Part shown: in pieces, positions 1 through 64,000 of the stretch | Layout: the number at the start of each line of letters is the position of its first letter | How positions within the stretch are numbered: the first letter of the stretch is position 1 | IMG/VR virus record: IMGVR_UViG_3300021426_000004 | Location: 84,118-148,117 of that record | DNA: 64,000 nt | Direction: 5' to 3' (one strand) | Source of the DNA: a virus | Lineage: Duplodnaviria; Caudoviricetes | Made by a program: the position numbers and the translations under genes | The notes under the pieces: generated by a model | The model's input: only the letters and a program-made list of their open reading frames with translations | What the model was told of the DNA's origin: nothing | Databases searched by the model: none

Positions 1-1239
1 ATCCATAAAAGGATTAATTTCAGCTGTAACTGTTTTCTTTTCTTTCAGTTCAGCAATTTCAGACTTCAGATCATTGATTACTTCAACAAGCTCTGCAATC
101 ATTTGTTCTGCAGTCTTTTTCTGGTCTTCGACATGAACGACGTCTGGTGTTTCAGCGGGTTCATCCGCAGGACCGGGTTCTTCAGAAGGGGTATCCGATG
201 GTGTATCATCGTTAGTATCACCATCGTTTTGAGTTGGAGCGCCGTCGTCTTCAGCCTTTACTGTTTCGACAACTTGCTCCTCAGCAGCTTCATTTTCCGC
301 AACATGCACGCCATCATCAGTAACCACAAGTTCACCATCAACAGGTTCGGTAGTGGTTGTCTGAATTTCGACTTCCTGATGCACTGCACGATCTGTTTCA
401 GAATCATAAGCATGAGTTTCATGCGTTACTGTTTCTGTGGTCGTAACGTATACAGTTGCGATCTCTTCTTCTGCATTTTCCTTCTTCTTGTTATTGCAGG
501 CAGCATCTTCCTGGGAAGCATTTTCTTCTTCGGAAGCAGTTTCTTCCTGTTTGGCGGTTTCCTCTTCGGAAACTGCCTTTTTTTCTTCAGCCAGTTCAGA
601 CTGAGTGGCTTCGGTTTCAACAACTTCAGCCTTGTTTTCTACTTCTGCCATTTCCTCATCATCCTTTCTGGTTTCATCTGCTTTTTGCTGTGCAACTAAT
701 TCAAGCGCAACAGCATCTTCACAGGCTGGATAGGTCACAATGGCAGTGCCCTCCAAGTAATTGTTTTCAGACACATCAATCAGGATAGTGTTATCATCAA
801 GTTCCTCGTATTCGCCAACGGTAACTTCAAAAGAAAACTTTAAAGCATTTTCTGAGAATAACTCAAGAATAGCCTTGCTAAGCTTCTTGTTACGTTTTGG
901 AATCCGCGCATATCCAATTAAGGCGCAACCGTCTTTATTAGATTGCTTTTCAAACTTGTAAAACGATCCGATTTGTGTCGAATGAAATTCGCCTGTTTTA
1001 ATGTCATACAGATGACCAAGGCGATTGTAATTTCCGCTGATCAAAGCCTTTTTATCGGCGTACAGCGGCAAGCCCACATACCTTGCTTCGTTATTGACAA
1101 TTTCATCAATAAAAGCTTCGGTTACTCTCGCTCCATTAAGATTAGCCTCAGGAGCTTCGCAGATGCGAGCTTTCACAGTCATAAACACATCTGACTGTTC
1201 AATTGCGGAGATGGTAGAAGCAAATACTAATTTGCTCAT
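1..1239 (-). CDS. Putative prohead protease/scaffold (3' end runs off the window)
   Basis: ATG at 1239 with GGAGAG RBS; reads MSKLVFASTISAIEQSDVFMTVKARICEAPEANLNG... into a long Glu/Ala-rich region; lies downstream of the portal; not in the ORF track because it is truncated. Confidence 0.6.
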   Translation of the reverse strand, partial: MSKLVFASTISAIEQSDVFMTVKARICEAPEANLNGARVTEAFIDEIVNNEARYVGLPLYADKKALISGNYNRLGHLYDIKTGEFHSTQIGSFYKFEKQSNKDGCALIGYARIPKRNKKLSKAILELFSENALKFSFEVTVGEYEELDDNTILIDVSENNYLEGTAIVTYPACEDAVALELVAQQKADETRKDDEEMAEVENKAEVVETEATQSELAEEKKAVSEEETAKQEETASEEENASQEDAACNNKKKENAEEEIATVYVTTTETVTHETHAYDSETDRAVHQEVEIQTTTTEPVDGELVVTDDGVHVAENEAAEEQVVETVKAEDDGAPTQNDGDTNDDTPSDTPSEEPGPADEPAETPDVVHVEDQKKTAEQMIAELVEVINDLKSEIAELKEKKTVTAEINPFMD

Positions 1240-1329
1240 TTTGACTCTCCTTTTGCTTTGCGTTCAGTGGTGGGAGACAAAGAGCGCAAGGCTAATCTAT
1301 GATTAACACCTTTCGGTGAGAACCATCCG

Positions 1330-1401
<72 letters not shown>

Positions 1402-1603
1402 AAACTCTGGGACTTACACCTTACGGATGCCCAGACACTGTCAAGGTGCGCATTATAATTCGTCATAACAAATAACAAACGAGATATAAGAGGCGCTGAC
1501 AGCACTACTAATATTCTCGGCTTTTCGGTGCCGTTACCACTCCAACGTTGCATTAAGGCGCAACAACCTTTTCACAGTCCCAGTTTATTTACCGTCGCCT
1601 GGA

Positions 1604-3169
1604 CTACGACTCGTCATCCATTGATCCTTCTGGATTACTTGGCTTTGGTTCACGACCTCTTACAGCACTTTCAGGATCGGATGTGCGCTCGTCATTGTCC
1701 AATTCAGGACGTCCGACGTTTTCATTGTTATTTTGTGTATTGTAAAGCTCCCTTGGAAGCATTGTTTCATCAGTGCCATCTGTCTTTTCCTTTTGTCTCT
1801 TATCTCTTTCAACTTCAAGAGAATATCCTTGAGACTTAGACATGGTATCTGTAGAAATAACGCCTTTCTGCCATAACTCAAGAGCCTTTTCACGTAAAGC
1901 TTTCTTGCCTTCCATGGACAACGGCTGGAAATGAAATTCAGGAATATCTTTAAGGTTATATGTCCCTGGAATTTCTTCAGCAAGTCTTTTGTTGATTTTA
2001 GTCATCATGTCACAGAATTCATCACGTACAGCATTAATACGGGCTTCAGCGGTTTGTGTTGAAACCTGAGCAGAAGCAAAAGTAGAACCGTCATCAGATA
2101 CACCTGTAACTAAAACAGCGCTTATTCCGCCAGCTGCAAGAATATCGTTGTTAACACCTTTATATTTATCCCATTGGAAAAGATCGTTTAAGTCAAACTG
2201 AACAGGATTAGCAGTAGCAAGGTGATTTGTTACAGCAAGCGGTGTTCCGCTCATAGCTGAAATGAAGATTCTTCTGATTTTACTCAACTGTTGTTCGTCA
2301 GGTAGTATGTCATTTGTTTTAGAACTTTCTCCATATTTCACATGAACAAAGCTTCGTTTGCCAATATTCAGCATCGCGTCTTCATAACTGGAAATTAGTT
2401 CTTTCTTTGATAATGCTCTTAAGCAAGCAACAAGAAAAGGAATGGAATATCTTTGCCAACTTTCCTTTGTGCATTGCAAAACAAAAGTATTCTCAGGATT
2501 CAACTGAGCATACTGTCTGTTTTCTTTTACTGCTTTTTGAATTTCTTCTGGATAACCTTTAAGAATATAATCAATATTACTATCCTTTACATATTTGTCC
2601 TCAACACTATATGTCTTGGCACGTATTTCGTTAATAATACTTTGACAGTCGTAATCAACAATTGGTGTACCATTGAAAGTAGTATTACCAATTCTCCATT
2701 TGTGAATCGGAAGTGTGATCAAATCGCCATTATACAAATAGCAACAGACATTATAGTATTTCCATACTTCAAGCATGATAGCATCTATTTTTTCTCTGAG
2801 CCGCATTCGCTTATATTGTTCTTCAAAAAGCGCATACGTCTTTTTCTTTGATCCTGTAAGATACCAGTCGGAACAAGTGGAAAATGGAACATATACATGT
2901 TTTATAATTCCATGAACAATAGGATCTGCGTCAGTATAATAGTCAACCAGCTGATAAATACTCTGGATGTTATCCTGTTTATTACGAAGGATGCCGACAT
3001 AATCAAAATCAGCAAGCTCACCAGTAAATGTAAAGTTTGAGTTATTGAAACTTTGAATAGTAGTTTGATCTTTTTCCCGGTCTACTCCAACAATAACTTC
3101 ACGTTTCTTTTGAGGCTGTGTCTCTGCAACAGTCTCAGTACGGCCCAGAAGCCGATTAAATAAGCCCAT
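1604..3169 (-). CDS. Portal protein
   Basis: 521 aa, directly downstream of the large terminase; C-terminal VGRP motif with acidic tail typical of Bacillota phage portals. Confidence 0.8.
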   Translation of the reverse strand: MGLFNRLLGRTETVAETQPQKKREVIVGVDREKDQTTIQSFNNSNFTFTGELADFDYVGILRNKQDNIQSIYQLVDYYTDADPIVHGIIKHVYVPFSTCSDWYLTGSKKKTYALFEEQYKRMRLREKIDAIMLEVWKYYNVCCYLYNGDLITLPIHKWRIGNTTFNGTPIVDYDCQSIINEIRAKTYSVEDKYVKDSNIDYILKGYPEEIQKAVKENRQYAQLNPENTFVLQCTKESWQRYSIPFLVACLRALSKKELISSYEDAMLNIGKRSFVHVKYGESSKTNDILPDEQQLSKIRRIFISAMSGTPLAVTNHLATANPVQFDLNDLFQWDKYKGVNNDILAAGGISAVLVTGVSDDGSTFASAQVSTQTAEARINAVRDEFCDMMTKINKRLAEEIPGTYNLKDIPEFHFQPLSMEGKKALREKALELWQKGVISTDTMSKSQGYSLEVERDKRQKEKTDGTDETMLPRELYNTQNNNENVGRPELDNDERTSDPESAVRGREPKPSNPEGSMDDES

Positions 3170-3187
3170 TGGACTCAGCCCCTTTCT

Positions 3188-4879
3188 TTAAAATCTACCA
3201 AACGTTTTAGCAATACGTTTAGAATAAGCATCACCAAAGCCACCAGTTATGCCAACGCACACTGGTCCCCTTTGATGTTGCTTGACATTCATTTTTTCGA
3301 GTTCTGATATGTAGTCATTGCCCATAGCCAATGCTGAATATCTATCCTTATGTTGTGTTGCTTTAGGAACATCATATGTTTTATTACCTGAAGAGCTTGT
3401 CTTTTCTACGATATTGCCCATTTCCATTTGCATAGCGTCTGCTTCAAGGAATATAGCCATTTCTTCTTTTGACATTCTTTTGGATTCTTCAGGAATATCC
3501 AATTGTTTAGCACGCATAGTTCTTTCCTGAATGGGTAATTCAATTGTTCCTTTTTCAAAGCACACACGAAGATTTGTGTAAATTCTCTGGTTCAGATTAT
3601 TTACAGCCCGGAACGGATGCAACGTTTGTTCAGCAACAGGATTGGACAAAGGTTGATCATCCACAACAAGTGGAGGATATTCACGACCGGACGACACATC
3701 AACCCATTCTTTATCGAAGAATCTGTCAAAGCTGTCTCCGACACCGCGAGCATCGTAAATAATTTTTTCGGTGTTTGGAAATCTGATATGATAATATTCC
3801 CTTATTATTTCTGCCAGATAATCCAAAGGCTCACCATTGAAAGTTCGTATATTCACAACTTTACGAGCAAAAGATCCATCTGACTTTTCTGTAAATTTAA
3901 TTACAACAAGGCATGTGTTATCAGAACCTTTAGCTCTTGAAGTTGCTATATCGATACAAATGATATATCTTGATTTTGAATTTTTCGGCTGTTCCATTTC
4001 TATATTTTCGAGTGTTCTGCATTTTGATGTAAGATCAAAAGGCAAAGCAGAATTGGAATTGGAACCTACGAACTTAGAACCATACTCTACTTGAAAGGTA
4101 AGGTCTGGCATCTTCTCTTTTTCTTTTAAGAAGAAGTCCATGTCCGTAATGCCATTCGCAGCTGCAGCACGATAATCCAAAGCACAGGCAAAAGAACCAG
4201 GTTCACCCTTTGCCATATCTTTTAGCACTCTTATGAAGTCATCATAAAAAGTGTTTGCTTTAGGGCATGCAGATGTTGTGCATATAGTCTTGGAAGCATA
4301 GTCTTTAAAATTATAGTTAAAAGATATATCCCGTTTATAGTTTTTAACAGGGCCGATGACAGAATCCTGTTCTTCCTGAGGAATTAAAGCTGTTTCATCC
4401 AATACAAGAATCTTCGCTCTGTTACCACGCATACTGTCAATGGAAAATGATTCGATATACGAACCATTCTTAAATGAACACTTGCCCTTATCTTTCGAGA
4501 TCTGAACAAGGCTTCTGGCGTTCGAAGCTGAAATTTCATTTGCAAGATTAGGATTCTGATCAGAAATCAACTTTAATTTCTGAAGAACAATAGTAGCCTG
4601 TGCTGCTGTGCCTGATACAACAGCACATACCGTGCCTGGATAAAGAACGCAAGTTGCAGCACAACACAAAGCAACAAGCCATGTTTTACCGGAGCCTCTG
4701 GATTGAACGATTTTAACATCGCTCCCTCTTCCAAAGGCTCTTGCGATCACATGCTGATCTCTTGTTAGCTTGATAGGTGCAAACATTTGTTCGATTGCAA
4801 TATCAAGATGGTCTCTCCAGAAAAGTATCTGCTTTTCGGCCGCGCTGAAATTAGTGATAACTCCCGCTCTGGCTATCAT
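3188..4879 (-). CDS. terL: Terminase large subunit
   Basis: Walker A SRGSGKT, Walker B ILVLDE, nuclease motifs CIDIA and HKDRYSAL; start moved to ATG 4879 (AGGAG RBS). Confidence 0.92.
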   Translation of the reverse strand: MIARAGVITNFSAAEKQILFWRDHLDIAIEQMFAPIKLTRDQHVIARAFGRGSDVKIVQSRGSGKTWLVALCCAATCVLYPGTVCAVVSGTAAQATIVLQKLKLISDQNPNLANEISASNARSLVQISKDKGKCSFKNGSYIESFSIDSMRGNRAKILVLDETALIPQEEQDSVIGPVKNYKRDISFNYNFKDYASKTICTTSACPKANTFYDDFIRVLKDMAKGEPGSFACALDYRAAAANGITDMDFFLKEKEKMPDLTFQVEYGSKFVGSNSNSALPFDLTSKCRTLENIEMEQPKNSKSRYIICIDIATSRAKGSDNTCLVVIKFTEKSDGSFARKVVNIRTFNGEPLDYLAEIIREYYHIRFPNTEKIIYDARGVGDSFDRFFDKEWVDVSSGREYPPLVVDDQPLSNPVAEQTLHPFRAVNNLNQRIYTNLRVCFEKGTIELPIQERTMRAKQLDIPEESKRMSKEEMAIFLEADAMQMEMGNIVEKTSSSGNKTYDVPKATQHKDRYSALAMGNDYISELEKMNVKQHQRGPVCVGITGGFGDAYSKRIAKTFGRF

Positions 4880-4892
4880 ATAAATACACTCC

Positions 4893-5807
4893 TTACATAG
4901 AATCCAGGCCAAGAGCCTCTACTATGTAAGAGAATTCCTGGATAGTTTTGTCTACATCGTCCTTATCCCAATAGACAAGTTTGTCTGCTAAAAAACCATG
5001 AGTTTCAAGATGCAAAGTAAGTTCAGACCACGAACTCATTCCTTCCTTATCTCCGGGTTTACGTTTACATGCAGCAAAGTTACCTGTTTTCATAAGAAGG
5101 TCCAATTGAGCAATTGCATCTTTAACATCCTGTAAAGAGCATCGTCCAAGCATATAATCGTTCTGAACTTTATCCGCAAGCAAAGAAGCCTTTGCAACTT
5201 TTTTAGCCGTATCCCTAAGAGCAGTGTCAGAAAGGTTGAAATCATTCTCCAGACCACTGTAGTAATTTTCCAGATATTCAAGTTCAGACTCTTTGAATTC
5301 GCCGTTGAAAAATTCATTGTAGACTTTCAGATTTTTATCAACCTTTGTTTTCTTAGGATCAAACTCAACGATCTTACCGTTTTCTTTGGCTTCGTCATAG
5401 TCATTTGTGTTTGTGTCCGTAGAGTGATCCTCATACTTATAGTTCTGAGTTTTCTGCATTAATGCAGGCATAATAGGACACGCAATTGACTCTAATAGTA
5501 CCTGTCTTCTTTCGGCGTTGGATTTTTGATATACAGAAGATTTAGCTGCTTGTATTTCTGCTTGTTTAATGGCGTTGTTCCAAACGTTCTCGCGCCATTC
5601 TCTGTTGTTCTCCCAAAAGTATCTCCGCATCTCATCTTTGGTTCTGATCTTTGCAAGACACTGTTTACACCATTTATCCTTTTTCCCATTCTCAATCCAA
5701 TCTCTATTGGAGTAAAACTGAGATAGAGGTTTTGTCTGGTTACAGTGAAAACAAAGCCGTGTCTGAGCAGGAGTCTTGCCTTTGGGTTTCGACAGTATGT
5801 ATGCCAT
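4893..5807 (-). CDS. Zn-finger protein, possible terminase small subunit
   Basis: CxxC...CxxC N-terminus; immediately upstream of terL; function inferred from position only. Confidence 0.45.
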   Translation of the reverse strand: MAYILSKPKGKTPAQTRLCFHCNQTKPLSQFYSNRDWIENGKKDKWCKQCLAKIRTKDEMRRYFWENNREWRENVWNNAIKQAEIQAAKSSVYQKSNAERRQVLLESIACPIMPALMQKTQNYKYEDHSTDTNTNDYDEAKENGKIVEFDPKKTKVDKNLKVYNEFFNGEFKESELEYLENYYSGLENDFNLSDTALRDTAKKVAKASLLADKVQNDYMLGRCSLQDVKDAIAQLDLLMKTGNFAACKRKPGDKEGMSSWSELTLHLETHGFLADKLVYWDKDDVDKTIQEFSYIVEALGLDSM

Positions 5808-6148
5808 TACTCAGTGTCGTCCTGAATAACTGCAACTAAATCTTCTCCGGTAATAGTTTTCTTTTCAGCATCAGATAATTCAGATTCCTTTACGGAAATA
5901 TAACCCTGTTCAAGAGGCATCTTATCGATTTTCTTATGAATCTGTTCAGTGCGAACTTGATTGTAATATTCAGCCAATGCTAAAAAGAGTTCAGGCGTCT
6001 TAGTATATTTGTATGTGATAATCGGATATTTATAATGCTTCTTAGCATAAGTATAGTTAATCCCTTTATCTTCGAGGAATTTAACTTCCCGTTTCCACTG
6101 AGTGGAATACTCTTTATCAAAAATATACTTTGGGATCTGATAGTCCAT
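5807..6148 (-). CDS. Hypothetical protein, first gene of the packaging operon
   Basis: 113 aa ORF with AGGAG RBS, overlapping the next start codon. Confidence 0.7.
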   Translation of the reverse strand: MDYQIPKYIFDKEYSTQWKREVKFLEDKGINYTYAKKHYKYPIITYKYTKTPELFLALAEYYNQVRTEQIHKKIDKMPLEQGYISVKESELSDAEKKTITGEDLVAVIQDDTE

Positions 6149-6187
6149 AAAATAATCACTCCTAAAAAATCATAATAGGGAGTCTTT

Positions 6188-6209
6188 CTCCCTTACGGTC
6201 TTTTTCGAA
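6188..6209 (-). promoter_or_regulatory. Core of recurrent phage promoter-like motif, upstream of the late operon
   Basis: Minus strand TTCGAAAAAGACCGTAAGGGAG; 21/22 identical to the core of the copy at 57964-58005. Confidence 0.65.
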
Positions 6210-6411
6210 AGACACGTTAAAAAGTGATAATAAATGCTGTTTATTTTTTTATAGTGTTTTGAAATGTTTACAAAATATTTTATTAATGTCGAAGAAGATT
6301 TGATTTTAAGCATGCTTTTTTATTTCAGCGTAAAAAAAGGGGACAAGATTTATTTTTAATATACATGTCCCCTTTAAATGTTCTATTCAGAAAATTGATT
6401 TAAGGAATGGG

Positions 6412-6515
6412 TTGGAAGAATCATTTGGAAGAATGATTTGGAAAAATAAGTTGGAAGATGATTTAAAGGACGACTTGGAAGAGAACATATCTACATCCTT
6501 TTTCTTTTATTGGAA
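6412..6515 (+). repeat. TTGGAA repeats in the divergent intergenic region
   Basis: Copies at 6412, 6425, 6438, 6451 (13-bp spacing), 6475 and 6510. Confidence 0.75.
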
Positions 6516-6611
6516 TTTTCCAGCGTAAATTCCCACCCTCCCACTTGGGATGGTGAACTGCCGGGCGCTTACGAGCAAACCCGAGCAAAAAGAAAAATGG
6601 AGGAAACAAAA

Positions 6612-6800
6612 ATGAAACATTCTGATTTCGTCATCATCATAATGAAGAACTCCCATTCTGCCTATGTGCAGATGGAAAGTCGGGAGTTTGAATGCTCCCG
6701 CAATGCCGCAGAGTCCTTAATGGTTTATGCTAGAACCAATTATGCCCTAACCGGTGTAATCAGAAATGAAATTGGAGATGTTAAATACATCTTCAACTAA
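6612..6800 (+). CDS. Hypothetical early protein
   Basis: GGAGG RBS before ATG 6612; terminator-like hairpin follows. Confidence 0.65.
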   Translation: MKHSDFVIIIMKNSHSAYVQMESREFECSRNAAESLMVYARTNYALTGVIRNEIGDVKYIFN

Positions 6801-6873
6801 TTCCAAGAAAGAGGTCGTCGTAAGACGACCTCTTTTCTCTATGAACAAAAAACATAAATAGGAGGATTGAACA

Positions 6874-7215
6874 ATGTATAACAGAGAAACTGAAAAAATG
6901 TTGGAAAAAGAAGGTGTAAACACATTTGCATACGTAAGTGCATTCAAGCCCTACGTTGAATCACTAAAAATGCGGAGAGAAGCACTCCGCAGCGGTGATG
7001 AGAGTATGTTCCGCTACGTGTTTTCTATTCCCTTTGACAGGGAAAAGCACGAAGCGCATAACATGGCGGTAAAAACAGTAACCGAACTCAACGCCAAGTG
7101 CGTTGAGCTGGGATACCAGCCAATCTTTTCTGGTGATTTACACAACCGTCAGGAGATTGGCAAATTTGCATGTGAATTTAGCGGGGAAGGCGAACTCGCT
7201 AAATTCGCAGATTAA
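6874..7215 (+). CDS. Hypothetical early protein
   Basis: AGGAGG RBS; hairpin and T-tract after the stop. Confidence 0.75.
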   Translation: MYNRETEKMLEKEGVNTFAYVSAFKPYVESLKMRREALRSGDESMFRYVFSIPFDREKHEAHNMAVKTVTELNAKCVELGYQPIFSGDLHNRQEIGKFACEFSGEGELAKFAD

Positions 7216-7250
7216 GAGAGGCTCGAAAGAGCCTCTTTTTTTTTATTTTT
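7215..7250 (+). terminator. Intrinsic terminator, type example of about 10 hairpin-TnATn units
   Basis: AGAGGCTC-GAAA-GAGCCTCT then a T-tract containing one A; similar units at 8196, 9134, 9511, 11590, 12529, 15511, 16310, 17244, 17738. Confidence 0.8.
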
Positions 7251-7336
7251 AATGGAGTCTAACAATAGATCCACCGGGCAACAGCGGTACTGAAGCTCCA
7301 GAAGTAGTCGAACTGGAGTAGATAGAGGAGGAAACC

Positions 7337-7825
7337 ATGAAGAAGGTTTACGTCCGTTGGATTGGTGCATTCGCAGGTCGCGAATACAGTCTGAAAGAGT
7401 CCATCTCCTTTGAAATGACTCGTAAAGACGAAGCAGCCTGCGAGCCGCTGATCAGAGCCAATCATCGTTTCTACACTGGTGTTGGTCAAATCAACCAAGT
7501 TGGTTTGATCATTCGGAACGAAGCGATCTTCAGAGAGTTTCGTTCCGACATTTGGTCCTACTACGGACAAGATACTAAGAAAAAGTATTCTGCCAGCAAG
7601 GACCAAAACCCAAAAGCTCTGTATGTTGGACGTTCTCAGAACGAATCCAACCATGCAGAAGCATGGGTAAAAATGTCGGATGCCGTAACCGGAATCGTGG
7701 TTTACGGCTCCATTTGCGAACTACGCAAAGATAAGCGTAACACGCTTCTGAACGCAGCTCGTAAATATAATCTTCCCATTTACGATTTGAATCGTAAAGG
7801 AGAACTCGTCGAAAGGAGGTTTTAA
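7337..7825 (+). CDS. Hypothetical protein
   Basis: 162 aa, GAGGAGG RBS. Confidence 0.75.
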   Translation: MKKVYVRWIGAFAGREYSLKESISFEMTRKDEAACEPLIRANHRFYTGVGQINQVGLIIRNEAIFREFRSDIWSYYGQDTKKKYSASKDQNPKALYVGRSQNESNHAEAWVKMSDAVTGIVVYGSICELRKDKRNTLLNAARKYNLPIYDLNRKGELVERRF

Positions 7826-8310
7826 GATGACGAGCAACAACAAAGATCCTCCGGCTTATCTTGGCGGGCTACACCAGAGGCGCTTAACAGTACAGGTCTG
7901 CTAGATCAATAAACAGATCTGATGAAGCTGTTAAGTTGGGTGCAAGTGCCAAACGGGCTCAGAGGAGCTCAGGCGAAACCCTGTGGCATTCTTCGGAATG
8001 GGACGTCTTTACAGGGGGTGCAGAAGCGGCTGTTACCTGACTAAAGGCTGTTAACCGCTACCGGCAACTCCGCCTGGAGAAGCCAATGGGCCAACATGGA
8101 AATGTGCTTATGACGTACATGGGGGTGTTGGTGTGCAAACCAGGACATTGAAAAAAGCACGGAAAGGAGACGTGATGTAAATTGCGTGTTTTTATAGAGC
8201 AGATATAATGTCTGCTCTTTTTTTTTATTTTACGGCAGTTCAAAGAGGCTGCACCGAGGTCCCAACTCGGTAACAGTTAACACCACAAGCATCGGAAGGA
8301 GGTGTGTAGT

Positions 8311-8760
8311 GTGGTGTGGACAACGTTTACCTTTGCCATCGTGGCTGTTCTGTTTATAGCCGTGGTGGCATTGGTTGGATACTTGGCTTACCGCTATTGG
8401 GAAGTAGCGGCGAGCTTGGTATTCGTCATGGTTCTTCTTGCAGGATTTATCTTCCTGCCGGGAGCAATGGCAGATCCAATTGTTGAAGGCAACATCGATC
8501 TTAATGATCGTATTGTTGTCTTCAATGAAGATGGCTCCTTTTCAACGGAGATCAGCTTTTCTGTTGAGATCGACGGATTGGAGGTCCTCCTCCCGTTGAT
8601 CATAAACGGCGAACTGGTTTCTGAAGAAGAAGCTGTCGAACACTTCCTCGAAACAGGAGAACACTTGGGGATGTTCTCCTCCATAGAGGAAGCAGAACAG
8701 TACGCCGAAGAACTGCATCTTCAGCAAGAAGAAAGATACAAAGAAAAGGAGGAATTCTAA
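8311..8760 (+). CDS. Membrane protein with acidic C-terminal domain
   Basis: Two hydrophobic segments at the N-terminus; GGAGG RBS before GTG. Confidence 0.7.
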   Translation: MVWTTFTFAIVAVLFIAVVALVGYLAYRYWEVAASLVFVMVLLAGFIFLPGAMADPIVEGNIDLNDRIVVFNEDGSFSTEISFSVEIDGLEVLLPLIINGELVSEEEAVEHFLETGEHLGMFSSIEEAEQYAEELHLQQEERYKEKEEF

Positions 8761-9128
8761 TGAACATTATGACCATCATTATCCTGCTGTCCCTTCTGGA
8801 GGAGCTGCCGGAGCTCCCGGAGTACATTCGCGCCAACCGCAAAGCCGCTCGGGATAACGTAATTGCCCGCAATAAGGCGATTGCCAAATCTCACAAGTGG
8901 GGTTTGTGGTATGACGAGGAACAGAGAGAAAACGGTTATCTGCATCTTGGGTGCAGCTGGAAACCCCAGCAGGTACACCATAAAAATCAGGAGGGTCGGT
9001 ACGCCGAGCCTCATTTCGGTGGACATCGTCGGTTCCAGAAACAGAGTAGGGATTATTATCCCAGTTGGACAGACGAAAAATGTCGTCGCCGTGCAGACGA
9101 TGCATTGAAAGATTATTTCAATTCCTAA
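8760..9128 (+). CDS. Hypothetical protein
   Basis: GGAGG RBS; translationally coupled (TAATG) to the previous gene. Confidence 0.65.
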   Translation: MNIMTIIILLSLLEELPELPEYIRANRKAARDNVIARNKAIAKSHKWGLWYDEEQRENGYLHLGCSWKPQQVHHKNQEGRYAEPHFGGHRRFQKQSRDYYPSWTDEKCRRRADDALKDYFNS

Positions 9129-9214
9129 CAATTAGCCTGAGCCTAACAAGCTCAGGCTTTTTTATTTTTAATGGCGGTTCAAACCGTCAAATATAGCTCT
9201 AAAGAGCAGGAGGG

Positions 9215-9466
9215 ATGACCATGGCAAAAATCGTTCCGTTTAACCAGTTAAAACCTGATACAACTTATTGGGAGCAGAGTCGCTACTGGCATAAGCTTCT
9301 TGGGCCGTGCAAGGTGATTCAGTTCTATGAGGGAATTCCACTTCTCGTGAAAAACGAAACTGGCTCGCACTACATTGAACCAAATTGGGACTGGTTCTGG
9401 GATAGCGAGCCTACTGAAGAAGAACAGGCCGAACACGTTCGGTCGTTCTTTGGATGGCCGTCCTAA
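9215..9466 (+). CDS. Hypothetical protein
   Basis: AGGAGG RBS, 83 aa. Confidence 0.7.
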   Translation: MTMAKIVPFNQLKPDTTYWEQSRYWHKLLGPCKVIQFYEGIPLLVKNETGSHYIEPNWDWFWDSEPTEEEQAEHVRSFFGWPS

Positions 9467-9597
9467 ACAAAACGTTAAACTTCCCAAATGGCAAATTATA
9501 CTTCTTCAAGAGAGAACGCAAGTAACATTGCGTTCTCTTTTTTTATCTTTTACGGCAACTCAGCCGCCAATAAAGTGTTGAGAGAAAGAGGTGTCCT

Positions 9598-11400
9598 ATG
9601 AATACTATCTTCTGGTTCAATCCTTACAAGCAGACTGTGCGTATTCCCGATGCGAAGATCACCGTCCCTGGTATCAAAACCTTGGAAGACGCAAAACGGT
9701 TTGTCGAAACCGAAGACTTCGACAATTTCCGGTTTATTGTGAAATCCAAAACCGGAAAACCCTATCCATTCAAAGATGTCGCAGAAGCAAAAGACTTTGC
9801 TCAGAAAAAGAGCACAAAGTCGGTTTGCTACACCGTGTGGAACGATGGAGATCCTATTACCTCTTTCGTGAATAAGAAAGAGTTGACAAAGTGGAATACT
9901 GTATTTATCAAACTCTATGATGATAAACCCGATAGGAATAAATGGTATTGCAGTACTTCAAAGGGTCAGTTTGCAAAAACAACGTGGTCTTATGGAGCAA
10001 AGATTGATGTAGCACCTGGTAAAGTGCGTTTACAGCGCATTTATATCGAATGGATTAAATGTGTAAATGGTCATCTGGCTACAAAGTTCCACAATATTTC
10101 GATCACATTCCACAAAGATGGTTCTGTCTATCTTTATAACGGAAGAATCCAACATGTCAGCGCAAATGAATTAGTAACATCGTATGACGATGACGTCTTA
10201 AGCGCTTTGAAGGATGAGTTAACGAAACTTAGGCCTGAATTAAAGAAAATGATCAGTGAAGCAGGTACTTATAGTCTGTGTGGTGTTTTCAGCAGACCAA
10301 CAGCTTATTATAAGTTCGATACGTTCCACCATACCGCAACAAAACGGTATTGTCCGTTTTACTTTGGTAATTACCCAAAAGAGATTGTGGACGAATCAAA
10401 GTTGATCGACGTGATTGCAAAGAGAATGCACATACCAACAAGCAAAACGTTAAGAAAATTGTATAACGAAAATATCCACAACATGGAAGTAGTGCATTTT
10501 CTGAAATTCATCGGTTTCAAGGATGTGAATTCATATCAGAAGCTGACTGGGTTTGGTGTACATTTCAGCCGTCGTAATCCTGCTGAATTCGCAGCTTTCT
10601 TTAAGAAGTTCATCAAACTTCGCGGAGAAAATAACGTTGTTAGAATGACAAGTGATACCGACTTTAATCTTATTGATGATGTCGCTATGTCATACAACGA
10701 GATCGTCGAAGAGGCGTCTGAATTCGTGCTTAATAAATGCCGCAACTTCGAGGAAATCCACGAGACCTTTAATAGATCTTGCGCGACTCGGGAAAACCTC
10801 GTAGATGAAAAGATTCCGTACTCGAAGACAGAGAAAAAGAAGTACGAATTCATCAGCGAAAACGGAATTCGGTTCGAACTTGCGGAAGGAAGAAAAGATC
10901 TTGCCATCATCGGTGCTAACATGGGTATCTGTGTTGGTGGTTATGGCGATAAAGCAGTTAACAAACATTGCGTTATCGTAAAAATGATGGATGGTGATGA
11001 TTACGCTGCCTGCATCGAAGTTCAAAAACAGGGCGTTGTTCAACTCAAAGCAAAATACAATAACCCCGTTCGTAGTAAATATCGTGCCGATATTGATGCA
11101 TGGCTGGAAAACGGTGAGATTAAATGCGAGTGCTACGATTATAATTGCATTGGAGAAGACTGGAATAGCACTTGCCGTTATGACCAAATTCGTCCTGATG
11201 ATTTCGAGCCTACTGATCATGAACCGATTCTGCAGATTGTAAAAGCCAAACATGAGAAATACGTTCACAATAACAAGTGGTTCACTAAAGACGAAGCGAA
11301 TCGATTGGAACGTATCCAAGAACTTGCCACCTCAGCAGAACCGCACAGATTCGAAGATTTTGAATTCGAAGCTATTGAAACGGATGAACTTCCGTTTTAA
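9598..11400 (+). CDS. PcfJ-like domain protein with SSB-like DELPF tail
   Basis: GANMGICVGGY...IEV...VVQLKAKYN resembles the PcfJ core; ends ETDELPF. Confidence 0.65.
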   Translation: MNTIFWFNPYKQTVRIPDAKITVPGIKTLEDAKRFVETEDFDNFRFIVKSKTGKPYPFKDVAEAKDFAQKKSTKSVCYTVWNDGDPITSFVNKKELTKWNTVFIKLYDDKPDRNKWYCSTSKGQFAKTTWSYGAKIDVAPGKVRLQRIYIEWIKCVNGHLATKFHNISITFHKDGSVYLYNGRIQHVSANELVTSYDDDVLSALKDELTKLRPELKKMISEAGTYSLCGVFSRPTAYYKFDTFHHTATKRYCPFYFGNYPKEIVDESKLIDVIAKRMHIPTSKTLRKLYNENIHNMEVVHFLKFIGFKDVNSYQKLTGFGVHFSRRNPAEFAAFFKKFIKLRGENNVVRMTSDTDFNLIDDVAMSYNEIVEEASEFVLNKCRNFEEIHETFNRSCATRENLVDEKIPYSKTEKKKYEFISENGIRFELAEGRKDLAIIGANMGICVGGYGDKAVNKHCVIVKMMDGDDYAACIEVQKQGVVQLKAKYNNPVRSKYRADIDAWLENGEIKCECYDYNCIGEDWNSTCRYDQIRPDDFEPTDHEPILQIVKAKHEKYVHNNKWFTKDEANRLERIQELATSAEPHRFEDFEFEAIETDELPF

Positions 11401-11427
11401 TGAATAAAATTATAGGAGGAAAACAAA

Positions 11428-11580
11428 ATGCGTAAATTCACTAAGAACATTGCCGCCGAGATGGGCCTGCAGCCCATTTCCATCCTGACAGCCCTGAAGC
11501 TCATGCTTAAAGGGTATCGTCCCGGCTTCTGCTGGGGATTCAAGCATGGAAAAGGAATCCGTTCGTGGCGAACAAAGTAA
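11428..11580 (+). CDS. Small basic hypothetical protein (50 aa)
   Basis: AGGAGG RBS; MRKFTKNIAAEMGLQP...; terminator follows. Confidence 0.65.
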   Translation: MRKFTKNIAAEMGLQPISILTALKLMLKGYRPGFCWGFKHGKGIRSWRTK

Positions 11581-11700
11581 CAAATGATTGGCTGGGTTAA
11601 CAACCCAGCCTTTTTTTATTTTCATGCAAATGGATCGTCTGCCGCACGTCAAAGACGGAGCTTTGGCATTAAAACGATTCAAAAAGAAAGGAAGATCACA

Positions 11701-12021
11701 ATGACAAAGAAGTCCATAGTAGAAATCGACATTAACAACCGTAAATTGTTAAAAGCTGAAAGATACCATACTGGTTTTGAAGTTACCATTGGATATGGTC
11801 TTGGACTTTTTACAGTTGACATGCTCAGATGGGTCGAAGGAGAAGAATTGCCTGTATATTATTTTACCACTCCGTTCTGCAGTGGAATGGAAGGAATGAT
11901 CGAAGAGATGATCAAAAATATCCGGAACAGCAATGAATCTTTATCTTTGCAAGATGAAGCAATAAATTCTTTTGCTAGTGCGCTCATGTATTTCAGAATC
12001 AAACATCACCACAAACATTAA
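11701..12021 (+). CDS. Hypothetical protein
   Basis: AAGGA RBS before ATG 11701. Confidence 0.65.
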   Translation: MTKKSIVEIDINNRKLLKAERYHTGFEVTIGYGLGLFTVDMLRWVEGEELPVYYFTTPFCSGMEGMIEEMIKNIRNSNESLSLQDEAINSFASALMYFRIKHHHKH

Positions 12022-12129
12022 AAACCAGCCTTCTTGGCTGATTGAGTTTTGATACACGAAAGCCTCTTCGAAAGAAGGGGCTTTCGTAATCAGGACTCGA
12101 TCCTGAAATAAAAAAAGGAAGGTGTAACT

Positions 12130-12486
12130 ATGAACAACTACTACGGACGAATCACACTTGCAACTTCAGCAGGAGATGACTTTTTCGACACAGTGCCTGC
12201 TCCTTCGTTCGCGTTGGCCTGCACAGAGCTTGGCTTTGCGATTCGAATGTTTCCTTCTTGTTCTGTTTTGAAATATGAGGTAATAAACAAAACAGACAAT
12301 ACAAGCATAACAGTTTGGGAGATGGATGAGCACAGCAAAGAATGTTCTTGTCGTTTTGCAAAAACGAATAAGAATTTTCATAAGATGTGGTCTATCCTGG
12401 AAGAAAGATGGAACAGCTTACAATTAGCTCAATCGAAATATGACGACTATCTCTATGGAGGAAATGAATTCCCGAATTTCAGCTAA
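12130..12486 (+). CDS. Hypothetical protein
   Basis: RBS and downstream terminator. Confidence 0.7.
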   Translation: MNNYYGRITLATSAGDDFFDTVPAPSFALACTELGFAIRMFPSCSVLKYEVINKTDNTSITVWEMDEHSKECSCRFAKTNKNFHKMWSILEERWNSLQLAQSKYDDYLYGGNEFPNFS

Positions 12487-12778
12487 TACATATAAATACG
12501 ACTGCAACCCAAATTTAATACAACGATAAAGACCGGACTAATCCGGTCTTTTTTTATTTTTATGCGCTTAGCGAGTCTGGAGCTAAGTAGCGTTGGTTTC
12601 TTCCAGACCGCATCGTCGTCCCTCTGACGATGTGACTTCAGCCGCGAATTCCAGCGGAACAGAGGAGTCCTGATTTGGCAGGCGGGTGACTCCCGAATTA
12701 ACAGTCTCTCGTCATGTCCCGACGAGATCAAATTAAGGCATCTGTGAGCCGTGATCACAGAAAAGGAAAGGAGACAAT

Positions 12779-15499
12779 ATGTCTAAACTCGAAGGAATCA
12801 AAATCTTGAACGACGGAAACCCTATGGACGTTAACAGCGAAGAAGGGTTCCTCTTCACTGTCAGTCCTTCTACCGCCAAGAAAGGCACTGGTTATCGCAC
12901 CGATAAGCCGGTGTCATTGACCGAATACGAACTCCGGATGCCTGGAGTAGTAGTCTGTCAGAACAGAGGAATGATCTTCTCCAGCTGCCGTCCGATTAAT
13001 GGAGAATATGTCATTCCGACTCTGGACAATCTTAATCTCATCATCGTCGATGAGAAGTCCAGGAAACTGGTTCCCGTTGACGACCCTGAAAACAAGATTG
13101 TGTGGAAAGGCAACGGACCGCATGAAGTAAAGGATGTCGCCGCCGATGGTGCCGGTGTTCATTACTTCAAGACTAAAGAAGGTATAATGGCTTTCTGGCT
13201 TTGGTTAAAGATCGCACTGTTTGGCTATGGCATCAAGGGAATGCTTATGCCTGGTCTTGCAACAGATATCGGCAAGAAAGTCATTGACCATTGGGGCGTT
13301 GAGCGCACCATCACACTTGGCAACACTTTGTTGCTTAATTCCAGCCTCGTCAAGGGACTCGGTGCCTACAACAGCCTGGAAGAGCTGATTGCCCATTCTA
13401 AAGAGTGGGGACTGACCACTATGATGAAGCAGTGGCAGTCTGGCGACCACGAGGTTGCCAACAAGAGAATTCTTGGAATTCAGATCAATAGCACAAACTT
13501 TGCGCTGGAACGGCCTGAGATTCGTGAACTGCTGAAGCCTGAAGCTCGTAAGATTTGGTCTATGCAGTTTCCTGAAATTGCGTGGCGGAAGATGGCAAGT
13601 GTCAATACAAGCCGTGGTCGTGCGTTTGCAGCTCGTCCGAGTCTGATGTACAAAGACTTGGTCATGCGGCAGATCGACAATAAATGCGGCAATGACTTCC
13701 TTCGCAACGCACAGGGTAAAACGATGGTAGCAGCAAGCTACCTGAAGATGTATCCTGACCGTCTTGCGTACAGTCTTTGCTATGTCGATGGTATGGACAT
13801 CAACGAAGCGGCAAAGAAAGCGGCTTCCTGCGGACTTCATGGTGAAATCCGTGTCAGCCCTTCGTATGCTGGCCGCAAGGTCAAGCACAACGAAGACGGA
13901 ACGGTGACGATTACTTTCAAGAAGGAGACGCACCTTGATAGCAAAGGTCGTTACGTTGAAGTAGCACTTGTTAGATATCCGCATGGCGCTCCTTCTGAAA
14001 CTATCGTCGTTAAAGCGTATCTTGACGATACGGTTCCGGCCGATGTAATCGTGTTTCCGTTCCCGGTCGCCAATGACGACGGAACAATTCCGGTAAAGTG
14101 CTTGTATGCGATGCGCCTTCAGGGTGCAGATTACGATGGTGATGCTGTAACGGCATTTACCGAGAAGATCTGGCTGGAAGCACAGAAGCGGAATGCTGGA
14201 AAATCGTACATGATTATCCCGGTGAATACAGAAGGAACAGAAAAGGACAAGACTCTGGTGACAGATGAATCCTTCGAGTCTTTCTGTCAGACTAAGATCG
14301 AATCTCTCACCAATCAGGTTGGTCTGATTGCAACAAGCCTGAAGTATTACCTCTCTCAGGCTGCTGATAGTATCAGGATGGGCTCAAATCCTGAAATCAT
14401 CGAGCAGATGATTGTAGATCACGCTTGTGCCATGGGAGATGACATTGATGAATTCAAGCATGGCAAGGCCAATAATGAAATTGCCTTGTTTACGATTCAT
14501 CATGAAGGCGAAAAGGACGAAACTCTGTTCAGCCCGTACTTCAACAGATACTCTTGCAAATTCCGGTCCAAAGAAGATATGGATAAGACAATCTTCACAA
14601 AGACCGGTAAAGAGAAGAAAGCCGGAAATGGCGTACTCGACATGTTTGCCACGGAGTGGGAGAAGCTTATGGCTGAAGCCGGACTTCAGATCATCTCTGA
14701 TACGACTGAAGTTTCTGATGGAAGCAAGAGGTTCTACTTCACAGTTCATCCTGTGAAATGGAGCAGCAAATACGTAGACCTGTATACCTCTGATAAAGGT
14801 ATTGGTCAGATCGCAGTTGAACTTCCGGAAGAACTGGAAAAGGCGTACAAGCTGAAAGCCAATACGAAGCTGACAGCGAAAGATCTGTTCAGAGTGTTGT
14901 ATCGTGATCACTCTGCGTCTTGCAAAGATCTTGTTGGTTGCAACGATGACAGAGACATGCGGTTCAAGGCTCTGGCGAAGATTGATGCCAGATATGCGCT
15001 GGCAAAGGTAGCTATCGTCGCCTGGACTCAGCGGATGTGGAAGCAGAAGTCCAGTGAAGATCTCACCGCCGAAGAAGCGATGGTGATGTTCACTACACTG
15101 ATGACTCAGCATACTGAAAGATCAAGATCCACGATTGACTCCGAAACCAGGTATGGAGTCTTCGAGCGGGAAGACGGCACTGAGTACAAAATCGACGTAT
15201 TCAGCGCTCAGAGGAAATACAACTATTTCCTTGATGTCTGCGGCGATGGACTGCTTCTGGCGAAGACTGAAGAGCCAGATTTCCCTGATGTATCAGATAA
15301 GATCATCGAAGCGGCTGAAGCGAAAGCTCCTGACCTGGAACTGGCTAAAGCGAAAGCTACCAAAGAGCTGGATCTGATCGGTGAACTGGTGACCATGCTG
15401 AACGATAACGGCATTGAGAGTGTTGTCGAGGAAATCAACAATGAGCTCGTGCCGCTTCGGGATGATGAAGACGAAGACTACATCCCCGAAGAGATCTGA
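12779..15499 (+). CDS. Divergent YonO-like two-barrel RNA polymerase (copy 1)
   Basis: Catalytic-type GADYDGD plus ADGAG, GIKGML and VRYPH motifs, in the same order as in the 42190-45009 protein. Confidence 0.7.
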   Translation: MSKLEGIKILNDGNPMDVNSEEGFLFTVSPSTAKKGTGYRTDKPVSLTEYELRMPGVVVCQNRGMIFSSCRPINGEYVIPTLDNLNLIIVDEKSRKLVPVDDPENKIVWKGNGPHEVKDVAADGAGVHYFKTKEGIMAFWLWLKIALFGYGIKGMLMPGLATDIGKKVIDHWGVERTITLGNTLLLNSSLVKGLGAYNSLEELIAHSKEWGLTTMMKQWQSGDHEVANKRILGIQINSTNFALERPEIRELLKPEARKIWSMQFPEIAWRKMASVNTSRGRAFAARPSLMYKDLVMRQIDNKCGNDFLRNAQGKTMVAASYLKMYPDRLAYSLCYVDGMDINEAAKKAASCGLHGEIRVSPSYAGRKVKHNEDGTVTITFKKETHLDSKGRYVEVALVRYPHGAPSETIVVKAYLDDTVPADVIVFPFPVANDDGTIPVKCLYAMRLQGADYDGDAVTAFTEKIWLEAQKRNAGKSYMIIPVNTEGTEKDKTLVTDESFESFCQTKIESLTNQVGLIATSLKYYLSQAADSIRMGSNPEIIEQMIVDHACAMGDDIDEFKHGKANNEIALFTIHHEGEKDETLFSPYFNRYSCKFRSKEDMDKTIFTKTGKEKKAGNGVLDMFATEWEKLMAEAGLQIISDTTEVSDGSKRFYFTVHPVKWSSKYVDLYTSDKGIGQIAVELPEELEKAYKLKANTKLTAKDLFRVLYRDHSASCKDLVGCNDDRDMRFKALAKIDARYALAKVAIVAWTQRMWKQKSSEDLTAEEAMVMFTTLMTQHTERSRSTIDSETRYGVFEREDGTEYKIDVFSAQRKYNYFLDVCGDGLLLAKTEEPDFPDVSDKIIEAAEAKAPDLELAKAKATKELDLIGELVTMLNDNGIESVVEEINNELVPLRDDEDEDYIPEEI

Positions 15500-15588
15500 C
15501 CCAACGACATGGAGACTGCTGAAAAGCAGTCTCCTTTTTTTTGTTTTCATGCAGACGGAAGTCTAGCAAAAATAAAGGAGGAGATCCC

Positions 15589-16002
15589 ATGTTCCAGATT
15601 TTATTCAAAGACAATAATGGTTGTGATGTTCTTATGCAGGACAGAATGACAGAAGAGATGGCCAATGCCATCGTTCAGGCGCTTTCTAATTCTGGTATCA
15701 GTGCCATAAAAGTAAATGCCGCAGAAAAGAAATGGCATTTGGCAAAGGTTGTCTTCGACCTTCAGCTGATTCCAGCTGCCAAGAAGGCTATCAAAGAAGG
15801 GAAGACAATGAAAGGTCTTTACACCTTCGGAGATCCGAAAGAGATCGCAAAAGAAGGGAATGCAGTAAAAGTTGAATGCACAACTGCAGAGAAAAAGGTC
15901 GCCTATGTTGTTGGTATCTGGTTGGCGACAGCAGAAGAGATTAAATCGTTCAAAGTCAAGATCGGTTATCCAAAGCTTGGTCTTGTTGCAGAAAAAATCT
16001 AA
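15589..16002 (+). CDS. Hypothetical protein
   Basis: AAGGAGG RBS before ATG 15589. Confidence 0.75.
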   Translation: MFQILFKDNNGCDVLMQDRMTEEMANAIVQALSNSGISAIKVNAAEKKWHLAKVVFDLQLIPAAKKAIKEGKTMKGLYTFGDPKEIAKEGNAVKVECTTAEKKVAYVVGIWLATAEEIKSFKVKIGYPKLGLVAEKI

Positions 16003-16023
16003 AAGAAAGAAAGGGGTTTAACC

Positions 16024-16305
16024 ATGAGAAACATTCACAATATGACAATCGATGACGCGATTTCAATCGTCGCTTATTCCGAAAATGAAGAATACAAACT
16101 TTATCTTTGCTTCCTTGACGACCTGGAAATAAGGAAGGAAGTCAACGACTTAAATAAAGCAAGAAAAATACTTGCTGAAAATAATATTGGTAACAAAGCT
16201 ATAGCAAAACACATTGAACGGCAAAAGAATAAAATTCCTGAGCCCGTACGGTTCATCGACAGGATTCACCTTAAGGCTGTCGATACAGATGAGTTGCCAT
16301 TCTAA
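16024..16305 (+). CDS. Hypothetical protein with DELPF tail
   Basis: 93 aa, ends DTDELPF. Confidence 0.75.
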   Translation: MRNIHNMTIDDAISIVAYSENEEYKLYLCFLDDLEIRKEVNDLNKARKILAENNIGNKAIAKHIERQKNKIPEPVRFIDRIHLKAVDTDELPF

Positions 16306-16411
16306 AATTAAGAGTCAGCTTTCGAGCTGGCTCTTTTTATTTTTTATGAACGGGGAGCCAGACGAGAAACTCGGACTGTGCGACGATCCGCAAAAGAAAG
16401 GAAGGTTACCA

Positions 16412-16720
16412 ATGGAGTACATCAAATTCATCAAACTGACAGACGAAGAAATGGAAATCATCATCGGCATCAGCGGAAGGACCATCAAATTCTGGTGTGA
16501 GTATGCCATTAAAACGTTCGTTGGAGCATTTCACGACAATTCTTCTATTCCTGAGAAAGTTATGAATGGGAAAACTATCGAAACCATCAACAAAGAAGAA
16601 GCAGCTCAGCTTTTGCTTAAGATTGCTAAGGCAACCAGCAAAACGAACGCTTCTCGGTATTCTAAAGAAATCGAAGAAGTCATACAAAGAATTGATGAAC
16701 AGACCAAGTTGCCGTTCTAA
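16412..16720 (+). CDS. Hypothetical protein with LPF tail
   Basis: RBS before ATG 16412; ends EQTKLPF. Confidence 0.7.
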   Translation: MEYIKFIKLTDEEMEIIIGISGRTIKFWCEYAIKTFVGAFHDNSSIPEKVMNGKTIETINKEEAAQLLLKIAKATSKTNASRYSKEIEEVIQRIDEQTKLPF

Positions 16721-16735
16721 AATAAAAGAGGGGAA

Positions 16736-17245
16736 ATGAAAATGAAAATTGCATTTACTGGACATCGTCCGAAAGATCTTTATGGATATTCCAGCCGTGA
16801 GCCATACATGAAGGTTATCAAGATGATTATGGATAATCTTAAGACTCTTGATGACGAGCTTGTTGTCATTACCGGTGGAGCACAAGGCGTTGATCAGCTC
16901 GCTTTCTGGTCCGCCGAACGAATGAAACGTGAAGGCTTCAATGTAAAGACTATCGTTTCGGTACCTTTTAAAGGACAGGAGCTCCGCTGGAAAGAAACTG
17001 GAATGTTTAGTCAAGCTGAATACAAACATATGCTGAAATTAGCAGATGAAGTTGTATATTTATCTGATAACAGCAACGATGCCATTCATAAGTTGGATGA
17101 AAGGAACCATTGGATGGTTGATCATTCTGACTTGCTTGTTTGTGTGACTCCGTATGATAACATTGAAACCAGACACGGAGGAACTGGAAATTGTGTTAGA
17201 TATGCAATATTGAAGAAACATAAATATACAGTCTGGAAAATTTAA
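16736..17245 (+). CDS. SLOG family (YspA/DUF1273-like) protein
   Basis: TGHRP, GGAQGVDQ, RNHWMVD and GGTGNC motifs. Confidence 0.85.
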   Translation: MKMKIAFTGHRPKDLYGYSSREPYMKVIKMIMDNLKTLDDELVVITGGAQGVDQLAFWSAERMKREGFNVKTIVSVPFKGQELRWKETGMFSQAEYKHMLKLADEVVYLSDNSNDAIHKLDERNHWMVDHSDLLVCVTPYDNIETRHGGTGNCVRYAILKKHKYTVWKI

Positions 17246-17339
17246 GAGCCTTCGGGCTCTTTTTTTATTTTGCGAACGACGGTAGCCAGGGCGGAAACCG
17301 CAACTGTGCCGTGACCCGTCAAAAGAAAGGAGATTGTAT

Positions 17340-17732
17340 ATGTATCAGATTTTTATTGTCATGAATCGTCTGTTTGGAACTATTGAACGAGTTGTTGAAA
17401 CCGATAAAGATGTTGCAAACATCATGTGGAAAGACTTTATGAGCACTGGTTGTCCGATTATCACCGTACATGAAAACAAATTCAAAGTCTGGAACGCAAA
17501 ACAAACACATCAACCCGCAATAATACATGATTGGCCTAAGTGGGCAGAAAAAGAATGGGAAATCCGTAAAACAAATAACAGGTATCTCGGAGCTAGGCTG
17601 ATTGACTGGGATAGTATCGGGTGTTTTGAACTTCGTCATTCAACGATGGAAGAAACTGGAATGAAAAAGATCCAAAGAGTATTTTACACATACAAAGGAA
17701 AACAATTATTTTCGGTTGTTGAATTCGACTAA
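17340..17732 (+). CDS. Hypothetical protein
   Basis: AAGGAG RBS; terminator after the stop. Confidence 0.7.
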   Translation: MYQIFIVMNRLFGTIERVVETDKDVANIMWKDFMSTGCPIITVHENKFKVWNAKQTHQPAIIHDWPKWAEKEWEIRKTNNRYLGARLIDWDSIGCFELRHSTMEETGMKKIQRVFYTYKGKQLFSVVEFD

Positions 17733-18114
17733 CAAATAAGCGACCCATCATTGGGTCGCTTTTTTATTTTTTTGCGGCAACCTAAGCCGGGGAGTGACAA
17801 CTCCCAAATTAGGAGACGTGGGCGCCCCCATTTTTTCGGCAGGGGGGATTTTTTTCGCTTCGCTTCGTTCGGCTTTCACTGCATTGCTGCTTCGCCTTCG
17901 ATGTTGCTAGGCTTTGGCTTGCAAGCAAGCCTTGATTCTCCTGAATTTCTATCTCCATGTTGCTTGGCTGATATTGCACGTTCCTTTGTTTGTTGATTCG
18001 TGTGCGAGTACGTGTATTGTGGCTGATGCACCGCAAGCAAAGCTTGCGGGAATTCGCCTGAATAATAAATCCCTTTGTTGTTCTATTTCAATGAAATATT
18101 TAGGAGGAGTCTCA

Positions 18115-18444
18115 ATGAACATTGAAGCAAAATGGACCGGAAAGTGGCCGTGCCTCTGTCACGGTGAATGGATCATCACCATCGATGGAGTGAAGGTTGA
18201 TCTTCCGGAAGAAGTTCGCACCAGCGACATGGGCACCTTTGGTTGCTACCGGAGATGGTGGTTCGAATCAAACTGGGAAGAAGCCTGGGACAGCTACGAA
18301 GACGGTCTGGAATTTCAGCCGTGGGTTGAGGAAAACTCATCGTGGCTTTCCAACCTCCACCTGAGCGAAGAAGATCTTCACGCTCTCTATGACGCCATTT
18401 CCGAAGAAGACTGGCGGCATGGAAGCTGTGGTGGTTGTATCTGA
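18115..18444 (+). CDS. Hypothetical Cys/Trp-rich protein
   Basis: AGGAGG RBS; WPCLCHGEW...HGSCGGCI. Confidence 0.75.
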   Translation: MNIEAKWTGKWPCLCHGEWIITIDGVKVDLPEEVRTSDMGTFGCYRRWWFESNWEEAWDSYEDGLEFQPWVEENSSWLSNLHLSEEDLHALYDAISEEDWRHGSCGGCI

Positions 18445-18516
18445 TCGGTTCCACAAAGCGAGGACAAGCCTCGCTTTATTCGCCTAAAAAACAAATTTTG
18501 AAAGGAGATCCCATCT

Positions 18517-18720
18517 ATGAAAATCACACTGGCCGAAATCATCAACATCAAGAACGAGATTCGCACAAGAGAGATGTATCTCAAGAAGATCACAGAGAAA
18601 GCCGAGAGGCTTGGTCTGAACAAGAACGATCTTGACATCGCTAATGCCCATATGAAATGGATCAGCGAGAATGAAAAGATCGTGAAGGAATTCTACAAAC
18701 CCGCAATGGTTATCCAGTAA
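18517..18720 (+). CDS. Hypothetical protein
   Basis: AAGGAG RBS. Confidence 0.7.
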   Translation: MKITLAEIINIKNEIRTREMYLKKITEKAERLGLNKNDLDIANAHMKWISENEKIVKEFYKPAMVIQ

Positions 18721-19120
18721 AAGCCTGCCCCGGCTGCTGCTTAGCGCCGGTCGGGGTGGATGATTTCTATGCATGTTGATCTGCAGTCTCGCTGGGACTG
18801 CAGACTTATATGCATAGGACCTGAGTTTTCAGCGGCTGGCTGTATAAAAGCTGAAATTCAGACATGTCCTACATACAGGTTCTGTTTTGCGGAGATTGCC
18901 AGCTCTGCTTGACAGAGTTTTGTACGGGTCGGGGTGGTTTAAGGGACTACTCCGATTTTAGCTATTTTCAGCCCGAGCGGGCTTTGACATGGGACTCCTC
19001 CTTTCTGCCTGTGAGTAAGGGACGACTCACAGGTTGGCCGCAATGTTCACGCCTCCATGTTGGTGCGGCTGGATTCGACTGAATGTGAACAAAAAAATAT
19101 TTCGAAAGGAGTTTTAGACA

Positions 19121-19567
19121 ATGAAAAGCGTTGAAATCTACATCGACGGCGCATGCTCAGGAAATCCTGGCCCCATAGGATTCGCGGCAATCTATCAGGG
19201 CAAAAATGGTGTTCTCGGTAAATCCGGTTATGACTCTAACCCTAAGTGCACGAACAACCAGGCAGAACTTCGTGCAGCGATCATCGGACTGTCGGCGTTG
19301 AAGAATCCCTGTAAGGTGACCTTCTACACTGACTCGCAGTATGTGACCAATGGCTATAAGCATTCTGAGGAATGGCTTACAGCCGAAGGACGGCTCAACC
19401 GTGAGCTTTGGATGGAATTGATTTCAGCCGTGAAGAATGGCAAGCATGAGATTCGCTTTGTGAAAGTGAAAGGCCATGCCAATGTTCGGCTGAATGAGAT
19501 CGCTGACAAGCTCGCAAAAGCAAAGTGCAAAGAAGCGAAGCATCAACTTCTCAAGGAGGGGTATTAA
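19121..19567 (+). CDS. rnhA: Ribonuclease HI
   Basis: DGACSGNPG, TNNQAEL, TDSQYV and VKGH...NEIADKLA motifs. Confidence 0.95.
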   Translation: MKSVEIYIDGACSGNPGPIGFAAIYQGKNGVLGKSGYDSNPKCTNNQAELRAAIIGLSALKNPCKVTFYTDSQYVTNGYKHSEEWLTAEGRLNRELWMELISAVKNGKHEIRFVKVKGHANVRLNEIADKLAKAKCKEAKHQLLKEGY

Positions 19568-20003
19568 TGGCAGAGTTCAGCTATTACATGGTCGGTAATC
19601 AGGTTTATGGCATTATGCCGTGCGGAGACGGAAAGTTCTTTGATTCGGTTACCGACTATGAAAATGCCTATCGCGATGAAGAGAACGAGATCGTCGATGA
19701 GCTCGCTCGTCTCCACTACAACGATGAACCCATTGATTATCCGGAAGACTGGAGGATCGCATAATGGGACTGCTTGATAATGTCATTATCTTGCTTCTGA
19801 TCGTTGGGTCTTTCATTGCTGGCAAAACGATCTCTGATAAATACCATGACAAGATTATATCAGAGTATCAGTATCAACAAAGGCTTTCAGCGGCGGAAAG
19901 GGGAGTAGGCTATGTCGCTCCTCCCGCCAGAAAACGCACCTCTATAGGTGAACCTTTCATGGACAAGCTTAAGAACAATGGCAAGGCTGTCCAGAAAATG
20001 TAA
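19567..20003 (+). other. Two coupled small CDSs (19567-19764 acidic; 19764-20003 with an N-terminal TM helix)
   Basis: TAATG overlaps and GGAGG RBSs. Confidence 0.7.
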
Positions 20004-20370
20004 TCCTTTTCCTTTCTTTCTTGATTTGTTTTGCCCCGACGCAAGCGTCGGGTGATTCGCCTGAAATAATTCTCTTTTAATACTTGTCAGGTTTGAAGGT
20101 TTTCTTGGCTTAATTTACCAAAAGCCTTTTCCTTCAAACTTGATTTGTATACGGCGAGTACAAGCCTCGCCTTATTCGCTCGGGATTGGGGTTCCCATCT
20201 CCCCATTTCCTACACAGTGGCGTCCGATACCCACACTAAATACCGCCGTCGGATAGACTGTCTCAGTCGAAAAATGAGAAGCCGCATACGGGTTGAACAG
20301 TATGACTCCCACGTTTTAAACGTGACGACAGAAAACAACTACTACAGAAAAATATGGAGGTACAAACACT

Positions 20371-20730
20371 ATGACTACTTTCGTTGGAAACATTTCTAAG
20401 GCTGCTGAGACCCGCACTGTCGATGTGAACGGAGCCAAGGTTCTGGTTACCGATTTCAACATCGCCGAGAACTATCCCGGTTCTGACGGGACGCAGAAGG
20501 TGCAGTTCTACCGTGTCAGCCTGTGGCGTGACCGTGGTGCCAAGCTGGCGCAGTACCTGACCAAGGGTCGGCCTGTGCAGATCACCGGTCGTGTCCGCGC
20601 TCGTGCGTACATGGACAAGAACGGCCAGCCTGCTTGCCAGATGGAGATCGCCAATCCGCAGATCACCTTCGTGACTGGGAATCCGACCGCCGATGGAGAA
20701 GAGTTCGTCGGTGATCCCATCGAGGCGTAA
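20371..20730 (+). CDS. ssb: Single-stranded DNA-binding protein (paralog 1)
   Basis: OB-fold SSB pattern VGNI...FYRVSLW...YLTKGRPVQITGR. Confidence 0.85.
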   Translation: MTTFVGNISKAAETRTVDVNGAKVLVTDFNIAENYPGSDGTQKVQFYRVSLWRDRGAKLAQYLTKGRPVQITGRVRARAYMDKNGQPACQMEIANPQITFVTGNPTADGEEFVGDPIEA

Positions 20731-20858
20731 TGAAATATCGGGCTCTCCCTTTGGGGGAGCCCTTTATTTTGACAGTGACTGCTTTAAGAGGATCTGGCGC
20801 TGCAAGCCAGGTCCTTTTTTTATACTGCCCCCGGCTTCTTGCAGGAGACAGTATATTC

Positions 20859-20900
20859 GGTACCTAACTTTGGCGACATTCGAGAATGACCGTAAAGGAG
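20859..20900 (+). promoter_or_regulatory. 42-nt phage promoter-like motif
   Basis: GGTACCTAACTTTGGCGACATTCGAGAATGACCGTAAAGGAG. Confidence 0.7.
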
Positions 20901-21164
20901 AGGGTATTTTTTAAAACGGCCTGATTTTTTTAATGCCCGTTTTTTTGCAGGAGCGGATATAAAATTTCAGCCGCGAATAAACGTACCCGAGAGCCCTCAC
21001 TAAAATCCAGTGGATCGTCTGGCTAGACCTCTGAATTACGTGGGCAATTCTGAATGCCTGAATCTGAGGATGAGTATTTATCGGTTCAAAACTGAGAGGT
21101 ATTTTTCCTCCGCTAAAATAGAGGAGGCTAACATGATTGGCCTCAAGAAAAAGGAGATGGGTCT

Positions 21165-21458
21165 GTGAAAGGCAAGATTGGCAACCCGCTCGATGAGCAG
21201 GAAACCATTATTAACATTGCTCCGAATGTGATCAACAAACGTGCATCGATATACACTACAATGCCCAATATGCTGGCAAAGATGTGGAAGATGCAGGAGC
21301 AATATCCGGATGATGTGCTGATCGTACATGATGACAAGTACGGTACTGAGTTTTCAGTGCCGAATGACTGGATCAAGATCAAGCCTAAACGTAAGTTAAG
21401 TGATGAACAGCGGGAAGCTGCTGTTGCACGACTGGCTGAATATCGTAACAAGGAATAA
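21165..21458 (+). CDS. Hypothetical protein
   Basis: AAGGAG RBS, GTG start. Confidence 0.7.
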   Translation: MKGKIGNPLDEQETIINIAPNVINKRASIYTTMPNMLAKMWKMQEQYPDDVLIVHDDKYGTEFSVPNDWIKIKPKRKLSDEQREAAVARLAEYRNKE

Positions 21459-21533
21459 TCTGGCCCAATAGTTTTTCTTTATAGATATAACATTGTATTG
21501 GGCTGTCAGGCAAACCTGCAATTGCCTGTTCAT

Positions 21534-21607
21534 GCTCCATTAGCTCAGCAGGTGAGAGCGACGGCCTTATAAGCCGCAGGTCCTGTGTTCGAATCACAGA
21601 TGGAGTA
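21534..21607 (+). tRNA. tRNA-Ile(TAT)
   Basis: Acceptor GCTCCAT/ATGGAGT, anticodon arm CGGC-CTTATAA-GCCG, T-loop GTTCGAATC. Confidence 0.9.
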
Positions 21608-21985
21608 CGCTGCAGTCGCCGCAATGACAACAAAAAAATAAATTAAAAGAGTGACTGCAACAGGAGCCTCGTTCTCCCCATAATTATCTTTTAGGTTTTT
21701 CGGCCGCCTTTGGAGGGCGGCCAACTGTCCTTAAGGATTGGGGAGAACGGCTCCTTATAAAAAACAGGGGTACATAATATATATGCAGTAACTGCCAGCT
21801 GTAACTGTATATATTTATTATATTGTCTTTTAAAAGATAATTTGCATTTATTATTCTCCTTCAGTATATAACTCTCTTTAGTAAACACCACCAAGAGTGT
21901 TTACTAAAGAGAGAGAATAAATAATTATTCCACAGTAATAATCTTCAGTATATATTTATTAATATAATAAAAGGAGTGAGAATCT

Positions 21986-22573
21986 ATGTTCACTGAATAC
22001 TCTAAAATGTCCAAGAAACAGAAAAAGATTATCAACAGCCAGAAAAGAACAACCTGGAACTTCAGTCCCGTTACACGGCTGAAACCCAGTAAGAAAATCT
22101 ACTCCAGAAAGAGAGTGACTGTATATGAATAATAAAGAAATGTGGTTATTGCTTGCTACTAAGTTTATTTGCTCAACTACTACATGCAAGGCATGCAAGA
22201 ACTTGCTCGATGCCGAAAAATGTCCTGAACCAGAGTTTTCCCGTGAAGACTATGAAGACGTTTTCCGTTTTATCAGAGACGTTACTAAACGAATCGAGAA
22301 ACTTGAGGATAGTCAATTATCCTTGTCAGAAGACGAGCTTGCTCGGCTGATTATGGAGGGCTGAAAATGATATATGATATCGTCAAAGAGATCTGTAATA
22401 AGTATTTTATATGCAGTGATGGTTGTCCTCTGAAAACAGAGAATGGTTATATCTGCAACAAGGCTGACAAACCCACTGAAGAATTGTTACTTATATTATC
22501 TTCTCTTGGGTATAACTTTAATGATCAGATTAATATTGTTGAAGATGATATAGAAAGTATACTTAATGAATGA
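21986..22573 (+). other. Three small CDSs (21986-22132 basic; 22125-22364 and 22367-22573 Cys-rich with shared acidic C-terminal motif)
   Basis: RBSs, overlapping stop/start; tails LSLSEDELARLI and INIVEDDIESIL. Confidence 0.65.
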
Positions 22574-23100
22574 CCTCTATCCCTTGTAATATATACTCTT
22601 AAGGGTTATTTTACTCTATAAATATGAACCTATTCTCTATCATTAATAATAATAATATATATATACTCTTTATTATGAATATTTATTCTTCTTTAGAAAT
22701 TACTCTATAAATAATTACTTTTCCTTTAAATATTAATCATTTATTTTCCTTTAGTAGGTATTTATATCTTTCTTTATTATCTTGATATTTATTATCCTTC
22801 AGTAGTTATTTATTCTTAATTACTGTTTTGATATTTATTTGAATGATTGGTATTTATAAGTATTTATTCTTGTGATATTTATTGGTCTTTAGTAGAGAAC
22901 TATTCTTTTTAATAAATCTTATCCCTATAATAAATCTTATCCCTGTAATAAATCCTATCCATATAATTATTCTTTCTAATAAATCCTATCTCTATAATAT
23001 CTCTATAATAATCATTTCTCTTAATAAACAATCTCTATAATAAATCTTATATCTTTTAATAAATAATCTCTTATATATTCCATTCTTTATTTATTTTCAG
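22574..23100. repeat. AT-rich non-coding region with 18-bp tandem repeats; candidate replication origin
   Basis: AATAAATCYTATCYMTRT at 22911, 22929, 22947, 22978, with many TATTTATT motifs to the left. Confidence 0.55.
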
Positions 23101-23118
23101 CGGGGGAGGTAACTAAAT

Positions 23119-24575
23119 ATGACCCTTACGGCTTTTAAGGAAATACACAAGAATGATACAGCCGGTCAGTTGCTTCAGCTGCTGACTGATGAAGTATTCT
23201 TAATCAAATTCGATCAGACAAATAAAACTACAGCGCAGCTTGTGTATCATAATCAAAAACTGTTTGAATATTACTCAAGTGAATTGAAGTATCACAGTGA
23301 CAGGTTTAACTGGATAGTCGATCAGCTCAGAATAAAGATGACTGCTCCTGAAGATATTCTGAATGGGCTAAAACACTGTAGCAACTATAAGGATATCAGC
23401 GACTGTAATGGATGTCCTTATAAAGACGGAGACTATGCAAGATGCGGCTGCGAAAATAAGTTAATGCAAGACACTTTGAAATTATTTTGCGAGGTGACTG
23501 GAAATGAACATGAATAACGAGGAAATTAATGAGTTTAAAATTTATTGGCAGGATCTTAACAGTGACTGTCAGCAGCGACTGTTTGAATTCCTGGGAGAAA
23601 ATGGAAACTATGACGTTTATCCTATTGTAACAATTGAAAGGCTGGAAGAAGAACAATGAATCTTGTTTCTATATCAAAAGAGGATTTGGACTTGCTTATG
23701 AATCGTGAGGCTTTTCTGGATATCAGAGGCTGCTCCAATGAAGAAATAGTCGAGTTGGTTAAATTAATCGATCCTGAGCTGGAATACTGCAATATAATCG
23801 ATTATTTATCAACAGATGGTTATTACGAAAGTTTTATCGGCTGGGATGTTCTGTTTATTGATAATGATAAGAAACTAAATGCATACAGAGGAGATACTGC
23901 TAAAAATATTCTGAGTCAAAGACATATCATTAAACCAATTCTTACAGAAATTACAATTGATGACGATGATATTTTGTCAACAATTGATGGAGGAAACGGC
24001 AGTGACTGAATATCAGAAATTTCAGCTGCAATGGATGGCTGATCATTCATATTCCCTTGATGATCTGATTGACGAATTGGAAAAAAATATGACCACTGAA
24101 GAATCTATCAGGAATCTTTTCTATACATGGCAGAACGAAATCGGCTTCAGCGGCTCGATTTGGCCATGCGAATCAGAATGGAACGATTGTGAAAGGAGCT
24201 TAAACCATGAATGATATTTTTACTATGCTTAACAGTATGAACAGAATGCTTGATCCTTCGGAAATGCCAAGAAATAATTACACTCCGCTGGAGAAAGATA
24301 AGATTGATACAATTATGTCCAATGCCAAGAATTTCGAGAAAGGTAATAGGTTCGGCGGGCTGTATTATTATGCAGAGTTCGAGAACGGATATGGAATCGA
24401 TATTATCAAGCATAACGGCTCCTATGGCGGTGATGAAGACTTGTTTGAAATCGCTGTCATGAAAGATGGAGATGTTTGCTACGATACTTCGATTACAGAT
24501 GATGTTGTTGGCTGGCTGACTTCAGAAGAGGTTATGTCTTATGTATTCAAAGTAAAAGAACTTAAAACGGAGTGA
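23119..24575 (+). other. Run of small hypothetical CDSs (23119-23517, 23656-24009, 24002-24214, 24207-24575)
   Basis: Closely packed ORFs with RBSs. Confidence 0.7.
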
Positions 24576-24580
24576 CTGGA

Positions 24581-24868
24581 ATGAATACTGAAGCAAAAAA
24601 GGATACTGGAAAAGCGCAACTCTCTCTCGTACCTTTGCAGATTCTTTATGATATAGCCAGGGTACGGGAATTTGGTTTGATCAAATATAAAGATCCTGAT
24701 AACTGGAAGAAAGTTGAGCCGAAAAGATACAGGGATGCAATGATGCGTCATATGTGTGCTTATATTGAGGACCCGGATGGAATAGACGAAGAAAGTGGTC
24801 TTCCTCATTTATGGCACCTTGCTTGTAACGTGGCTTTTCTTTGCGACCTTGAAAAGAAACGACAATAA
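24581..24868 (+). CDS. dATP/dGTP diphosphohydrolase (DUF5664-like)
   Basis: KKDTGKAQLSLVP...FGLIKY...NW...AMMRH...DEESGLPHLWHLACN pattern. Confidence 0.85.
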   Translation: MNTEAKKDTGKAQLSLVPLQILYDIARVREFGLIKYKDPDNWKKVEPKRYRDAMMRHMCAYIEDPDGIDEESGLPHLWHLACNVAFLCDLEKKRQ

Positions 24869-24884
24869 TAAAATGGAGTAAAAA

Positions 24885-26529
24885 ATGCTTGAAGAATTTT
24901 TGAATCATAAATTATTTATCGTTATTCCAAGAAATAGAATTGACAGACTTGATGAACTGGATGAGCGAATTGGTCATGTGAAATTCCCAAGTGGTGCAAC
25001 TATGCCAACGTATGTAAAACAACTCTTGAAAAATTGCAGTGAAATTGGGATCATTGGTGACGGATTTGGTCGTATTCTTTATTCAGTACAATCGTATGGA
25101 ACTGTAAATTATGTATCTATCGATGAATTTCTTGGAAAGGAAATCACAATAGACGAAGAAGACTTTGACTTAATTTTCGAGAAGGAGAAAATATGATTCC
25201 AACGCCGCAAACTGTTATATTCCATATAACAAGTACAATAATGGCTCTTGGTTATCTTGGGTTGGTTGTTTTCTTGATCCTTTATATTTCGTACCTGATC
25301 ATTAAGAGGTGAAATTATGTTTGATGAAAAACTTGCTCTGAAAATGCTTGTTGAAGACAGGAATACTTATATCAAAAGAGCTATTGAATTTACTCAGGGT
25401 TTTCTGGATAGAGGAATGGATGAAGCTGCAGCTATGACAATCATGACAGCTGGAGACTGTCTTCGTGAATTGGAAGGAACTATGGAGTACGTAAAACAAC
25501 TTCAAGGTTTCAACGAAAACGGATATCCGAGATATGTTCCTGTTTTCAATTAATAAGCCTTTGATTTTACAAAATACTCCAGAGGTCGCCGCAAGCGGCG
25601 ACTGATTCGCTAGGCCTTTCTTTCCTTTCTTTCTTGGCCTTTCCCTACGAAATTGAGGTGAAATATGTATAAAGTTTGTGTAAACCGAGGCGACAGAACC
25701 ATTCTATTGGCTTCGTTTGAATCTTTGGAAAAAGCAAGACGTTTTACGTCTCATGATTATTATCCGGAAGAAGATGATGATGTTTGTATTCATGCCAATG
25801 AAATGTATATTGACAATAAAGATACAGCATTTCCGGACATCAATGTGAATGAAGTTAAATATTTGCCAAATGATGAACTTCCATTTTGAGGTTAAAAATG
25901 AGTGATTTAAAGAAAATTGATGATTTTATAAAAGGTTCAGCCATAGTTCATATAGGCACAGAAGAAAAGGACATTTTTGCGCTTCTTTCTGAACTGGGAA
26001 TTATGACAGAAAAGAATAAAAGAGCAATAAACACTGCTATAATGACTTATAAACAAGACGCATGTTTACGAATGGAAGCACAAAGGAAAATATGTTTTGG
26101 TTCGATGGGCTTCTATGAAGAATACAATTATATAATTTATGACATTGAAGAACTGTTAGGAAGAGAAATAGCAATCGGAGAAGAAGATATTCAGAATATT
26201 CTTTTCTCGTGAAAGGATAAATAATGTTCCGTACTAACGACCTCGTCCGGGTTAAAAATTTAAACGAGATTAAAGACACTAAATACTGTGATTTTGCTCA
26301 TCAAATGAACAAGTATTGTGGTGAGATTTTCAAGGTAACTTTTGGAGTATATAACGATAGAAGCAGGCATTGGTTCTATATGCTTGAAAACGAATGGAAT
26401 GAGGGTTTTGCGTTTCTAGATGATTGGCTTGAGCCAGCCGAAGCTGTAGAAATAGATGATTTTCCTGAAACAATAACATCAATCAATATTACTGATGAGG
26501 AACTTGATGCTATGTTTAAAACTAAATAA
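24885..26529 (+). other. Small hypothetical CDSs (24885-25196, 25317-25553, 25665-25889, 25898-26212, 26224-26529)
   Basis: RBS-preceded ORFs; several share C-terminal motifs (see findings). Confidence 0.7.
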
Positions 26530-26829
26530 AATCCTGTGGTATTATCCAAGTTGAATTTTTAAATATATAAAAAGCATAAAAATACACATTTTTTGTATAT
26601 TGCAATCAACCTGAAAATACTGCAAATTAAGGAACAGCTGAACAATCAAGTAATCGCTATACTGTATTTGCCGATCTTCTGTCTATGTGTAAAATATAAA
26701 CTTGCGTCGATGCATAAATAGTAACTATTTTTAAATTATTACTGAATGTTACAAAAATAATGTCCAGTAATTTTTGTTGTTTCCCATTCACATTCACTAC
26801 AGAAAAACATTAAAAGTTAGGAGAAAAAA

Positions 26830-27219
26830 ATGAACAAGATTATTATTTGCGGAAATCTTACTGCAGATCCGGTTATCACAGAAGTGGAATACACCAATAG
26901 GACTACCGGTGAGATTATCAAGACAAAGGTTTGTAACTTTACAGTTGCTTGTGATGATGGATTTGGTGAATCCAAAATGACACAGTATTTCAGGGTTAAC
27001 TCTTGGCGCGGTCAGGGTGAAACATGCATGAAATACCTTAAGAAGGGGCGCGAAGTCCTTGTTGAAGGGCCTGTAAAGCTGAATACTTATGTTGACAAGA
27101 ACAATGTTGCACGGTCTTCTATGGAAGTCAGGGCAAACAGTATTCAGTTCCTGCGTGGCGGTAAAAACGCGAATCCACCTGAAGAAAATGCTCCAGAAGA
27201 AGAAGAAGCACTATATTGA
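26830..27219 (+). CDS. ssb: Single-stranded DNA-binding protein (paralog 2)
   Basis: MNKIIICGNLTADP...FTVAC...YLKKGREVLVEG. Confidence 0.9.
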   Translation: MNKIIICGNLTADPVITEVEYTNRTTGEIIKTKVCNFTVACDDGFGESKMTQYFRVNSWRGQGETCMKYLKKGREVLVEGPVKLNTYVDKNNVARSSMEVRANSIQFLRGGKNANPPEENAPEEEEALY

Positions 27220-27290
27220 CAGACATTTACTAATCAGCCGAGGGTGACTGGTTTGATGGGGCCAGTCACCCTATCTTTATGAGGTGATTT

Positions 27291-28122
27291 ATGAGATATT
27301 TGGTTAATGAAACTTATTATGACGATATCGACGATGTAATTAATGCTTGCATTGAAGACGATTATCATGAAGATGATGAGTACTTCGAAGAATGGCTAAA
27401 TGATGAATATGGATATATTACCATTGCCGGACAGACTTTCCATGCTTATGACATTTTGGATTCAATGAATGATTATTTGCTTGAGGAAGAACGTGACGAG
27501 TTTTGCGAGCGAATGAACGATAACGATAGGGAAGATGCAATGTACGATCTTCGACATGCTAAACCCGGTGATACTGTTTATATTCATCGTTCTGAAGTTT
27601 CGTGTGTTGAAGACGAAGAAGATGATGATGATGAAAACTACAACCGTGAAGAGAGTCTTGAAGCAGTAAGAACCTTCGTTGAAGAACAGAAACTTCTTGC
27701 TGATGCAAAAGCCGCTGAAGAAAAAGTTGAAGAAGACGACATAATGAGAATGTTTCAGGTGATTTAATATGTATTTTTCATTAACAATCAGAAATATAAG
27801 GAATCTGAAGGAATATAATAAGCTTTTAAACAGCATTAATAAATTTGATCTGATTAATTATGTTTTCGATGATGGAGAATATGAGCCGGAAAATCATCAG
27901 GCAGTGTTTTCAAGCTGGGACGAGCAAAGATGGGAAAGGCACTATGGTCAGATGATCATTCTGTCAGAAGAACATCCTACAATGACGTTTGAGCTTACCT
28001 GTCAGGATGGAATAATGTTCTGGAAAGAATATTACAAAGACGGAACTGAGGAAAATTGCTCCGGTGATGTAGTCTTTGAAACTCCCAAGAAAATCAAATG
28101 GGATTCTTTAGTAAACTTTTAA
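27291..28122 (+). other. Two hypothetical CDSs (27291-27767 very acidic; 27769-28122)
   Basis: GAGGTG RBS, tight packing. Confidence 0.7.
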
Positions 28123-28128
28123 TTATTA

Positions 28129-28170
28129 GGTACCGAACTTTGGGGACATTCGAAAAATACCGTAAAGGAG
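28129..28170 (+). promoter_or_regulatory. 42-nt phage promoter-like motif
   Basis: GGTACCGAACTTTGGGGACATTCGAAAAATACCGTAAAGGAG. Confidence 0.7.
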
Positions 28171-28177
28171 GAGTAGT

Positions 28178-28639
28178 ATGGGTCTTGATATGTATCTTAA
28201 CAAGGTGAAAAAAGAAGAGATTGCATATTGGCGTAAAGCAAATGCTATTCATGCGTGGTTTGAAAGACATTTAACGGATGATGAAAAAGGCATTGAAAAC
28301 TGCAGATCTTATTATGTTGATAAATCGCTTCTTCAAAAATTGAAAAGAGATTGTAAAACTGTTTTGAAATCTTCTGAACTTGTTTATAAGGATGTGCCAG
28401 TTAAGGAGTATGATTACGATCAGAAACAGTATGTTACGGTCACAAAACATTTGAAAGTTCTTGATGATCCAAAAGTTGCAGAGGAACTTCTGCCAACTCA
28501 GTCTGGATTCTTCTTTGGAAGCACTGAATATGATGAAGGATATGTTGAAGAACTTAAGAGTACAATTGAACAAATAGATGAAGTACTGAATACTGTGGAT
28601 TTCGACGAATATGACGTTGAATATCATGCATGGTGGTAA
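28178..28639 (+). CDS. Phage hypothetical protein
   Basis: MGLDMYL...YWRKANAIHAWF...LPTQSGFFFGS, a pattern common in phages. Confidence 0.8.
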   Translation: MGLDMYLNKVKKEEIAYWRKANAIHAWFERHLTDDEKGIENCRSYYVDKSLLQKLKRDCKTVLKSSELVYKDVPVKEYDYDQKQYVTVTKHLKVLDDPKVAEELLPTQSGFFFGSTEYDEGYVEELKSTIEQIDEVLNTVDFDEYDVEYHAWW

Positions 28640-28642
28640 TAA

Positions 28643-28830
28643 TGAACGGTGGTGGAAAAGGTAGACACTGATGGCTGGGTAAGGACAAGGCAGACTGAAA
28701 CGGCGTGAAGGTCACCAATCTTAAATCGGTAAAGACACGCCTGCTGGTACACACTAAAGCCCACGAGCCGTGAATCCGGTGATTGTTGTGTGTGCAAGTC
28801 CATGTGGGGTGCAAATCCTCACCCGTTCAA
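28643..28830 (+). ncRNA. tRNA-like RNA with expanded central domain (1)
   Basis: Acceptor TGAACGG/CCGTTCA, D-arm TGGTGGAAAAGGTAGACAC, T-arm GTGGGG-TGCAAAT-CCTCAC. Confidence 0.7.
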
Positions 28831-28864
28831 TCAATCAAACACATCTCAAAAAGGAGAAAATATT

Positions 28865-29431
28865 ATGGATTTGGGAGCCTACGCACAAATTGAAGATCTT
28901 GACAAAATCATGGTAGACAACGGAATCACCGTTCCAAGACTGCGCGGACTTAGGTTGATGAGTCAGGAAAAAGCAATTTCTGCGAACGATATTTCAGAAT
29001 CTGCCAATCAATTGGCCCTTCAAGAATGTGAATCTCTCTGTGAATCAGACTTTCGGATCAATGCCTATTGTTTCGAATGTTCAGACAGAACCCGTCGAAT
29101 CAAGCGAAAATACCTGAAGTATGACACCGATCAATTCACACCTGTCGGAGTTAGATGGGATCGTATTCATGGTAAAAAGCGCAAGAAGTTCAAGTATGTC
29201 ATCAAAAACGCTTATCGGCGCAATCGTGAACAGCTTGAATTATTCAATCGTTATTGCGGTAGGCCTGACATTCTTTATATCCATGCAAGAATTGGCGGCG
29301 GAAACTGGCCGTATTACTGTAACGAGGTGAAAGATCAGCCGTGGTTCATCTGCAGGATCGATGATGCATTTGATTCCACTTACTGTGATATTTACGCCAC
29401 GATCAAACCGCCGGAAGAAAGCAATGACTGA
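28865..29431 (+). CDS. Hypothetical protein
   Basis: AAGGAG RBS before ATG 28865; HARIGGGNW and DDAFDSTYCDIY motifs. Confidence 0.75.
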   Translation: MDLGAYAQIEDLDKIMVDNGITVPRLRGLRLMSQEKAISANDISESANQLALQECESLCESDFRINAYCFECSDRTRRIKRKYLKYDTDQFTPVGVRWDRIHGKKRKKFKYVIKNAYRRNREQLELFNRYCGRPDILYIHARIGGGNWPYYCNEVKDQPWFICRIDDAFDSTYCDIYATIKPPEESND

Positions 29432-29448
29432 TGTTCAGTAAATAATAA

Positions 29449-29559
29449 TATGCGGTGGTGGAAAAGGTAGACACGATTAGCACGGAGACATGCTTCCTGA
29501 TGCCGTGCACGGCTAAACGGAGAAAAATCCATGTGAGGTGCAAATCCTCACCCGCTTAG
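29449..29559 (+). ncRNA. tRNA-like RNA with expanded central domain (2)
   Basis: Same D-arm as copy 1; 3' end CATGTGAGGTGCAAATCCTCACCCGC. Confidence 0.7.
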
Positions 29560-29774
29560 AATTACTGTTTTGTGAGGTGCTATATGGACGAAACGACAGA
29601 TTACGACATCGAGCAAGATTTATTGGATTTAATGGTCGAGTATTTATGCGAAGATCATAGCAATGATGATTTGATATCGTTGGCAAAAAAAGCAATACAA
29701 TATTCACTAGGTGATTAAAACAACACAAAAAAGTTGGTTTGTTTTAATATAGAAGTATTTGTCGAAGATATGAG

Positions 29775-29999
29775 ATGACAATAATGGATATAATGAGTGA
29801 GTTTGTTGTTTCAAGAGGATCTGGAAAAACTGCAACCTCTTATATGATCGGTTTAAGCAAACTGTACAATTCTGGAAAAATAAGTAAAGAAGATTACTTT
29901 ACAATGAGAGGCGCAGCTTTGGTTCTTATGTTCGGGATGTCGGAAGAAGATGCTTTAAACCAGATTGCAAAAGAGCTTGAGGAAGACGATTTCAGGTAA
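29775..29999 (+). CDS. Hypothetical protein
   Basis: 74 aa ORF. Confidence 0.5.
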   Translation: MTIMDIMSEFVVSRGSGKTATSYMIGLSKLYNSGKISKEDYFTMRGAALVLMFGMSEEDALNQIAKELEEDDFR

Positions 30000-30117
30000 G
30001 TAAAGAAACTGGCAAATCTAAAAAAAGGGGGTGGTGCTATGCAGAAAGCAGTTGATGAATTTAATCGTAAATATACTGTTCCTCAGTAGCATTGCCCAAA
30101 AACAGGGCTATAAAATA

Positions 30118-30348
30118 GAGCGGTGGCGGAATAGACAGCTATCACTCCTGCGGAGAGTAGATAAGGACGTGGCTCTTATTTAAGTACACCTGATAACAGG
30201 GGCGCAGGTCACGGCTGGTAAAACAGGTTTTTTCGGATTTGTACCTGTAATAGTAGACGCTGGAACGGCAAGATTGAGTCATTATTATCCGGGGTTGTTT
30301 TAACAACCAAAAGACTGATCATGTAAGGTGCAAATCCTTACCCGCTTA
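30118..30348 (+). ncRNA. tRNA-like RNA with insertions in the D-loop and central arm (3)
   Basis: GAGCGG-TGGCGGAATAGA...AGTAGACGC...CATGTAAGGTGCAAATCCTTAC-CCGCTT. Confidence 0.65.
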
Positions 30349-30533
30349 TAAAAATTTTTAAATAATATTTTTGAAACCGCACAGCATACTATGGGAGACG
30401 GCACGGCGTAGAGTGTTTGTCAGCACTGAAACCGGGCATAAACGGATCGACCCATGCTTCAGGCGATCTTTCGGGGTTGTAAAGTCATGATCGGGTTGAC
30501 ATCCTGAATGGCTTAGTTTGACGAAGATCAACG

Positions 30534-30688
30534 CGAGTGGTGGCGGAATAGACATCGGATAAGGATGCATACGATTCCGATGGTAAAGCTGGTTCAGCAA
30601 GAGTAGACGCTTATAACGTAAGATTCCGACTTCTTGATTTCAAGAAACGTTAAGGAATCATACGAGGTGCAAATCCTCGTCCACTCAT
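30534..30688 (+). ncRNA. tRNA-like RNA with insertions in the D-loop and central arm (4)
   Basis: GAGTGG-TGGCGGAATAGA...AGTAGACGC...CATACGAGGTGCAAATCCTCGT-CCACTC. Confidence 0.65.
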
Positions 30689-30728
30689 CTTCAAACTAAA
30701 TTTCAAGAGAGGGAAAAGATGTCGCAAT

Positions 30729-30932
30729 ATGGGACTGAATAAATACGGACCAGGACGTTGGGAAGATGTCTCCAGCTGGCCACTGCCAAAGCTGGTAACG
30801 GAAATTCTTAATATCGAAAAAGAAAAAGAAAAAGAATATAAAGCATATATGCGTCGTTGTATGTTTCTTGATGAGCAATATGAAATAATTGAAAAGGAAC
30901 TTTCAAGAAGAAAGATTTATATGGATGAATAA
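30729..30932 (+). CDS. Hypothetical protein
   Basis: 67 aa ORF between RNA genes. Confidence 0.55.
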   Translation: MGLNKYGPGRWEDVSSWPLPKLVTEILNIEKEKEKEYKAYMRRCMFLDEQYEIIEKELSRRKIYMDE

Positions 30933-31005
30933 GGGGAATTAGCTCATTCAGCAGAGCACTGCCTTTGCACGGCAGAGGTGACGGGAGCAAAGCCTGTATT
31001 CTTCA
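30933..31005 (+). tRNA. tRNA-Ala(TGC), atypical T-loop
   Basis: Acceptor GGGGAAT/ATTCTTC with G3-U70; CTGCC-TTTGCAC-GGCAG; T-loop AGCAAAG. Confidence 0.75.
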
Positions 31006-31429
31006 ATTGTCCATTAGGACAGCTTTGTATAATCAGCACAAAGTAAAATAAGCTGATTGGCACAGTGAACGTGACTGTTAAAAATATGCCTGACCAGCAT
31101 ATGCCGTATTAAAGCGTGCGGTTAACGCAATCAGCCTACGCTGTGGCCGTTGATAACGGGGCTCTTATGTCTTGCAGGTAGGTATAAACCGAGTGTCTGG
31201 GCCGATGCTACTCATGCCCAGCCGAAACGCACAAAGACTTGCGCCCAGAGTAGGGGTAGGTGAACGGTAACCTGAGAGGCTGCCGACACGAAGAAGCAAG
31301 TTGCCGGATTTACATCCCTGCGGTTTTCCGGCTTTATGTCATTATCTCTAGCCTGCTAATAACGGACAGTGACTTTCAGCCAATGCCCCCTGAGCGGGCC
31401 GTAGAAGGGGGATTGGCACTTAATGATAA

Positions 31430-31732
31430 ATGAGGTATGTTATGTTTAATATAGGTGATCATGTAAGAATAAAAGAAGATGCTGATAAGATAGAATCAGG
31501 CTTTTGTTACTTTGCTGAAAGTATGAAATCATTCCTTGGACATGAAGATACTATTTGCGGAGAACCTAAGGATGGAGTTTATGCTCTTAGTAATTGTAAA
31601 AGTAGCTATATAAACTATGGACAATATGCTAATTATTACTGGTTCGATGAAAATTGGTTAGAACCAGCAGATAATATTGATTTCAGCCTCGAAGAAAATG
31701 AAATAATTGAAATGATTAAAAAGGAGGTGTAA
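31430..31732 (+). CDS. Hypothetical protein, likely paralog of 26224-26529
   Basis: Both share F..(G/N)D.VR.K...F...M..(F/Y).G...WLEPA and an acidic tail. Confidence 0.7.
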   Translation: MRYVMFNIGDHVRIKEDADKIESGFCYFAESMKSFLGHEDTICGEPKDGVYALSNCKSSYINYGQYANYYWFDENWLEPADNIDFSLEENEIIEMIKKEV

Positions 31733-31734
31733 AA

Positions 31735-32244
31735 ATGAATAATGTAAAGTATGTAGCATCATGGAGACCAGAATCTGAAAAGTATTATACTGCTGATGCG
31801 CAGAAAGTTGCAGATGAAATTTTCGCTCTTGGAAAGAATCCTGATACAAAGGAAATTCTCGATATGGCAAGGAACGAAAATACTGAAATTCACAAAATTA
31901 TTGATTGGGATGATAATTCAGCTGCTGAAAAATACAGATTGGAACAAGTACGTCATATTCAGAGAGACTTGCAAATAGTTGAAATTGGTCTCAACAAAAA
32001 GGAACCAACTAAGAAATTGGAAGTTCCTGTTCGTATGTTTTATCATTTGCATGGCGAAACTGGCTATCGCCCTACTCCTTTGATAATTCAAGACGAAGAT
32101 TTGCATAAGAAATTACTTCGCACAGCAAAGCTTGAATTGGATTCATATTTAAAGAAATATGCAATTTTAACAGAAATGCATCCTTTGATTGAAGCAATTA
32201 ATAGTAAGCTCATCGAGCTGAAAATTTTTGATGAAGTAAGTTAA
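31735..32244 (+). CDS. Partner gene upstream of the pentamer RNA array
   Basis: 169 aa, AAGGAGGTG RBS; DAQKVADE...AR.E..EIHKIIDWDDNSAAEKYRLEQVR; stop is 6 nt before the array. Confidence 0.8.
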   Translation: MNNVKYVASWRPESEKYYTADAQKVADEIFALGKNPDTKEILDMARNENTEIHKIIDWDDNSAAEKYRLEQVRHIQRDLQIVEIGLNKKEPTKKLEVPVRMFYHLHGETGYRPTPLIIQDEDLHKKLLRTAKLELDSYLKKYAILTEMHPLIEAINSKLIELKIFDEVS

Positions 32245-32250
32245 AATATA

Positions 32251-32932
32251 CCTGTCGGTCTGATTAAGGATGCAATGCATCCTAAAATAGCAAAGTGCAT
32301 CATAACTGAACACAAGTTACGATAGGACATAATAGCACAAAACATTGCATCTTTACTCAGGCCGACAGGCTAACAATAGATCATAACAGTACAACATAGA
32401 TTACTATAACTCATTTTAATACACAATTGTGCCAACTCTGCGGTTGGCATAATTGGAGACTTGTTCTCCGTAGATTAGGATAGGATAGGATAATTTATGA
32501 AATCTTTGCATGGAATAGAACATTACAGTATAAAACAAGTCTTCAATTGTGCTAATCGCACAAAGCATAATACAGGATATTCAAGAATAATACATGACGG
32601 CGTAGGACACAATAATACTACCAATCCATTTGTGTGATTGGTACAATAAGTGGCTTATCAGTCCTAAGATAACATATCGTATTTTAACACATCATAATAT
32701 AGAACATTATTGAAATAAGCTTCTTATTGTGCCAGTGGCACAAATATACAATTGCATAGCCAATAATTGAATAGAACAGGATACATTATTATAAAATACT
32801 ATAACATTAATTGAGTAATTGGTATACTAAGAAGTCTATGACTTCTTAAGTATAGAACATATCGCTCTATAATAGAATATTTCTCTATAGCATAAAATAA
32901 AACACGAATAGACTTCTTGGTGTGCCAATTGC
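32251..32932 (+). ncRNA. Array of seven 5-nt-periodic (AYA-NN) tracts held by long stems; candidate guide-RNA array
   Basis: Near-invariant A every 5 nt; 19-27 bp stems whose deviations are mostly G-U, e.g. 32439-32465/32534-32560 and 32815-32839/32908-32932. Confidence 0.85.
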
Positions 32933-32980
32933 GTAAAGAAAAGATTTAAACAAATAATAAAGATTAATAAGGAGATTATT

Positions 32981-33637
32981 ATGCCGACTAAAGCTAAAGA
33001 AAATGCAAATCTGATTGATATTGAAGCTAAGATTAAAAGGATGCTTGTTACCATTGAAGGTGAAGGCGATCTGATTCTTAATAAAATGAACGCTCGCAAT
33101 GAACGTGCACTGACTGCAGATGATCGTAAGAGCATTAAAGAAGTACCTAATTTCTGGGAAGATGTTATTACTGCAATTCATTGGCGCGATCCTCTTCCTG
33201 TAAAAGACACATATACGGAATGCAATGAAGAACTTATGCATAGTCTACTCAAAGATAACGCTCCGTCTTTAAGTGCGTTTGCGTTGAAAAGAAGTTTCTG
33301 TGATGCTGTTGTTCGTAATGAAATTGATAACTATAAAACAAAATTCGAAAATGCAATTAATGTTACATCTGAAAATGGAAGAGAACTTATTCCTATTAAG
33401 TTTGCAGGTTGGGAGGCCGAAAAGAGGCTTATGAGTCCTAAGCGTGGTAAGCCGATTAATGTTGTTCTGAATCATTTCCATAACTGGTCTGCAAAATTTA
33501 TGGTAACTTATCTGGATCATGTTTATAGTCGAGATGAGATTCTGAATATTATTAATCTTGCAGGATTCGGCCTTGGAATTGGCAGTGGTCGGACAAGCGG
33601 TTATGGTCGTTATCATATTACAAATGTTGAAGTGTAA
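32981..33637 (+). CDS. Stand-alone Cas7/RAMP-like RNA-binding protein
   Basis: VTIEGEGDLILNK first strand, LSAFALKRSFCDA helix, and C-terminal G-loop GLGIGSGRTSGYGRY typical of RAMP proteins. Confidence 0.8.
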   Translation: MPTKAKENANLIDIEAKIKRMLVTIEGEGDLILNKMNARNERALTADDRKSIKEVPNFWEDVITAIHWRDPLPVKDTYTECNEELMHSLLKDNAPSLSAFALKRSFCDAVVRNEIDNYKTKFENAINVTSENGRELIPIKFAGWEAEKRLMSPKRGKPINVVLNHFHNWSAKFMVTYLDHVYSRDEILNIINLAGFGLGIGSGRTSGYGRYHITNVEV

Positions 33638-33927
33638 TATTTTAATTATTGTATGAAAGTGTTTATATCCGGTGCTACAGCGGTTAATCTGTAGTATTTA
33701 TCGAGGATGTAGTGTAACGGTAACATAAAGGATTGTCGTTACGAAGAAGCAAAATGCCGGTTTATATATATATATATGTTTTACCGGCTTTAAACCGAAC
33801 GCCAGAGAGAGTCTGCCATCCTCTCTATCTACGGAGAACGTTATCCGGAAGGCGAGAAGACATGCGGCAGGGCAGAATGTAAGACGTGTCAGCCAGGTTT
33901 ACACACAATGCGGTTTACTGGCGTAAC

Positions 33928-34001
33928 GGGGCATTGGTTCAACGGTAAAACGGTTCCCTTGCAAGGAACGGTTAGCAGTTCGATTCTGCTATGCTCCACC
34001 A
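33928..34001 (+). tRNA. tRNA-Ala(TGC)
   Basis: GGGGCAT/ATGCTCC-A-CCA, G3-U70, GTTCC-CTTGCAA-GGAAC, T-loop TTCGATT. Confidence 0.92.
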
Positions 34002-34097
34002 CAACCGAGGGCGACGTTAGGGCGGTTGTAAAATAAACTCTGAACAAGTCCCTGTCAAAAGCCGGCAAATGTTTGACATACTTGACGTCGTAGTTAT

Positions 34098-34168
34098 CGA
34101 GGATGTGGTGTAACGGTAACACGCGTCGCTTGGGCCGACGAGTAGCAGTTCAACTCTGACATCTTCGA
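34098..34168 (+). tRNA. tRNA-Pro(TGG), apparent 8/4 fold
   Basis: CGAGGATG/CATCTTCG, CGTCG-CTTGGGC-CGACG, short T-stem GCAG-TTCAACT-CTGA. Confidence 0.7.
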
Positions 34169-34279
34169 CTTTAACCGCCGATGAGTGTCGTACGTTTTGG
34201 CCAGCCTTGCGAAAGCAAGTGGGCGGTATATAAATTGAACTCCTTGTCTGTGTGTAGGTGCGACTGCACATAGCTGTAT

Positions 34280-34363
34280 GCGGATATGGCGAAATAGGCA
34301 GCACGCTCGGGTCTTAAAAACCCGTGGGTTAATCCCGTGTGGGTTCAAGTCCCACTATCCGCA
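34280..34363 (+). tRNA. tRNA-Leu(TAA)
   Basis: GCGGATA/TATCCGC, CGGGT-CTTAAAA-ACCCG, long variable arm, GGTTCAAGTCC. Confidence 0.9.
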
Positions 34364-34458
34364 CTGCCTCTGTGCTTTTACCAGATAGCGCAGAGGACAT
34401 CGTTTATAATATCCTTTCTTGCTCCCTGACGGCCGGGAGCATAATAGACCGTCATTTT

Positions 34459-34561
34459 GCTTCTGTAACTTAATGGGAAAGTTTGGAGTGCTCCCTGAGA
34501 TAGTGGGATACAACCGGAACACATGTCAACGGTAATTCAGGTTCGAGTCCTGGCGGAAGCA
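34459..34561 (+). ncRNA. tRNA-like RNA with non-canonical anticodon domain
   Basis: Acceptor GCTTCTG/CGGAAGC, D-stem ACTT/AAGT, T-arm CAGG-TTCGAGT-CCTG, no standard anticodon arm. Confidence 0.6.
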
Positions 34562-34612
34562 CGTTTTCATACATTCAGATTAATAATTATTAAAAGAAAA
34601 GGAAGTGTCACT

Positions 34613-35145
34613 GTGAAAATTACTGGTTGGACAAATTTTGAAACTAACAAATATGAAGATGTCTTTGGTATTCCTGGAAACCCCAGACTTACAAAGAAAC
34701 AGGAAGAAGAAGTAGAAAATATTATCGTCGCTGAAATGAAGAGCAAGGGCTATAAATTCAATGGTATTTATCATCAGCAGGGTGATTTCGGCTGTCCTGT
34801 TATTGATAATAAGTATATATACGCTGTTTCTATGAGAAAATGGGGCAATCTCATGGCAAAGGTATGTGATTTGCCGGATGATGATAAACTCGCATACGTG
34901 ACATGGGCTTGGAGTACACCTGTTGGTATTACGCCTGTTTATCCGGAGGGTTAAATATGAATTCTATAGAAGAACTGGATAAATATTTTGACGTGCATCC
35001 TGAAATGAAAAAATATTGGGAAGATATAAAAGATTATATCATACACCAGCAGGATAAAATTAATTCGTTAGATGATGAGTTATTTGTGACGAGAAATGTT
35101 GGTATCAAACTTACCAGAGAATTGAAAGAACTAAAGAGTAGGTAA
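34613..35145 (+). other. Two hypothetical CDSs (34613-34954, 34957-35145)
   Basis: RBS-preceded ORFs. Confidence 0.65.
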
Positions 35146-35443
35146 TATCAGCTTCGGCTGTTATTATACAAATGGAAGGTAAGCGAATGGCAGACGTGTC
35201 AGAAAGAAAGTTCGGCAATCCGAGAATGCTCAGGCTCCAACGCCTATGCCTGATAAGAGAACACCGAGAGTGTACACAAAAACTTAGCATAAAAGAAAAC
35301 TCGGGCTAATCAAAAGAGCTTTCGCCTTTCTATTTATTATTCCGAGCCTTGCGGGATAAAACAGCTGTTAACTCCGAGGAAGACAAGTACGACGGTAATA
35401 CAGCACACATGAAGTCATGCGATAAAGGTATGGCTTCTCTTAA

Positions 35444-35517
35444 TGGGGATTCATATAACAGTAGTATACGAGACTTTGACTCTCGGAGCGAAGGGGCGGC
35501 ACCTTCATCCCCAGCCA
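35444..35517 (+). tRNA. tRNA-Gln(TTG), atypical T-loop
   Basis: TGGGGAT/ATCCCCA-G-CCA, CGAGA-CTTTGAC-TCTCG, T-loop GGCGGCA. Confidence 0.85.
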
Positions 35518-35573
35518 GATTATTAAATCAATGATTATCATATTAAAAAAATAATGAAATGGAGGGATGACAA

Positions 35574-35897
35574 ATGAGTAACTATTGTATGTACGAAGCA
35601 ATAAAAGGAAATGTTCCTGATTGTGACAGGACATGCCAGGGAGACTGCTGTGCTTATTATTACGTAGATCCTATTGCAAAAATAATAACCGAATGGAAAG
35701 CAGAAGCTGGAGTTACGGCTCCAGTTCTTTGGAAGGTTAATTACTTAAAGAACGAAATCAATATCAGCACTACAAGGCCAGGATTTCTTATTGGTGGACA
35801 CGGAAGACTCATTAATAAATATAAAAGTAAGTTCGATGAAGAGCTGCACGGAAAAATTAAGAACATTGAATTTACAGAATGTGACGATTATGCATGA
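35574..35897 (+). CDS. KH-domain (ribosomal S3-like) protein with Cys-rich N-terminus
   Basis: INISTTRPGFLIGGHGRLI resembles the type-II KH motif of uS3. Confidence 0.65.
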   Translation: MSNYCMYEAIKGNVPDCDRTCQGDCCAYYYVDPIAKIITEWKAEAGVTAPVLWKVNYLKNEINISTTRPGFLIGGHGRLINKYKSKFDEELHGKIKNIEFTECDDYA

Positions 35898-36210
35898 ATA
35901 AGATAGTGAAAGGCCGCGGCAAGCCGCGGCTTATTCGCATAATATTCCTTTTCTTTCCTGCTTTCACGTTCCCAGTATTTTCAGGATAGAAAAAGGAATT
36001 TTATATATACGGGGTGTTGCGTAAAAACTTAATTCAAACCTCGCCAGTTTGAGCCTCATACAATTCAATAGTGAGAATTTAATAATGCCTTGTGCCTTGT
36101 TAAAGACTCACCTCCTATTCATAAAGAGTTTGGATAGCAACTCTTGAAACTCTCGTGCTATCCGCTAACCATCTTATTTAAAAAATTTGATTAAGGAGCG
36201 TGATTAGAAG

Positions 36211-36819
36211 ATGGTAAAGGTTTATGTGACTACGACTGGTGGACGGAAGAGTGATCTGTTTGACGAAGGCACGACGCTGCGTGAAGTGTTTGATGCATTT
36301 GATATCGACTATTCCGTTGCGACAAACACTATCGACGGTACAAGGATTGATCCTGCCGGGATGGACAAGTCTCTTCGTGACTGGGGAGTGAAGGATGAGT
36401 GCCGTATGTCCTCTATTGTTAAGATCGACAATGCGGCTCATATCGACATTTCCGGTGGTTCTGCTGTCCTGGTATCTGATGTCTCCAGGGAAGATTGGGA
36501 ACGTGTTGAGAAGTATGCGCCTGAAATGCTGAAGATGATTGACGATGAAGGTAACGCAGTCTTCAAGGTAAAGATTGGCTGCGGAGGAGGATCTGTTAAT
36601 AAGTATGGTGTGTGCTTCGGTTCTCATACGAATGAAGGCGGCAAGGCGACCGTTACTGTGATTCTGGATTATGAAGTTGAAGATAAGATTGCCGCTGTGA
36701 AGGATGTTATGGGTTCCGCTCTGCTGGATCTGAACGAGATCGAGAAGGAACTGCCGACTGTGCTGAAGGATATTGCTGACAAAGAAGCGGAGATTAACAA
36801 GCTTATTACGCTGAAGTAA
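36211..36819 (+). CDS. Ubiquitin-like (beta-grasp) domain with C-terminal extension
   Basis: First ~75 aa (VKVYVTT...TTLREVF...DKSLRDWGV...IVKIDNA) resemble Ubl; leads the E2/JAB/E1 operon. Confidence 0.65.
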   Translation: MVKVYVTTTGGRKSDLFDEGTTLREVFDAFDIDYSVATNTIDGTRIDPAGMDKSLRDWGVKDECRMSSIVKIDNAAHIDISGGSAVLVSDVSREDWERVEKYAPEMLKMIDDEGNAVFKVKIGCGGGSVNKYGVCFGSHTNEGGKATVTVILDYEVEDKIAAVKDVMGSALLDLNEIEKELPTVLKDIADKEAEINKLITLK

Positions 36820-36895
36820 TCTCCAAAACTAAAGACAACAAGGGGCTGGAACGATTATGATCCAGCCCCTTTTTTAACTAAGGAGATTAAAAAAT

Positions 36896-38338
36896 ATGTT
36901 TCGTGATTTACTTAATAATCCCATCGATCCCATCCCGATTGATTATATCAATACGCTGAGCAGACCGACAAAAGAAGTTGATATGACGTTAACTCATATC
37001 GGTATTGCCATGCTTCGGCCGAGAATTGAAAATTATACTGGCATCACTGGATGCTATCAAACTCTTTCAGAGGAATCAGCTTGTGTAAACGATTTTCTGA
37101 CTAATCAGTATCCGAAACTCGATAATGCACCAATGCTGTGTTATTATGTTTACAGGAATAAAAATGCTGATGGCGCTTCTGAAAAGCTGCTTAAAGAAAG
37201 TGGTTTTGAACTTAAGGAAAACATTTCCACGCTTATGGCTACAAAAGGAAATGTGAAATGTATTGCTGCGTATCATCCTGTAAAGAACTGCGCCGCCTTA
37301 TTTGTGAATTCTAACGATATTCGTTTCTATCATATGTTAATCTCGTTTGTTTCTCTGCTTTGGCCTAGCCTGTTCAAAGATAAACCTTTAACAGAACAGG
37401 ATTATAACATTGTCAAGGCTCTTGGGAAAACCGACAAGAACACTTTTATCCAGCAAATTCAGACAAGCATCGCACCTTACATTGTTGAATTCAGGAAGAT
37501 GATGCTTGCTACACTGCTTAAGAATATTCATCAGACTAAAATCGAAAGCGCAAAGCATGATGTAGCAGGACAGCGTCAGTATGTTGAAAAGGTAGCAAAC
37601 GATTATGATGAAGCTATGAAACGGCTGAAAACCCTCATTGTAACTTATGAAGGACTGAAAGCAACTGAATCTTTCGATGAGGTTGAGGAAGATTTGATTG
37701 AATATCTCTCTACCAAGAAAGAGCTGCATAATCTTAGTGTTGTAGGTCAGGAGATTACTTTCAGCGTTGCAACATTACTGAATAATTACAATGCAGATGC
37801 GTGGAGGATATTCTCTGAACGTGGTTCTATTTATGACGGAGAATATGGTCCGGAAGCGAATCCTTCAAACATTCAGCTTCTTGATGTATTCAAAGATAAA
37901 ACGAATCGCAAGATCTTCCTTGATAATGTGTTCTCTGAATCGCCTGACTTTGCGATTAAGATCGCTGGTAATTACAGGCTTGATCTTTATGGATGCAATG
38001 TAAGGAGCGAAAGAGGATATAATTATATTGCCGCAGATCCTGTTTATACTTCATATATTCCTAATCCGCATCTTAAGATTTTCTCGTGTCTTGGCGGTTA
38101 TGAAACAAGGATTAATCGTGCGCTTCGTGATCGTAATTATGTTGCGGCTGTTGAACTTTGCTGTACCTCTGCAGGTTCTGTAGATCTTGATGAAACTGCA
38201 CAGACATTTCGTCCGTTCCTTGGATGGATTCTGACAAGCCGTGAAAAGATTATGCACAGGCGGGATGGTGTAGATATGACACCAGAAGAAGCGCTGATTT
38301 GGCTGATTGATAAGGAGAAGAAGAATGAAACCAATTAA
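36896..38338 (+). CDS. Coiled-coil protein with putative E2-like C-terminal domain
   Basis: PNPHLKIFSCLGGY resembles the bacterial E2 PH...CLG signature; lies between Ubl and JAB. Confidence 0.55.
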   Translation: MFRDLLNNPIDPIPIDYINTLSRPTKEVDMTLTHIGIAMLRPRIENYTGITGCYQTLSEESACVNDFLTNQYPKLDNAPMLCYYVYRNKNADGASEKLLKESGFELKENISTLMATKGNVKCIAAYHPVKNCAALFVNSNDIRFYHMLISFVSLLWPSLFKDKPLTEQDYNIVKALGKTDKNTFIQQIQTSIAPYIVEFRKMMLATLLKNIHQTKIESAKHDVAGQRQYVEKVANDYDEAMKRLKTLIVTYEGLKATESFDEVEEDLIEYLSTKKELHNLSVVGQEITFSVATLLNNYNADAWRIFSERGSIYDGEYGPEANPSNIQLLDVFKDKTNRKIFLDNVFSESPDFAIKIAGNYRLDLYGCNVRSERGYNYIAADPVYTSYIPNPHLKIFSCLGGYETRINRALRDRNYVAAVELCCTSAGSVDLDETAQTFRPFLGWILTSREKIMHRRDGVDMTPEEALIWLIDKEKKNETN

Positions 38339-39104
38339 AATTACAGAAGAACTGGAAGAAAAGATTCTTTCAGACTTTATTCAGAAATTTCAGAAAGAAT
38401 GGACTCAGTTTAAAGAGAATATGAACGAGACAAAGTTCAACTTCTCTGTTCAGATGTCACAGAAAGCGAAAGAGAAGATTACTGTTCGTTATTCTCAATC
38501 TGCATATCTTAAAATGCAGGCACTTGTAGAGAATTTCGACACAGAAGTCGGCTGGTATGGATTTGTTAAACGTTTGGATGAAAACACATATTATGTTTAT
38601 GATGTAAAAGTCTGTAAGCAATATGTTACAAGCGGAAAGGTTGATACAGAAGATGAAGATACGCTGAAGTTCTTTGATTCTTTGACGGATGAAGAAATTG
38701 AGGATATGCATTTTCAGGCGCATTCTCATGTAAATATGTCTACAATGCCGTCCGGAACCGATCTTCAGAATCAGTCCGATGTTGTCAGAAATATGGGCAA
38801 CAAAGGATTCTATTTGTTCCAGATCTGGAATAAGCGAGGAGATATAAACAGTTTCCTGTATAACCTTGATGAAAACCTTTTCTATGATAGGAATGATATT
38901 GTTACTGAAATTGAAGGACTTGATGAGTTTATCCTATCTGTAGATGATCTGGTTATAGAACAAAAGACATATCCGTATCAATATTCTCCTTATCCTGTTC
39001 CCGTAAATCAAAAAGAGAAGACAACTAAAAAAAACGAAGAAAAAAGTCCGTATCTAAATGATTATTGGGATGGATGCAATTATAACGAAAGGTGGGATTG
39101 GTAA
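38325..39104 (+). CDS. JAB/JAMM metallopeptidase
   Basis: EVGW...HSHVNMSTMPSGTD matches the JAMM E-x-HSH-x7-S-x2-D motif. Confidence 0.88.
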   Translation: MKPIKITEELEEKILSDFIQKFQKEWTQFKENMNETKFNFSVQMSQKAKEKITVRYSQSAYLKMQALVENFDTEVGWYGFVKRLDENTYYVYDVKVCKQYVTSGKVDTEDEDTLKFFDSLTDEEIEDMHFQAHSHVNMSTMPSGTDLQNQSDVVRNMGNKGFYLFQIWNKRGDINSFLYNLDENLFYDRNDIVTEIEGLDEFILSVDDLVIEQKTYPYQYSPYPVPVNQKEKTTKKNEEKSPYLNDYWDGCNYNERWDW

Positions 39105-39776
39105 TTGAATCTTACAAAAAGTGCAGAGTTTTTCAATCCTGAAAGCGTTAAAGAAACAATTAACTTGATTGGATGTGGTTCTGTTGGATCTGCCGTTGCT
39201 GAGCTTCTTGCAAGGTTCGGACTGACTCGTGTCAATCTTTATGATTTTGACACGGTAGAAGAGCACAATCTTTCCAATCAGATGTTCACAACGAAGAATC
39301 TTTATAAACCTAAGCTCGAAGGTGTTTATGACAGATGGACTGAAATCAACCCTGAAGCAGCTAAGAACATCAAGCTATTTGGGGATGGCTGGGACGGCCA
39401 GAAACTTTCTGGATATGTATTCCTTTGCGTAGATAATATCGAATTACGCAAACGAATCGTTGAAGAAAATAAGTATAACATCAACATAAAGGCTATGTTT
39501 GATTTTAGGACGGCTCTTGTTTCAGCGCAGCATTATGCGGCAGACTGGAGCAAGGACGAAGACATTGCTGCATTTCTTGATACGATGGACTTTACCCACG
39601 CTGAAGCAGAAAAGAATGTTCCAGTAAGTGCTTGTAAGGTATCTTTGTGCGTAATGCCAACCGTATGGAGTGTGGCAATGGCCGGAGTTGTGAACTTCGT
39701 TAATTTCGTAAAAGAAGGAAAACTGGAAAAGGCAATGATTCTTAAGCCTTTTGATTTCGAAACTTTAATTCTGTGA
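39105..39776 (+). CDS. ThiF/E1-like adenylating enzyme
   Basis: IGCGSVGS, DFDTVEEHNLSNQ, CVDN...R and a candidate catalytic Cys in VSAC. Confidence 0.92.
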   Translation: MNLTKSAEFFNPESVKETINLIGCGSVGSAVAELLARFGLTRVNLYDFDTVEEHNLSNQMFTTKNLYKPKLEGVYDRWTEINPEAAKNIKLFGDGWDGQKLSGYVFLCVDNIELRKRIVEENKYNINIKAMFDFRTALVSAQHYAADWSKDEDIAAFLDTMDFTHAEAEKNVPVSACKVSLCVMPTVWSVAMAGVVNFVNFVKEGKLEKAMILKPFDFETLIL

Positions 39777-40038
39777 TTCATAAAGACCAAAAATGTTCAA
39801 TCATTAGCAGTTTATGTTATAAGCTGAATCATTTTGCTCGGAGAAGAAGAAGAAGAGCCAGACCGACGCCTCCGCCGGTCTGGCTCTTGGGAAATTCAGG
39901 AAATAACAGTCAGAAAGATGAAGATCAATAAATAGAAACGGGTAAGACGACTGGAAATGGCCAAATAGCAGGGAAATTCACTTAAACATGCTGCAAGATC
40001 CGGACTATTTCCAGGTAAGACTGTAGAGAGTTTATGAA
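39777..40038 (+). ncRNA. Candidate retron-like ncRNA upstream of the RT
   Basis: Terminal IR TTCATAAA(G)/TTTATGAA; 13-bp hairpin 39853-39888; nested ACAGTC/GACTGT and CTGGAAAT/ATTTCCAG stems. Confidence 0.5.
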
Positions 40039-40057
40039 GCAACAGAAAGGATAACAA

Positions 40058-41206
40058 ATGATTTATATTACTTCACATCAGCATAGAAAACCAAGAACAA
40101 TAACATGGGAAGATGTCATTGCTGATAAAATTGTTTTTAATGACATGGCTAATGATGTTTCAAACTACACAGGCACAATAACAAGAAAACTCTCGGAAAT
40201 TGATTCAGCAATGTTAAAAAAGATTAACATAGACGGAATGATCCAATGGCTGGAATCGTATAATAATGAAAATGAGGAATTATTCAAAGCAAGAAGACAA
40301 GATCTTTACTCTTCATTTATGATCCCAAAAGCAACTGGAGGGTTTAGACGCATTGATAATCCTTGCGACAAACTACAAAACGCTTTAAGGAAATTAAGTA
40401 CATTTCTGACAGAAGACTGTGGACTTTTGTATCATACTGCAGCATTTGCGTATGTTAAAGGAAGAAGTATTGTAGATTGCTTGAGAAAACATCAGAGAAA
40501 TAACTCGAACTGGTTTCTTAAAACGGATTTCAGCGGCTTCTTTCCGAATACTACTTTGGAATTTACTATGAAAATGCTGAAAATGATATTTCCTTTATCT
40601 GAAATATGTAAAAGGAATGACGGTTATAAAGCGTTAAGAAAGGCTATAAGCTTAGGATTCCTGAACGGTGGATTACCCCAAGGAACGGTATTGTCGCCTA
40701 CACTTACAAACATAATTTGTATTCCTATTGATTATCGTCTGTTTAATAGATTTTCTGATATGAAAATTGTGTACACAAGATATGCAGATGATATGCATAT
40801 TTCAGCAGAAAGCAAATTTCCAAAAGAGAAAGCAATTCAAATAATCAATGAAACGCTTGAAAAGTTTGGAGCTCCTTGGGAGCTGAAACCTGAAAAGACG
40901 CATTATGGTAACAGAAAGGGTAAGAACTGGTGCCTTGGATTACTGATCAATGCACAAAATAATATCAGCGTAGGAGATAAGAAGAAGAAATATTTCCAGG
41001 CAGCGCTTAATTCGTTTATTCTGGATACCAAGAATAATAAGCTGTGGAACATGGAAGATGTTGTACATCTGAATGGTTTGCTGTCTTATTACAAGATGGT
41101 TGAAAAAGAATACTTTATGAAGACTATTGAAAAATATAACAAAAAGTATTCAGTTGATGTACACGAAATGTTTAAAAGTTATATGAACGGTAGTTTAGCA
41201 GCATAA
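40058..41206 (+). CDS. Retron-like reverse transcriptase
   Basis: IPKATGGFRRID, AFAYVKGRS, KTDFSGFF, LPQGTVLSP, YTRYADD, and WCLGL in place of VTGL; no maturase or endonuclease domain. Confidence 0.9.
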   Translation: MIYITSHQHRKPRTITWEDVIADKIVFNDMANDVSNYTGTITRKLSEIDSAMLKKINIDGMIQWLESYNNENEELFKARRQDLYSSFMIPKATGGFRRIDNPCDKLQNALRKLSTFLTEDCGLLYHTAAFAYVKGRSIVDCLRKHQRNNSNWFLKTDFSGFFPNTTLEFTMKMLKMIFPLSEICKRNDGYKALRKAISLGFLNGGLPQGTVLSPTLTNIICIPIDYRLFNRFSDMKIVYTRYADDMHISAESKFPKEKAIQIINETLEKFGAPWELKPEKTHYGNRKGKNWCLGLLINAQNNISVGDKKKKYFQAALNSFILDTKNNKLWNMEDVVHLNGLLSYYKMVEKEYFMKTIEKYNKKYSVDVHEMFKSYMNGSLAA

Positions 41207-41371
41207 CAAGAAAAGTCTGAAAAGACTCACGAGATGTTATCGAGTGAAACAAGAAGATCCTTTTATAATATAATTTATTATAAGAATTCCTGAAGGCGGC
41301 CACAAGTGGCAGCCTTCAGGAATCATTATAATAAATAATATTAAACTAATACTTCGTATTTAGTTGTTATG
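41202..41371 (+). ncRNA. Candidate retron msr/msd RNA downstream of the RT
   Basis: IR CATAACAA(G)/TTGTTATG, small stem-loops, then a 38-bp hairpin 41266-41303/41306-41343 with 4 mismatches. Confidence 0.6.
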
Positions 41372-41393
41372 ATTTAAACTAATCTTTTAGTTC

Positions 41394-41435
41394 GGTACCG
41401 AACTATGGAGACATTCGAAAATTGACGTAAAGGAG
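41394..41435 (+). promoter_or_regulatory. 42-nt phage promoter-like motif
   Basis: GGTACCGAACTATGGAGACATTCGAAAATTGACGTAAAGGAG. Confidence 0.7.
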
Positions 41436-41817
41436 AGAGTGTTGTTAGAAAGGTAGGAATCGCTCTCCTGTAGCACTCTTTCCTTTATAAAAACATACGT
41501 TCCGATGTTAAAAACCTTTGTAGGAACGTTTCTTTGTAATGCGTGGCTTTGCGCTTACAAGGAAAGGCCGTATTAATATATTGCGAGACAATATGATACG
41601 GTCGGGAGCTGCTCGCAATAAGCTTAATGAAGACTCTGCCTGTCTTCGGCTCCCATTTTAATTTAATAAAAAGAGTAGATTCCCAACACACATAAAAAAT
41701 CGCTTTTTTAGTGGTTTCAGGATCATCTTATATAGCGACATCTCTCTTGCATCCAGAGCTAACAATGTAAGTTCTCATGTTGCTATTTAGGCTGATTAAT
41801 TTCAGCCTATTTTTTTA

Positions 41818-41881
41818 TGCGCAGTCGTCCAACGGAAGGACAACGTACAAGTAAATCCAAGTTCGATTCTTGGCTGTGTAA
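41818..41881 (+). ncRNA. tRNA-like RNA lacking an anticodon arm
   Basis: Acceptor TGCGCAG/CTGTGTA, D-arm GTCC-AACGGAA-GGAC, T-arm CCAAG-TTCGATT-CTTGG, only 15 nt between D and T arms. Confidence 0.6.
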
Positions 41882-42189
41882 CTAAATTCTGAGAGATAAA
41901 ATACTTAATAGAAAACAATTTGTGGCAAACATTTGTTCTCCTTTCCAATACATAAGAAACGAATCTTCTATTGGGATTTTATCGAGTGCTCTCTCAGGCA
42001 TGAACCCTCTGCAGTGCAATCGTTTCTCGCTGCAACAGTTTTGTTAAGGGCAGGCAGCCCCGAAGAGTAAAACCACTGTTTCATGGGGATGCGTGGTGAT
42101 GCTGTACGGAAGGAAACATAACGTACAGCTTTAGCTATGTCTCCGTAAGGAGTTTATATAAACAAAAATTTGAAAGGGGAGATTTCTTA

Positions 42190-45009
42190 TTGTCTGTAAA
42201 AACATATCTGCTTGAGCAGATAAGGCTGGTGTCCCTATCCAGTTACGATCTTTTTACGGATGAAGAGTACGATCTGTATATGCAGATAGTTGAACTCAAA
42301 AATCATTTGGACGAATTGGATAATAACAACGCAACAAAACAAGAAAAGCAACCAATCATCGATGAAAAGGCAAAATTAAAGCATAAGCTTGAAACAATTA
42401 TACTTCAGCATAAAGATACTCCAAGAACGGTTCGGCTGAAATCAGTTATTTATCATCCCAAAGATGCTGATTATCCGTTTCCGGAAGGAATAACTTATCG
42501 TAATCTGAAAAGCGGTAAAAAAATTGCTGAGTTTTGTTGCGAGCTGTCCAGAGCAATGGGCTTAAAGAATCTTGATTCAACATTGGATTTGATTGTTGTT
42601 AAATGGAAAAACACCGAAATACTTCGTCAGCTTGTAATGAACGGATTCTATATGCCACTTCTTACTGAAAACGGAATAGAAAACCGGCATTACAGATTTT
42701 TCACAGCCAGCGCTGGGCAACTGAGAAGAGATAAAATCCAATGTATATCTGATCAAGCATGGGAAAAGGTACACAAAAGACTGGAATGTGGAATGAACTG
42801 GGATTTAATTAACGAAAGAGGATCGTTGAATCCTAATAAGTATCTTGCATACTTAAGTCTTGGGTCTTCCGCTACTGAAGAATGGGCAGACTTTGATATT
42901 GACCGCTGTATTGTGATCAAGGAATTTGAAGGGCCTGTCACAGACAGAATGATGTATATCAAACCTGATTACACATATGAAACAAGTGTTCGCACCGTAA
43001 TGATTGATCATACAGATGGATGTGGAATGATGCTTCCTGAAGTTTCAAAATCAAATTTTATGGTGAGGAGCTGCTGGATTAAAGGTCTTCTTGGTAGCTT
43101 TGATTTTATGAAGTTTTGCAAAGTAAATAATGTAAGTCCTGTAATTGAAGATGCTTGGGGAAAAACACATGATCTTGTGAAAGAAAAAATCAATGTTATC
43201 CTGACAACATCTATGTTTAAGCTGTATAAGCTTTATAAATCATGGGATGAGTACAAGAAATTCTTCAAAGAAAATGATTGCAGGTTTTGCAGAACAAACT
43301 ATGAAGAAGATTATATAAAAGATACAACAATTTCATATCAGATGATTCAAACTTGTGTGCTTTTCAGCGACGCTGAAATAAAAGAGTTCACCAAGAATGA
43401 ACATAACAGAATAGAAAACCTTACTAAGGATAAGAAATCAATGCTGGAAATACTGAAGGCAAATCCAAACTCGGATCAGCCTTATAAAGCAGCATTAGCG
43501 TTATATCCTGAGCTGTTAAGAGAAGCATACACAAGAGAATCTATGAAAAACATCCGTAAAAGAATGTTGCTGGATGCTAAGTCGGGCCGAATAAGATGTG
43601 AAAATAAACGATTATTTGTCTTGCCTGACTTCTATGCAGCCTGTGAATATTGGTTTATGGGTATTGAAAGACCAAAAGGACTGCTGGCTAAAGATGAGGT
43701 TGCTTGTAAGATATTCAGAAGACATGATAAAGCTGATGTTTTGAGGTCTCCTCATCTGTATCTTGAACATTCTATTCAGAAAATATCCCATGATCAGAAT
43801 GTTTATGATTGGTTCTACACAAATGCAATTCATACAAGTGTGCAAAGTATGATTTCCAGAATTTTACAATTCGATGTTGATGGAGATCAGCTTAATGTAA
43901 TAGTAGATCCACTTTTCGTGGAAATTGCAGAACGAAATGTAAAAGAATTTGATATTGTTCCGCTGTTCTACGAATCTGAAAAAGCAAACGCAGAACCAAT
44001 TAATAATCAGTCTTTATATCATGGACTGTTAAGAGCTCATGAATACTCCAATATAGGTGAAATATCCAATATGTTAACGCGGCTGTGGAATAAGGACAAA
44101 CCAGATAAAGTCGCGGCTGCTCTATTAACATACTTAAATAACCTTCGCATTGATGGTGCGAAAACAGGAGTCGTTCATGAATATGCGAATATTCCTGCTG
44201 TAGCTAAGAGAATTGGCAAAGCTACCGGCGGAAAGAACGGAAGAATGCCATTCTGGTTTCAGTTCAGTTTGAATGGGCGTAAAGATACACCAAAGAATCG
44301 TAAGAAAAAATATGCTGATGCTAATAATTCTACGATGAATCGCATATGTAAATCTTTCGATGATATTGGAAACATTAATTTAAACTATGCAGGTGTCAGA
44401 CCATTTAACTGGCAAATGTTATTATCTGAACCTTGCGCAAGTTCACGGCCGGAAATACCTGAACTGTTTTGTGAAATGGATAGTTCCAATATTGCAAGTG
44501 TCATTGAAAACAGGGATGACGCATATAGCAACGAAAAGAAACTTTTAAATGGCAGTATTATTGTTGCAGAAGATATTACGGCAAGAATAATAGAAAAATA
44601 TGGATCATTGGAGTATGCATATCCATATATTGTAAAGTATCTCTTTGCCGGAGAAGGAATCAATAAGTCAGCACATAAACAAATGTTCTGGAAAGTCTTC
44701 GGAGAGATAGCGCTGGCTAATCTAAAGAAGAACCTTGCAACATGCGATACATGTCCAGACTGTAAGGTTAAAATTCCTAGTTGGGTTAAACACCATACTT
44801 GCGTAAAGAATTCCAAAGGGTTTTATCAGTGTATAGATTGTGGAGTAATGTGTGAACGAGCAAATGCAAGACAATGCAGATGCGAACAATGTCAGGAGCA
44901 ATATAGGAGCATACAGAAGAAAGCCTCACGAAGAGCCAAAAGAGAAGAACAGAAAGCGATTGTTGCAGCACGTATTTCTCACTTGCAATCGTCCTTGACA
45001 GAGACATGA
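42190..45009 (+). CDS. YonO-like two-barrel RNA polymerase (copy 2) with C-terminal Zn-ribbons
   Basis: TDGCGMM, WIKGLL, LRSPHL and QFDVDGD motifs; CxxC clusters at the C-terminus. Confidence 0.88.
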   Translation: MSVKTYLLEQIRLVSLSSYDLFTDEEYDLYMQIVELKNHLDELDNNNATKQEKQPIIDEKAKLKHKLETIILQHKDTPRTVRLKSVIYHPKDADYPFPEGITYRNLKSGKKIAEFCCELSRAMGLKNLDSTLDLIVVKWKNTEILRQLVMNGFYMPLLTENGIENRHYRFFTASAGQLRRDKIQCISDQAWEKVHKRLECGMNWDLINERGSLNPNKYLAYLSLGSSATEEWADFDIDRCIVIKEFEGPVTDRMMYIKPDYTYETSVRTVMIDHTDGCGMMLPEVSKSNFMVRSCWIKGLLGSFDFMKFCKVNNVSPVIEDAWGKTHDLVKEKINVILTTSMFKLYKLYKSWDEYKKFFKENDCRFCRTNYEEDYIKDTTISYQMIQTCVLFSDAEIKEFTKNEHNRIENLTKDKKSMLEILKANPNSDQPYKAALALYPELLREAYTRESMKNIRKRMLLDAKSGRIRCENKRLFVLPDFYAACEYWFMGIERPKGLLAKDEVACKIFRRHDKADVLRSPHLYLEHSIQKISHDQNVYDWFYTNAIHTSVQSMISRILQFDVDGDQLNVIVDPLFVEIAERNVKEFDIVPLFYESEKANAEPINNQSLYHGLLRAHEYSNIGEISNMLTRLWNKDKPDKVAAALLTYLNNLRIDGAKTGVVHEYANIPAVAKRIGKATGGKNGRMPFWFQFSLNGRKDTPKNRKKKYADANNSTMNRICKSFDDIGNINLNYAGVRPFNWQMLLSEPCASSRPEIPELFCEMDSSNIASVIENRDDAYSNEKKLLNGSIIVAEDITARIIEKYGSLEYAYPYIVKYLFAGEGINKSAHKQMFWKVFGEIALANLKKNLATCDTCPDCKVKIPSWVKHHTCVKNSKGFYQCIDCGVMCERANARQCRCEQCQEQYRSIQKKASRRAKREEQKAIVAARISHLQSSLTET

Positions 45010-45458
45010 AAAATGGCTCTTTCTGGCCTTCGTATGTATTATGTTATGCTCAATCGTCTTCTGATAAACGATCCGGATACAGAGTAATAAAACAGTTTGA
45101 AGGATCAAAGAAATTTTATCTTCCCAAAGTACTTGTAACATCTATATATGGGCATGATGAACTGTTGGATTATCTGTCCGATTACAGAACGCAAGATAAG
45201 ATGTATGGTGTCCATTATTATCCTAGCGGGGCACTGTGCTGGTTGGAAACAAATCAGTATGGTGACCCCGTTGGGTCAATATATATTGTCAGGAAAGTTC
45301 CAGATTTAAAATTGCTTGAAAAGCCAATGCGAGAACGTGGTATGAGAAAGCTATTGCAAGATCAGAATCGTAAATTAACGTTAAACGAAAAGTTCGCAAA
45401 AGAAAAACCTGATACAGAACAATGGAATTACGAAAAACCACGATTCAATATGAAATGA
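45006..45458 (+). CDS. Hypothetical protein
   Basis: ATGA overlap with the RNAP gene. Confidence 0.65.
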   Translation: MKNGSFWPSYVLCYAQSSSDKRSGYRVIKQFEGSKKFYLPKVLVTSIYGHDELLDYLSDYRTQDKMYGVHYYPSGALCWLETNQYGDPVGSIYIVRKVPDLKLLEKPMRERGMRKLLQDQNRKLTLNEKFAKEKPDTEQWNYEKPRFNMK

Positions 45459-45473
45459 AAGGAATGATTATAA

Positions 45474-46223
45474 TTGCCTCCAAGAAAAAGCACAATTGAT
45501 GAAGTCAAAGCTGATGTAGCAAAAGAGCTTGCAGATGAACGTTTGCATACTAATATGCGATTCTATGGTCAAGTCCAGGATACTCCTGCCGAAGCAAGGA
45601 AAGAAATCCAGGCTGGAAGACTTAAAGGGTATACGGATATTAATCCGATGTTTCGTATCAAGAGGTTGACAGAAGTCTTCGGTCCTGCTGGATTTGGTTG
45701 GTGGACGCAGAATGAAAAGTATACTTTCTCTCCTTGTGAAACTGGAGAAGTTGCTGTATTCTGTGAGCTCCAGCTGGTTGTTGTTGATCCGGAAACAGAA
45801 AAGGAAAGCCATCCTATCAGCGGCGTAGGCGGCAATAAGTTTGTTGCGAATGAACGTAACGGAAAGTATTGCAATGACGAAGCTATGAAGATGGCTTATA
45901 CAGATGCACTTTCTATTGCTTGTAAATCTCTTGGTTTCTGTCATGATATTTATTATCAGAAGGATCGAACCAAGTATTCTCTTCCTGAAGATGAGATGAA
46001 CTCCAATGCTCCATCGCCTGAAGATTACAGGGAGATCACTTCACGTATTCAGAAAGGCGTTGCGCTTGTAACCAAAAAGATGAGCGATGAAGAAAAGGAC
46101 CAGTTTACACAGAATGTAATTGTGAAGCATATCGGTACAATCAATTATATGACTTGTAAAGATATGAATAAGCTCAAAGCACTTCTGGATGAACTTCTTG
46201 CTATGGCAAAGAAGGCTGCTTAA
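45474..46223 (+). CDS. Rad52/Sak-like single-strand annealing protein
   Basis: DINPMFRIKRLTEVFGPAGFGW...AMKMAYTDALSIAC..LG...DIY; next to SSB. Confidence 0.8.
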   Translation: MPPRKSTIDEVKADVAKELADERLHTNMRFYGQVQDTPAEARKEIQAGRLKGYTDINPMFRIKRLTEVFGPAGFGWWTQNEKYTFSPCETGEVAVFCELQLVVVDPETEKESHPISGVGGNKFVANERNGKYCNDEAMKMAYTDALSIACKSLGFCHDIYYQKDRTKYSLPEDEMNSNAPSPEDYREITSRIQKGVALVTKKMSDEEKDQFTQNVIVKHIGTINYMTCKDMNKLKALLDELLAMAKKAA

Positions 46224-46393
46224 GGCTCAAACATCAGCATAAGCAGTGACTTTGCATTGACTGAAGCTGATTTTGCAGTACACGGAGAGTTATCGTCGAC
46301 TCTCCGTGTTTTATATGACCAAACACAGACAAAACATTACTAATGAAAAAGGTCGATGACGAAATAGAAAAACATGTAAGGTGGTAAAAAACA

Positions 46394-46762
46394 ATGGCAA
46401 ACAATGCAAAAGTCGGATTAACTGGCAGACTTACTAAAGACCCGACGCAAAAGACGTGGCAGAACACAACGGTTGTTTCCTTTACTGTGGCTGTCAGCAC
46501 GACTAAAAAGGAAGGCGATAAATATATCGCTGATTTCTACAACGTGAGCGTATGGGGTAAGACAGGAGAGTATTTACTGCCCAAGATTTCAAAGGGTTCT
46601 CTCGTGCAGGTTTACGGAGAACAGATTATCCAAACCTACAAGGATAGCAATGGAGTTGAAAGGGTAACGCCTTCCGTAAGGGCTACGGACGTAATTCCGC
46701 TGACGAAGAAGGAAGAAACCCATACTCAAACGGATACTAATGACGATCCGCCTCCGTTCTAA
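46394..46762 (+). CDS. ssb: Single-stranded DNA-binding protein (paralog 3)
   Basis: GRLTKDP...FTVAV...VWGK...KGSLVQVYG; tail DDPPPF. Confidence 0.92.
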   Translation: MANNAKVGLTGRLTKDPTQKTWQNTTVVSFTVAVSTTKKEGDKYIADFYNVSVWGKTGEYLLPKISKGSLVQVYGEQIIQTYKDSNGVERVTPSVRATDVIPLTKKEETHTQTDTNDDPPPF

Positions 46763-47020
46763 TAATCGCTAAGACAAGCTGCAAAGGCTCAGTCTATGTT
46801 ATAGGTTGATTCACATTGGGAAAGAATTGCCGATCTTACCCAGCTGCTGGCTCGCCAACGAGCCCGCAGCTGGGACAATCGGCTTGTTTACAGCTCGCCA
46901 TCAAGGTGCGAGCTGTAAACAGACGAATACTCACGTATTTAGTTAGCGAATACCGAACGGATGTTTACTACAGACAAAACATTACTAAAGAAATTATAAA
47001 ACATCAGGAGGAAGTTAATC

Positions 47021-48856
47021 ATGGATTCTATGACTAGTGCAGTTATCGAGCTGGCTGATAAACATCTCGGATATTTCAGGGTTAAGAATGGTCAGGTTAT
47101 TGCTGAATATTGTCCTTTCTGTCATGGCCACGATAAAGATAAGGAAACATTCGCTGTTGGAACTGCAAACGGACTGTGGCAGTGCCTTCGTGGAAGTTGC
47201 GGGAAGAAAGGCAACTTCAAACAGCTGTGCGAATATTTTGGAGAAGAAGCACCTACTGGATACTCTCTTCCCAAAGTGACAAAGCAGCAGAAGAAAATAT
47301 ATACAAAACTCGATGAAGATATTCTGTATCCTATGACTGAGGATATTGTTACATATATGGCTACACGTCGCATTTCTGAAGAGACTTTACTCGATTGGAA
47401 GATTGCGGCTGATAAAAAGGGAAATATTATTTTTCCTTTCTATCGTGACGACGAACTGGTTTATGTAAAGTATCGTAAACCTAAGAGGCATGAAAAGGCA
47501 GATGGGCCGAAAGAATGGCAGGAGTCAAACACAGAGCCGATTCTGTTTGGCATGGATATGACTGATTTCAATAAGCCTCTTGTTATTACTGAAGGTGAAA
47601 TTGACGCACTGTCTCTGTATGAAGCTGGTATTTCCAATGTTGTTTCAGTTCCCTGCGGCTGTAACAATCTTGAATTTGTTAATCTTTGTTGGGAATATCT
47701 CGAAAAGTTCAATCAGATTATTCTGTTCGGAGATGCAGATGAACCTGGACAGGAAATGATTGCAACTCTTTCCAAGCGGCTTGGAGAAGATCGCTGCATG
47801 ATCCCTTCTGAATATCCGGAATTCATCTATAACAATAAGGACTACAACAGGATCTGCAAAGATGCTAATGAAATCCTTATGTGCTATGGTCCGGAGTTTC
47901 TGAAGAACTTAGTTGACAGTTGTGAGCCTGCTCCTATTAAGGGCGTGCTTGAACTGTCCAAGATTCCGTTTGTTGATCCTACTACCGTGCCGAGACTTCT
48001 TACAAAGATTCCGGCCCTTGATAATATGATTGGTGGATTCAGCGAAGGAAGTCTTTGCATCATTTCCGGTAAGAGAGGCGAGGGAAAATCCACCCTGTCT
48101 GGTCCTTTGTGTTTGAACGCAATTTCACAGGGTGAAACCGTCTGTGTGTATTCCGGAGAACTGAATGCATATAAGTTCCTTGAATGGATTATGCTTCAGG
48201 CTACTGAGCGGAAGTATATTGAATATAAAACTGATGCAAGGTCCGGTAAGAATATTTGCTGTGTCAGCGCTGAAATTCAGAAAAGGATTAAGAAATGGCT
48301 CGAAGGCAAGTTCTATCTTTATGATAACTCGATTGTTACCGACGAAAAGCAAACTGATTCGATTCTTAAAGTATTCGAAGCATGCGCTCGTCGTTACGGA
48401 ACCAAGACGTTTATCTGTGATAACCTTATGAGCGCTTTGGTCTCTGCTGATGAAGAGAATAAAGCACAGGCAAAGTTTACGGCTCAGTTGAAGGCATTTG
48501 CAAATAAGTATAAGGCTCATGTAATTGTAATTGCTCATCCGAGAAAGACTGCAGCTGGTACAACCTTTACATCCGATGATGTAAGCGGTAGTTCAGCGAT
48601 CACAAATCTTGCTGATGTAGTGCTGAATGTTGAGAAATCTCCAAAGGGAATTCGAGTCACTAAGAACAGGGACTTTGGAATTACTGGTTTTATTCCTACC
48701 TGTTATGATCCTGCCAACAGGAGAATCTTTCAGCTTAATACTGGAGATCGTGTTGTTTACGGCTGGGATCACAATGGAATTGAAGTTCCTGAGAATGCAG
48801 CAGAAAGTCTTGAAGAGTTCAAGATTGATGATGGAGCTCAGACACAGCCAATTTAA
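47021..48856 (+). CDS. Primase-helicase (Zn finger, TOPRIM, SF4 helicase)
   Basis: CPFC, ITEGEIDALS, GDADEPG, KDANE, Walker A GKRGEGKST, IAHPRK. Confidence 0.93.
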   Translation: MDSMTSAVIELADKHLGYFRVKNGQVIAEYCPFCHGHDKDKETFAVGTANGLWQCLRGSCGKKGNFKQLCEYFGEEAPTGYSLPKVTKQQKKIYTKLDEDILYPMTEDIVTYMATRRISEETLLDWKIAADKKGNIIFPFYRDDELVYVKYRKPKRHEKADGPKEWQESNTEPILFGMDMTDFNKPLVITEGEIDALSLYEAGISNVVSVPCGCNNLEFVNLCWEYLEKFNQIILFGDADEPGQEMIATLSKRLGEDRCMIPSEYPEFIYNNKDYNRICKDANEILMCYGPEFLKNLVDSCEPAPIKGVLELSKIPFVDPTTVPRLLTKIPALDNMIGGFSEGSLCIISGKRGEGKSTLSGPLCLNAISQGETVCVYSGELNAYKFLEWIMLQATERKYIEYKTDARSGKNICCVSAEIQKRIKKWLEGKFYLYDNSIVTDEKQTDSILKVFEACARRYGTKTFICDNLMSALVSADEENKAQAKFTAQLKAFANKYKAHVIVIAHPRKTAAGTTFTSDDVSGSSAITNLADVVLNVEKSPKGIRVTKNRDFGITGFIPTCYDPANRRIFQLNTGDRVVYGWDHNGIEVPENAAESLEEFKIDDGAQTQPI

Positions 48857-48949
48857 TAAAAGAAAAAAGACGGAGGACTGAAGTGATTATGCTTCAGTCC
48901 TTCGTCAATATTGCTAATAATTTTTAAACATATATAACCAGGAGAGTAT

Positions 48950-49542
48950 ATGAAGATTGATACTGATAAAAAATATTATGTGAATTTTGCAGTTAGCGGT
49001 CGTTTTTGTGCTGAAGTATCAGGAAAAGATCTCAAGACAATTGAAAACGCTGGATGGAATGCATTATACGAAGCTGACTTTGGAGATGCAGAAGACATAG
49101 ATTCTAAACTGATTAGCATCGAAGACGAAGAAGGCAATATTATCAAGGAATTGTAATAATGTGGTGGTAAGAATGAAAGAATTAAGTCCTTTTGAAATAT
49201 CAATGAGTGGTTTGGACTTGAAGGACTGGCTGTACCGTAATACGGACAGACATAAAATGAGTAAGTTTTTTAATCTTGACGACAATAAGTTTTATATGTT
49301 GAAGATGTGCGATGGTGCGCCTGTCGCATTTGAAGTCGATAAGAGGGGTGTTGAATATGAAATACCTTGCGACCATTGATTATGGGTATACCTCTCATAC
49401 TTTAATGTTTAATAGTCAGGCTGCCGCTCTACGATGGCTTGATGAACAGAACATTAATATGGAATACACAACTTACGTTGAAGAATATGATAACAATTGG
49501 AACAAAGTCGGAAGCTTTATCTATACGCAAAGAAAGGAATGA
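48950..49542 (+). other. Three small hypothetical CDSs
   Basis: ORFs 48950-49156, ~49173-49379, ~49357-49542. Confidence 0.55.
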
Positions 49543-50384
49543 TTCCATTGGGATTACTTGGAGATGATCATGTATATTCATATTCCCAACTAAGCTCTTT
49601 TGATGAATGTAAGTATGGTTTTTATTTGCAAAGAATTGAAGGACTTGAAGAACAGTCAAGCAATGCTTTTGCGGAACGTGGAACGCTCATACATGATTTG
49701 CTCGACAAATGGGCAAAAAAAACACTCACAAAAGATGAAATGGCTGAAGAATATAAAAGACGTTATCCAGAAGAAGTGATTACAGCGTGGCCCAGAATGC
49801 TTGCGAGCAAAGGGTATGCTGCTAAAGCTTATGAAAATGGATTGCAATTCATTGAAAACTTCGATGAATTCGAAGGGTATGAAGTTCTTTCAGCAGAAGA
49901 AAAATTTAAGTTAGATTTGCCTTTAACAAATGGTGATACTCGTCCATTCGTTGGAATTATAGACTTAATGTTGCGCGAAAAAAAATCCGGCGATTTGGTG
50001 ATTTGCGACCACAAATCCAAATCCATGAAATCTTTCAAATCCAGCGAAGATGAAATGTATCGGCAACAATTGCTTTATGCAACATATGTAAAACAACATT
50101 ATGGTGCGTATCCTGACGTATTACTCTTTCATCTTTTTAATGAGAATGGCGTGAAACCTCAAAGGCTGTTCTCTTTGGAAGAATATAACAATGCGCTTGA
50201 ATGGGCTACCAAACAAATTCTCAGTATAGAAAAATGCACTGTTATTGATTGGCTGGAATGTAAAGAAAAGCCAGACTACTACTGTGCTGAACTATGCTCT
50301 GCAAGAAAGAACTGTCCTAACGGAATTGTGAATATCTTCAAAAAGAAAAAGAGTGATGATGAGTATGAGGGATACAAAACCTGA
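49539..50384 (+). CDS. PD-(D/E)XK (Cas4/AddB-like) exonuclease
   Basis: SYSQLSSFDEC, GTLIH, GIIDL...DHKS, QQLLY and C-terminal Cys cluster. Confidence 0.88.
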   Translation: MIPLGLLGDDHVYSYSQLSSFDECKYGFYLQRIEGLEEQSSNAFAERGTLIHDLLDKWAKKTLTKDEMAEEYKRRYPEEVITAWPRMLASKGYAAKAYENGLQFIENFDEFEGYEVLSAEEKFKLDLPLTNGDTRPFVGIIDLMLREKKSGDLVICDHKSKSMKSFKSSEDEMYRQQLLYATYVKQHYGAYPDVLLFHLFNENGVKPQRLFSLEEYNNALEWATKQILSIEKCTVIDWLECKEKPDYYCAELCSARKNCPNGIVNIFKKKKSDDEYEGYKT

Positions 50385-50561
50385 TGAAATGCAGCTCGTT
50401 GCAAAATCCTTGGCAGATGATTTATATGATTTTGCTATAAAGCACAATATAACAAAAAATATACAATACGATCTTTACTACGAAGACGGTGCTTACAAAA
50501 TCAAAATAGAAAAAGACGAGGAAAACATTCTTCATGAGTATCTGGAAAGGAATGATGCTTA

Positions 50562-50843
50562 ATGCTTGAAGGAACAAAAAAATTTTTACCTGGAAATGAA
50601 TACGAATTGTTTCTTGAAGTTGCGCTTGAAGCAGCTGAGAACGATGCTCTCCCCATTGGATTTCAAGTAGTAGATACAACAAAGTTTACTCTTAAGGATA
50701 TTTATGATTTTATTTATGAATTCAACAGGGATAGCGGATTGGAAATGACAGCAAGACATTTTGTATGCAATGAATGCGGTCAGCTGCACACATTCATTGA
50801 GGTTGATTATTCTGACATAGAAGAAAATACATTACTACAATAA
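50562..50843 (+). CDS. Hypothetical protein with CxxC motif
   Basis: CNECGQLH. Confidence 0.65.
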   Translation: MLEGTKKFLPGNEYELFLEVALEAAENDALPIGFQVVDTTKFTLKDIYDFIYEFNRDSGLEMTARHFVCNECGQLHTFIEVDYSDIEENTLLQ

Positions 50844-50862
50844 AAAAACAGGAGATAAAAAA

Positions 50863-51954
50863 ATGAAATTCGGCAAAACATTACGAGAACTTGCAGAAGA
50901 ACTTGACAGACAGAACAGCGCAAAGAAAGATTATATTGCTCCTACTCAATATATGCATATGGATGCTGATCATAATATGACTCAGTTGACACTTGAAAAT
51001 GGTGTTACAGGTGAATCTATCATTCTTAAGGTAAATGAAATTACACATAATCAGATTGGGACTAATCTCGGAATTCCGGCAAAGTATTATGATAAAATGC
51101 GTGCCGAAAATCCTGAACTCCTTGCTATTAATGTTAATAGTTGGTTTAACGCTCAGCCAAAGACAAAAATGATCAGAACATTAGATGGTACAGCAAGGGC
51201 TTTCCTTTCTGAAAAGTATCGTAGAATTGATAACTATGAAATTGCTCAGTCTGTTCTTCCTGTGCTGAATGAAATCTGCGATATTGGAGCAAAAGAGAAT
51301 TCATTTGAAGTAACAGAACAAAGATTGTATATCAAAGTAGTTAATCCGAGGCTTACAACAGAAGTTGTACCGGGCGATATTGTTCAGTCCGGTATTTTAA
51401 TTACTAATTCAGAAGTTGGTCTTGGTTCTCTTACAATCCAGCCGTTGGTGTACAGGCTTGTTTGCTCTAATGGTATGGTTATTAATGATGCAAAGACTCG
51501 TAAATATCATGTCGGCAAAGGAAATGAAGTATTGGAAGACTTTACAATCTACAGCAATGAAACTTTACAAGCAGATGATCGAGCTCTGCAGCTGAAAATT
51601 AGGGATACTGTGAAGTCTGTAGTTGATCAGACTCGATTTGATAAAGTGGTTAATCTGATGCGCGATGCTAAGAATGCAAAGATTACTACCGCTAATATTC
51701 CTGGAATGGTAGAGCTTGCAGGCTCAGACTTTGGCTACTCCAAACAGGAGGGTCAAGGTATTCTTGATTATCTGATCAGAGGCGGAGATCTTAGTCTTTA
51801 TGGTCTGGCTAATGCTACTACCAGATACGCTCAGGACGTGGATAGTTATGACAGGAGTACTGCTCTGGAATCGGTTGGCTATTCCATTATGGGAATGGGT
51901 AATGCAAGATGGAACAGGCTCCAGAATGAATCGATTGGAGACGCTGTAGCATGA
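50863..51954 (+). CDS. DUF932-like protein
   Basis: RAFLSEKYRRIDN, ITNSEVGLGS and YRLVCSNGM motifs. Confidence 0.8.
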   Translation: MKFGKTLRELAEELDRQNSAKKDYIAPTQYMHMDADHNMTQLTLENGVTGESIILKVNEITHNQIGTNLGIPAKYYDKMRAENPELLAINVNSWFNAQPKTKMIRTLDGTARAFLSEKYRRIDNYEIAQSVLPVLNEICDIGAKENSFEVTEQRLYIKVVNPRLTTEVVPGDIVQSGILITNSEVGLGSLTIQPLVYRLVCSNGMVINDAKTRKYHVGKGNEVLEDFTIYSNETLQADDRALQLKIRDTVKSVVDQTRFDKVVNLMRDAKNAKITTANIPGMVELAGSDFGYSKQEGQGILDYLIRGGDLSLYGLANATTRYAQDVDSYDRSTALESVGYSIMGMGNARWNRLQNESIGDAVA

Positions 51955-52949
51955 GTAAAACTGTAACATTTGGAATGTATTGGGAAGAATACGGTCTACA
52001 AACTATTCCTCTTCCGGATGATGTTGATGATAAAAACATCGATGAAGTAATTGAATATATCAATGATCAATTTGATGAAATTCCGCTTCCTGCTGGTGAT
52101 TACGTAATGGCATCATGTGAACTTGATCAGAAAAACGTTGAAGTTAATGAGGAATAATAATGGATAAAAATAGAATCATGGACGATGCTGTCGGCGCTGT
52201 AACAAAAGAGTGGAAGCATATGGCACGGCTTGCTGTACAGATCCGGGAAGGCAGAAACAACAATCCTGTATGGGTAGAAAGCCAACAGGCAAAATTCACA
52301 GGCATATTCAAAAGATTACTTACTGATCCTATTGAAGACGTAAAGAAAGAAATGTGAAATATTCAACAGCTTTATAAGCAGCTTCGAGGTTATAAGGAAA
52401 CTGAATTAGCAGAAGCAGGAGGAATCCTTTATGCGAAAATCCATAAAAATCAAAAAGAAAAAGGAGAGTTCCATTATGGAGAACACTAATATTTCAGCCC
52501 CCTGGATCACGCATTATCATATGATTGCAGCTTTGTTTAAAAAAGATCCGGAGATTACTGTAGAATACGATAAGGAAAATACAACAGTTAAGCTTTTTGT
52601 TCGAAATCAAGACAAGGCTGAAGCTTTGACTAAACTTATGCCTGCTGAAATTTCGTTTGGAAATGTTATACTTCACATCTCTGTAATTCCTGCTAATGAT
52701 GGATGGAAACCAGATGATTATATTCGTAAGGCTTTTGCTGGTAATCCTATCTTCGACGATGTTTATGAAGTTGGTATTACCAAGGAAGCGCCTATTTATT
52801 ATGCTTTGTTTAAGAAAGAAGTAATTAAATTCTTTGATGATAATCTTAGCGATCCTCATGGGTATGTGTTTGCTCTTGCACAGGATATTGCAAAGAATGT
52901 TTTGACTAATACACCCAATGGTGTATTTTACTCGACATCTGAAGTGTAA
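51951..52949 (+). other. Hypothetical CDSs (51951-52157, 52160-52357, 52476-52949)
   Basis: RBS-preceded ORFs. Confidence 0.65.
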
Positions 52950-53007
52950 GATCCTATCCGGCAGTTTGAAAGGATTGCTGGTTTTCTTAGAAAGGATGTG
53001 AATTCCT

Positions 53008-53937
53008 ATGCAATGGATTCCTGTATCTGAAAGAGTGCCAGAAAAAAATTTAAGATATGTATTATGTTCTATTGATTACAATTATTCTTATAAATATACA
53101 ACCAAAATAGCGGAATATGTTGTTGGAGAAGGGTTTGGCAAAACAATAATGTATCCTGAAGATGATACAGCATCTTATTATACATATAGAACAATTGCAT
53201 GGATGGAAATTCCATCGATTGAAAATGAAATGTGGAACAATCCCAAGAATACACTACCAACAACAGATATAACAGAACATTGTAGACTGCTAATTGCTCA
53301 AAATTTTGGATCGGAAATTATATATAAAACTATATTTTATAAAGATGATTATGATTATTTCTTAAATAACGACGTTATTGCATGGATGATAATGCCTGAT
53401 CCGTATTTAATTCCACGACCTGACCCAGATAAGTTAAGTGAATATATTTATATTGATAGCATATTAGAAGGCGACATAACAGAGTTTGATTATATTGTAT
53501 ATAATCCAAAAGATCGATATCGATTTATGCAACAAATAGAGTTGTTATCTAAAATTTTATCATATGATAAATGTATTGACGTTTACGATCTGGATCACGG
53601 AAAGTTTAAAGTTGTTATACGAGATTCGGAAGCAGAACCATATGAATACTATCTTGCAGATAAAGATTTTACAGTAGAATGCAGAAAACTTAAATATGGA
53701 CATTTATATCCAGAACTAGAACATTATCTTTCTTATTTGGAAAAAGTAATTGTTTATAACTGCGTATACGAATACGATGAAGCAATATATTTATTTCCTG
53801 ATGAGTTTTTATGCGACGAAACATGTAAATGGATAAACGCAACAGATAAAGAAAAATTAAAGGCAAGATGGAAAGAAGCTTCTAAATATAAAGTAAAAAA
53901 ACTAGCACGATTTAATGATGAGCCGTTTCCGTTTTAA
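53008..53937 (+). CDS. DUF551-like domain protein
   Basis: MQWIPVSERVPE start and two IAWM.(I/M)P repeats; ends DEPFPF. Confidence 0.65.
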   Translation: MQWIPVSERVPEKNLRYVLCSIDYNYSYKYTTKIAEYVVGEGFGKTIMYPEDDTASYYTYRTIAWMEIPSIENEMWNNPKNTLPTTDITEHCRLLIAQNFGSEIIYKTIFYKDDYDYFLNNDVIAWMIMPDPYLIPRPDPDKLSEYIYIDSILEGDITEFDYIVYNPKDRYRFMQQIELLSKILSYDKCIDVYDLDHGKFKVVIRDSEAEPYEYYLADKDFTVECRKLKYGHLYPELEHYLSYLEKVIVYNCVYEYDEAIYLFPDEFLCDETCKWINATDKEKLKARWKEASKYKVKKLARFNDEPFPF

Positions 53938-53950
53938 GGAGTGATGTTAT

Positions 53951-56900
53951 TTGTATGAATATGAACCATATCACATCCATACGTCTTATAGTAATTGCTT
54001 GACGCAACCTGACAGTACAATGGCTATAGAAGACTATGCCAAAGTCTATAAAGAAAGAGGACATCATGTACTCTGTATATCAGAACACGGAAACAGATCA
54101 AACGTATGGCAACAGTTTGAACTGGCAAATAAGTATTCTGATGAAAACTTTAAGATGGTTCCGCTCGCGGCTGCTGAAGCTTACTTTGTTCCTGACAGAA
54201 CTGTAAAGGAACACAGAGGGTATCATCTCATTCTTGTGGCGAAGAACATGGATGGGTACTACCAGCTGAATGAAATATTATCAGAAGCAAATCTTACTGG
54301 TTTTTACTATCATGCAAGAGTTGATTTTGATTTATTAAGACAGCTGGATTATAAAAACTTCTTATGTACCTCTGCATGTGTTGCTGGGCCTGCAGAAGAA
54401 GAAATGCTCCTGGAATTAAGTAACATCTTTAGAGAAAACTTTTATCTTGAAGTTCAGGGTCATCCTCAACAAGTACAAATTGACAGAAACAAATGGATGA
54501 TAGAGCTTCATAAGAAATATAAGTGGCCGCTGATATATGGAACAGACAGTCATTATATATATAAGGAAGAAAAAGAATTACGGCGTGAATTGTTGCTTGC
54601 ATCGAAAATCACATACGGTAATGAAGACGAATTTCTTTTGCATCTACCAACCTCTGAAGAAGCATACCAAATGCTAAAAGATCAAGGTGTGTTAAACAGA
54701 GCTCAAATTGAAGAGGCTATGGAGAATACACTAATCCTTAGAGAATTTGAAGGATTGTATTTTACGAATGAAAAGAAAATACCAAATCCATATCCAGATA
54801 TGGATCTAGACAAAAGAAATTTCCTATATAAGAAAACCGTTTGTAATGAATACATTCGTAAAGCAGGAATGCCTACAAAAGAAGAAGCTGCTGAAATCCA
54901 CGCTGAAATGGATACAATGACAAGCACAGGTACAGCAGATTATCCTTTAATAATGAAAAAGATAATTGACAGAGGGATAGAACTTGGCGGAGTTTTAACG
55001 AAAACCGGAAGAGGTTCAGGTGCTTCATTTGTTTCAAACTTCGCTATGGGATTCTCTTCTATTAATAGACTGCATTGTCCTGTAAAAATGTATCCGGAAA
55101 GATTTATCTCAGCAGACAGACTGGCAAATGGATTGCCGGACCTGGATTGTAACATGGCAAACGTTGAAGCTTTCGAAACAGCTGGCAAGGAAATCCTTGG
55201 CGAATATGGATGCCTTCCTATGATTGCTTATGGTACAGCGAAAACCTTATCTGCTTTTAAGCTTTTGGCAAGAGCAAGAGATCTTGATTTCGAAACTGCA
55301 AATGCTGTTGCAAAACAGATTCAGAATTACGAATTGGATGTAAAACATGCAAGAGAGAATAACGCAGATGATCCAGATTATGATGTAGATGATGATGTCC
55401 AGATTGAGTCTTACATCGAAGAACGATATCTTAATTTGATTGAAGAATCAAAAAAGTATAAAGGTATTATTACTTCGCTGAGTCCACATCCATGTGCTCA
55501 TCTGCTGTCGGACAAAGATCTCCGCAGAGAAATAGGTGTTATAAGAGTTAAATCCAAGAGTGGTTCAAAAGACGCTGTTTATGCAGCTTATATCGACGGA
55601 AAAACAGCTGACTCATACAATTATTTGAAGGCAGACTTCCTGCGTGTTGATGTTGTAAAGATTATAGCAGAAACATTTAAGCTTGCAGGTGTCCCAATTA
55701 TGTCTGTTAATGAACTTCTTGAAGCTGTTAAAGACGATAAAGAAATATGGGATTTATATGCAAGAAAAATTGTTATGGGTTTAAATCAAGTTGAAAGAGA
55801 TAAATCAGCTGAAAGATGCAGTATTTATAGACCTAAAAGCGCTGCACAGTTGTCTGCTTTCATTGCTGCCATCCGCCCAGGTTTCAAGTCGATGCTGAAC
55901 ACATTTATTAATCGGCAAAGATTTGAGTATGGAATTCCTTCTTTGGATAAGCTTCTGAAAACAGATGAGATTCCAGATAGTTTTCTTATGTTTGATGAGC
56001 AGATACTTCAGATACTAAAGGCAGCTGGAATTCCAGGACCAGAAGCATACGCAACCACAAAGGCCATAAAGAAGAAAAAGACTGAAAAGGTTTTAGCAGA
56101 AAAAGAAAAGTTTAAAGTTGGATTTACAAAAGTTCTGCAAGAAACAGAAGGAGCTTCTGAAAAGAAAGCTCATGAAGTCGTAGAACAAATATGGACAATC
56201 ATAGAGAATGCAGCAAATTACATGTTTTGTGCTGCTCATGCATTCTCAATGGCCTGCGATTCTCTCTATGTCGCATGGCTGAAAGTTCATTATCCATACG
56301 AACTATATGTTACAATGCTAAAACTGTATGATGAAAAGAAAAATACTGACAAAATCTCTGCCATTATTTCTGAAATGAAAAGATATAAGAACATTTCACT
56401 TACAGCCGGGAGGTTTGGTCAGGACAACAGAGACTGGGTTGTAGATAAGGAGAATCAATCCATCTCACAGTCACTATCATCTATCAGATATATGTCTAAA
56501 CAGGCAGCCAGAGATTTGTACAGAATAGGAACGGAATCAAGATTTGAAACGTTCACAGATGTATTACGAGAATTACAAATGAATAGCTGTTTAGATACGA
56601 GACAGATTAAAATACTGATAGAATTGGACTATTTTAAGGATTTCGGCAGGGCTGGTAAGCTTATGAAGGTATATGAGAATTTCTTTGAAGGAAAACAAAA
56701 GCTTACTAAAACAATTAAATCATATGAAATACGATTAGAAGCCAGCCGAGAATATGAGAAGTCTTTGTCAGATGAAAATCTGCCAATAGGACAAAGACTT
56801 TCATCTGAACTGAACAATGTTGGGCTTTGCTTAAGTGCTGACGCAAATCAACCAGCAGATTTATATTTCATCAGAGAAATTGATGAGAAATATGGAGTTA

Positions 56901-57121
56901 AAGCAAAGTTTTATTCAGTTCAGCGTGGAACAACAGGTGTTGTTCGAATTAAGAAGGAAGATTACGCAAAACATAAATTCGTACAAGGAGATTGCGTAAA
57001 ACTTCTGAAGTACAATAAAAGCCCCAGGTGTATTTATAAAGGCGGTGCTAAAACTATAGTACCAAATGAATATGATATCTGGGCAAAAGAATATGTAGTG
57101 TTCTCACAACAGACAAAATAG
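53951..57121 (+). CDS. dnaE: DNA polymerase III alpha subunit (family C)
   Basis: PHP HIHTSYS/SEHG/TDSHY, GRGSGAS, PDLDCN, HPCA, KADFL, YMFCAAHA. Confidence 0.93.
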   Translation: MYEYEPYHIHTSYSNCLTQPDSTMAIEDYAKVYKERGHHVLCISEHGNRSNVWQQFELANKYSDENFKMVPLAAAEAYFVPDRTVKEHRGYHLILVAKNMDGYYQLNEILSEANLTGFYYHARVDFDLLRQLDYKNFLCTSACVAGPAEEEMLLELSNIFRENFYLEVQGHPQQVQIDRNKWMIELHKKYKWPLIYGTDSHYIYKEEKELRRELLLASKITYGNEDEFLLHLPTSEEAYQMLKDQGVLNRAQIEEAMENTLILREFEGLYFTNEKKIPNPYPDMDLDKRNFLYKKTVCNEYIRKAGMPTKEEAAEIHAEMDTMTSTGTADYPLIMKKIIDRGIELGGVLTKTGRGSGASFVSNFAMGFSSINRLHCPVKMYPERFISADRLANGLPDLDCNMANVEAFETAGKEILGEYGCLPMIAYGTAKTLSAFKLLARARDLDFETANAVAKQIQNYELDVKHARENNADDPDYDVDDDVQIESYIEERYLNLIEESKKYKGIITSLSPHPCAHLLSDKDLRREIGVIRVKSKSGSKDAVYAAYIDGKTADSYNYLKADFLRVDVVKIIAETFKLAGVPIMSVNELLEAVKDDKEIWDLYARKIVMGLNQVERDKSAERCSIYRPKSAAQLSAFIAAIRPGFKSMLNTFINRQRFEYGIPSLDKLLKTDEIPDSFLMFDEQILQILKAAGIPGPEAYATTKAIKKKKTEKVLAEKEKFKVGFTKVLQETEGASEKKAHEVVEQIWTIIENAANYMFCAAHAFSMACDSLYVAWLKVHYPYELYVTMLKLYDEKKNTDKISAIISEMKRYKNISLTAGRFGQDNRDWVVDKENQSISQSLSSIRYMSKQAARDLYRIGTESRFETFTDVLRELQMNSCLDTRQIKILIELDYFKDFGRAGKLMKVYENFFEGKQKLTKTIKSYEIRLEASREYEKSLSDENLPIGQRLSSELNNVGLCLSADANQPADLYFIREIDEKYGVKAKFYSVQRGTTGVVRIKKEDYAKHKFVQGDCVKLLKYNKSPRCIYKGGAKTIVPNEYDIWAKEYVVFSQQTK

Positions 57122-57134
57122 GAGGACTAAGGAA

Positions 57135-57461
57135 ATGAAATACTATGGAATTAAAAGTATATTCGGCGGTCAGGATTACTATGACGAAAATGGGAATTTC
57201 GCTGGTTATTCAGTAGATAGCGTCATAGGAAATGGACAGAACTTTTACGGAGAAGATGGACATGTCGCAAGTACAATAGACAGTGTACTTGGATACGGAC
57301 AAGATATCTACACAGACAAAGGACATAGCGGATATACAATTGACAGCGTCCTTGGAAATGGACAAAACATTTACAGTGATACTAACGGATTTGCCGGTTA
57401 CTCAATTGATAGTCTTATTGACGGCGGCAGCTTTGGAGAAATTGATACGGACGCATTTTAA
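57135..57461 (+). CDS. Gly/Asp-rich repeat protein
   Basis: Four ~22-aa repeats of the GYSIDSVLGNGQNIY type. Confidence 0.75.
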   Translation: MKYYGIKSIFGGQDYYDENGNFAGYSVDSVIGNGQNFYGEDGHVASTIDSVLGYGQDIYTDKGHSGYTIDSVLGNGQNIYSDTNGFAGYSIDSLIDGGSFGEIDTDAF

Positions 57462-57531
57462 ATGAGAGCACTACTTGAGACGGGCGGTAAAAGAGCCGCC
57501 CGTCTCCTTAATTATGAAAGGAGTTGCTCTC

Positions 57532-57960
57532 ATGGGTTATACAGTTCCATTAAGGTTTATCAGGATTTCAACAAAACGTAGTGACAATAGACAATTCGAT
57601 GTTTCAATTTGTGCAACAAGAATTGTTGCTATTATGAGTACAGAAATGTTTCAAGCCAGAAAAGTGATTGCAGATGAAAGAAAAAACGGAACACTGATAA
57701 ATGCATGCGGATTATCAAAAGCAAAGTCTGCTATTTTTTTAGATAATGGTACAGTTGTTTCTTCTCCTATGTCAGTTAACAGACTGATAAAAATGATAAA
57801 CAAAACAGACGAAAAAGCAAAAACAAACATTACAAGACGAATGAAAGTATACGATGTATATGATGATGAACCAGAAGAAGATAACGAAGAAATTTCTGAT
57901 GTCTCTTCATATGACGACCAAGCCGAAGCATATGAAGATGATGATTATGATGATATATAA
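57532..57960 (+). CDS. RemA/DUF370-like regulator with acidic tail
   Basis: RIVAIMS...ARKVI...GTLINACG..KAKSAIFLDNGTVVSSP pattern. Confidence 0.75.
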   Translation: MGYTVPLRFIRISTKRSDNRQFDVSICATRIVAIMSTEMFQARKVIADERKNGTLINACGLSKAKSAIFLDNGTVVSSPMSVNRLIKMINKTDEKAKTNITRRMKVYDVYDDEPEEDNEEISDVSSYDDQAEAYEDDDYDDI

Positions 57961-57963
57961 TTA

Positions 57964-58005
57964 GGTACCTAAATTTGAAGACATTCGAAAAAGACCGTAA
58001 AGGAG
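57964..58005 (+). promoter_or_regulatory. 42-nt phage promoter-like motif
   Basis: GGTACCTAAATTTGAAGACATTCGAAAAAGACCGTAAAGGAG. Confidence 0.7.
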
Positions 58006-58160
58006 AAATGGTGCTGAACAGTAAGTTCAGTTAAATGGCTTCATGGTGTTTTACACTACAGCAGCAGCCTGAATTTCAATTAAGGAGTGGATGTATATTG
58101 ATTGTATCCAGCATCGACGGTAACAGTAAGAAGAGTAATACAATTGGAGGAAAGAACGCT

Positions 58161-59235
58161 ATGAGTAAGATTCAGGATTTATTAAATGAAGTTGAAACTT
58201 ATAAACAAGCTATTCAAGATGCCAAAGATGCATTAGCTTCTGCCGAGATGGAACTGGATGAAGCTCTTGATGAAGAGTTTAATCAGTAACTGACTCCACA
58301 GGGCAGAGTATAAAAACTCTGCCCTGTTTTTTATTTTGATTATAAAGAAAGAAGGAATAATAATGAATAAAGAAAGATTTGTGATTCCACTTTCCAATGG
58401 ATATAAACTGGTATCAGAAAGAAATACAGGAGAATTTGATAAAGAATTATATGTTGGGATTGAAACACCGGATGGATTATATATTCAAGATTTAGTTATT
58501 GTTCGGCCAACATACAAATTCGAAGATAACAATGTGGTATTCGATTCAGATAAGTTTGAAATCCTGTTATTTAATGATTCTGAGAAAGAAGACTTTACAG
58601 ACAAATTTGTTATACCACTGCATAAAGATGAGGATGATTGTTAAATGAGTATGGATTATTGGGGAATTATTGGTTATGGGGTTGAGATTCAGGATATATA
58701 CAGACATATAAATAAAGAGAAGGTCAATAAATTAGTAAGAGAACTCAATCCAAACCTTGAGTTTGAAGATGATGTGTTTGATGATGATACTTTTATAGGA
58801 AACCCATACAACAGTTTTGCAGAGTTCTTATGTGAACTCGATAAGAATTCGTTGTTCTCCTATGACACTGATGGTCATGATAGGGACTATTTCATATATG
58901 CACCAATATACCCTTGGACAGCCAAGAAAAATGAGCCGTCAACAGAGAAAGAATGCAAGAATAAAATGATAAACATATTGCAACAAGTAATCGACCTGAG
59001 CGATGAAGAAATCAGTAAGTATATTCATTACATTAATGATTATGGATGTTCATAATAGGAGAGACTTATGACAAAACAACAAGTGATTAAAATCTTTCAG
59101 AATTATGTTGAAAACGATTATGAAGCATCGGATAAAGATTATATTACAGATGCTTTATTTGCAGTGGCAGACGAATATGAGATTCGTGAACTTGGATTCG
59201 GCTGGGTCCTTGACGATGAGGAGACTGATGATTAA
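58161..59235 (+). other. Small hypothetical CDSs (58161-58289, 58363-58644, 58645-59055, 59068-59235)
   Basis: RBS-preceded ORFs. Confidence 0.65.
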
Positions 59236-60276
59236 ATGAGAAAACTTGCAAGTATACAGCGAATATGGGATGTTATACCTATTGATGGTGCTGATTCTAT
59301 AGAACTTGTAAAAGTTATGGGTTGGCAGTGCGTTGCAAAGAAAGGTGAATTCAAAAAAGATGATTTAGGCGTTTATTTCGAAATCGATTCCTTTCTGCCT
59401 GTTCGACCGGAGTTTGAATTCCTGAGAGGCAACAGCTATAGAAACTCAGATCTTATGGGTGAAGGTTTTAAACTTCGCACTATGAAGTTTAAAGGTCAGA
59501 TTTCACAAGGGTTGATCCTGCCGCTGAGTATGTTCAAAGAACTGTCTCCCGATCTTGAAATAGGTACAGATGTAACAGAATTACTTGGAGTAAGAAAATG
59601 GGAGATAGAAGAAAGAGCAACGACTGGTGGAAATATTATCGGTGGACTCCCTTATGATGTTCCGCACACGGATGAAACCCGTGTACAGGAGAATCCGGAT
59701 TTGATCCAGGCGTTCGCGGGGCTGGAATACTATATCAGTACTAAGATGGACGGATCTTCCCATTCTATCAGCATCGATGAAGATGGCTTTCATGTTACAG
59801 GACATAATTACGAATACAAAGATGATGGTGCCAGTTCATTCTATGAGTATATCAAACAGAAGAATTATGAATATAACATGAGACATGCTATGGGAAGATT
59901 CAATATTAAAACACTTACTATTCAAGGTGAATTCTGCGCACCTGGAATACAAAAGAATCCTTTACGGTTAACAAAACCTGAATGGTATGTATTTACCATC
60001 AGAGAAAATGGCAAACGAGTCGGACTGGAAAGAATGTGCAACCTGTGTTCTTTCATGGGTATGCAGACGGTCCCGATTGAAGAAGTTGACTTTGATCTAC
60101 CTTCAAAATATCCGACTGTTGAAAGTCTACTCGAAAGAGCAGATGGCAACTATTCAACGGGCGGAAGAAAAGAGGGTATTGTGGTTCGGCCAACAGAACC
60201 TATTTACAACAGCACGATAGGCGGACCGCTCTCTATGAAGGTAGTCAGCAACAAATACCTTCTTAAACAAGAATAA
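59236..60276 (+). CDS. RNA ligase (DRB0094/Rnl2-like family)
   Basis: MRKLASIQRI start, KMDGSS, IQGEFC, KEGIVVR and MKVVSNKYL motifs. Confidence 0.9.
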   Translation: MRKLASIQRIWDVIPIDGADSIELVKVMGWQCVAKKGEFKKDDLGVYFEIDSFLPVRPEFEFLRGNSYRNSDLMGEGFKLRTMKFKGQISQGLILPLSMFKELSPDLEIGTDVTELLGVRKWEIEERATTGGNIIGGLPYDVPHTDETRVQENPDLIQAFAGLEYYISTKMDGSSHSISIDEDGFHVTGHNYEYKDDGASSFYEYIKQKNYEYNMRHAMGRFNIKTLTIQGEFCAPGIQKNPLRLTKPEWYVFTIRENGKRVGLERMCNLCSFMGMQTVPIEEVDFDLPSKYPTVESLLERADGNYSTGGRKEGIVVRPTEPIYNSTIGGPLSMKVVSNKYLLKQE

Positions 60277-60280
60277 TGGA

Positions 60281-60493
60281 GTGGTTAATGTGGAATATGT
60301 CGAATTAGAATTGGATGCCTCAAGAAAGGGGTGGCGATGCAGTGGCTGTGGACTTCAAATCGATTGCATCGGCCGCCCCATCTTTGGGGATGCACCATGG
60401 TCAATCAAACCTAAAACAAATACTTGGATAGAAAACAAACCTAAATTTGTATACTGTCCAAAGTGTGGAGAAAAGGTAAAACCTCATGGCTAA
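60281..60493 (+). CDS. Small Zn-ribbon protein
   Basis: CSGCG...YCPKCG. Confidence 0.7.
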   Translation: MVNVEYVELELDASRKGWRCSGCGLQIDCIGRPIFGDAPWSIKPKTNTWIENKPKFVYCPKCGEKVKPHG

Positions 60494-61037
60494 AAAAAAG
60501 GAGAGTCCACAGCCAAGTATAGTTTTTCCTGAAAAATATATGGTACTCGGAGCAGACCTGAGCCTTAAACGACCCGGGTTTTGTTTATTATCTGTAGATA
60601 ATGGCACAATCAAAGTGAATCAATTGTTATCTGTAGATAATAAAACAGACAAGAAAAAAAGTCATGGTCAATTGTTGGAAGAAATCAGAACAGCTTTTAC
60701 TGATTTACTGTACGGAAAAACAAATGAAACAATATTCTTTGTACGAGAAACGGAAGTTCTGCACATGAAAGTCCCTTCTGAACGGAACGTTTCCAAAGTT
60801 GTAGGATTAATGGATTGGATATTGTGGAAAACTGCACAGTTGGAGTGGCAAAGCATTTACCCCGTCACAATAAAGAAACTCGTAGCTGGTTCAGGCAAAG
60901 CTGAAAAATCAGAAGTAGCTGACGGTTTAGAAAAGTATGTCGGCAAACAGGAATATAAATGCGACGATGAATCAGATGCTACAGCTGTCGCAATTGCCTG
61001 GCTGATCCAACAAGGACAAATAAAGGAGTTACCATGA
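60486..61037 (+). CDS. ruvC: RuvC-like Holliday junction resolvase
   Basis: LGADLSL..PG, VRE, P.TIKKLVAGSGKAEKSEV, DDESDA. Confidence 0.85.
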   Translation: MAKKKESPQPSIVFPEKYMVLGADLSLKRPGFCLLSVDNGTIKVNQLLSVDNKTDKKKSHGQLLEEIRTAFTDLLYGKTNETIFFVRETEVLHMKVPSERNVSKVVGLMDWILWKTAQLEWQSIYPVTIKKLVAGSGKAEKSEVADGLEKYVGKQEYKCDDESDATAVAIAWLIQQGQIKELP

Positions 61038-61306
61038 GCAAAATTACATATATATACAGACTTGAAGCAGGCTATGCGCATAATGAATTTCCAGAAGTTA
61101 TTGAGTTTTTTTATGCGCGTAACAGCAAGCGCTTAATTAAATATGCGCAAAATATATATAAGGATAAAAAATATAATAAATATAAAACTATAAAAGTTGG
61201 AATATCAAAAAACCCTGAAGAGATGCGTTTAATCTCAGATTTCGAGGGCATGCAGCTAAAAAAATATTATACGGCAGATGCCTACGCAGAAAGAGTTGAA
61301 TCATAA
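61034..61306 (+). CDS. Hypothetical protein
   Basis: Coupled ORF. Confidence 0.65.
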   Translation: MSKITYIYRLEAGYAHNEFPEVIEFFYARNSKRLIKYAQNIYKDKKYNKYKTIKVGISKNPEEMRLISDFEGMQLKKYYTADAYAERVES

Positions 61307-61677
61307 TGAAGGTTATTTTTTTTCAAGTAGATGGCGTTTTAAACTTTGAAGGATCTGATGCTATTGCCCCGTCTGGCAAAATGGGAATAGCTGAATCAAA
61401 GGTAAAGGAACTGAAAAAACTGGTTAATGAATCCGGCGCAAGAATTGTTCTTATCGGCAGCTGGAAAAAAGACTGGGATTTTCATGATGATAAATGTACT
61501 CCTGATGGAACATATCTGAATAAAAAGCTTGATCGAAAAGGTCTCCATATTCTTGATAAAGTACGTGATGATATGGATGACGAAGAAGCTGTTAACGATT
61601 GGATCAGAAGACATCCTAATGTTACACATTCGTGTATCCTTACAAACATGAATGATGTGAGGTGGCATGAATGGTAA
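61306..61677 (+). CDS. HAD-like (RNA-repair type) domain protein, first Asp replaced
   Basis: MKVIFFQVDGVLN instead of FLDxDGVLN; IVLIGSWK. Confidence 0.65.
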   Translation: MKVIFFQVDGVLNFEGSDAIAPSGKMGIAESKVKELKKLVNESGARIVLIGSWKKDWDFHDDKCTPDGTYLNKKLDRKGLHILDKVRDDMDDEEAVNDWIRRHPNVTHSCILTNMNDVRWHEW

Positions 61678-63512
61678 ACGATTATCATGAAATAATCAGG
61701 AATGGCAAAGTGATGTCTGAACTATTCAGAACACACCATATGAATTCTTATGCTGATTACATAGATGATTTATTAAGAGTGATTAAAACTCAGGATAAGA
61801 ATCAGCAAGGACTTATTAAACTGGTTCTTGATTACAGAAGATCTAATAAAAAATACGCAAATCTTCTGGAAAGAATGTACAGAATTCTAAACAGAGGACA
61901 ACAAAACGTTGTGGATCATTGGTTTGTTGAAGAAAGGTGATGCGATACGACTCCGCATGAATTAATTGTAAAGCTTACAAACATCGAAGGACCGTGCATG
62001 CGTATCTGCTGTTATTGTCCAGAGGATTTGAATACTGCAGAGTTTAAAGAGTGCGTGGAAGAAATGTATAAAACAATATATAAGCTCCAAGCTGAAAAAG
62101 ACGAATTGTTAAAAGACTTAATACAGCTGCGAGCTGCATATAAAGAAGCCACTGGCGAAGATTACATTGAAAAGGAGTAGGAAATGGTTATATTTCAGAT
62201 GCCGTACCCAAGGATTTGTTTAAGTTGTATCTATTACGACGGCGATGAAGAGTGTCTTATGAGACATCAGCATCTTACTGAAGAAGCAATATACGATGAA
62301 AAGCCTGAAGAATGCTGGTTAAAGAAAATAACTGATGAAATAGTAACAATTGATAATGAAAAAGTACCAGATGGTGCTGTAATCGATTTGGGAGCAATAG
62401 AAGTCGAACAAGGCATCTTTGTACAAGAAGAAGGAGAAAATGACGATGAGGAAGTATGACATTCCTTATGTGCAAAATGTTGCAGGCAGTCATCCGTTTC
62501 CAATTAAAGAATTGGAAGACATGAGTCTTGAAGAAATCGTTCAGAAACATATAAAAACTTGCGGTAAGGCAAATGGAAATGTTGCTATTTGTTCACAATG
62601 TAAGTCTCCATGCAAGCAGGGGAAAAGGGCTATTCAGCTTCTTGCAAATCAGGTATACGATGATCCACCAATTCCATTGTATGGTGGAAAAACTTTGATT
62701 GAGCGTGCAAAGGAAGAAAACATGAAAAGGCGTCAGGAAATGGAAAAATCCAATATGTCTTCACTTGCGAAAGCAATCAAAGAAGTAAAAGAAGCAGAAA
62801 AGACTGAAAAGAAAACCACCAGAAAGAAATTGGATCTTGGCGAAAACTGGTGGGAGGAATCGCTTGCTTCCGGAGATCAGGTCAAGTGGATTATGGATCG
62901 CACGAATCTTTCAAAGACACAAGCGAAGAAAAAGATTTACCAACACAAATGGTATAAGAACAAAGTAAAAGAAGAAAACAAAACAGAAAACACCAAAGAA
63001 GTAAGAGTTGAAAATGGACCGGTAATTAAAATAGAAGAAAAGCCGATTATTGCACAGGACGCTTCTTTGGAATCCAAGCTTGAAGATTTGATGAGAAAAC
63101 AAGAAGAATTCAAGAAGGAAATGGAAAAATATCAAGCTCTGTATAAGGAAGCAGAGCAAAAATATGAAGATATCAAAAAGAAGACTGATATCTTGTGTAG
63201 TGCTATGGATATTCTAAATGATTAATTTGGAGAGGGCGGCCTCAAAAGCCGCCCTCGACCAATCTTATTTTCCAAAAACATATGTAAAATAATGCAAAGG
63301 ATGTGAATTATATGTGGTTTATTGCGACAGATGCGGACGGCTGTCAACGCTGGATTAACACACAATACATTACATGTATTTTCTTTGATGGTTCTCATAC
63401 AAGAATTGTACTTATGGATACAAGTACTATTTATTTGAATGGCGATCATACGTCTAAAATATCTGAAATCTTACGCTTCACAGGAATAGGAGTGAAAAAA
63501 ATAAATGAGTGA
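61671..63512 (+). other. Hypothetical CDSs (61671-61940, 61998-62180, 62184-62459, 62440-63225, 63303-63512)
   Basis: Packed ORFs; the longest has a Cys motif and a coiled coil. Confidence 0.65.
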
Positions 63513-64000
63513 AACAACAAAAAAGAACAGACTTGAAGAATTTACAAAGCTGTGGAATAAAGTAAGCAGTGGCAAGTTTGACAACAGTCTTGTGATCGAT
63601 AATGAAAAGCTTATGTCATATCTGATTTACGATGGCTTTTTCACAGCTCCAGCAAGCACTAAGTATCATGGAGCATATGAAGGCGGATTATACGATCACA
63701 GCAAGACTGTTGCCGCAAGACTGCAATGGCTTACTACTAATAATAACCTGAAATGGGAGAGACCGGAAAGTCCGTTTATTGTTGGAATGTTTCACGATCT
63801 TTGCAAGTGTGATCAGTATGTTAAAGCTGATGGAGAGAGAGTTAAAGGAACAGACGAACTGATCTACGGCAAAGGATTGTATCACTATGAATATAATCCA
63901 AAGCTGCTCCTTAAAGGACATGGAGCTAAGTCGGTTATGATTCTTTCACAGTTTATTAATCTTACAGAAGAAGAATTGCTGTGTATAAGATATCACATGG
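63505..64000 (+). CDS. HD-domain phosphohydrolase (partial)
   Basis: FFTAPASTKYHGAYEGGLYDHS...MFHDLCK...GHG..S...IRYH; runs off the window. Confidence 0.88.
   Translation, partial: MSETTKKNRLEEFTKLWNKVSSGKFDNSLVIDNEKLMSYLIYDGFFTAPASTKYHGAYEGGLYDHSKTVAARLQWLTTNNNLKWERPESPFIVGMFHDLCKCDQYVKADGERVKGTDELIYGKGLYHYEYNPKLLLKGHGAKSVMILSQFINLTEEELLCIRYHM

What the first reader, a model, noticed from the sequence alone, without database searches (positions are those of the whole stretch)
31735..33637. Candidate non-CRISPR RNA-guided system: Cas7/RAMP-like gene, pentamer-coded RNA array and partner gene
Seen: a 169-aa gene, a ~680-nt non-coding array and a 218-aa RAMP-like gene (G-loop GLGIGSGRTSGYGRY) lie in tandem, with no cas1/2/3/5/6 and no CRISPR repeats in the window. 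The array has seven tracts (about 32276-32345, 32370-32424, 32469-32538, 32561-32625, 32663-32712, 32745-32809, 32846-32905) of 10-14 pentamers each. Each pentamer has a nearly invariant A, consensus AYA followed by two variable bases (tract 1: tgcAt cctAa aatAg caaAg tgcAt catAa ctgAa cacAa gttAc gatAg gacAt aatAg cacAa aacAt). Known: Cas7 proteins polymerise along guide RNA with a fixed nucleotide step. Inference: one subunit binds each pentamer, gripping AYA and displaying NN, giving programmable guides against rival phages or host genes. From memory, recently reported phage VIPR-type systems use GGY/NN pentamers; that recollection needs checking, and this would be an AYA variant.
Basis: partly seen in the sequence, partly recalled or inferred. 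Interest (0 to 1): 0.97.

Follow-up and report, generated by a model that had tools for sequence, protein, structure and literature searches.

The report
Phage VIPR system with AYA repeats
A complete 148-kb gut or rumen phage carries a relative of the recently described VIPR RNA-guided DNA-silencing system, but its guide RNAs are built from AYA/NN five-base units instead of the published GGY/NN and are framed by long hairpin stems, with matching changes in the protein residues that read the fixed bases.

Summary
Between a 169-aa gene and a 218-aa gene lie 736 nt holding seven tracts of 10-14 pentamers. Their logo is N-A(70%)-Y(90%)-A(89%)-N, and this is the only such place in the 148-kb phage genome.

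The 218-aa protein has a single-domain RAMP fold. By profile comparison (99.6%, E 1e-24) it is a full-length homologue of the Vipr protein of phage SUSP1, so this is a VIPR system (preprints of 2026).

It differs from published VIPRs in three ways:
- The fixed trinucleotide is AYA, not GGY.
- Guides are framed by 23-31 bp stems.
- The gene order is vap-like, array, vipr.

Across 160 related viral loci, proteins with H/R/E/W at the guanine-reading positions sit beside GGY arrays. Proteins with N/L/S/G sit beside AYA arrays, with no exception.

In close relatives the NN positions vary about three to five times more than the two A positions and the stems (the Y position less so). Their dinucleotide spectrum matches codon positions 1-2 (r 0.81-0.85), as expected for the published skip-one-base reading of coding targets.

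No natural target was found, and expression and binding are untested. The accessory protein has no recognisable fold.

Verdict: a new variant of a known kind.

The parts
31735..32244 (+). Accessory (vap-like) gene, 169 aa, function unknown
   Evidence: A homologue lies on the same strand beside the array in 95 of 99 related loci and in 72 of 80 loci of the GGY sister clade. There is no Pfam, PADLOC or PDB match and no similarity to SUSP1 Vap1. The AF2 model has pLDDT 86; only its C-terminal helical hairpin finds generic matches.
32245..32980 (+). vrRNA-like array: seven AYA/NN pentamer tracts separated by stem-forming spacers
   Evidence: It is unique in the genome. The RNA fold has z = -8.5. 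There is no Rfam family. The same kind of array occurs in 78 of 80 relatives.
32251..32369 (+). Stem-loop unit 1: arms 32251-32277 and 32343-32369 (27 nt, 89% complementary) enclosing tract 1
32370..32424 (+). Linker tract 2 (11 pentamers), followed by a small hairpin at 32424-32455
32439..32560 (+). Stem-loop unit 2: arms 32439-32465 and 32534-32560 (27 nt, 85%) enclosing tract 3
32561..32625 (+). Linker tract 4 (13 pentamers). An alternative 19-nt stem, 32546-32564 with 32629-32647, can also enclose it.
32628..32745 (+). Stem-loop unit 3: arms 32628-32658 and 32715-32745 (31 nt, 81%) enclosing tract 5
32745..32809 (+). Linker tract 6 (13 pentamers)
32817..32930 (+). Stem-loop unit 4: arms 32817-32839 and 32908-32930 (23 nt, 87%) enclosing tract 7. 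The first bases of the loop can pair with the 5' arm instead (9-bp local hairpin).
32981..33637 (+). vipr-like gene, 218 aa: single-RRM RAMP with a G-loop at residues 197-211; AAGGAG lies 5 nt before the ATG
   Evidence: The AF2 model has pLDDT 94. The fold is RAMP. hhalign against the SUSP1 Vipr family gives 99.6%, E 1.1e-24, over 170 columns. The family has 2030 relatives at E <= 1e-3.

Best explanation
This is a VIPR (Viral Interference Programmable Repeat) system of a phage, belonging to a clade that has changed its RNA code.

Shown here:
- The 218-aa protein is a full-length homologue of Vipr.
- The array beside it consists of five-base units with three fixed bases (A-Y-A) and two hypervariable bases.
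- The protein residues that read the two guanines of GGY in the published structure are replaced together with the RNA motif.

Inferred:
- The + strand of 32245-32980 is transcribed.
- The 23-31 bp stems are cut, most simply by a host double-strand-specific RNase such as RNase III. This would release up to seven guides: four loop tracts and three linker tracts.
- One protomer binds each pentamer. It holds AYA and presents NN, so that the filament reads double-stranded DNA as NN-x-NN-x, with the skipped base at the codon wobble position.
- Binding silences protein-coding genes of competing mobile elements.
- The conserved 169-aa partner assists in an unknown way.
For: Homology and fold:
- Profile-profile match to the SUSP1 Vipr family: 99.6%, E 1.1e-24, nearly full length.
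- The RAMP fold ranks first, with all top hits Csm3/Cmr/Cas7.
- The Pfam RAMPs model matches only below its cut-off.

Conserved module:
- vap-like gene, array and vipr occur together in 95 of 99 loci.
- AYA tracts lie on the gene's strand just upstream in 78 of 80 loci and never on the other strand.

Protein-RNA co-variation:
- The positions equivalent to SUSP1 H17, R138, D177, W178 and R179 read H-R-E-W-R in 80 sister-clade loci. 72 of these have GGY arrays and none has AYA.
- The same positions read N-[LIMQ]-S-G-R in 80 loci of this clade. 78 of these have AYA arrays and none has GGY.
- The published roles of these residues are in 10.64898/2026.04.26.720927.

Guide-like evolution:
- In arrays 77-100% identical, column entropy is 0.62-0.63 bits at NN. 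It is 0.12-0.40 at the fixed bases and 0.155 in the stems.
- Loops change by multiples of 5 nt while the stems stay.

Codon signature:
- NN frequencies correlate with codon positions 1-2: r 0.85 for relatives and 0.81 for the window. All other frames and orientations give r <= 0.30.
- The correlation of odds after removing base composition is 0.60.
- The canonical GGY sister clade, used as a positive control, gives 0.72-0.82.

Structure and self-targeting:
- The RNA fold has z = -8.5, and stems of 22-37 bp around 38-118 nt loops are found in all 20 relatives folded.
- There is no self-target in the phage genome under any skip rule, as published for VIPR.
Against: - No natural target was found in the own genome, 0.65 Mb of related loci, IMG/VR (five patterns), JGI metagenomes (one pattern), or 126 Clostridia genomes.
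- Transcription, processing and binding are untested. The promoter and terminator scans are not above chance.
- The residue-to-motif correlation rests on two clades, that is one evolutionary event.
- A 23-31 bp stem that ties the two ends of a tract together cannot coexist with an extended filament, so a processing or unwinding step must be assumed.
- The pyrimidine sits in the middle of the fixed triplet, not at its end as in GGY, so the register relative to the published structure is unknown.
Confidence: 0.85

Rival explanations
1. It is a Vipr-homologous RNA-guided complex, but its job differs from the published one. It may target RNA rather than DNA, or regulate host or own genes rather than rival elements, or follow a skip rule other than one base.
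For: - No DNA target was found under the 1-nt rule.
- The guides look sense-oriented only: r with reverse-complemented codon positions 1-2 is about 0. Published targets lie on both strands.
- Published Vipr can also pair with RNA targets in vitro.
Against: - The codon 1-2 signature, together with the position-2-to-next-position-1 signature (r 0.81), is what the NN-x reading predicts.
- Sense-oriented guides could not pair with the mRNA of the genes they resemble.
- The canonical sister clade shows the same signature.
Confidence: 0.1
2. The array is not a guide. It is a structured RNA or DNA element (a scaffold, an origin or iteron region, or a decoy), and the RAMP protein merely processes or binds it, as Cas6 does.
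For: - The large stems resemble processing or binding sites.
- PADLOC gives a weak Cas6 match (E 0.028).
- The Cas6 fold also appears among the matches, at Z 6-7.6.
Against: - Homology is to Vipr over the full length, not to Cas6.
- The tracts are the variable part and the stems the conserved part.
- The NN positions carry a coding-sequence signature, which a scaffold has no reason to have.
- The periodic motif is strand-specific in 78 of 80 loci.
Confidence: 0.04
3. The periodicity is a chance or compositional effect of A-rich intergenic DNA.
For: The region is 39% A.
Against: - 51 exact AYA units in phase against 6.1 expected.
- The array is the genome-wide maximum.
- The pattern is conserved in relatives whose sequences have diverged.
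Confidence: 0.01

Closest known systems
Type II VIPR of Escherichia phage SUSP1 and the Pseudomonas fulva prophage (bioRxiv 10.64898/2026.04.26.720920 and .720927)
   Same: - A small single-RRM RAMP protein, homologous over its full length.
- A phage-borne minimal locus with one accessory gene and no cas genes.
- Guides made of 10-14 five-base units with three fixed and two variable bases.
- The Arg that stacks on the pyrimidine (R179) is kept as R204.
   Different: - The fixed bases are A-Y-A, not G-G-Y.
- H17, R138, D177 and W178 are replaced by N34, L163, S202 and G203.
- There is no 3' pseudoknot tail; 23-31 bp stems frame the tracts instead.
- All seven tracts lie between the accessory gene and vipr.
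- The accessory protein is unrelated in sequence to Vap1.
GGY-type VIPR sister clade in gut and rumen phages, found here (L118-L197). By its appearance it may be the published 'staggered array' kind.
   Same: - The Vipr proteins are detectable by plain phmmer at 23-30% identity.
- The same vap-like partner gene is present in 72 of 80 loci.
- The habitats are the same.
- The NN positions show the same codon 1-2 signature.
   Different: - The motif is GGY, with the H-R-E-W-R residue set.
- The tracts are continuous and lack long stems.
- The gene order is vipr, array, vap-like.
- The clade is separated from this one by a branch with 97% support.
Non-canonical VIPR-like clusters (GAC, CAC, WGT, TGH /NN) reported from a genomic language model (bioRxiv 10.64898/2026.10.21.760802)
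   Same: Five-base units with a non-GGY fixed triplet lie next to a Vipr-like fold.
   Different: AYA, ACA and ATA are not named in that text. Its figure S10 cannot be read here, so overlap cannot be excluded. That paper gives no residue-level or stem-architecture analysis.
Class 1 CRISPR backbone subunits (Csm3, Cmr4, Cas7)
   Same: They share the RAMP fold with G-loop and thumb (Z 9-12). They polymerise on a guide with a fixed step (established knowledge).
   Different: Here there is no CRISPR array, no Cas1 and no other cas genes. The step is 5 nt with two bases read, not 6 nt with five. Sequence similarity to the Pfam RAMPs model is below its cut-off.

Membership tests
VIPR | Protein homologous to Vipr | tested here: met
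   hhalign of the family profile A1 against the SUSP1 Vipr family A5 gives 99.6%, E 1.1e-24, over 170 columns. Against the single SUSP1 sequence it gives 98.3%.
VIPR | Minimal RAMP fold: one RRM, G-loop, thumb and helical insertion, with no second RRM | tested here: met
   The AF2 model has pLDDT 94 for 218 aa and forms one domain. The RAMP matches span residues 14-218. Direct superposition on a Vipr structure was not possible, because none is in the PDB copy and the tools refuse proteins from phage records.
VIPR | Minimal locus (vipr plus one accessory gene), no cas genes, no CRISPR array, mostly viral | tested here: met
   The host record is a complete 148-kb phage with terminal repeats.
VIPR | Adjacent non-coding tandem 5-nt units with three conserved and two hypervariable positions | tested here: met
   
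VIPR | Fixed motif GGY or a published related consensus (NNNGG, YNNNG, NNNNG) | tested here: not met
   The logo is A-Y-A with G at 0-6% in the fixed positions.
VIPR | Published guide boundaries: 3' tail with pseudoknot, hammerhead ribozymes, or staggered 1-nt overlaps | tested here: not met
   There is no Rfam hit, including hammerheads. Long stems frame the tracts instead.
VIPR | Targets read as NN-x (one skipped base, usually the wobble position) | tested here: inconclusive
   The codon 1-2 signature supports it, but no target was found.
VIPR | vrRNAs are expressed and co-purify with the protein; reprogramming NN redirects repression | not testable with these tools
   This needs experiments.
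CRISPR-Cas class 1 | CRISPR repeat-spacer array and adaptation or effector cas genes | tested here: not met
   There is no Cas1, no second RAMP, and no recurring 14-mers at CRISPR spacing in the 148-kb genome.

The most novel reading that the evidence does not exclude
A large clade of gut and rumen phage Vipr proteins (about 2000 sequences) has switched its RNA handle from GGY to AYA by replacing four base-reading residues. It also packages several guides in one transcript as loops and linkers between long stems cut by a host double-strand RNase. This would be a natural second, orthogonal VIPR code that still reads coding DNA two bases per codon.
Probability: 0.5. Interest if true: 0.75.

Novelty: new variant of a known kind. 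Interest (0 to 1): 0.62.

Why it matters
VIPR is a newly described way of reading DNA with RNA, and only G-containing handles have been studied.

- **Recognition of the fixed bases.** A natural clade has a different fixed triplet together with concerted changes at exactly the residues that hold the guanines in the cryo-EM structure. This is a ready-made test of how the protein recognises the fixed bases.
- **Orthogonal pair.** It suggests protein-RNA pairs that could work side by side without cross-talk.
- **Guide maturation.** The stem-framed multi-guide array points to a third way of maturing guides, besides ribozymes and tails.
- **Habitat.** The clade shows that VIPR-type systems are common in phages of gut and rumen Clostridia.

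Tried and rejected
**Target searches, all negative or at chance level**
- Own genome under skip 0-3: scores equal those of order-shuffled guides.
- 279 guides from the window and relatives against 0.65 Mb of loci plus the genome. The best skip-1 hits (16/16 for a short guide, 18/20, 19/22) are within chance for that many trials.
- IMG/VR exact patterns for tracts 1, 5, 2 and 6, and for a guide shared by nine relatives. There were 0-6 hits each, and none extended into the untested NN units.
- JGI metagenomes for tract 4: six hits, all chance. Their shared peptide is forced by the pattern.
- Five MAGs that carry relatives, and 121 genomes of the family of the closest one, for tract 1 with up to 3 mismatches: none.

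**Other dead ends**
- tblastn against 50,697 phage records: no match.
- phmmer against PDB sequences: nothing.
- Accessory protein: no Pfam, PADLOC, PDB-sequence or informative fold match. The ESM Atlas gave only unnamed viral clusters, plus one automatic 'DUF4494' name that Pfam scans did not reproduce.
- A period-5 Fourier power on the A indicator was a poor statistic, because A sits at two positions of the unit. It was replaced by lag-5 identity.
- My first tract finder was too strict for the degenerate units.

- Proteins known only from the SUSP1 record cannot be folded here.

Full report
**What is there**

On the + strand, a 169-aa ORF (31735-32244) is followed by 736 nt without a credible ORF. 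Then comes a 218-aa ORF (32981-33637) with AAGGAG 5 nt before its ATG. The window is the last 64 kb of a complete 148,117-bp phage record with direct terminal repeats. That record encodes portal, terminase, primase-helicase, DNA polymerase and six tRNAs.

**The periodic array is real**

- Base identity at lag 5 is 0.357, against 0.25 and 0.23 at lags 4 and 6, and it recurs at 10, 15, 20 and 25. This is 4.3 sd above shuffles.
- The lag-5 excess is the largest of 737 windows across the genome.
The 87 pentamers give N, A 70%, C/T 90%, A 89%, N.
- Exact AYA occurs in 51 units against 6.1 expected.
- Nothing comparable exists elsewhere in the genome or on the other strand.

**The tracts are framed by stems**

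- Four pairs of 23-31 nt arms, 81-89% complementary, enclose tracts 1, 3, 5 and 7. Tracts 2, 4 and 6 lie between these stem-loops.
- The RNA fold of the 736 nt has z = -8.5.
- A weaker stem can also enclose tract 4. In units 1 and 4 the first loop bases can pair with the 5' arm instead of the 3' arm.
- No Rfam family matches.

**The protein**

- Pfam sees only a sub-threshold RAMPs match, and PDB sequences give nothing.
- An AF2 model built on 55 homologues has pLDDT 94.
- All of its best solved-structure matches are CRISPR RAMPs: Cmr-beta subunit Z 11.9, Csm subunits 9.4-11.3, Cas7-11 9.6, Cmr4 9.0, and type IV and type I Cas7 8-9.

**What is known about VIPR**

VIPR was reported in 2026. Its features are:
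- A roughly 20-kDa single-RRM RAMP (Vipr).
- An accessory gene (vap).
- vrRNAs of 9-16 GGY/NN units, which read double-stranded DNA as NN-x and silence competing mobile elements (10.64898/2026.04.26.720920).
- Cryo-EM shows one protomer per unit. In SUSP1 Vipr, G1 is read by H17 and D177, G2 by R138 and W178, and Y3 by R179 among others (10.64898/2026.04.26.720927).
- Alternative units reported by the discoverers all contain G.
- A later preprint lists GAC, CAC, WGT and TGH units but does not name AYA in its text.

**Membership**

I located the SUSP1 locus: the 195-aa gene, the 146-aa vap1, and GGY tracts on both sides. The profile of the window's family matches the SUSP1 protein at 98.3%. It matches a profile of 29 SUSP1-family proteins at 99.6%, E 1.1e-24, over 170 columns. 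The protein is therefore a Vipr homologue.

In that alignment, H17, R138, D177 and W178 correspond to N34, L163, S202 and G203. R179 corresponds to R204.

**Relatives and co-variation**

- The family has 2030 members at E <= 1e-3, all from metagenomes.
- There are 222 IMG/VR loci and 19 contigs in MAGs, mostly Clostridia. The closest (71% identity) is in a rumen Ruminococcus MAG.
- In 78 of 80 IMG/VR loci, AYA (mostly ACA) tracts lie just upstream on the same strand, framed by stems of 22-37 bp.
- Distant phmmer hits (23-30% identity) keep His, Arg and Glu-Trp at the guanine-reading positions. Eighty loci of that clade were fetched. A motif-blind scan of every other one (40 loci) found GGY or a compatible pattern, just downstream of the gene, in about 36 of 40.
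- The cross-table has no exception. H-R-E-W-R goes with GGY (72 loci, 8 with no call). N-[LIMQ]-S-G-R goes with AYA (78 loci, 2 with no call).
- A quick tree puts the AYA-type proteins on one side of a branch with 97% support, and the GGY sister clade and the SUSP1 family on the other. That tree is a quick search with a midpoint root. It used 90 of the available rows, and the context of the 22 'mid' rows is unknown.
- The switch is thus one event, so the correlation is suggestive rather than statistical proof.

**Guide-like behaviour**

- In twelve arrays 77-100% identical, column entropy is 0.62 and 0.63 bits at the two N positions. It is 0.24, 0.40 and 0.12 at A, Y and A, and 0.155 in the stems.
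- RNAalifold keeps all the stems, with five pairs showing compensatory change. The loops differ by insertions in multiples of five.
- The 16 NN dinucleotide frequencies correlate with codon positions 1-2 of phage genes: r 0.85 for 2226 units from relatives and 0.81 for the window's 84 units. All other frames and orientations give at most 0.30.
- The signal survives removal of base composition (r 0.60). It extends to position 2 against the next position 1 (r 0.81).
- The GGY sister clade, for which the wobble-skip rule is published, gives the same pattern.
- This is indirect support for the NN-x reading of coding targets, with the guides in the sense orientation.

**What failed**

No natural target was found under any skip rule in any collection I could scan. 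The scans required exact matches over 8-10 units, so this is weak negative evidence.

**The accessory gene**

It travels with the array in both clades. It has no detectable relative of known function and no similarity to Vap1.

**Mechanism**

- *Shown:* homology, fold, the conserved three-part module, the unit logo, hypervariable NN, conserved stems, residue-motif co-variation, the codon-like NN spectrum, and the absence of cas genes.
- *Inferred:* transcription of the + strand, cleavage of the stems by a host double-strand RNase, one protomer per pentamer, NN-x reading of DNA, and silencing of rival elements.

**Verdict**

The locus is a genuine VIPR-family system. It is not a new class, but it is a distinct variant in three respects: the RNA code, the guide architecture and the locus order.

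Noticed in passing
L118-L197 (IMG/VR loci of the GGY sister clade), for example L170:3150-3445, L126:3190-3470 and L120:3175-3960: Canonical GGY/NN arrays of up to about 150 units lie between vipr and a homologue of the window's 169-aa gene. They are punctuated by recurring GGCAGG-like phase breaks and have no long stems. This may be the published 'staggered' array type.
   Followed up: partly
L003:1469-1886, L049:2112-2253, L050:3666-3821, L059:3712-3726: Some relatives carry further AYA tracts downstream of vipr as well as upstream. The window has none downstream.
   Followed up: no
window 33638-33927: Between vipr and a tRNA cluster (Ala 33928, Pro 34098, Leu 34280) lies a 290-nt stretch with a (TA)7 run at about 33766-33779. 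It has no ORF and no Rfam match.
   Followed up: no
window 36211-41206: A run of co-oriented ORFs (202, 480, 265, 223 and 382 aa) lies downstream. Earlier notes of this scan read it as a Ubl-E2-JAB-E1 operon plus a reverse transcriptase. The 480-aa ORF had no PHROG match. The run was not examined further here.
   Followed up: no
window 32207-32247: A terminator-like hairpin with a T run sits at the very end of the 169-aa gene, and a weak -35/-10 match lies just before the first stem. Both are within chance for the region. They could mark a separate start for the array transcript.
   Followed up: partly
relatives' guides, for example L055/L062 at about 2869 against L063/L071 at about 2870: The guide nearest vipr is shared by nine loci. 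A three-locus variant differs only at two NN positions (AC to GC, TC to CC), as if it were tracking amino-acid changes in a target.
   Followed up: partly

What the first reader, a model, noticed from the sequence alone, without database searches (positions are those of the whole stretch)
32276..32905. The variable NN dinucleotides may spell gapped targets that skip every third base
Seen: NN values are T1 TC AA GC GT TC AC AC AG CG GG TA GC AA TT; T2 CA GA TA GT AC GA CT AC TT AT CA; T3 GA GG GG GG AT TG TC GC GA GA TT GT AA; T4 GC AT GG TT GA AT TG GC GG CA AT AC TC; T5 AG AC TC TT AC TC AT GA TT GA; T6 AT CA GC GC TA GA GA GG CA TT AA CT AC AA; T7 GT GA TA CT TA GA TT CT GC AA AA CG. All seven differ, as spacers do. 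Inference: read as NNx codons, T7 gives V[DE]YLY[DE][FL]LA[KN][KN]R and T6 gives [IM][QH]AAY[DE][DE]G[QH][FL][KN]LT[KN]; T3 resembles a Shine-Dalgarno plus start codon (GAxGGxGGxGGxATx). Ignoring wobble positions would resist synonymous escape. Protein-likeness was judged by eye only, and I saw no self-match in this window.
Basis: inference. Interest (0 to 1): 0.85.

Follow-up and report, generated by a model that had tools for sequence, protein, structure and literature searches.

The report
Phage VIPR guides, A-Y-A scaffold
The variable letter pairs in this gut phage's five-base repeats do spell DNA targets that skip every third base: two of the seven guides read conserved codons of replication genes in rival phages, which is the VIPR mechanism published in 2026, written here on an unusual A-Y-A scaffold.

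Summary
The locus is a VIPR system (bioRxiv 10.64898/2026.04.26.720920 and .720927). It has a lone Cas7-like RAMP gene (32981-33637), an accessory gene (31735-32244) and seven pentamer guide tracts whose NN pairs read a DNA target with one base skipped.

All 87 NN values reproduce. Read as NNx, T4 matches 21 of 22 bases of a YpsA/SLOG gene motif. T6 matches 24 of 26 bases of a Gp2.5-like single-strand-binding gene motif. Both hits are in frame, with the skipped base on the wobble position, and in one rival phage contig they lie 2.7 kb apart. Gaps of 0, 2 and 3 give only chance-level matches.

Across 248 related tracts, 19 reach at least 90% NN match at gap 1 (0.1 expected) and none at any other gap. 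No target was found in the phage's own genome. T1, T2, T3, T5 and T7 have no target yet, and the Shine-Dalgarno reading of T3 has no support.

The new elements are the A-Y-A scaffold in place of GGY, a different accessory gene and a stem-interleaved array. This scan has already reported A-Y-A or A-C-A VIPR variants in at least six other genomes.

The parts
31735..32244 (+). Accessory gene (candidate vap), 169 aa. It ends a few bases before the first stem of the array.
   Evidence: The ORF is listed. It matches phrog_15946 at E 2.5e-13 and has no Pfam family. A homologous gene end sits directly upstream of the array in related loci. It shows no similarity to the 146-aa SUSP1 neighbour gene, presumably vap1.
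32251..32930 (+). vrRNA array: seven A-Y-A/NN tracts interleaved with four long stems and short hairpins
   Evidence: The inverted repeats are 32251-77/32343-69, 32439-65/32534-60, 32628-58/32715-45 and 32817-39/32908-30. The RNA fold gives -193.8 kcal/mol against -127.5 +/- 6.5 for shuffles, z = -10.2. The stems are at least 97% conserved in relatives while the tracts are replaced.
32277..32346 (+). T1, 14 pentamers, closed by a long stem; target not found
32371..32425 (+). T2, 11 pentamers; target not found
32470..32534 (+). T3, 13 pentamers, closed by a long stem; target not found
32562..32626 (+). T4. The effective guide is the first 11 pentamers (32562-32616). It reads a conserved motif of YpsA/SLOG genes of rival (pro)phages.
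   Evidence: The match is 21/22 NN bases at gap 1, in frame and in sense, in G006, G007 and G008. The target family is PF06908, E 3e-21. 0 of 200 shuffles reach the observed match. The same NN string is conserved in L001 and L043 with diverged triplets.
32664..32713 (+). T5, 10 pentamers, closed by a long stem; target not found
32741..32810 (+). T6. The effective guide is the first 13 pentamers (32741-32805). It reads a conserved motif of Gp2.5/Enc34-like ssDNA-binding protein genes of rival phages.
   Evidence: The best match is 24/26, with 18/18 over the first nine NN. The target family is PF10991, E 1e-68, and phrog_112. The site is in frame. 37 of 83 records reach at least 23/26.
32847..32906 (+). 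T7, 12 pentamers, closed by a long stem; target not found
32981..33637 (+). vipr-like gene: lone Cas7-like RAMP of 218 aa with a glycine-rich C-terminal loop
   Evidence: Pfam RAMPs gives E 0.019, below the cut-off. The G-loop is invariant in 29 homologues. The AF2 model has pLDDT 83, and all top Foldseek PDB hits are type III Cas7 proteins (Cmr4, Csm3), E 1.8e-4 and TM about 0.4. There are more than 2000 homologues, and A-Y-A tracts lie next to the gene in most of 170 fetched loci.

Best explanation
The region is the guide-RNA array of a VIPR system (Viral Interference Programmable Repeat). By analogy with the published system, the array would be transcribed with its two flanking genes. Copies of the Cas7-like Vipr protein would then line up along each tract, one per five bases, holding the A-Y-A triplet and presenting the two variable bases. 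The presented pairs would read double-stranded DNA with one target base skipped between successive pairs, so that a guide of 10-14 pentamers reads the first two letters of 10-14 consecutive codons. Binding would silence the gene. Shown here: the 1-base-skip match, the codon register, the gene families hit, and the absence of self-targets. In this phage T4 is aimed at a YpsA/SLOG gene and T6 at a Gp2.5-like ssDNA-binding gene of a widespread group of rival, partly temperate phages. Inferred from the preprints and not tested here: transcription, filament assembly, DNA binding through an R-loop triplex, and silencing.
For: 1. Protein. The 218-aa protein is a lone Cas7-like RAMP fold with a G-loop.
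2. Conserved module. A-Y-A/NN tracts lie beside this gene, on its strand, in most of 170 related loci. Over 1950 pentamers in 162 tracts, position 3 is A in 97% of cases, and tracts most often hold 10-13 pentamers.
3. Information sits in NN. 34 unique tract pairs share at least 7 NN, against 1.8 in shuffles, often with the triplets randomised. For example, L001:2493 and L043:2902 share 8/8 NN with 10/24 triplet mismatches.
4. Skip rule in this window. T4 reaches 21/26 and T6 24/28 at gap 1. Gaps 0, 2 and 3 give 18-20, which is the null level, and 0 of 200 shuffles reach the observed values.
5. Convergence. In G007 the two targets lie 2.7 kb apart on one strand.
6. Family-wide test. Of 248 tracts searched against 1.5 Mb of rival loci, 31 reach at least 85% NN match at gap 1 against 2.2 expected. 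The other gaps give 7/3.1, 5/4.0 and 1/3.9 (observed/expected). At 90% or more, gap 1 gives 19 against 0.1 expected, and the other gaps give 0.
7. Codon register. The skipped base is on codon position 3 in 28 of 31 hits. At the T6 site diversity is 0.49 at the wobble position against 0.17 and 0.05 at positions 1 and 2.
8. No self-target reaches 80%, as in the preprint.
9. NN usage fits sense-strand codon positions 1-2 better than any other parameter-free model.
10. Published mechanism. I located the SUSP1 GGY/NN tracts myself.
Against: - Five of the seven guides have no target in what I could search.
- Nothing shows that the array is transcribed or bound by the protein.
- Sequence similarity to the published SUSP1 Vipr is weak: hhalign aligns only the C-terminal 50 columns, P 7.5e-4, probability 25%. 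A profile search of the SUSP1 genome found nothing.
- The accessory gene is unrelated to the 146-aa SUSP1 neighbour gene, presumably vap1.
- The host is unknown, so co-infection with the targeted phages is not shown. Those phages have 40-57% GC against 39% here.
- The T4 target was found with a degenerate pattern built from three family variants, and 2 of its 5 hits were chance hits.
Confidence: 0.9

Rival explanations
1. The RNA is a protein-binding scaffold or decoy of the TRAP kind. A ring or filament protein would read the A-Y-A triplets, and the NN pairs would be unconstrained linkers carrying no information. This was my own first reading.
For: Positions 4 and 5 have near-background composition. 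The tracts are hypervariable between close relatives. The NN order shows no tandem-duplication signature.
Against: NN strings are conserved between distant arrays while the triplets drift. NN strings match real genes, in frame, at gap 1 only.
Confidence: 0.02
2. These are guide RNAs, but they use another rule: a skip of 0, 2 or 3 bases, or pairing with messenger RNA instead of DNA.
For: Cas7 relatives of type III CRISPR systems act on RNA. My searches covered little sequence for T1, T2, T3, T5 and T7.
Against: Gaps 0, 2 and 3 stay at the null level both for the window and for 248 family tracts. Successive NN pairs are nearly independent, which argues against a contiguous source. In 26 of 31 strong hits the guide has the sense of the coding strand, so it cannot pair with the mRNA and must pair with the template DNA strand.
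Confidence: 0.03
3. The T4 and T6 matches are chance, or the array is a decayed relic that no longer works.
For: The window's triplets are less regular than those of relatives such as L004 and L005. Five guides lack targets. Exact scans with T7, the full T4 and T6 strings, and T2 found nothing.
Against: 0 of 200 shuffles reach the observed match for T4 or for T6. The two guides hit the same contig independently. 301 sampled bacterial genomes gave no T6 match and no reversed-control match. The stems are held at 97% identity or more, which indicates purifying selection. The same phage assembled from another metagenome carries an identical array.
Confidence: 0.05

Closest known systems
Type II VIPR of Escherichia phage SUSP1 and a Pseudomonas fulva prophage (bioRxiv 10.64898/2026.04.26.720920; structures in 10.64898/2026.04.26.720927)
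   Same: Both are phage-borne. Both have a lone RAMP gene plus one accessory gene, guide tracts of about 9-16 pentamers with three fixed and two variable bases, a target read with one base skipped and aligned to wobble positions, no self-targets, and targets in competing phages.
   Different: The fixed triplet is A-Y-A (A-C-A in relatives) rather than GGY. The protein is only weakly alignable to the SUSP1 protein. The accessory gene is unrelated to the 146-aa SUSP1 neighbour gene, presumably vap1. All seven tracts lie between the two genes and are interleaved with 23-31-nt (arm length) long-range stems. In SUSP1 one tract lies upstream and three downstream, each with its own 3' tail.
Divergent VIPR clusters with non-canonical repeat units (bioRxiv 10.64898/2026.10.21.760802)
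   Same: These are 5-nt periodic arrays next to a Vipr-like fold, with fixed triplets other than GGY. The preprint reports 21 clusters and 6,318 sequences.
   Different: The examples named in the text are GAC, CAC, WGT and TGH. A-Y-A or A-C-A is not named in the text I could read, and that preprint reports no natural targets for the variants.
SUSP1 VIPR against its satellite (bioRxiv 10.64898/2026.10.15.759431)
   Same: The skipped wobble positions are the most variable part of the target site, and codon position 2 is nearly invariant, so escape requires amino-acid changes. The T6 site shows the same pattern.
   Different: There the target is a satellite recombinase. Here the targets are SSB and YpsA genes, and across the family also DNA polymerase A and a DUF2800 nuclease.
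Cas7 backbone of class 1 CRISPR effectors (Csm3, Cmr4)
   Same: The RAMP fold and G-loop are shared. One protein copy is bound per fixed step along the guide RNA.
   Different: The step is 5 nt rather than 6 nt. The scaffold bases are sequence-specific. Only 2 of 5 bases read the target. There is no CRISPR array and there are no other cas genes.
TRAP (trp RNA-binding attenuation protein) sites
   Same: Triplets are separated by 2-nt spacers, with about 11 repeats. This comparison is from my own knowledge.
   Different: In TRAP sites the spacers carry no information. Here the 2-nt units carry it.

Membership tests
VIPR system | Lone Vipr protein: a minimal RAMP with an RRM core, a G-loop and a thumb | tested here: met
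   The AF2 model has pLDDT 83, and all top Foldseek hits are Cas7-type RAMPs. The glycine-rich loop is invariant. No other cas gene was seen among the ORFs listed for the 9 kb around the locus, 28000-37000.
VIPR system | Sequence homology to a published Vipr (SUSP1) | tested here: inconclusive
   hhalign aligns only the C-terminal G-loop region, P 7.5e-4, probability 25%. The profile search of the SUSP1 genome was empty. The SUSP1 protein could not be folded with these tools.
VIPR system | vrRNA of tandem pentamers with a fixed triplet and variable NN, 9-16 units | tested here: met
   There are seven tracts of 10-14 units, and the family-wide mode is 10-13.
VIPR system | The fixed triplet is GGY or one of the published alternatives (NNNGG, YNNNG, NNNNG) | tested here: not met
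   The triplet is A-Y-A, with G below 7% at each of the three fixed positions. This is why I class the locus as a variant.
VIPR system | NN pairs match natural targets with exactly one skipped base | tested here: met
   Shown for T4 and T6 and for 248 family tracts.
VIPR system | The skipped base aligns with codon wobble positions | tested here: met
   28 of 31 strong hits. The T4 and T6 sites are in frame. Diversity at the T6 site is 0.49 at the wobble position against 0.05-0.17 at the others.
VIPR system | No self-targeting at 80% NN match or more | tested here: met
   The best own-genome matches are 64-73%.
VIPR system | Accessory vap gene in the locus | tested here: inconclusive
   A conserved 169-aa gene precedes the array, but it is unrelated to the 146-aa SUSP1 neighbour gene, presumably vap1. 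The sequences of vap2-6 were not available.
VIPR system | vrRNAs are expressed and co-purify with Vipr; the complex binds dsDNA and represses transcription | not testable with these tools
   This needs small-RNA sequencing, pull-down, binding and reporter assays.
CRISPR-Cas | An array of identical direct repeats with contiguous spacers, plus adaptation genes | tested here: not met
   Only degenerate hairpins and non-identical stems are present. No Rfam family other than tRNA reached its threshold.

The most novel reading that the evidence does not exclude
The A-Y-A/A-C-A systems may form a distinct, not yet described VIPR type. Its features would be a scaffold triplet without guanine (which implies a different protein-RNA lock), its own accessory protein, stem-interleaved arrays whose guide cassettes are shuffled between slots and phages, and a strong preference for guides in the sense of the coding strand. 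The type has over 2000 members in gut and rumen phages. Many of its guides are aimed at one replication module of a widespread rival phage group: a DUF2800 nuclease, a Gp2.5-like SSB and a family A DNA polymerase, plus YpsA.
Probability: 0.55. Interest if true: 0.6.

Novelty: new variant of a known kind. Interest (0 to 1): 0.45.

Why it matters
The finding shows independently, from natural sequences alone, that the noncontiguous '1 base skipped' code holds for a VIPR family whose scaffold triplet shares no letter with the published GGY. The code therefore appears to belong to the protein filament and not to the GGY motif. It also names concrete natural targets, rival-phage SSB and YpsA genes, which gives ready-made substrates for testing this variant. 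Finally, it suggests that a large group of uncultured gut and rumen phages uses such guides against one another's replication genes.

Tried and rejected
- TRAP-like scaffold with meaningless NN. This was my first reading. I rejected it after the NN conservation and target results.
- Slippage as the origin of the tracts. Neighbouring NN pairs are not repeated more often than in shuffles.
- Contiguous (gap 0) source. Successive NN pairs are nearly independent.
- Self or cis targets. None turned up in the own genome or in the 3-kb flanks of about 170 related loci. The only enrichment, at gap 3, came from unmasked homologous tracts.
- Exact gap-1 scans of IMG/VR with T4, T7, T6 (12 NN) and T2. All gave 0 hits. 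Exact full-length patterns are too strict, because the real matches carry 1-3 mismatches.
- T4 in five metagenome-assembled genomes that carry related loci: 0 hits.
- T6 in 301 genomes sampled from the class of one such genome: 0 hits.
- T1, T2, T3, T5 and T7 against eight whole rival records and 80 SSB neighbourhoods: null level.
- BLAST of the array and of the protein against cultured phages. There were no useful hits, only a weak G-loop match in two Gordonia phages.
- PDB sequence search with the family profile: nothing.
I redid it by reference.

Full report
**Observation.** The region 32277-32906 on the + strand holds seven tracts built of five-base units. Position 1 of the unit is A in 69%, position 2 is T or C in 89%, and position 3 is A in 89%. 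Positions 4 and 5 are close to background composition. A run of such units occurs nowhere else in the 64-kb window and not on the other strand. Four inverted repeats with arms of 23-31 nt close tracts T1, T3, T5 and T7; T2, T4 and T6 lie between these stem-loops. As RNA the region folds at -193.8 kcal/mol, against -127.5 +/- 6.5 for shuffles. No Rfam family other than tRNA reaches its threshold in the window.

**Surroundings.** The array lies between a 169-aa gene (31735-32244; phrog_15946, no Pfam family) and a 218-aa gene (32981-33637) with a sub-threshold Pfam RAMP match. The 218-aa protein has over 2000 homologues and an invariant glycine-rich C-terminal loop. Its AlphaFold model (pLDDT 83) finds only Cas7-type RAMPs of type III CRISPR systems at the top of the PDB list. 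I fetched 170 related loci from viral contigs, genomes and metagenomes. Most carry A-Y-A or crisp A-C-A pentamer tracts beside the gene, on its strand. Over 1950 pentamers in 162 tracts, position 3 is A in 97%, and tracts most often have 10-13 units.

**Is the information in NN?** My first reading was a TRAP-like scaffold with meaningless spacers. The comparative data contradict it.
- In a cluster of related phages the stems are at least 97% identical in all 210 pairs. The tracts between them are either nearly identical or unrelated, and they combine as a mosaic.
- The window's closest relatives (75% protein identity) keep the stems and have unrelated tracts.
- 34 pairs of unique tracts share at least 7 NN in register, against 1.8 in shuffles, and in many of these pairs the fixed triplets have drifted to background. 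One example is 8/8 NN shared with 10 of 24 triplet bases different.
- The window's T4 shares its NN string with tracts in L001 and L043, where the tract sits in a different slot of the array.
- NN usage fits sense-strand codon positions 1-2 better than any other parameter-free model. It is only moderately better than coding-strand dinucleotides, so I treat this as consistent and not decisive.
- Successive NN pairs are almost independent, which argues against a contiguous source.

**Literature.** A search of papers and of this scan's own notes led to the VIPR preprints.
- VIPR systems consist of a lone ancestral RAMP (Vipr), an accessory gene and vrRNAs of 9-16 GGY/NN pentamers.
- The NN pairs specify double-stranded DNA with one target base skipped. 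The skipped base mostly falls on wobble positions.
- The targets lie in competing phages, satellites and prophages, and there are no self-targets at 80% NN match or more.
- Structures show the filament holding GGY and presenting NN.
- A later preprint makes the escape-resistance argument explicitly.
- Another reports 21 clusters with non-canonical triplets, naming GAC, CAC, WGT and TGH.
- A-Y-A is not named in any text I could read. No supplementary file is held as text for the main VIPR preprint, the figures are not held, and I did not look for supplements of the other preprints.
- I located the SUSP1 locus myself: GGY/NN tracts at about 27.6-28.0 kb and 29.2 kb, flanking two genes.
- The family profile aligns to the SUSP1 195-aa protein only over the C-terminal G-loop, with P 7.5e-4.
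- The accessory genes are unrelated.

**Direct test of the gapped code.** In the phage's own 148-kb genome no gap size from 0 to 3 beats shuffled dinucleotides, and the best gap-1 matches are 64-73%. The same holds for 248 family tracts searched against the flanks of related loci. Exact full-length scans of IMG/VR failed.

A degenerate gap-1 pattern built from the three T4-family variants gave five hits.
- Three of them lie in frame, in sense, in homologous YpsA/SLOG genes (PF06908) at the motif GCAMGVDIWAGQI.
- The other two are one chance sequence found twice.

The window's T4 matches 21 of 22 bases there. Searching the three records that hold these genes with T6 gave a hit in one of them (G007), 2.7 kb from the T4 site and on the same strand. 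The hit is in frame in a Gp2.5/Enc34-like ssDNA-binding gene (PF10991, E 1e-68).

In 80 further neighbourhoods of that gene, T6 reaches 24/26 at best and at least 23/26 in 37 of 83 records, at the motif IQAAYEEGQSKLK. Across 58 distinct site sequences, diversity is 0.49 at the skipped positions against 0.17 and 0.05 at codon positions 1 and 2. Gaps 0, 2 and 3 stay at the null level, and 0 of 200 shuffles reach the observed values for T4 or T6.

Family-wide, 31 of 248 tracts reach at least 85% NN match at gap 1, against 2.2 expected. 19 reach at least 90%, against 0.1 expected, and no tract reaches 90% at any other gap. In 28 of 31 strong hits the skipped base is on codon position 3, and in 26 of 31 the guide has the sense of the coding strand. 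The three exceptions include T6, where my longest-ORF rule picked a spurious frame.

The genes hit across the family include the SSB, a family A DNA polymerase and a DUF2800 PD-(D/E)XK nuclease. A sample of 301 bacterial genomes gave no T6 match and no control match.

**Self versus rival.** The phage has its own YpsA homologue (window 16733-17236, 30% identity). Its motif differs, and T4 does not match it. It has no Gp2.5-like SSB.

**Limits.**
- T1, T2, T3, T5 and T7 have no target in eight whole rival records or in the 80 neighbourhoods.
- Expression, protein binding and silencing are inferred from the preprints.
- The host is unknown.
- The reading of T3 as a ribosome-binding site has no support.

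**Verdict.** The mechanism is already known from 2026 preprints. The locus is a variant with an A-Y-A scaffold, and this scan had already met that variant in at least six other genomes.

Noticed in passing
window 16733-17236 (+): The phage carries its own YpsA/SLOG-family gene, 30% identical to the rival-phage gene that T4 targets. Its motif reads differently, so T4 spares it.
   Followed up: partly
L001:2712-2771 versus window 32562-32616: The same NN string (T4 family) sits in different slots of the stem framework in different phages, and its fixed triplets are largely different. Guide cassettes therefore move or are rebuilt independently of the stems.
   Followed up: partly
L013-L045 cluster, 400 nt upstream of the RAMP gene: The stems flanking the tracts are at least 97% identical even where third codon positions of the neighbouring gene are only 60-90% identical. 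The stems are thus under stronger constraint than protein-coding sequence.
   Followed up: partly
L232:8677-12889 and homologous loci L189-L268: The rival phages share one module: a DUF2800 PD-(D/E)XK nuclease, a Gp2.5-like SSB and a family A DNA polymerase. Many guides from different A-Y-A VIPR phages converge on it. One polymerase motif is matched, to within one NN base of the best score, in 61 records.
   Followed up: partly
family-wide: 26 of 31 strong guide-target pairs have the guide in the sense of the coding strand, whereas the preprint reports targets on both strands. NN composition shows the same sense bias.
   Followed up: partly
window 30933-31005, 33928-34001, 34098-34169, 34280-34364: Four tRNA genes (Ala, Ala, Pro, Leu) flank the VIPR locus within 2 kb on either side.
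   Followed up: no
L165:1239 and L165:1362: Two tracts of one array share 7 of 16 NN in register, a possible recent duplication of a guide within an array.
   Followed up: no
L070, L071, L057, L059, L073: In some relatives, tracts also lie downstream of the RAMP gene, and arrays reach about 10 tracts.
   Followed up: no

Follow-up and report, generated by a model that had tools for sequence, protein, structure and literature searches.

The locus and its genes

The DNA considered here (the window) is a stretch of 64,000 nucleotides from a complete virus record of 148,117 bp with direct terminal repeats, and this genome encodes a portal protein, a terminase, a DNA polymerase and a primase-helicase according to family searches of the neighbouring genes. 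The region of interest lies between two genes of the same strand and is organised as follows:

31735 to 32244, + strand: accessory (vap-like) gene P0002, 169 amino acids, which stops 6 nt before the first stem
between 32244 and 32981, + strand: gap of about 735 nt without open reading frames
32981 to 33637, + strand: Vipr-like gene P0001, encoding a 218-amino-acid Cas7-like RAMP protein with the G-loop GIGSGRTSGYG

Thus the RAMP gene and its partner gene, which the preliminary description of this DNA had assumed, do adjoin the stems of the gap. No DNA similarity of the array region to deposited phages was found. Rfam searches of this region at gathering and permissive thresholds returned only tRNAs and chance-level matches, tRNA was the sole Rfam family found in the whole window, and the CRISPR direct-repeat families gave no match. 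ARAGORN placed no tRNA in the array region, by which tRNA-like array units were ruled out. Homologues of cas1, cas2 and cas6 were absent from family searches covering part of the open reading frames of the window, and Pfam, PHROGs and NCBIfam searches of the neighbouring genes revealed no cas gene.

The wider surroundings of the module include flanking tRNA genes, with Ala(tgc) upstream at 30933-31005 and Ala(tgc), Pro(tgg) and Leu(taa) at 33928-34364, about 300 nt downstream of the RAMP gene. Further on, at 36211-41206, there is a set of co-oriented genes that comprises a weak JAB-like match (38307-39104), a ThiF/E1-like protein (39105-39776; Pfam ThiF, E 6e-18) and a 382-amino-acid reverse transcriptase (40058-41206; RVT_1 E 1.8e-19; phrog_2825). 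A functional tie to this reverse transcriptase, 7 kb downstream, was considered and dropped, since the module of array and RAMP gene recurs in related loci whatever the wider gene context.

The RAMP protein was modelled by AF2 (pLDDT 87.9, pTM 0.81), and the top Foldseek matches of the model were all Cas7 proteins (Cmr4, Csm3 and type VII Cas7) with probability 1.0, the best being Cmr4 6s6b_I (E 7.7e-7), followed by Csm3 chains. At the sequence level the Pfam RAMPs family matched below threshold (E 0.019), and the homologues form more than 2000 clusters at 90% identity, none of which carries a functional name. When the profile of this family was compared with the PDB, the top match was entry 36pp, 'SUSP1 Vipr protein', the similarity being marginal (E 0.009) and confined to the C-terminal 58 residues.

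The accessory protein (AF2 pLDDT 85.6) matches phrog_15946, a family of unknown function, with E 2.5e-13, and in 70 of 79 related viral loci the array is directly preceded by a gene with its C-terminal motif. Its model gave no significant fold match, and Pfam and NCBIfam gave no match to the sequence; the near-significant PDB sequence matches were two designed proteins only and were taken as chance.

VIPR (Viral Interference Programmable Repeat), a relative of CRISPR first described in 2026, is a system of Vipr, vrRNA and vap, borne mainly by phages or proviruses in a small locus of vipr and one vap gene that has neither a CRISPR array nor other cas genes; Vipr itself is a minimal single-RRM Cas7-like RAMP protein with a glycine-rich loop and a thumb. 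In the available text of two 2026 preprints the system is represented in its Type II form by Escherichia phage SUSP1 and a Pseudomonas fulva prophage (bioRxiv 10.64898/2026.04.26.720920; 10.64898/2026.04.26.720927; PDB 36pp). According to the same text the minimal Cas7-like Vipr polymerises on vrRNAs of 9-16 five-nucleotide repeats, locks the GGY triplet and exposes two variable bases per repeat, DNA being read with one base skipped per repeat, and residues D177 and W178 of SUSP1 Vipr contact the two guanines of the triplet (10.64898/2026.04.26.720920; 10.64898/2026.04.26.720927). In the profile alignment these two G-loop residues align with Ser and Gly in the family described here, and R179 is kept. 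Judging from the sequence, the replacement of the guanine-contacting D177 and W178 would fit an altered triplet specificity.

Pentamer tracts

Autocorrelation revealed a sharp 5-nt periodicity throughout the array region, and the seven tracts, each of about 9-14 pentamers, all carry A at pentamer positions 1 and 3. Four of these tracts are hairpin loops of 56-68 nt and three are inter-hairpin stretches:

32278 to 32342, + strand: guide tract 1, loop of hairpin H1
32370 to 32438, + strand: guide tract 2, between H1 and H2; eleven A-N-A-N-N pentamers followed by an arm-like motif at 32424-32436
32466 to 32533, + strand: guide tract 3, loop of H2
32561 to 32632, + strand: guide tract 4, between H2 and H3, pentamer-periodic
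32659 to 32714, + strand: guide tract 5, loop of H3
32741 to 32814, + strand: guide tract 6, between H3 and H4
32840 to 32907, + strand: guide tract 7, loop of H4

The fixed triplet in the window is A-H-A, within a repeat A-H-A-N-N, and its register lies on the plus strand in all seven tracts. Between the arm-like motif of tract 2 and the outer 5' arm of H2 local pairing is possible, giving a hairpin at 32424-32455 of -18.0 kcal/mol. Of 79 related viral loci, 78 have period-5 A.A tracts in the stretch of about 1 kb that precedes the RAMP gene, and the pentamer logo of the family (A.68 / H, that is C/T/A with little G / A.80 / N / N) is equal in 156 loops and 59 inter-hairpin gaps of the related arrays. 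A fixed pentamer register between both loop ends was rejected, the loop lengths of the H1 class not being constant modulo 5.

The combination of a minimal Cas7-like RAMP protein, a 5-nt repeat array and an accessory gene in a phage points to VIPR, and the region is very probably a phage VIPR guide-RNA (vrRNA) array, in which four conserved hairpins bracket alternate tracts and the stems act as marks of the unit boundaries.

The arrangement of such tracts varies among the related loci. In loci L042, L076 and L040 the array that precedes the RAMP gene is much longer, its pentamer tracts amounting to as much as about 1.7-1.9 kb, and L076 has eight long hairpins. In L057 (+993..+1479), L003, L070, L071 and L073 pentamer tracts occur downstream of the RAMP gene, where they replace the upstream ones or add to them, an arrangement reminiscent of phage SUSP1, for which a two-sided layout was reported.

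Four cognate hairpins

The six stems listed in the preliminary description were all recovered on recounting, ungapped and with coordinates and pair counts unchanged, and the minimum-energy RNA fold of the region holds four of them as long hairpins:

32251 to 32369, + strand: hairpin H1, arms 32251-32277/32343-32369 of 27 nt; 24 Watson-Crick pairs, 2 G-U pairs and 1 mismatch; -42.5 kcal/mol, pair probability 0.95
32439 to 32560, + strand: hairpin H2, arms 32439-32465/32534-32560; 23 Watson-Crick and 4 G-U pairs; -40.3 kcal/mol, pair probability 0.98
32633 to 32740, + strand: hairpin H3, arms 32633-32658/32715-32740 (lengthened to 32628/32745 in the minimum-energy fold); 20 Watson-Crick pairs, 4 G-U pairs and 2 mismatches; -31.9 kcal/mol, pair probability 0.90
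32815 to 32932, + strand: hairpin H4, arms 32815-32839/32908-32932; 21 Watson-Crick and 4 G-U pairs; -35.9 kcal/mol, pair probability 0.99

By the partition function these four cognate hairpins, of 25-29 bp each, have mean pair probabilities of 0.90-0.99. They enclose tracts 1, 3, 5 and 7, with tracts 2, 4 and 6 between them, and in this respect the stems delimit the units of the array as had been claimed. For the plus-strand RNA a folding energy of -196 kcal/mol was obtained (z = -12.3 relative to dinucleotide shuffles), compared with z = -5.1 for the minus-strand fold. The non-Watson-Crick positions of all six stems amount to 21 G-U, 0 A-C and 6 other, and in the four cognate stems the ratio of G-U to A-C is 14:0.

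A separate observation concerns a 19/21-nt direct match between the inner 5' arm and loop start of H3 (32648-32668) and the RAMP coding sequence (33422-33442, at the RLMSPK motif). It is improbable by chance within 2.3 kb, yet it is not conserved in 52 relatives and was set aside.

Conservation across related arrays

Stems in the related arrays were sought by a detector that scored Watson-Crick matches only and is hence strand-symmetric. In 78 arrays (40 kb) it identified 180 long inverted repeats, 138 of them distinct, with a median arm of 26 nt and a median loop of 74 nt, against 0 in shuffled arrays and 0 in 34 kb of DNA downstream of RAMP genes. Long hairpins are present in 74 of these 78 arrays, and in the other 4 none was found at the detector thresholds used. 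Among the 138 distinct stems G-U exceeds A-C by 279:63, and such an excess shows selection on the plus-strand RNA, an interpretation already offered for the window and now extended to its relatives.

The G-U pairs are also ordered within the stems. Pairs whose G lies in the 5' arm are concentrated at positions 8-10 of the stem, counted from the loop (91 pairs in the 138 stems), the G at this place belonging to the 5' arm in nearly all stems, while mismatches cluster at positions 13-14 and U-G pairs at 17-19. In H1 orthologues from 10 loci there are 26 consensus pairs, 10 of which have compensatory changes; the inner 12 bp of these H1-class stems are invariant in sequence, and the covariation falls in the outer half. 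Comparison of the window with a 99%-identical relative revealed differences at 16 of 736 array positions, and all six of those located in stems keep or restore pairing.

In 11 close relatives the arms are near-invariant, with one or two variants each, and almost every tract, whether enclosed or intervening, has a sequence and a length of its own. Since the arms are conserved and the tracts hypervariable, the arms can be regarded as repeat-like and the tracts as spacer-like. The same pattern of near-identical arms around wholly different tracts would be expected of cassette exchange within the arms, and it could be supposed that the inverted repeats act mainly at the DNA level, as recombination sites for guide swapping between phages or as cruciforms. 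This explanation is quite unlikely, because the G-U excess with its fixed polarity and position would not be expected of a DNA-level palindrome and the plus-strand fold is far more stable than that of the minus strand; recombination could still be a secondary consequence.

The spacing of the hairpins differs within the family: in the subclade L056-L077 many hairpins abut, with gaps of 0-20 nt that leave few inter-hairpin tracts, and in the clade of the window gaps of about 56-100 nt form additional tracts.

Neighbour pairing and array growth

The other two of the six stems join arms of adjacent hairpins:

32546 to 32564 with 32629 to 32647, + strand: neighbour pairing of the H2 3' arm and the H3 5' arm across tract 4; 19 bp, 16 Watson-Crick and 3 G-U pairs; -24.4 kcal/mol, mean pair probability about 0
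32721 to 32743 with 32811 to 32833, + strand: neighbour pairing of the H3 3' arm and the H4 5' arm across tract 6; 23 positions, 16 Watson-Crick pairs, 4 G-U pairs and 3 mismatches; -16.8 kcal/mol, mean pair probability about 0

In the preliminary description these were considered, together with the cognate hairpins, as interlocking and mutually exclusive stems. The complementarities are real, their deviations are only or mostly G-U, and similar neighbour pairing occurs in some relatives (-25.2 kcal/mol in L082 and -27.8 kcal/mol in L087), but a functional alternative fold, in which each linker would pick its partner so that every tract could be presented as a loop, is very unlikely. Their predicted occupancy is about zero, the fold becomes less stable by about 29 kcal/mol when both of them are enforced, and if folding proceeds 5' to 3', each cognate 3' arm is already available when the following 5' arm is synthesised. 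Of 89 neighbour pairs in the relatives only 30 come to -15 kcal/mol, and the majority do not surpass shuffled sequences; the strong cases are confined to neighbours of the same stem class, and the pairing is always weaker than that of the cognate stems.

The origin of these complementarities can be seen in the units themselves. H2, H3 and H4 align head-to-tail at 71% column identity, which, with the common plus-strand register of the tracts, contradicts the growth by inverted duplication proposed earlier, and together with the fixed G-U polarity argues for growth by direct duplication of whole hairpin units. The motif that had been described as alternating in orientation does so only in appearance, being one half of a near-palindromic sequence of the outer arms, such as UUGUGCC-AGU-GGCACAA at 32727-32743. 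Neighbouring arms are therefore complementary because H2-H4 are tandem direct duplicates with near-palindromic outer arms; neighbour pairing looks like a by-product of unit duplication and not a switch, and the interlock is apparently of little importance for this reason.

Proposed guide function of the tracts

Targets were searched for with gapped patterns from tracts 1, 2 and 5 built according to the 1-nt-skip rule, exact matches only. Patterns of 20-22 specified bases gave no match for tracts 1 and 2 in viral contigs, for tract 2 in genome contigs or for tract 1 in metagenome contigs, and shorter seeds of 16-18 specified bases gave 8 matches, none extending beyond the seed. Being restricted to exact matches, these searches are weak negative evidence. 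With no target found, the guide function of the A-H-A tracts is suggested by analogy and by their hypervariability, and the guides would be expected to target DNA.

Binding sites of TRAP have a periodicity of a triplet plus a 2-nt spacer. The period of the present tracts, with 11-13 units per tract, resembles such sites, and this likeness, together with the lack of a convincing target, could be explained if the A-H-A tracts were not guides but scaffold or sponge RNA wrapped in the manner of TRAP by a ring-shaped or helical protein, the variable bases being non-targeting. The proposal is extremely improbable, as the adjoining protein has a Cas7 fold and its family profile matches SUSP1 Vipr, the tracts turn over fully among close relatives between fixed arms in a spacer-like manner, and published VIPR shows the same 5-nt logic; a TRAP-like ring-binding RNA was accordingly dropped after the Cas7 fold and the VIPR literature had been taken into account.

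Competing mini-hairpins

The conserved fold that does compete with the long stems is a small hairpin which the loop tracts carry at their 5' edge. In the window the following small hairpins are found:

32267 to 32283, + strand: mini-hairpin of H1, AGGAUGC-AAU-GCAUCCU, composed of the inner 5' arm and the first 6 loop nucleotides; -9.5 kcal/mol
32455 to 32469, + strand: mini-hairpin of H2; -6.2 kcal/mol
32727 to 32743, + strand: self-hairpin in the 3' arm of H3; -8.1 kcal/mol
32826 to 32851, + strand: mini-hairpin of H4; -9.6 kcal/mol (-12.6 kcal/mol in a local-only fold)

A local hairpin of about 7 bp, formed by the inner 5' arm and the first approximately 7 nucleotides of the loop and counted as present at -5 kcal/mol or better, occurs in 90% of 150 distinct family units. 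Its mean energy in the family is -8.3 kcal/mol, against -4.0 kcal/mol in shuffles and -1.15 kcal/mol at the mirror position on the 3' side. Of the guanines engaged in G-U pairs at positions 8-10 of the long stem, 66% pair with C in the mini-hairpin. In 80% of cases a second small hairpin occupies the outer 3' arm together with the beginning of the inter-hairpin tract. The conserved structures adjoining the tracts are the long closing stems, the small hairpins at the 5' edge and the small hairpins at the end of the 3' arm.

Proposed maturation of the guides and possible role of the stems

According to the proposed scheme, the array would be transcribed with the RAMP gene or ahead of it, and the long stems would mark the unit boundaries on the precursor RNA. 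Vipr (32981-33637) would be expected to polymerise along the 5-nt repeat tracts, holding the fixed triplet and exposing the two variable bases. The boundary could be set by host RNase III-type cleavage of the stems, by stopping of the Vipr filament, or by both.

RNase III cuts double-stranded RNA of about 20 bp or more and leaves 2-nt 3' overhangs, and near-perfect duplexes of 25-29 bp are of a size typical for its substrates. The cognate stems of the window are within this range, as is the family median of 26. PF14622 detects no RNase III gene in the phage, and the enzyme would have to come from the host. Such processing is plausible, and the chance that the long stems are cut by a host RNase III-type enzyme may be put slightly below even. 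A mid-stem cut would yield RNAs of about 90 nt, which is near the length of the published vrRNAs, described in the available preprint text as approximately 100 nt long with a conserved structured tail beside the repeat tract (10.64898/2026.04.26.720920; 10.64898/2026.04.26.720927).

This tail, as far as that text describes it, favours another, less likely explanation, namely that each stem is the structural handle of a guide, a counterpart of the published 3' tail and not a cleavage signal, which would set the start or stop of the Vipr filament and shield the ends, any cutting being left to single-strand nucleases or to the accessory protein. The sequence conservation of the inner half of the stem, with its fixed G-U at positions 8-10 and mismatch at 13-14, suggests specific recognition, and the lack of an RNase III gene in the phage by PF14622 agrees with a handle as well. 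Nevertheless a near-perfect duplex of 25-29 bp exceeds the need of a handle, and many relatives have inter-hairpin tracts that would be left with no handle unless the small local hairpins act as one.

Returning to stems as boundary signals, the mini-hairpin would probably form first, either during transcription or after cleavage, compete with the inner half of the long stem and cap the mature guide. It can be suggested tentatively that the guides of this clade mature by a two-state fold, in which the 26-bp stem, weakened by G-U at a fixed position, would be the cut or boundary signal on the precursor, after which the 5' mini-hairpin would capture the inner 5' arm and so leave the 3' side of the tract open to loading by Vipr. 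If true, this two-state guide biogenesis would be a mechanism not described for VIPR or CRISPR, and a second recognition alphabet (A-H-A) would come with it, as would a different G-loop. It may also be of interest since guide excision from VIPR arrays is not explained for most array types in the available text, and it gives testable predictions on guide maturation and on the reading of the repeats by the protein.

Comparison with known systems

The system belongs to the published VIPR family and is a variant of it both in the triplet and in the hairpin-bracketed layout of the array. It shares with VIPR of SUSP1 and the P. fulva prophage the two-gene phage locus of a minimal Cas7-like RAMP protein and an accessory gene, the non-coding 5-nt repeats, about 9-16 per guide, in which two variable bases accompany a fixed triplet, the hypervariability of the tracts and, possibly, the conserved structured element beside each of them. 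The differences concern the triplet, which is G-G-Y in the published systems and A-H-A in the array of the window; the G-loop, where D177/W178 of SUSP1 Vipr are opposed to Ser/Gly in the family of the window, R179 being common to both; and the position of the array, which, unlike in published VIPR, sits between the vap and vipr genes. Furthermore, the published form has a 3' hairpin-pseudoknot tail, whereas here every other guide forms the loop of a 25-29-bp hairpin with which a 5' mini-hairpin competes. The array types given in the available preprint text are type II, staggered, hammerhead-interspersed and single-guide, and this text makes no mention of long closing stems or RNase III (10.64898/2026.04.26.720920; 10.64898/2026.04.26.720927).

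A genomic language model study, in its available text, reported period-5 arrays with the non-GGY triplets GAC, CAC, WGT and TGH beside Vipr-like folds (bioRxiv 10.64898/2026.10.21.760802). These non-canonical arrays resemble the present one in their period and in a fixed triplet other than GGY, which indicates that the triplet can vary; in the same available text A-H-A is not named and hairpin bracketing is not described (10.64898/2026.10.21.760802).

Two other systems, each comparable with the array in part, are the CRISPR arrays with hairpin repeats and the RNase III stalks. Cas6-processed pre-crRNA likewise has conserved repeat modules alternating with hypervariable guides and employs a RAMP protein, but, unlike in CRISPR, the repeat modules in the window are inverted pairs which enclose a guide, and the guides carry an internal 5-nt code. 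In rRNA operons, phage T7 early mRNA and the type II tracrRNA:pre-crRNA pairs, long near-perfect duplexes of about two helical turns bracket the RNA that is released. The array is similar in that a long near-perfect duplex brackets a functional RNA, its cleavage here being a prediction, and its stems differ in having a pattern of G-U pairs and mismatches specific to the family, besides a competing local hairpin; neither is a known need of RNase III stalks.

In summary, this clade, which with its more than 2000 RAMP protein clusters is very abundant in gut viromes, has a distinct and strongly conserved design of long closing stems, a competing mini-hairpin and a different fixed triplet, and for the annotation of such arrays it provides a simple rule, by which the hairpin arms are treated as the repeats and the tracts as the guides.

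What the first reader, a model, noticed from the sequence alone, without database searches (positions are those of the whole stretch)
36211..41371. Phage-encoded ubiquitin-like conjugation operon followed by a retron-like RT
Seen, co-oriented: a Ubl domain ending KIDNA with a C-terminal extension, an E2-like coiled-coil protein (NPH...CLG), a JAMM peptidase, a ThiF/E1 enzyme, structured RNA, then an RT. Known: bacterial Ubl-E1-E2-JAB systems conjugate proteins in phage-host conflict, and retrons use RT-msDNA to control effectors. Inference: JAB trims the Ubl after DNA75, exposing a non-GG terminus for conjugation, possibly under RT/msDNA control. This could serve counter-defence or superinfection exclusion.
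Basis: partly seen in the sequence, partly recalled or inferred. Interest (0 to 1): 0.8.

Follow-up and report, generated by a model that had tools for sequence, protein, structure and literature searches.

The report
Phage retron joined to ubiquitin-like kit
A complete 148-kb uncultured gut/rumen phage carries a retron-type reverse transcriptase with at least three template RNAs, and in every adequately sampled relative this sits next to a four-enzyme ubiquitin-like protein-tagging kit whose tag ends in Asp-Asn-Ala instead of Gly-Gly; no paper I could search describes the pairing.

Summary
Window 36211-41371 encodes, co-oriented:
- a protein with a ubiquitin-fold domain (residues 1-75) fused to a 127-residue domain of unknown fold
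- a 480-aa protein with a long helix and a C-terminal RWD/UBC-like domain carrying an invariant NPH-x5-C
- an intact JAMM peptidase
- a small ThiF/E1
- a retron-like ncRNA, a retron-clade RT, and a second ncRNA

In about 29 distinct relatives the tag is a stand-alone ~75-aa gene. In 24 of them it stops exactly at ...DNA, the residue aligned to A75.

The ncRNAs show a covarying a1/a2 closing stem followed by an invariant G. A third unit lies 5.5 kb downstream.

Searches seeded from the E2-like protein and, separately, from the RT gave about 100 phage loci. Every locus with enough flank keeps cassette and RT together, down to 40% RT and ~20% E2-like identity, with variable flanks.

My best reading is a new retron type whose effector slot is a Bil-like conjugation cascade. 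The direction of control and the target are unknown.

This scan has noted the same pairing on other phage genomes. I found no paper describing it.

The parts
36211..36435 (+). Ubiquitin-like (beta-grasp) domain, residues 1-75 of the 202-aa protein, ending K71-I-D-N-A75. This is the proposed mature tag.
   Evidence: AF2 pLDDT 85. Foldseek matches SUMO/Ub at TM ~0.7. VIA Z 8-9.4, with all 50 rows Ub-like. Stand-alone homologues stop at ...DNA.
36436..36819 (+). C-terminal domain (residues 76-202): a beta-sheet followed by a helical hairpin, fold not identified. It is a separate gene upstream of the tag gene in about half of related loci.
   Evidence: Secondary structure. Fifty ORFs matching only the C-terminal-domain profile against 44 fused ORFs in related loci. 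Example: L020 5312-5698.
36896..38338 (+). E2-like protein. N-terminal domain of unknown fold (residues 1-190, H146 near-invariant), a 65-residue helix (193-257), and a C-terminal RWD/UBC-like domain (258-480). N390-P-H392 lies at 38063-38071 and the candidate catalytic C398 at 38087-38089.
   Evidence: AF2 pLDDT 91.5. VIA matches RWD domains at Z 7.0/6.6/6.4. H392 and C398 are invariant in 75 homologues. The family holds 1633 clusters at 50% identity. Complex with the tag: weak support, 0.46 against a best control of 0.00.
38307..39104 (+). JAMM/JAB metallopeptidase, overlapping the end of the E2-like gene by 32 nt. The motif H139-x-H141-x7-S149-x2-D152 lies at 38721-38762, with E80 upstream.
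   Evidence: Motif read from the sequence and invariant in 74 homologues. PADLOC JAB 4.5e-4. Pfam Prok-JAB 0.016, below cut-off.
39105..39776 (+). Small E1/ThiF-type adenylating enzyme (223 aa), directly abutting the JAB gene. The invariant C177 lies at 39633-39635.
   Evidence: Pfam ThiF 6e-18, above cut-off. MoeB 1.4e-8 among solved structures. G23/25/28, D47, D49, K70, D110, R135 and C177 are invariant in 66 homologues.
39777..40038 (+). Retron-like ncRNA unit 1. It starts at the base after the E1 stop codon: a1 39777-39784, candidate branching G 39785, conserved hairpin 39808-39826, GC-rich hairpin 39855-39886, a2 40031-40038 (19 nt before the RT start codon).
   Evidence: a1/a2 pairs in 98.5% of cells, with all 8 pairs showing double changes. 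Covariation score for both helices together is 0.778, against 0.253 in shuffles and 0.10-0.16 when slid. G follows a1 in 17 of 17 loci. Fold z-score -3.2.
40058..41206 (+). Retron-clade reverse transcriptase (382 aa). YADD lies at 40781-40792.
   Evidence: NCBIfam retron St85 family 5e-53, 180 bits, below the 235-bit cut-off. PADLOC RT_II-A 3.5e-48. Retron Ec83 RT 3e-23. D244 and D245 invariant, Y242 in 73 and A243 in 72 of 74 homologues.
41202..41371 (+). Retron-like ncRNA unit 2, overlapping the RT stop codon. a1 41202-41209 (CATAACAA), G 41210, two small hairpins, a long perfect hairpin 41266-41343, TTTAG, then a2 41364-41371 (TTGTTATG).
   Evidence: (z-score -7.9). Covariance-model hit at 41203-41270. 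Equivalent units follow the RT in most related loci.
46766..46949 (+). Retron-like ncRNA unit 3, outside the finding and 5.5 kb downstream of the RT. a1 TCGCTAA, then G, a hairpin with an ATGTTAT loop, two GC-rich hairpins, TTTAG, then a2 TTAGCGA.
   Evidence: Covariance-model hit and sequence. Units at the equivalent position in L005, L006, L007, L012 and L108.

Best explanation
This is one phage-borne module that joins a multi-template retron to a Bil-like ubiquitin-like conjugation cascade. I read it as a new retron type in which the conjugation cascade sits where other retrons carry their effector.

Proposed steps, each marked shown or inferred:
1. The tag is made as a precursor fused to a second domain. 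This is shown.
2. The JAMM peptidase cuts between A75 and A76, releasing a tag that ends ...Asp-Asn-Ala. The cut site is supported by natural split genes. The enzyme is inferred.
3. The small E1 adenylates Ala75 and takes the tag on C177. Inferred from invariant residues.
4. The tag passes to C398 of the E2-like protein and then to an unknown target. Inferred.
5. The RT copies at least three ncRNAs, primed from the G after a1, into msDNA-like products. Inferred from the retron architecture.
6. As in known tripartite retrons, the RT-msDNA complex acts as the sensing or regulating arm for the conjugation arm. Inferred from strict linkage only; the direction of control is open.

The likeliest biological setting is conflict between this probably temperate phage (it encodes an integrase), rival phages and host defences.
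For: Parts: see the observation check.

Cut site:
- K-x-D-N-[AG]-[AT] is conserved in all fused forms, and L017 and L019 read DNG|A.
- 24 of 29 distinct stand-alone tags end ...NA-stop.
- The L020 gene pair splits exactly at A75|A76.

Retron features:
- The a1/a2 stem covaries and a G follows a1 in 17 of 17 loci.
- The same design holds in distant loci.
- Model R1 hits: 52 of 52 lie on the module strand, with 2-4 units per locus.
- Only 4 hits at E<=1 occur in the whole 148-kb genome. Two abut the RT, one is unit 3, and one weak hit lies inside the YonO gene.

Linkage:
- All E2-like-seeded loci with enough flank have the RT after the E1.
- Of 80 RT-seeded loci, every one with at least ~5 kb upstream has the cassette in the same order. 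Only loci cut at a contig edge lack it.
- Genes upstream are not conserved, and YonO is absent within 6-8 kb in most distant loci.
- a1 starts at the base after the E1 stop, and no + strand terminator-like site with a strong stem lies inside the block.
- No other effector candidate adjoins the RT.
- The nearest RTs outside this clade, at most 29% identical, sit in unrelated phages.

Complex of the tag with the E2-like C-domain: weak support. Score 0.46 against a best control of 0.00. That mark was reached by 58 of 80 solved complexes and 2 of 110 mismatches, but passes at 0.60 or under are more often wrong than right.

RNA-library contigs from two studies cover parts of every gene.
Against: - No biochemical step is shown.
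- All loci come from one broad phage lineage, so conserved order is partly inheritance.
- In one subclade a DUF6273-like gene sits between the E1 and ncRNA 1, so strict adjacency is not required.
- Stand-alone ncRNA-RT cassettes without an effector exist (Mestre et al. 2020, PMC7736814).
- The cascade has no obvious toxic domain, unlike known retron effectors.
- The E2 fold match is moderate (Z about 7) and no E2 profile matches.
- The RT scores below NCBIfam's retron cut-off.
Cassettes without an RT may exist.
Confidence: 0.55

Rival explanations
1. Two independent systems that are neighbours by descent: a phage Bil-like tagging cassette and an effector-less retron, or an RT with another job. 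They share a transcript but not a function.
For: All loci belong to one broad phage lineage. Stand-alone ncRNA-RT cassettes are known (PMC7736814). An unrelated gene can sit between the E1 and ncRNA 1. A third ncRNA lies 5.5 kb away from the cassette.
Against: Co-occurrence held in every locus with enough flank, from two independent seeds, down to 40% RT and ~20% E2-like identity, while both flanks vary. ncRNA 1 begins at the E1 stop codon. Neither half was found without the other in the collections searched.
Confidence: 0.2
2. Control runs the other way. As Cap2/Cap3 do for the CBASS cyclase, the E1/E2-like/JAB enzymes tag and untag the RT, or a partner of it, to switch cDNA synthesis on or off. 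The cDNAs would then be the working output, for example decoys, primers or guides.
For: The linkage evidence is the same. Multiple template RNAs per genome suggest the cDNAs themselves matter. The cassette has no toxin-like domain. E1 profile hits include Cap2-type E1-E2 proteins.
Against: A dedicated tag protein exists, unlike in CBASS. Nothing points to the RT as the target. Known retrons use msDNA as the regulator, not the product.
Confidence: 0.15
3. A counter-defence kit. The JAB strips host Bil-type tags from phage proteins, the tag and E1/E2-like enzymes disable host proteins, and the msDNAs act as nucleic-acid decoys against host nucleases or retrons.
For: The module is phage-encoded and widespread in gut and rumen phage contigs. 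Host Bil systems are reported to act in antiphage immunity (Corbett-lab papers).
Against: A full E1-E2-tag set is not needed for deconjugation. No host target is known. This does not explain the strict RT linkage better than the main reading.
Confidence: 0.07
4. A sulfur-carrier or biosynthetic ThiS/MoaD-ThiF-type pathway with a JAMM trimming enzyme, like QbsCDE or CysO-Mec (from general knowledge). It would make a modified cofactor or nucleoside and would not conjugate proteins.
For: The E1 is closest by sequence to MoeB/ThiF. JAMM trimming of carrier C-termini is known in such pathways (general knowledge).
Against: The carrier ends in Ala, not Gly-Gly. No rhodanese, cysteine desulfurase or synthase partner is present. 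An invariant-Cys RWD/UBC-like protein is present.
Confidence: 0.03

Closest known systems
Retrons (RT + msr-msd ncRNA + effector; types of Mestre et al. 2020, PMC7736814). The nearest RT profiles and structures are type II-A (St85/Sen2 family) and type I-A (Ec83, Ec78).
   Same: The RT belongs to the retron clade. The ncRNA lies directly upstream of the RT, closed by a covarying a1/a2 stem with a conserved G right after a1. Protein genes are tightly linked, as in tripartite retrons.
   Different: The linked genes are a ubiquitin-like conjugation cascade, and Mestre et al. mention no ubiquitin, ThiF or JAB. There are at least three ncRNA units per genome, two of them flanking the RT. The module is carried by large uncultured phages. 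The RT scores below the NCBIfam retron cut-off (180 against 235 bits). The motif-7 position reads [ST]-[VI]-G rather than VTG.
Bil (bacterial ISG15-like) operons, especially type II with a single beta-grasp tag: BilA (Ubl), BilB (E2), BilC (JAB), BilD (E1). Sources: PMC11601603, PMC10557695.
   Same: The same four components, listed in the same sequence as the paper lists the Bil parts: tag, E2, JAB, E1. The tag domain superposes on the Ubl chain of a solved bacterial E1-E2-Ubl complex (8tyz_B, Z 8.6).
   Different: No sequence-profile match for the tag or the E2-like protein. The tag ends ...DNA, not Gly, and is fused to, or preceded by a gene for, an extra 127-aa domain. The E2-like protein is 480 aa with an N-terminal domain and a long helix. 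The E1 is minimal at 223 aa. The module is phage-encoded and coupled to an RT.
Type II CBASS Cap2 (E1-E2 fusion) and Cap3 (JAB)
   Same: E1, E2 and JAB chemistry used to regulate a nucleic-acid-type polymerase in phage-host conflict. The E1 gives weak profile hits to Cap2-type proteins.
   Different: CBASS has no separate tag: the cyclase's own C-terminus is conjugated. Its enzymes are fused. It has no RT and no ncRNA.
PRTRC cassette (ParB-related, ThiF-related; NCBIfam TIGR03735-03742) and the Prok-E2_D / alpha-hel2 proteins of Aravind-type bacterial Ub operons
   Same: A small ThiF, a JAB, a beta-grasp protein and a large E2-bearing protein with a helical N-terminal part, all on mobile elements. 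The protein-language-model neighbour list names Prok-E2_D clusters at 0.83, which is a lead only.
   Different: PRTRC_ThiF scores 18.6 bits against a cut-off of 144.75, and no other PRTRC model hit. No member of the E2-like family hits Pfam Prok-E2_D. No ParB was seen among the ORFs of 33-45 kb.

Membership tests
Retron | RT falls in the retron RT clade | tested here: met
   Best profiles are retron St85 family (5e-53) and PADLOC RT_II-A/I-A. The 12 best solved matches are all retron RTs, with Ec83 at 3e-23. The score is below NCBIfam's family cut-off, so this is a divergent branch.
Retron | ncRNA next to the RT, closed by a1/a2 inverted repeats | tested here: met
   98.5% of cells pair and all 8 pairs show changes on both sides. 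Covariation for both helices together is 0.778 against 0.253 in shuffles, and slid controls pair 38-42%. Caveat: sequence ends were chosen by complementarity. The internal hairpin, which was not chosen that way, pairs in 86.6% of cells with 6 pairs showing double changes.
Retron | Conserved branching G at the 3' end of a1, priming a 2'-5' linked msDNA | not testable with these tools
   A G follows a1 in 17 of 17 loci, and it is near-invariant in the 26-row alignment. The branch and the msDNA themselves cannot be seen in sequence.
Retron | VTG signature in RT motif 7 (PMC8632793) | tested here: inconclusive
   The aligned position reads T/S (72/2), V/I (50/23), G (70 of 74). The Ec83 RT aligns LSLG at the same place.
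Retron | Specifically associated effector gene(s) | tested here: met
   The Ubl/E2-like/JAB/E1 cassette accompanies the RT in every locus with enough flank, from two independent seeds. Whether it functions as an effector is untested.
Bil (BilABCD) | Operon with Ubl, E2, JAB and E1 | tested here: met
   All four are recognised by fold or motif.
Bil (BilABCD) | Tag with a C-terminal glycine exposed for conjugation | tested here: not met
   The terminus is ...D-N-A in 24 of 29 distinct stand-alone tags. Only L017 and L019 have DNG at the junction.
Bil (BilABCD) | Sequence relationship of the tag and E2 to Bil families | tested here: inconclusive
   No PADLOC, Pfam, NCBIfam or PDB-sequence hit for either protein. 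I do not know whether these libraries hold Bil models.
E2/UBC superfamily | UBC/RWD alpha-beta fold | tested here: inconclusive
   Three RWD-domain hits at Z 7.0, 6.6 and 6.4 over residues 259-456, among coiled-coil rows. Z below 8 may reflect only a common arrangement. Foldseek with the whole model found nothing, and I could not fold the domain alone.
E2/UBC superfamily | Catalytic Cys a few residues after an H/N-P-N/H flap | tested here: met
   N390-P-H392-x5-C398-x-G400. H392 and C398 occur in 75 of 75 homologues, N390 in 71 and G400 in 74. They remain invariant at 20-34% identity. The order NPH is reversed relative to the canonical HPN.
JAMM/MPN+ peptidase | E...HxH-x7-S-x2-D metal site | tested here: met
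   E80, H139, H141, S149 and D152 are invariant in 74 homologues.
E1/ThiF adenylating enzymes | ThiF Rossmann fold with GxGxxG, the catalytic Asp and a Cys | tested here: met
   Pfam ThiF is above cut-off. G23/25/28, D110, R135 and C177 are invariant.
PRTRC cassette | Matches to the PRTRC protein models | tested here: not met
   PRTRC_ThiF scores 18.6 bits against a 144.75-bit cut-off, and no other PRTRC model hit.

The most novel reading that the evidence does not exclude
A phage-encoded, multi-template retron whose msDNAs gate a ubiquitin-like conjugation cascade with a non-glycine (Asn-Ala) tag. This would be nucleic-acid sensing by reverse-transcribed DNA coupled directly to protein tagging, a signalling logic not described for retrons or for any ubiquitin-like system.
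Probability: 0.35. Interest if true: 0.9.

Novelty: new variant of a known kind. Interest (0 to 1): 0.8.

Why it matters
Retron effectors described so far are toxins such as nucleases, NAD-type enzymes and membrane proteins. Bacterial ubiquitin-like cascades (Bil, Bub, CBASS Cap2/3) have no described nucleic-acid sensor. A module that ties the two together would be a new way for each to work.

The module is on the phage side of the conflict and it is abundant. The E2-like family alone has 1633 clusters at 50% identity.

It also supplies a natural series of fused and pre-cut tags that pins the processing site. It offers a ubiquitin-like tag ending in Ala, and a retron with several template RNAs, which may interest retron-based genome engineering.

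Tried and rejected
Sequence searches that found nothing for the tag protein or the E2-like protein:
- Pfam, NCBIfam, PHROGs and PADLOC, including scans of every alignment member.
- PDB sequence searches, single sequence and profile.

Structure searches:
- Foldseek of the whole E2-like model gave no match at E<=0.001.
- The folds of the tag protein's C-terminal domain and of the E2-like N-terminal domain stay unresolved.
- The protein atlas gave only a sub-0.9 lead to Prok-E2_D and nothing usable for the tag protein.

Context searches:
- The scan of representative bacterial genomes found no relative, so there is no host or prophage assignment.
- Alignment A5 was too divergent to search with. 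The scan with the single distant protein found nothing.
- The search for shorter homologues found only two fragments.
- The YonO-seeded scan returned only 4 loci, so I could not tell whether the module is core or patchy in this phage group.
- GenBank phages gave no DNA match. One uncultured human faecal record carries both the E2-like gene and the RT in the same order, and no cultured phage does.

RNA and transcription:
- Rfam found only tRNAs.
- My first motif pattern had the wrong spacing and was uninformative.
- The sigma-70 and terminator scan was near chance and does not cover phage polymerases.
- Read laying used assembled contigs only, so it gives no transcript ends, strand or levels. 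RNA-library contigs left 39752-39965 almost uncovered and none joins the E1 to ncRNA 1. RNA libraries may also contain DNA.

I rejected a sulfur-carrier reading and a lambda gpI/gpK-type tail-assembly reading, because an E1 plus an invariant-Cys E2-like protein is present and no partner enzymes are.

Full report
**Setting.** The window is bases 84118-148117 of a complete 148,117-bp virus record with direct terminal repeats. The record encodes a tyrosine integrase. Just downstream of the finding lies a 939-aa YonO-type single-subunit RNA polymerase, 32-36% identical to those of SPbeta-group and clostridial phages. Near-identical DNA occurs in animal gut and bovine or sheep gut metagenomes from several studies. 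No DNA match and no cultured relative of the module exist in GenBank phages. One uncultured human faecal record carries both the E2-like gene and the RT, in the same order.

**The conjugation cassette.** Four co-oriented genes are packed tightly. There is a 76-nt gap after the first gene, a 32-nt overlap between the second and third, and direct abutment between the third and fourth.

*Tag protein.* It has no profile hit. Its homologues gave a confident model with pLDDT 85.
- Residues 1-75 are a beta-grasp. Foldseek matched SUMO and ubiquitin at TM about 0.7 and rmsd 2.2-2.8 A.
- In VIA all 50 top rows are ubiquitin-like domains at Z 8.0-9.4, including the Ubl chain of a solved bacterial E1-E2-Ubl complex, 8tyz_B.
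- Residues 76-202 form a sheet plus a helical hairpin. I could not identify this fold.

*E2-like protein.* The model has pLDDT 91.5.
- It shows an N-terminal domain, one 65-residue helix, and a C-terminal alpha/beta domain.
- The only non-coiled-coil matches of that C-terminal domain are RWD domains, the inactive branch of the UBC fold: Z 7.0, 6.6 and 6.4.
- A profile of the domain found 1633 clusters at 50% identity. The 150 listed are nearly all 430-530 aa, with the domain at the C-terminus.
- N-P/T-H-x5-C-x-G stays invariant at 20-34% identity.
- A complex prediction of tag 1-75 with this domain gave weak support. The score was 0.46 against a best control of 0.00. That mark was reached by 58 of 80 solved complexes and 2 of 110 mismatches, but passes at 0.60 or under are more often wrong than right.

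*JAB and E1.* The JAB has a complete JAMM site. The E1 has a complete ThiF site plus an invariant Cys177. All these residues are invariant in 66-74 distinct homologues.

**The processing site.** Comparative data support this well.
- In all fused forms the junction reads K-x-D-N-[AG]-[AT].
- Fifty-one ORFs in related loci match only the tag profile (29 distinct sequences, most about 75 aa), and 50 match only the C-terminal-domain profile.
- Of the 29 distinct stand-alone tags, 24 stop exactly at ...[DSA]-N-A. Four carry one to three extra residues. One ends two residues early.
- In L020 the C-terminal-domain gene begins at the residue aligned to A76.
- The mature tag therefore most likely ends in Asn-Ala. 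Fused forms such as the window's need a cut at A75|A76.
- The JAMM peptidase is the only protease in the block, so it is the obvious candidate. This is inference.

**The retron half.** The RT is retron-clade, with D244 and D245 invariant and Y242 and A243 nearly so.

*Unit 1.* Between the E1 stop and the RT start lies a 262-nt RNA.
- Its first eight bases, starting at the base after the stop codon, pair with eight bases that end 19 nt before the RT start.
- Across 26 loci this stem pairs in 98.5% of cells, with compensatory changes at all eight positions.
- An internal hairpin pairs in 86.6% of cells, with six pairs showing double changes.
- The covariation score is 0.778, against 0.253 in shuffles and 0.10-0.16 when the partner is slid.
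- The sequence ends were chosen by complementarity, which favours the outer stem. The fixed placement, the G after a1 in 17 of 17 loci, the recurrent (T)TAG before a2, and the same design in distant loci do not depend on that choice.

*Unit 2.* A second unit of the same design overlaps the RT stop codon and ends at 41371. It contains a long perfect hairpin.

*Unit 3.* A third unit lies at 46766-46949.

*Covariance model.* A model of the shared 5' part found 52 matches in 23 sources, all on the module's strand, with 2-4 units per locus. A unit recurs at the position equivalent to unit 3 in close relatives. In the whole 148-kb genome only four hits appear. Two abut the RT, one is unit 3, and one weak hit lies inside the YonO gene. 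The units are therefore RT-associated rather than a general intergenic repeat.

**Linkage.**
- Seeding from the E2-like protein gave 13, then 7, then 7 loci. Every locus reaching far enough has the order tag, E2-like, JAB, E1, RT.
- Seeding independently from the RT gave 80 loci with RT identity of 40% or more, out of 160 relatives found. Every locus with at least about 5 kb upstream carries the cassette in that order. The few that lack part or all of it start too close to the RT.
- Genes upstream of the tag are not conserved. YonO follows at 1 to more than 8 kb.
- One subclade has a DUF6273-like gene between the E1 and ncRNA 1.
- The next-nearest RTs, at most 29% identical, sit in unrelated phages.
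- This is strong evidence for a conserved module. All loci belong to one broad lineage, so it is not proof of joint function.

**Expression.** Contigs from three RNA libraries (two studies) cover parts of every gene and the RT-ncRNA 2 junction. They peak at 41421-41763. These are assembled contigs and RNA libraries can contain DNA, so this shows presence only.

**Literature.** No paper in the searchable library holds retron together with ThiF and ubiquitin. Papers that hold both retron and ubiquitin-like are reviews or unrelated work. The retron classification of Mestre et al. mentions no ubiquitin, ThiF or JAB. Bil operons are described as having the same four components. Bub operons use other chemistry.

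**Earlier notes of this scan.** They report the same pairing on other phage genomes, and extra template-RNA copies. I re-tested both points here.

**Verdict.** The cut-site inference is well supported, and the linkage of RT and cassette is very well supported. The mechanism that joins them, and its biological purpose, remain inference.

Noticed in passing
window 41421-41763: This is the most deeply covered stretch in three RNA-library contig sets from two studies (depth 31, 20 and 5.5, against 2-8 elsewhere). It lies in the 1-kb non-coding gap between ncRNA 2 and the YonO gene and is followed by a terminator-like hairpin with a T-run at 41788-41816. It is possibly an abundant phage small RNA.
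   Followed up: partly
window 39890-40008: In a DNA run from a second sample of the same study, a contig otherwise ~98% identical has this 117-nt inner part of ncRNA 1 replaced by a diverged segment of the same length. The variable (msd-like?) core therefore appears to turn over fast between strains.
   Followed up: no
L007 13894-17735; L010 10772-15543; L012 14921-18821; L016, L017: The YonO-type RNA polymerase gene of several relatives is interrupted once or twice by insertions of about 1 kb (intron- or intein-like). The window's copy is uninterrupted.
   Followed up: no
L067 6816-7622: One subclade carries a 268-aa DUF6273-like gene (E 0.002, below cut-off) between the E1 and ncRNA 1.
   Followed up: partly
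L004 13038-13325; L005 12902-13166 (also L108 7142 and 7428): Some relatives carry an extra copy of the ncRNA 5' module directly after the E1, ahead of the complete unit 1. L098 likewise has a unit right after the E1, about 1.2 kb ahead of unit 1.
   Followed up: partly
window 41810-41880: A tRNA-like fragment with a GTTCGATTC T-arm-like motif lies after the terminator-like site. Neither ARAGORN nor Rfam called it.
   Followed up: no
G000:C1:3664-4167 (outside the window): A tyrosine integrase/recombinase (387-aa frame, 80.7 bits) is present, so the phage may be temperate. No serine recombinase was found.
   Followed up: partly
window 32981-33637: A 218-aa protein gives a weak RAMP-superfamily hit (E 0.019). 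It is conserved upstream in a few relatives only (L001, L003, L007).
   Followed up: no
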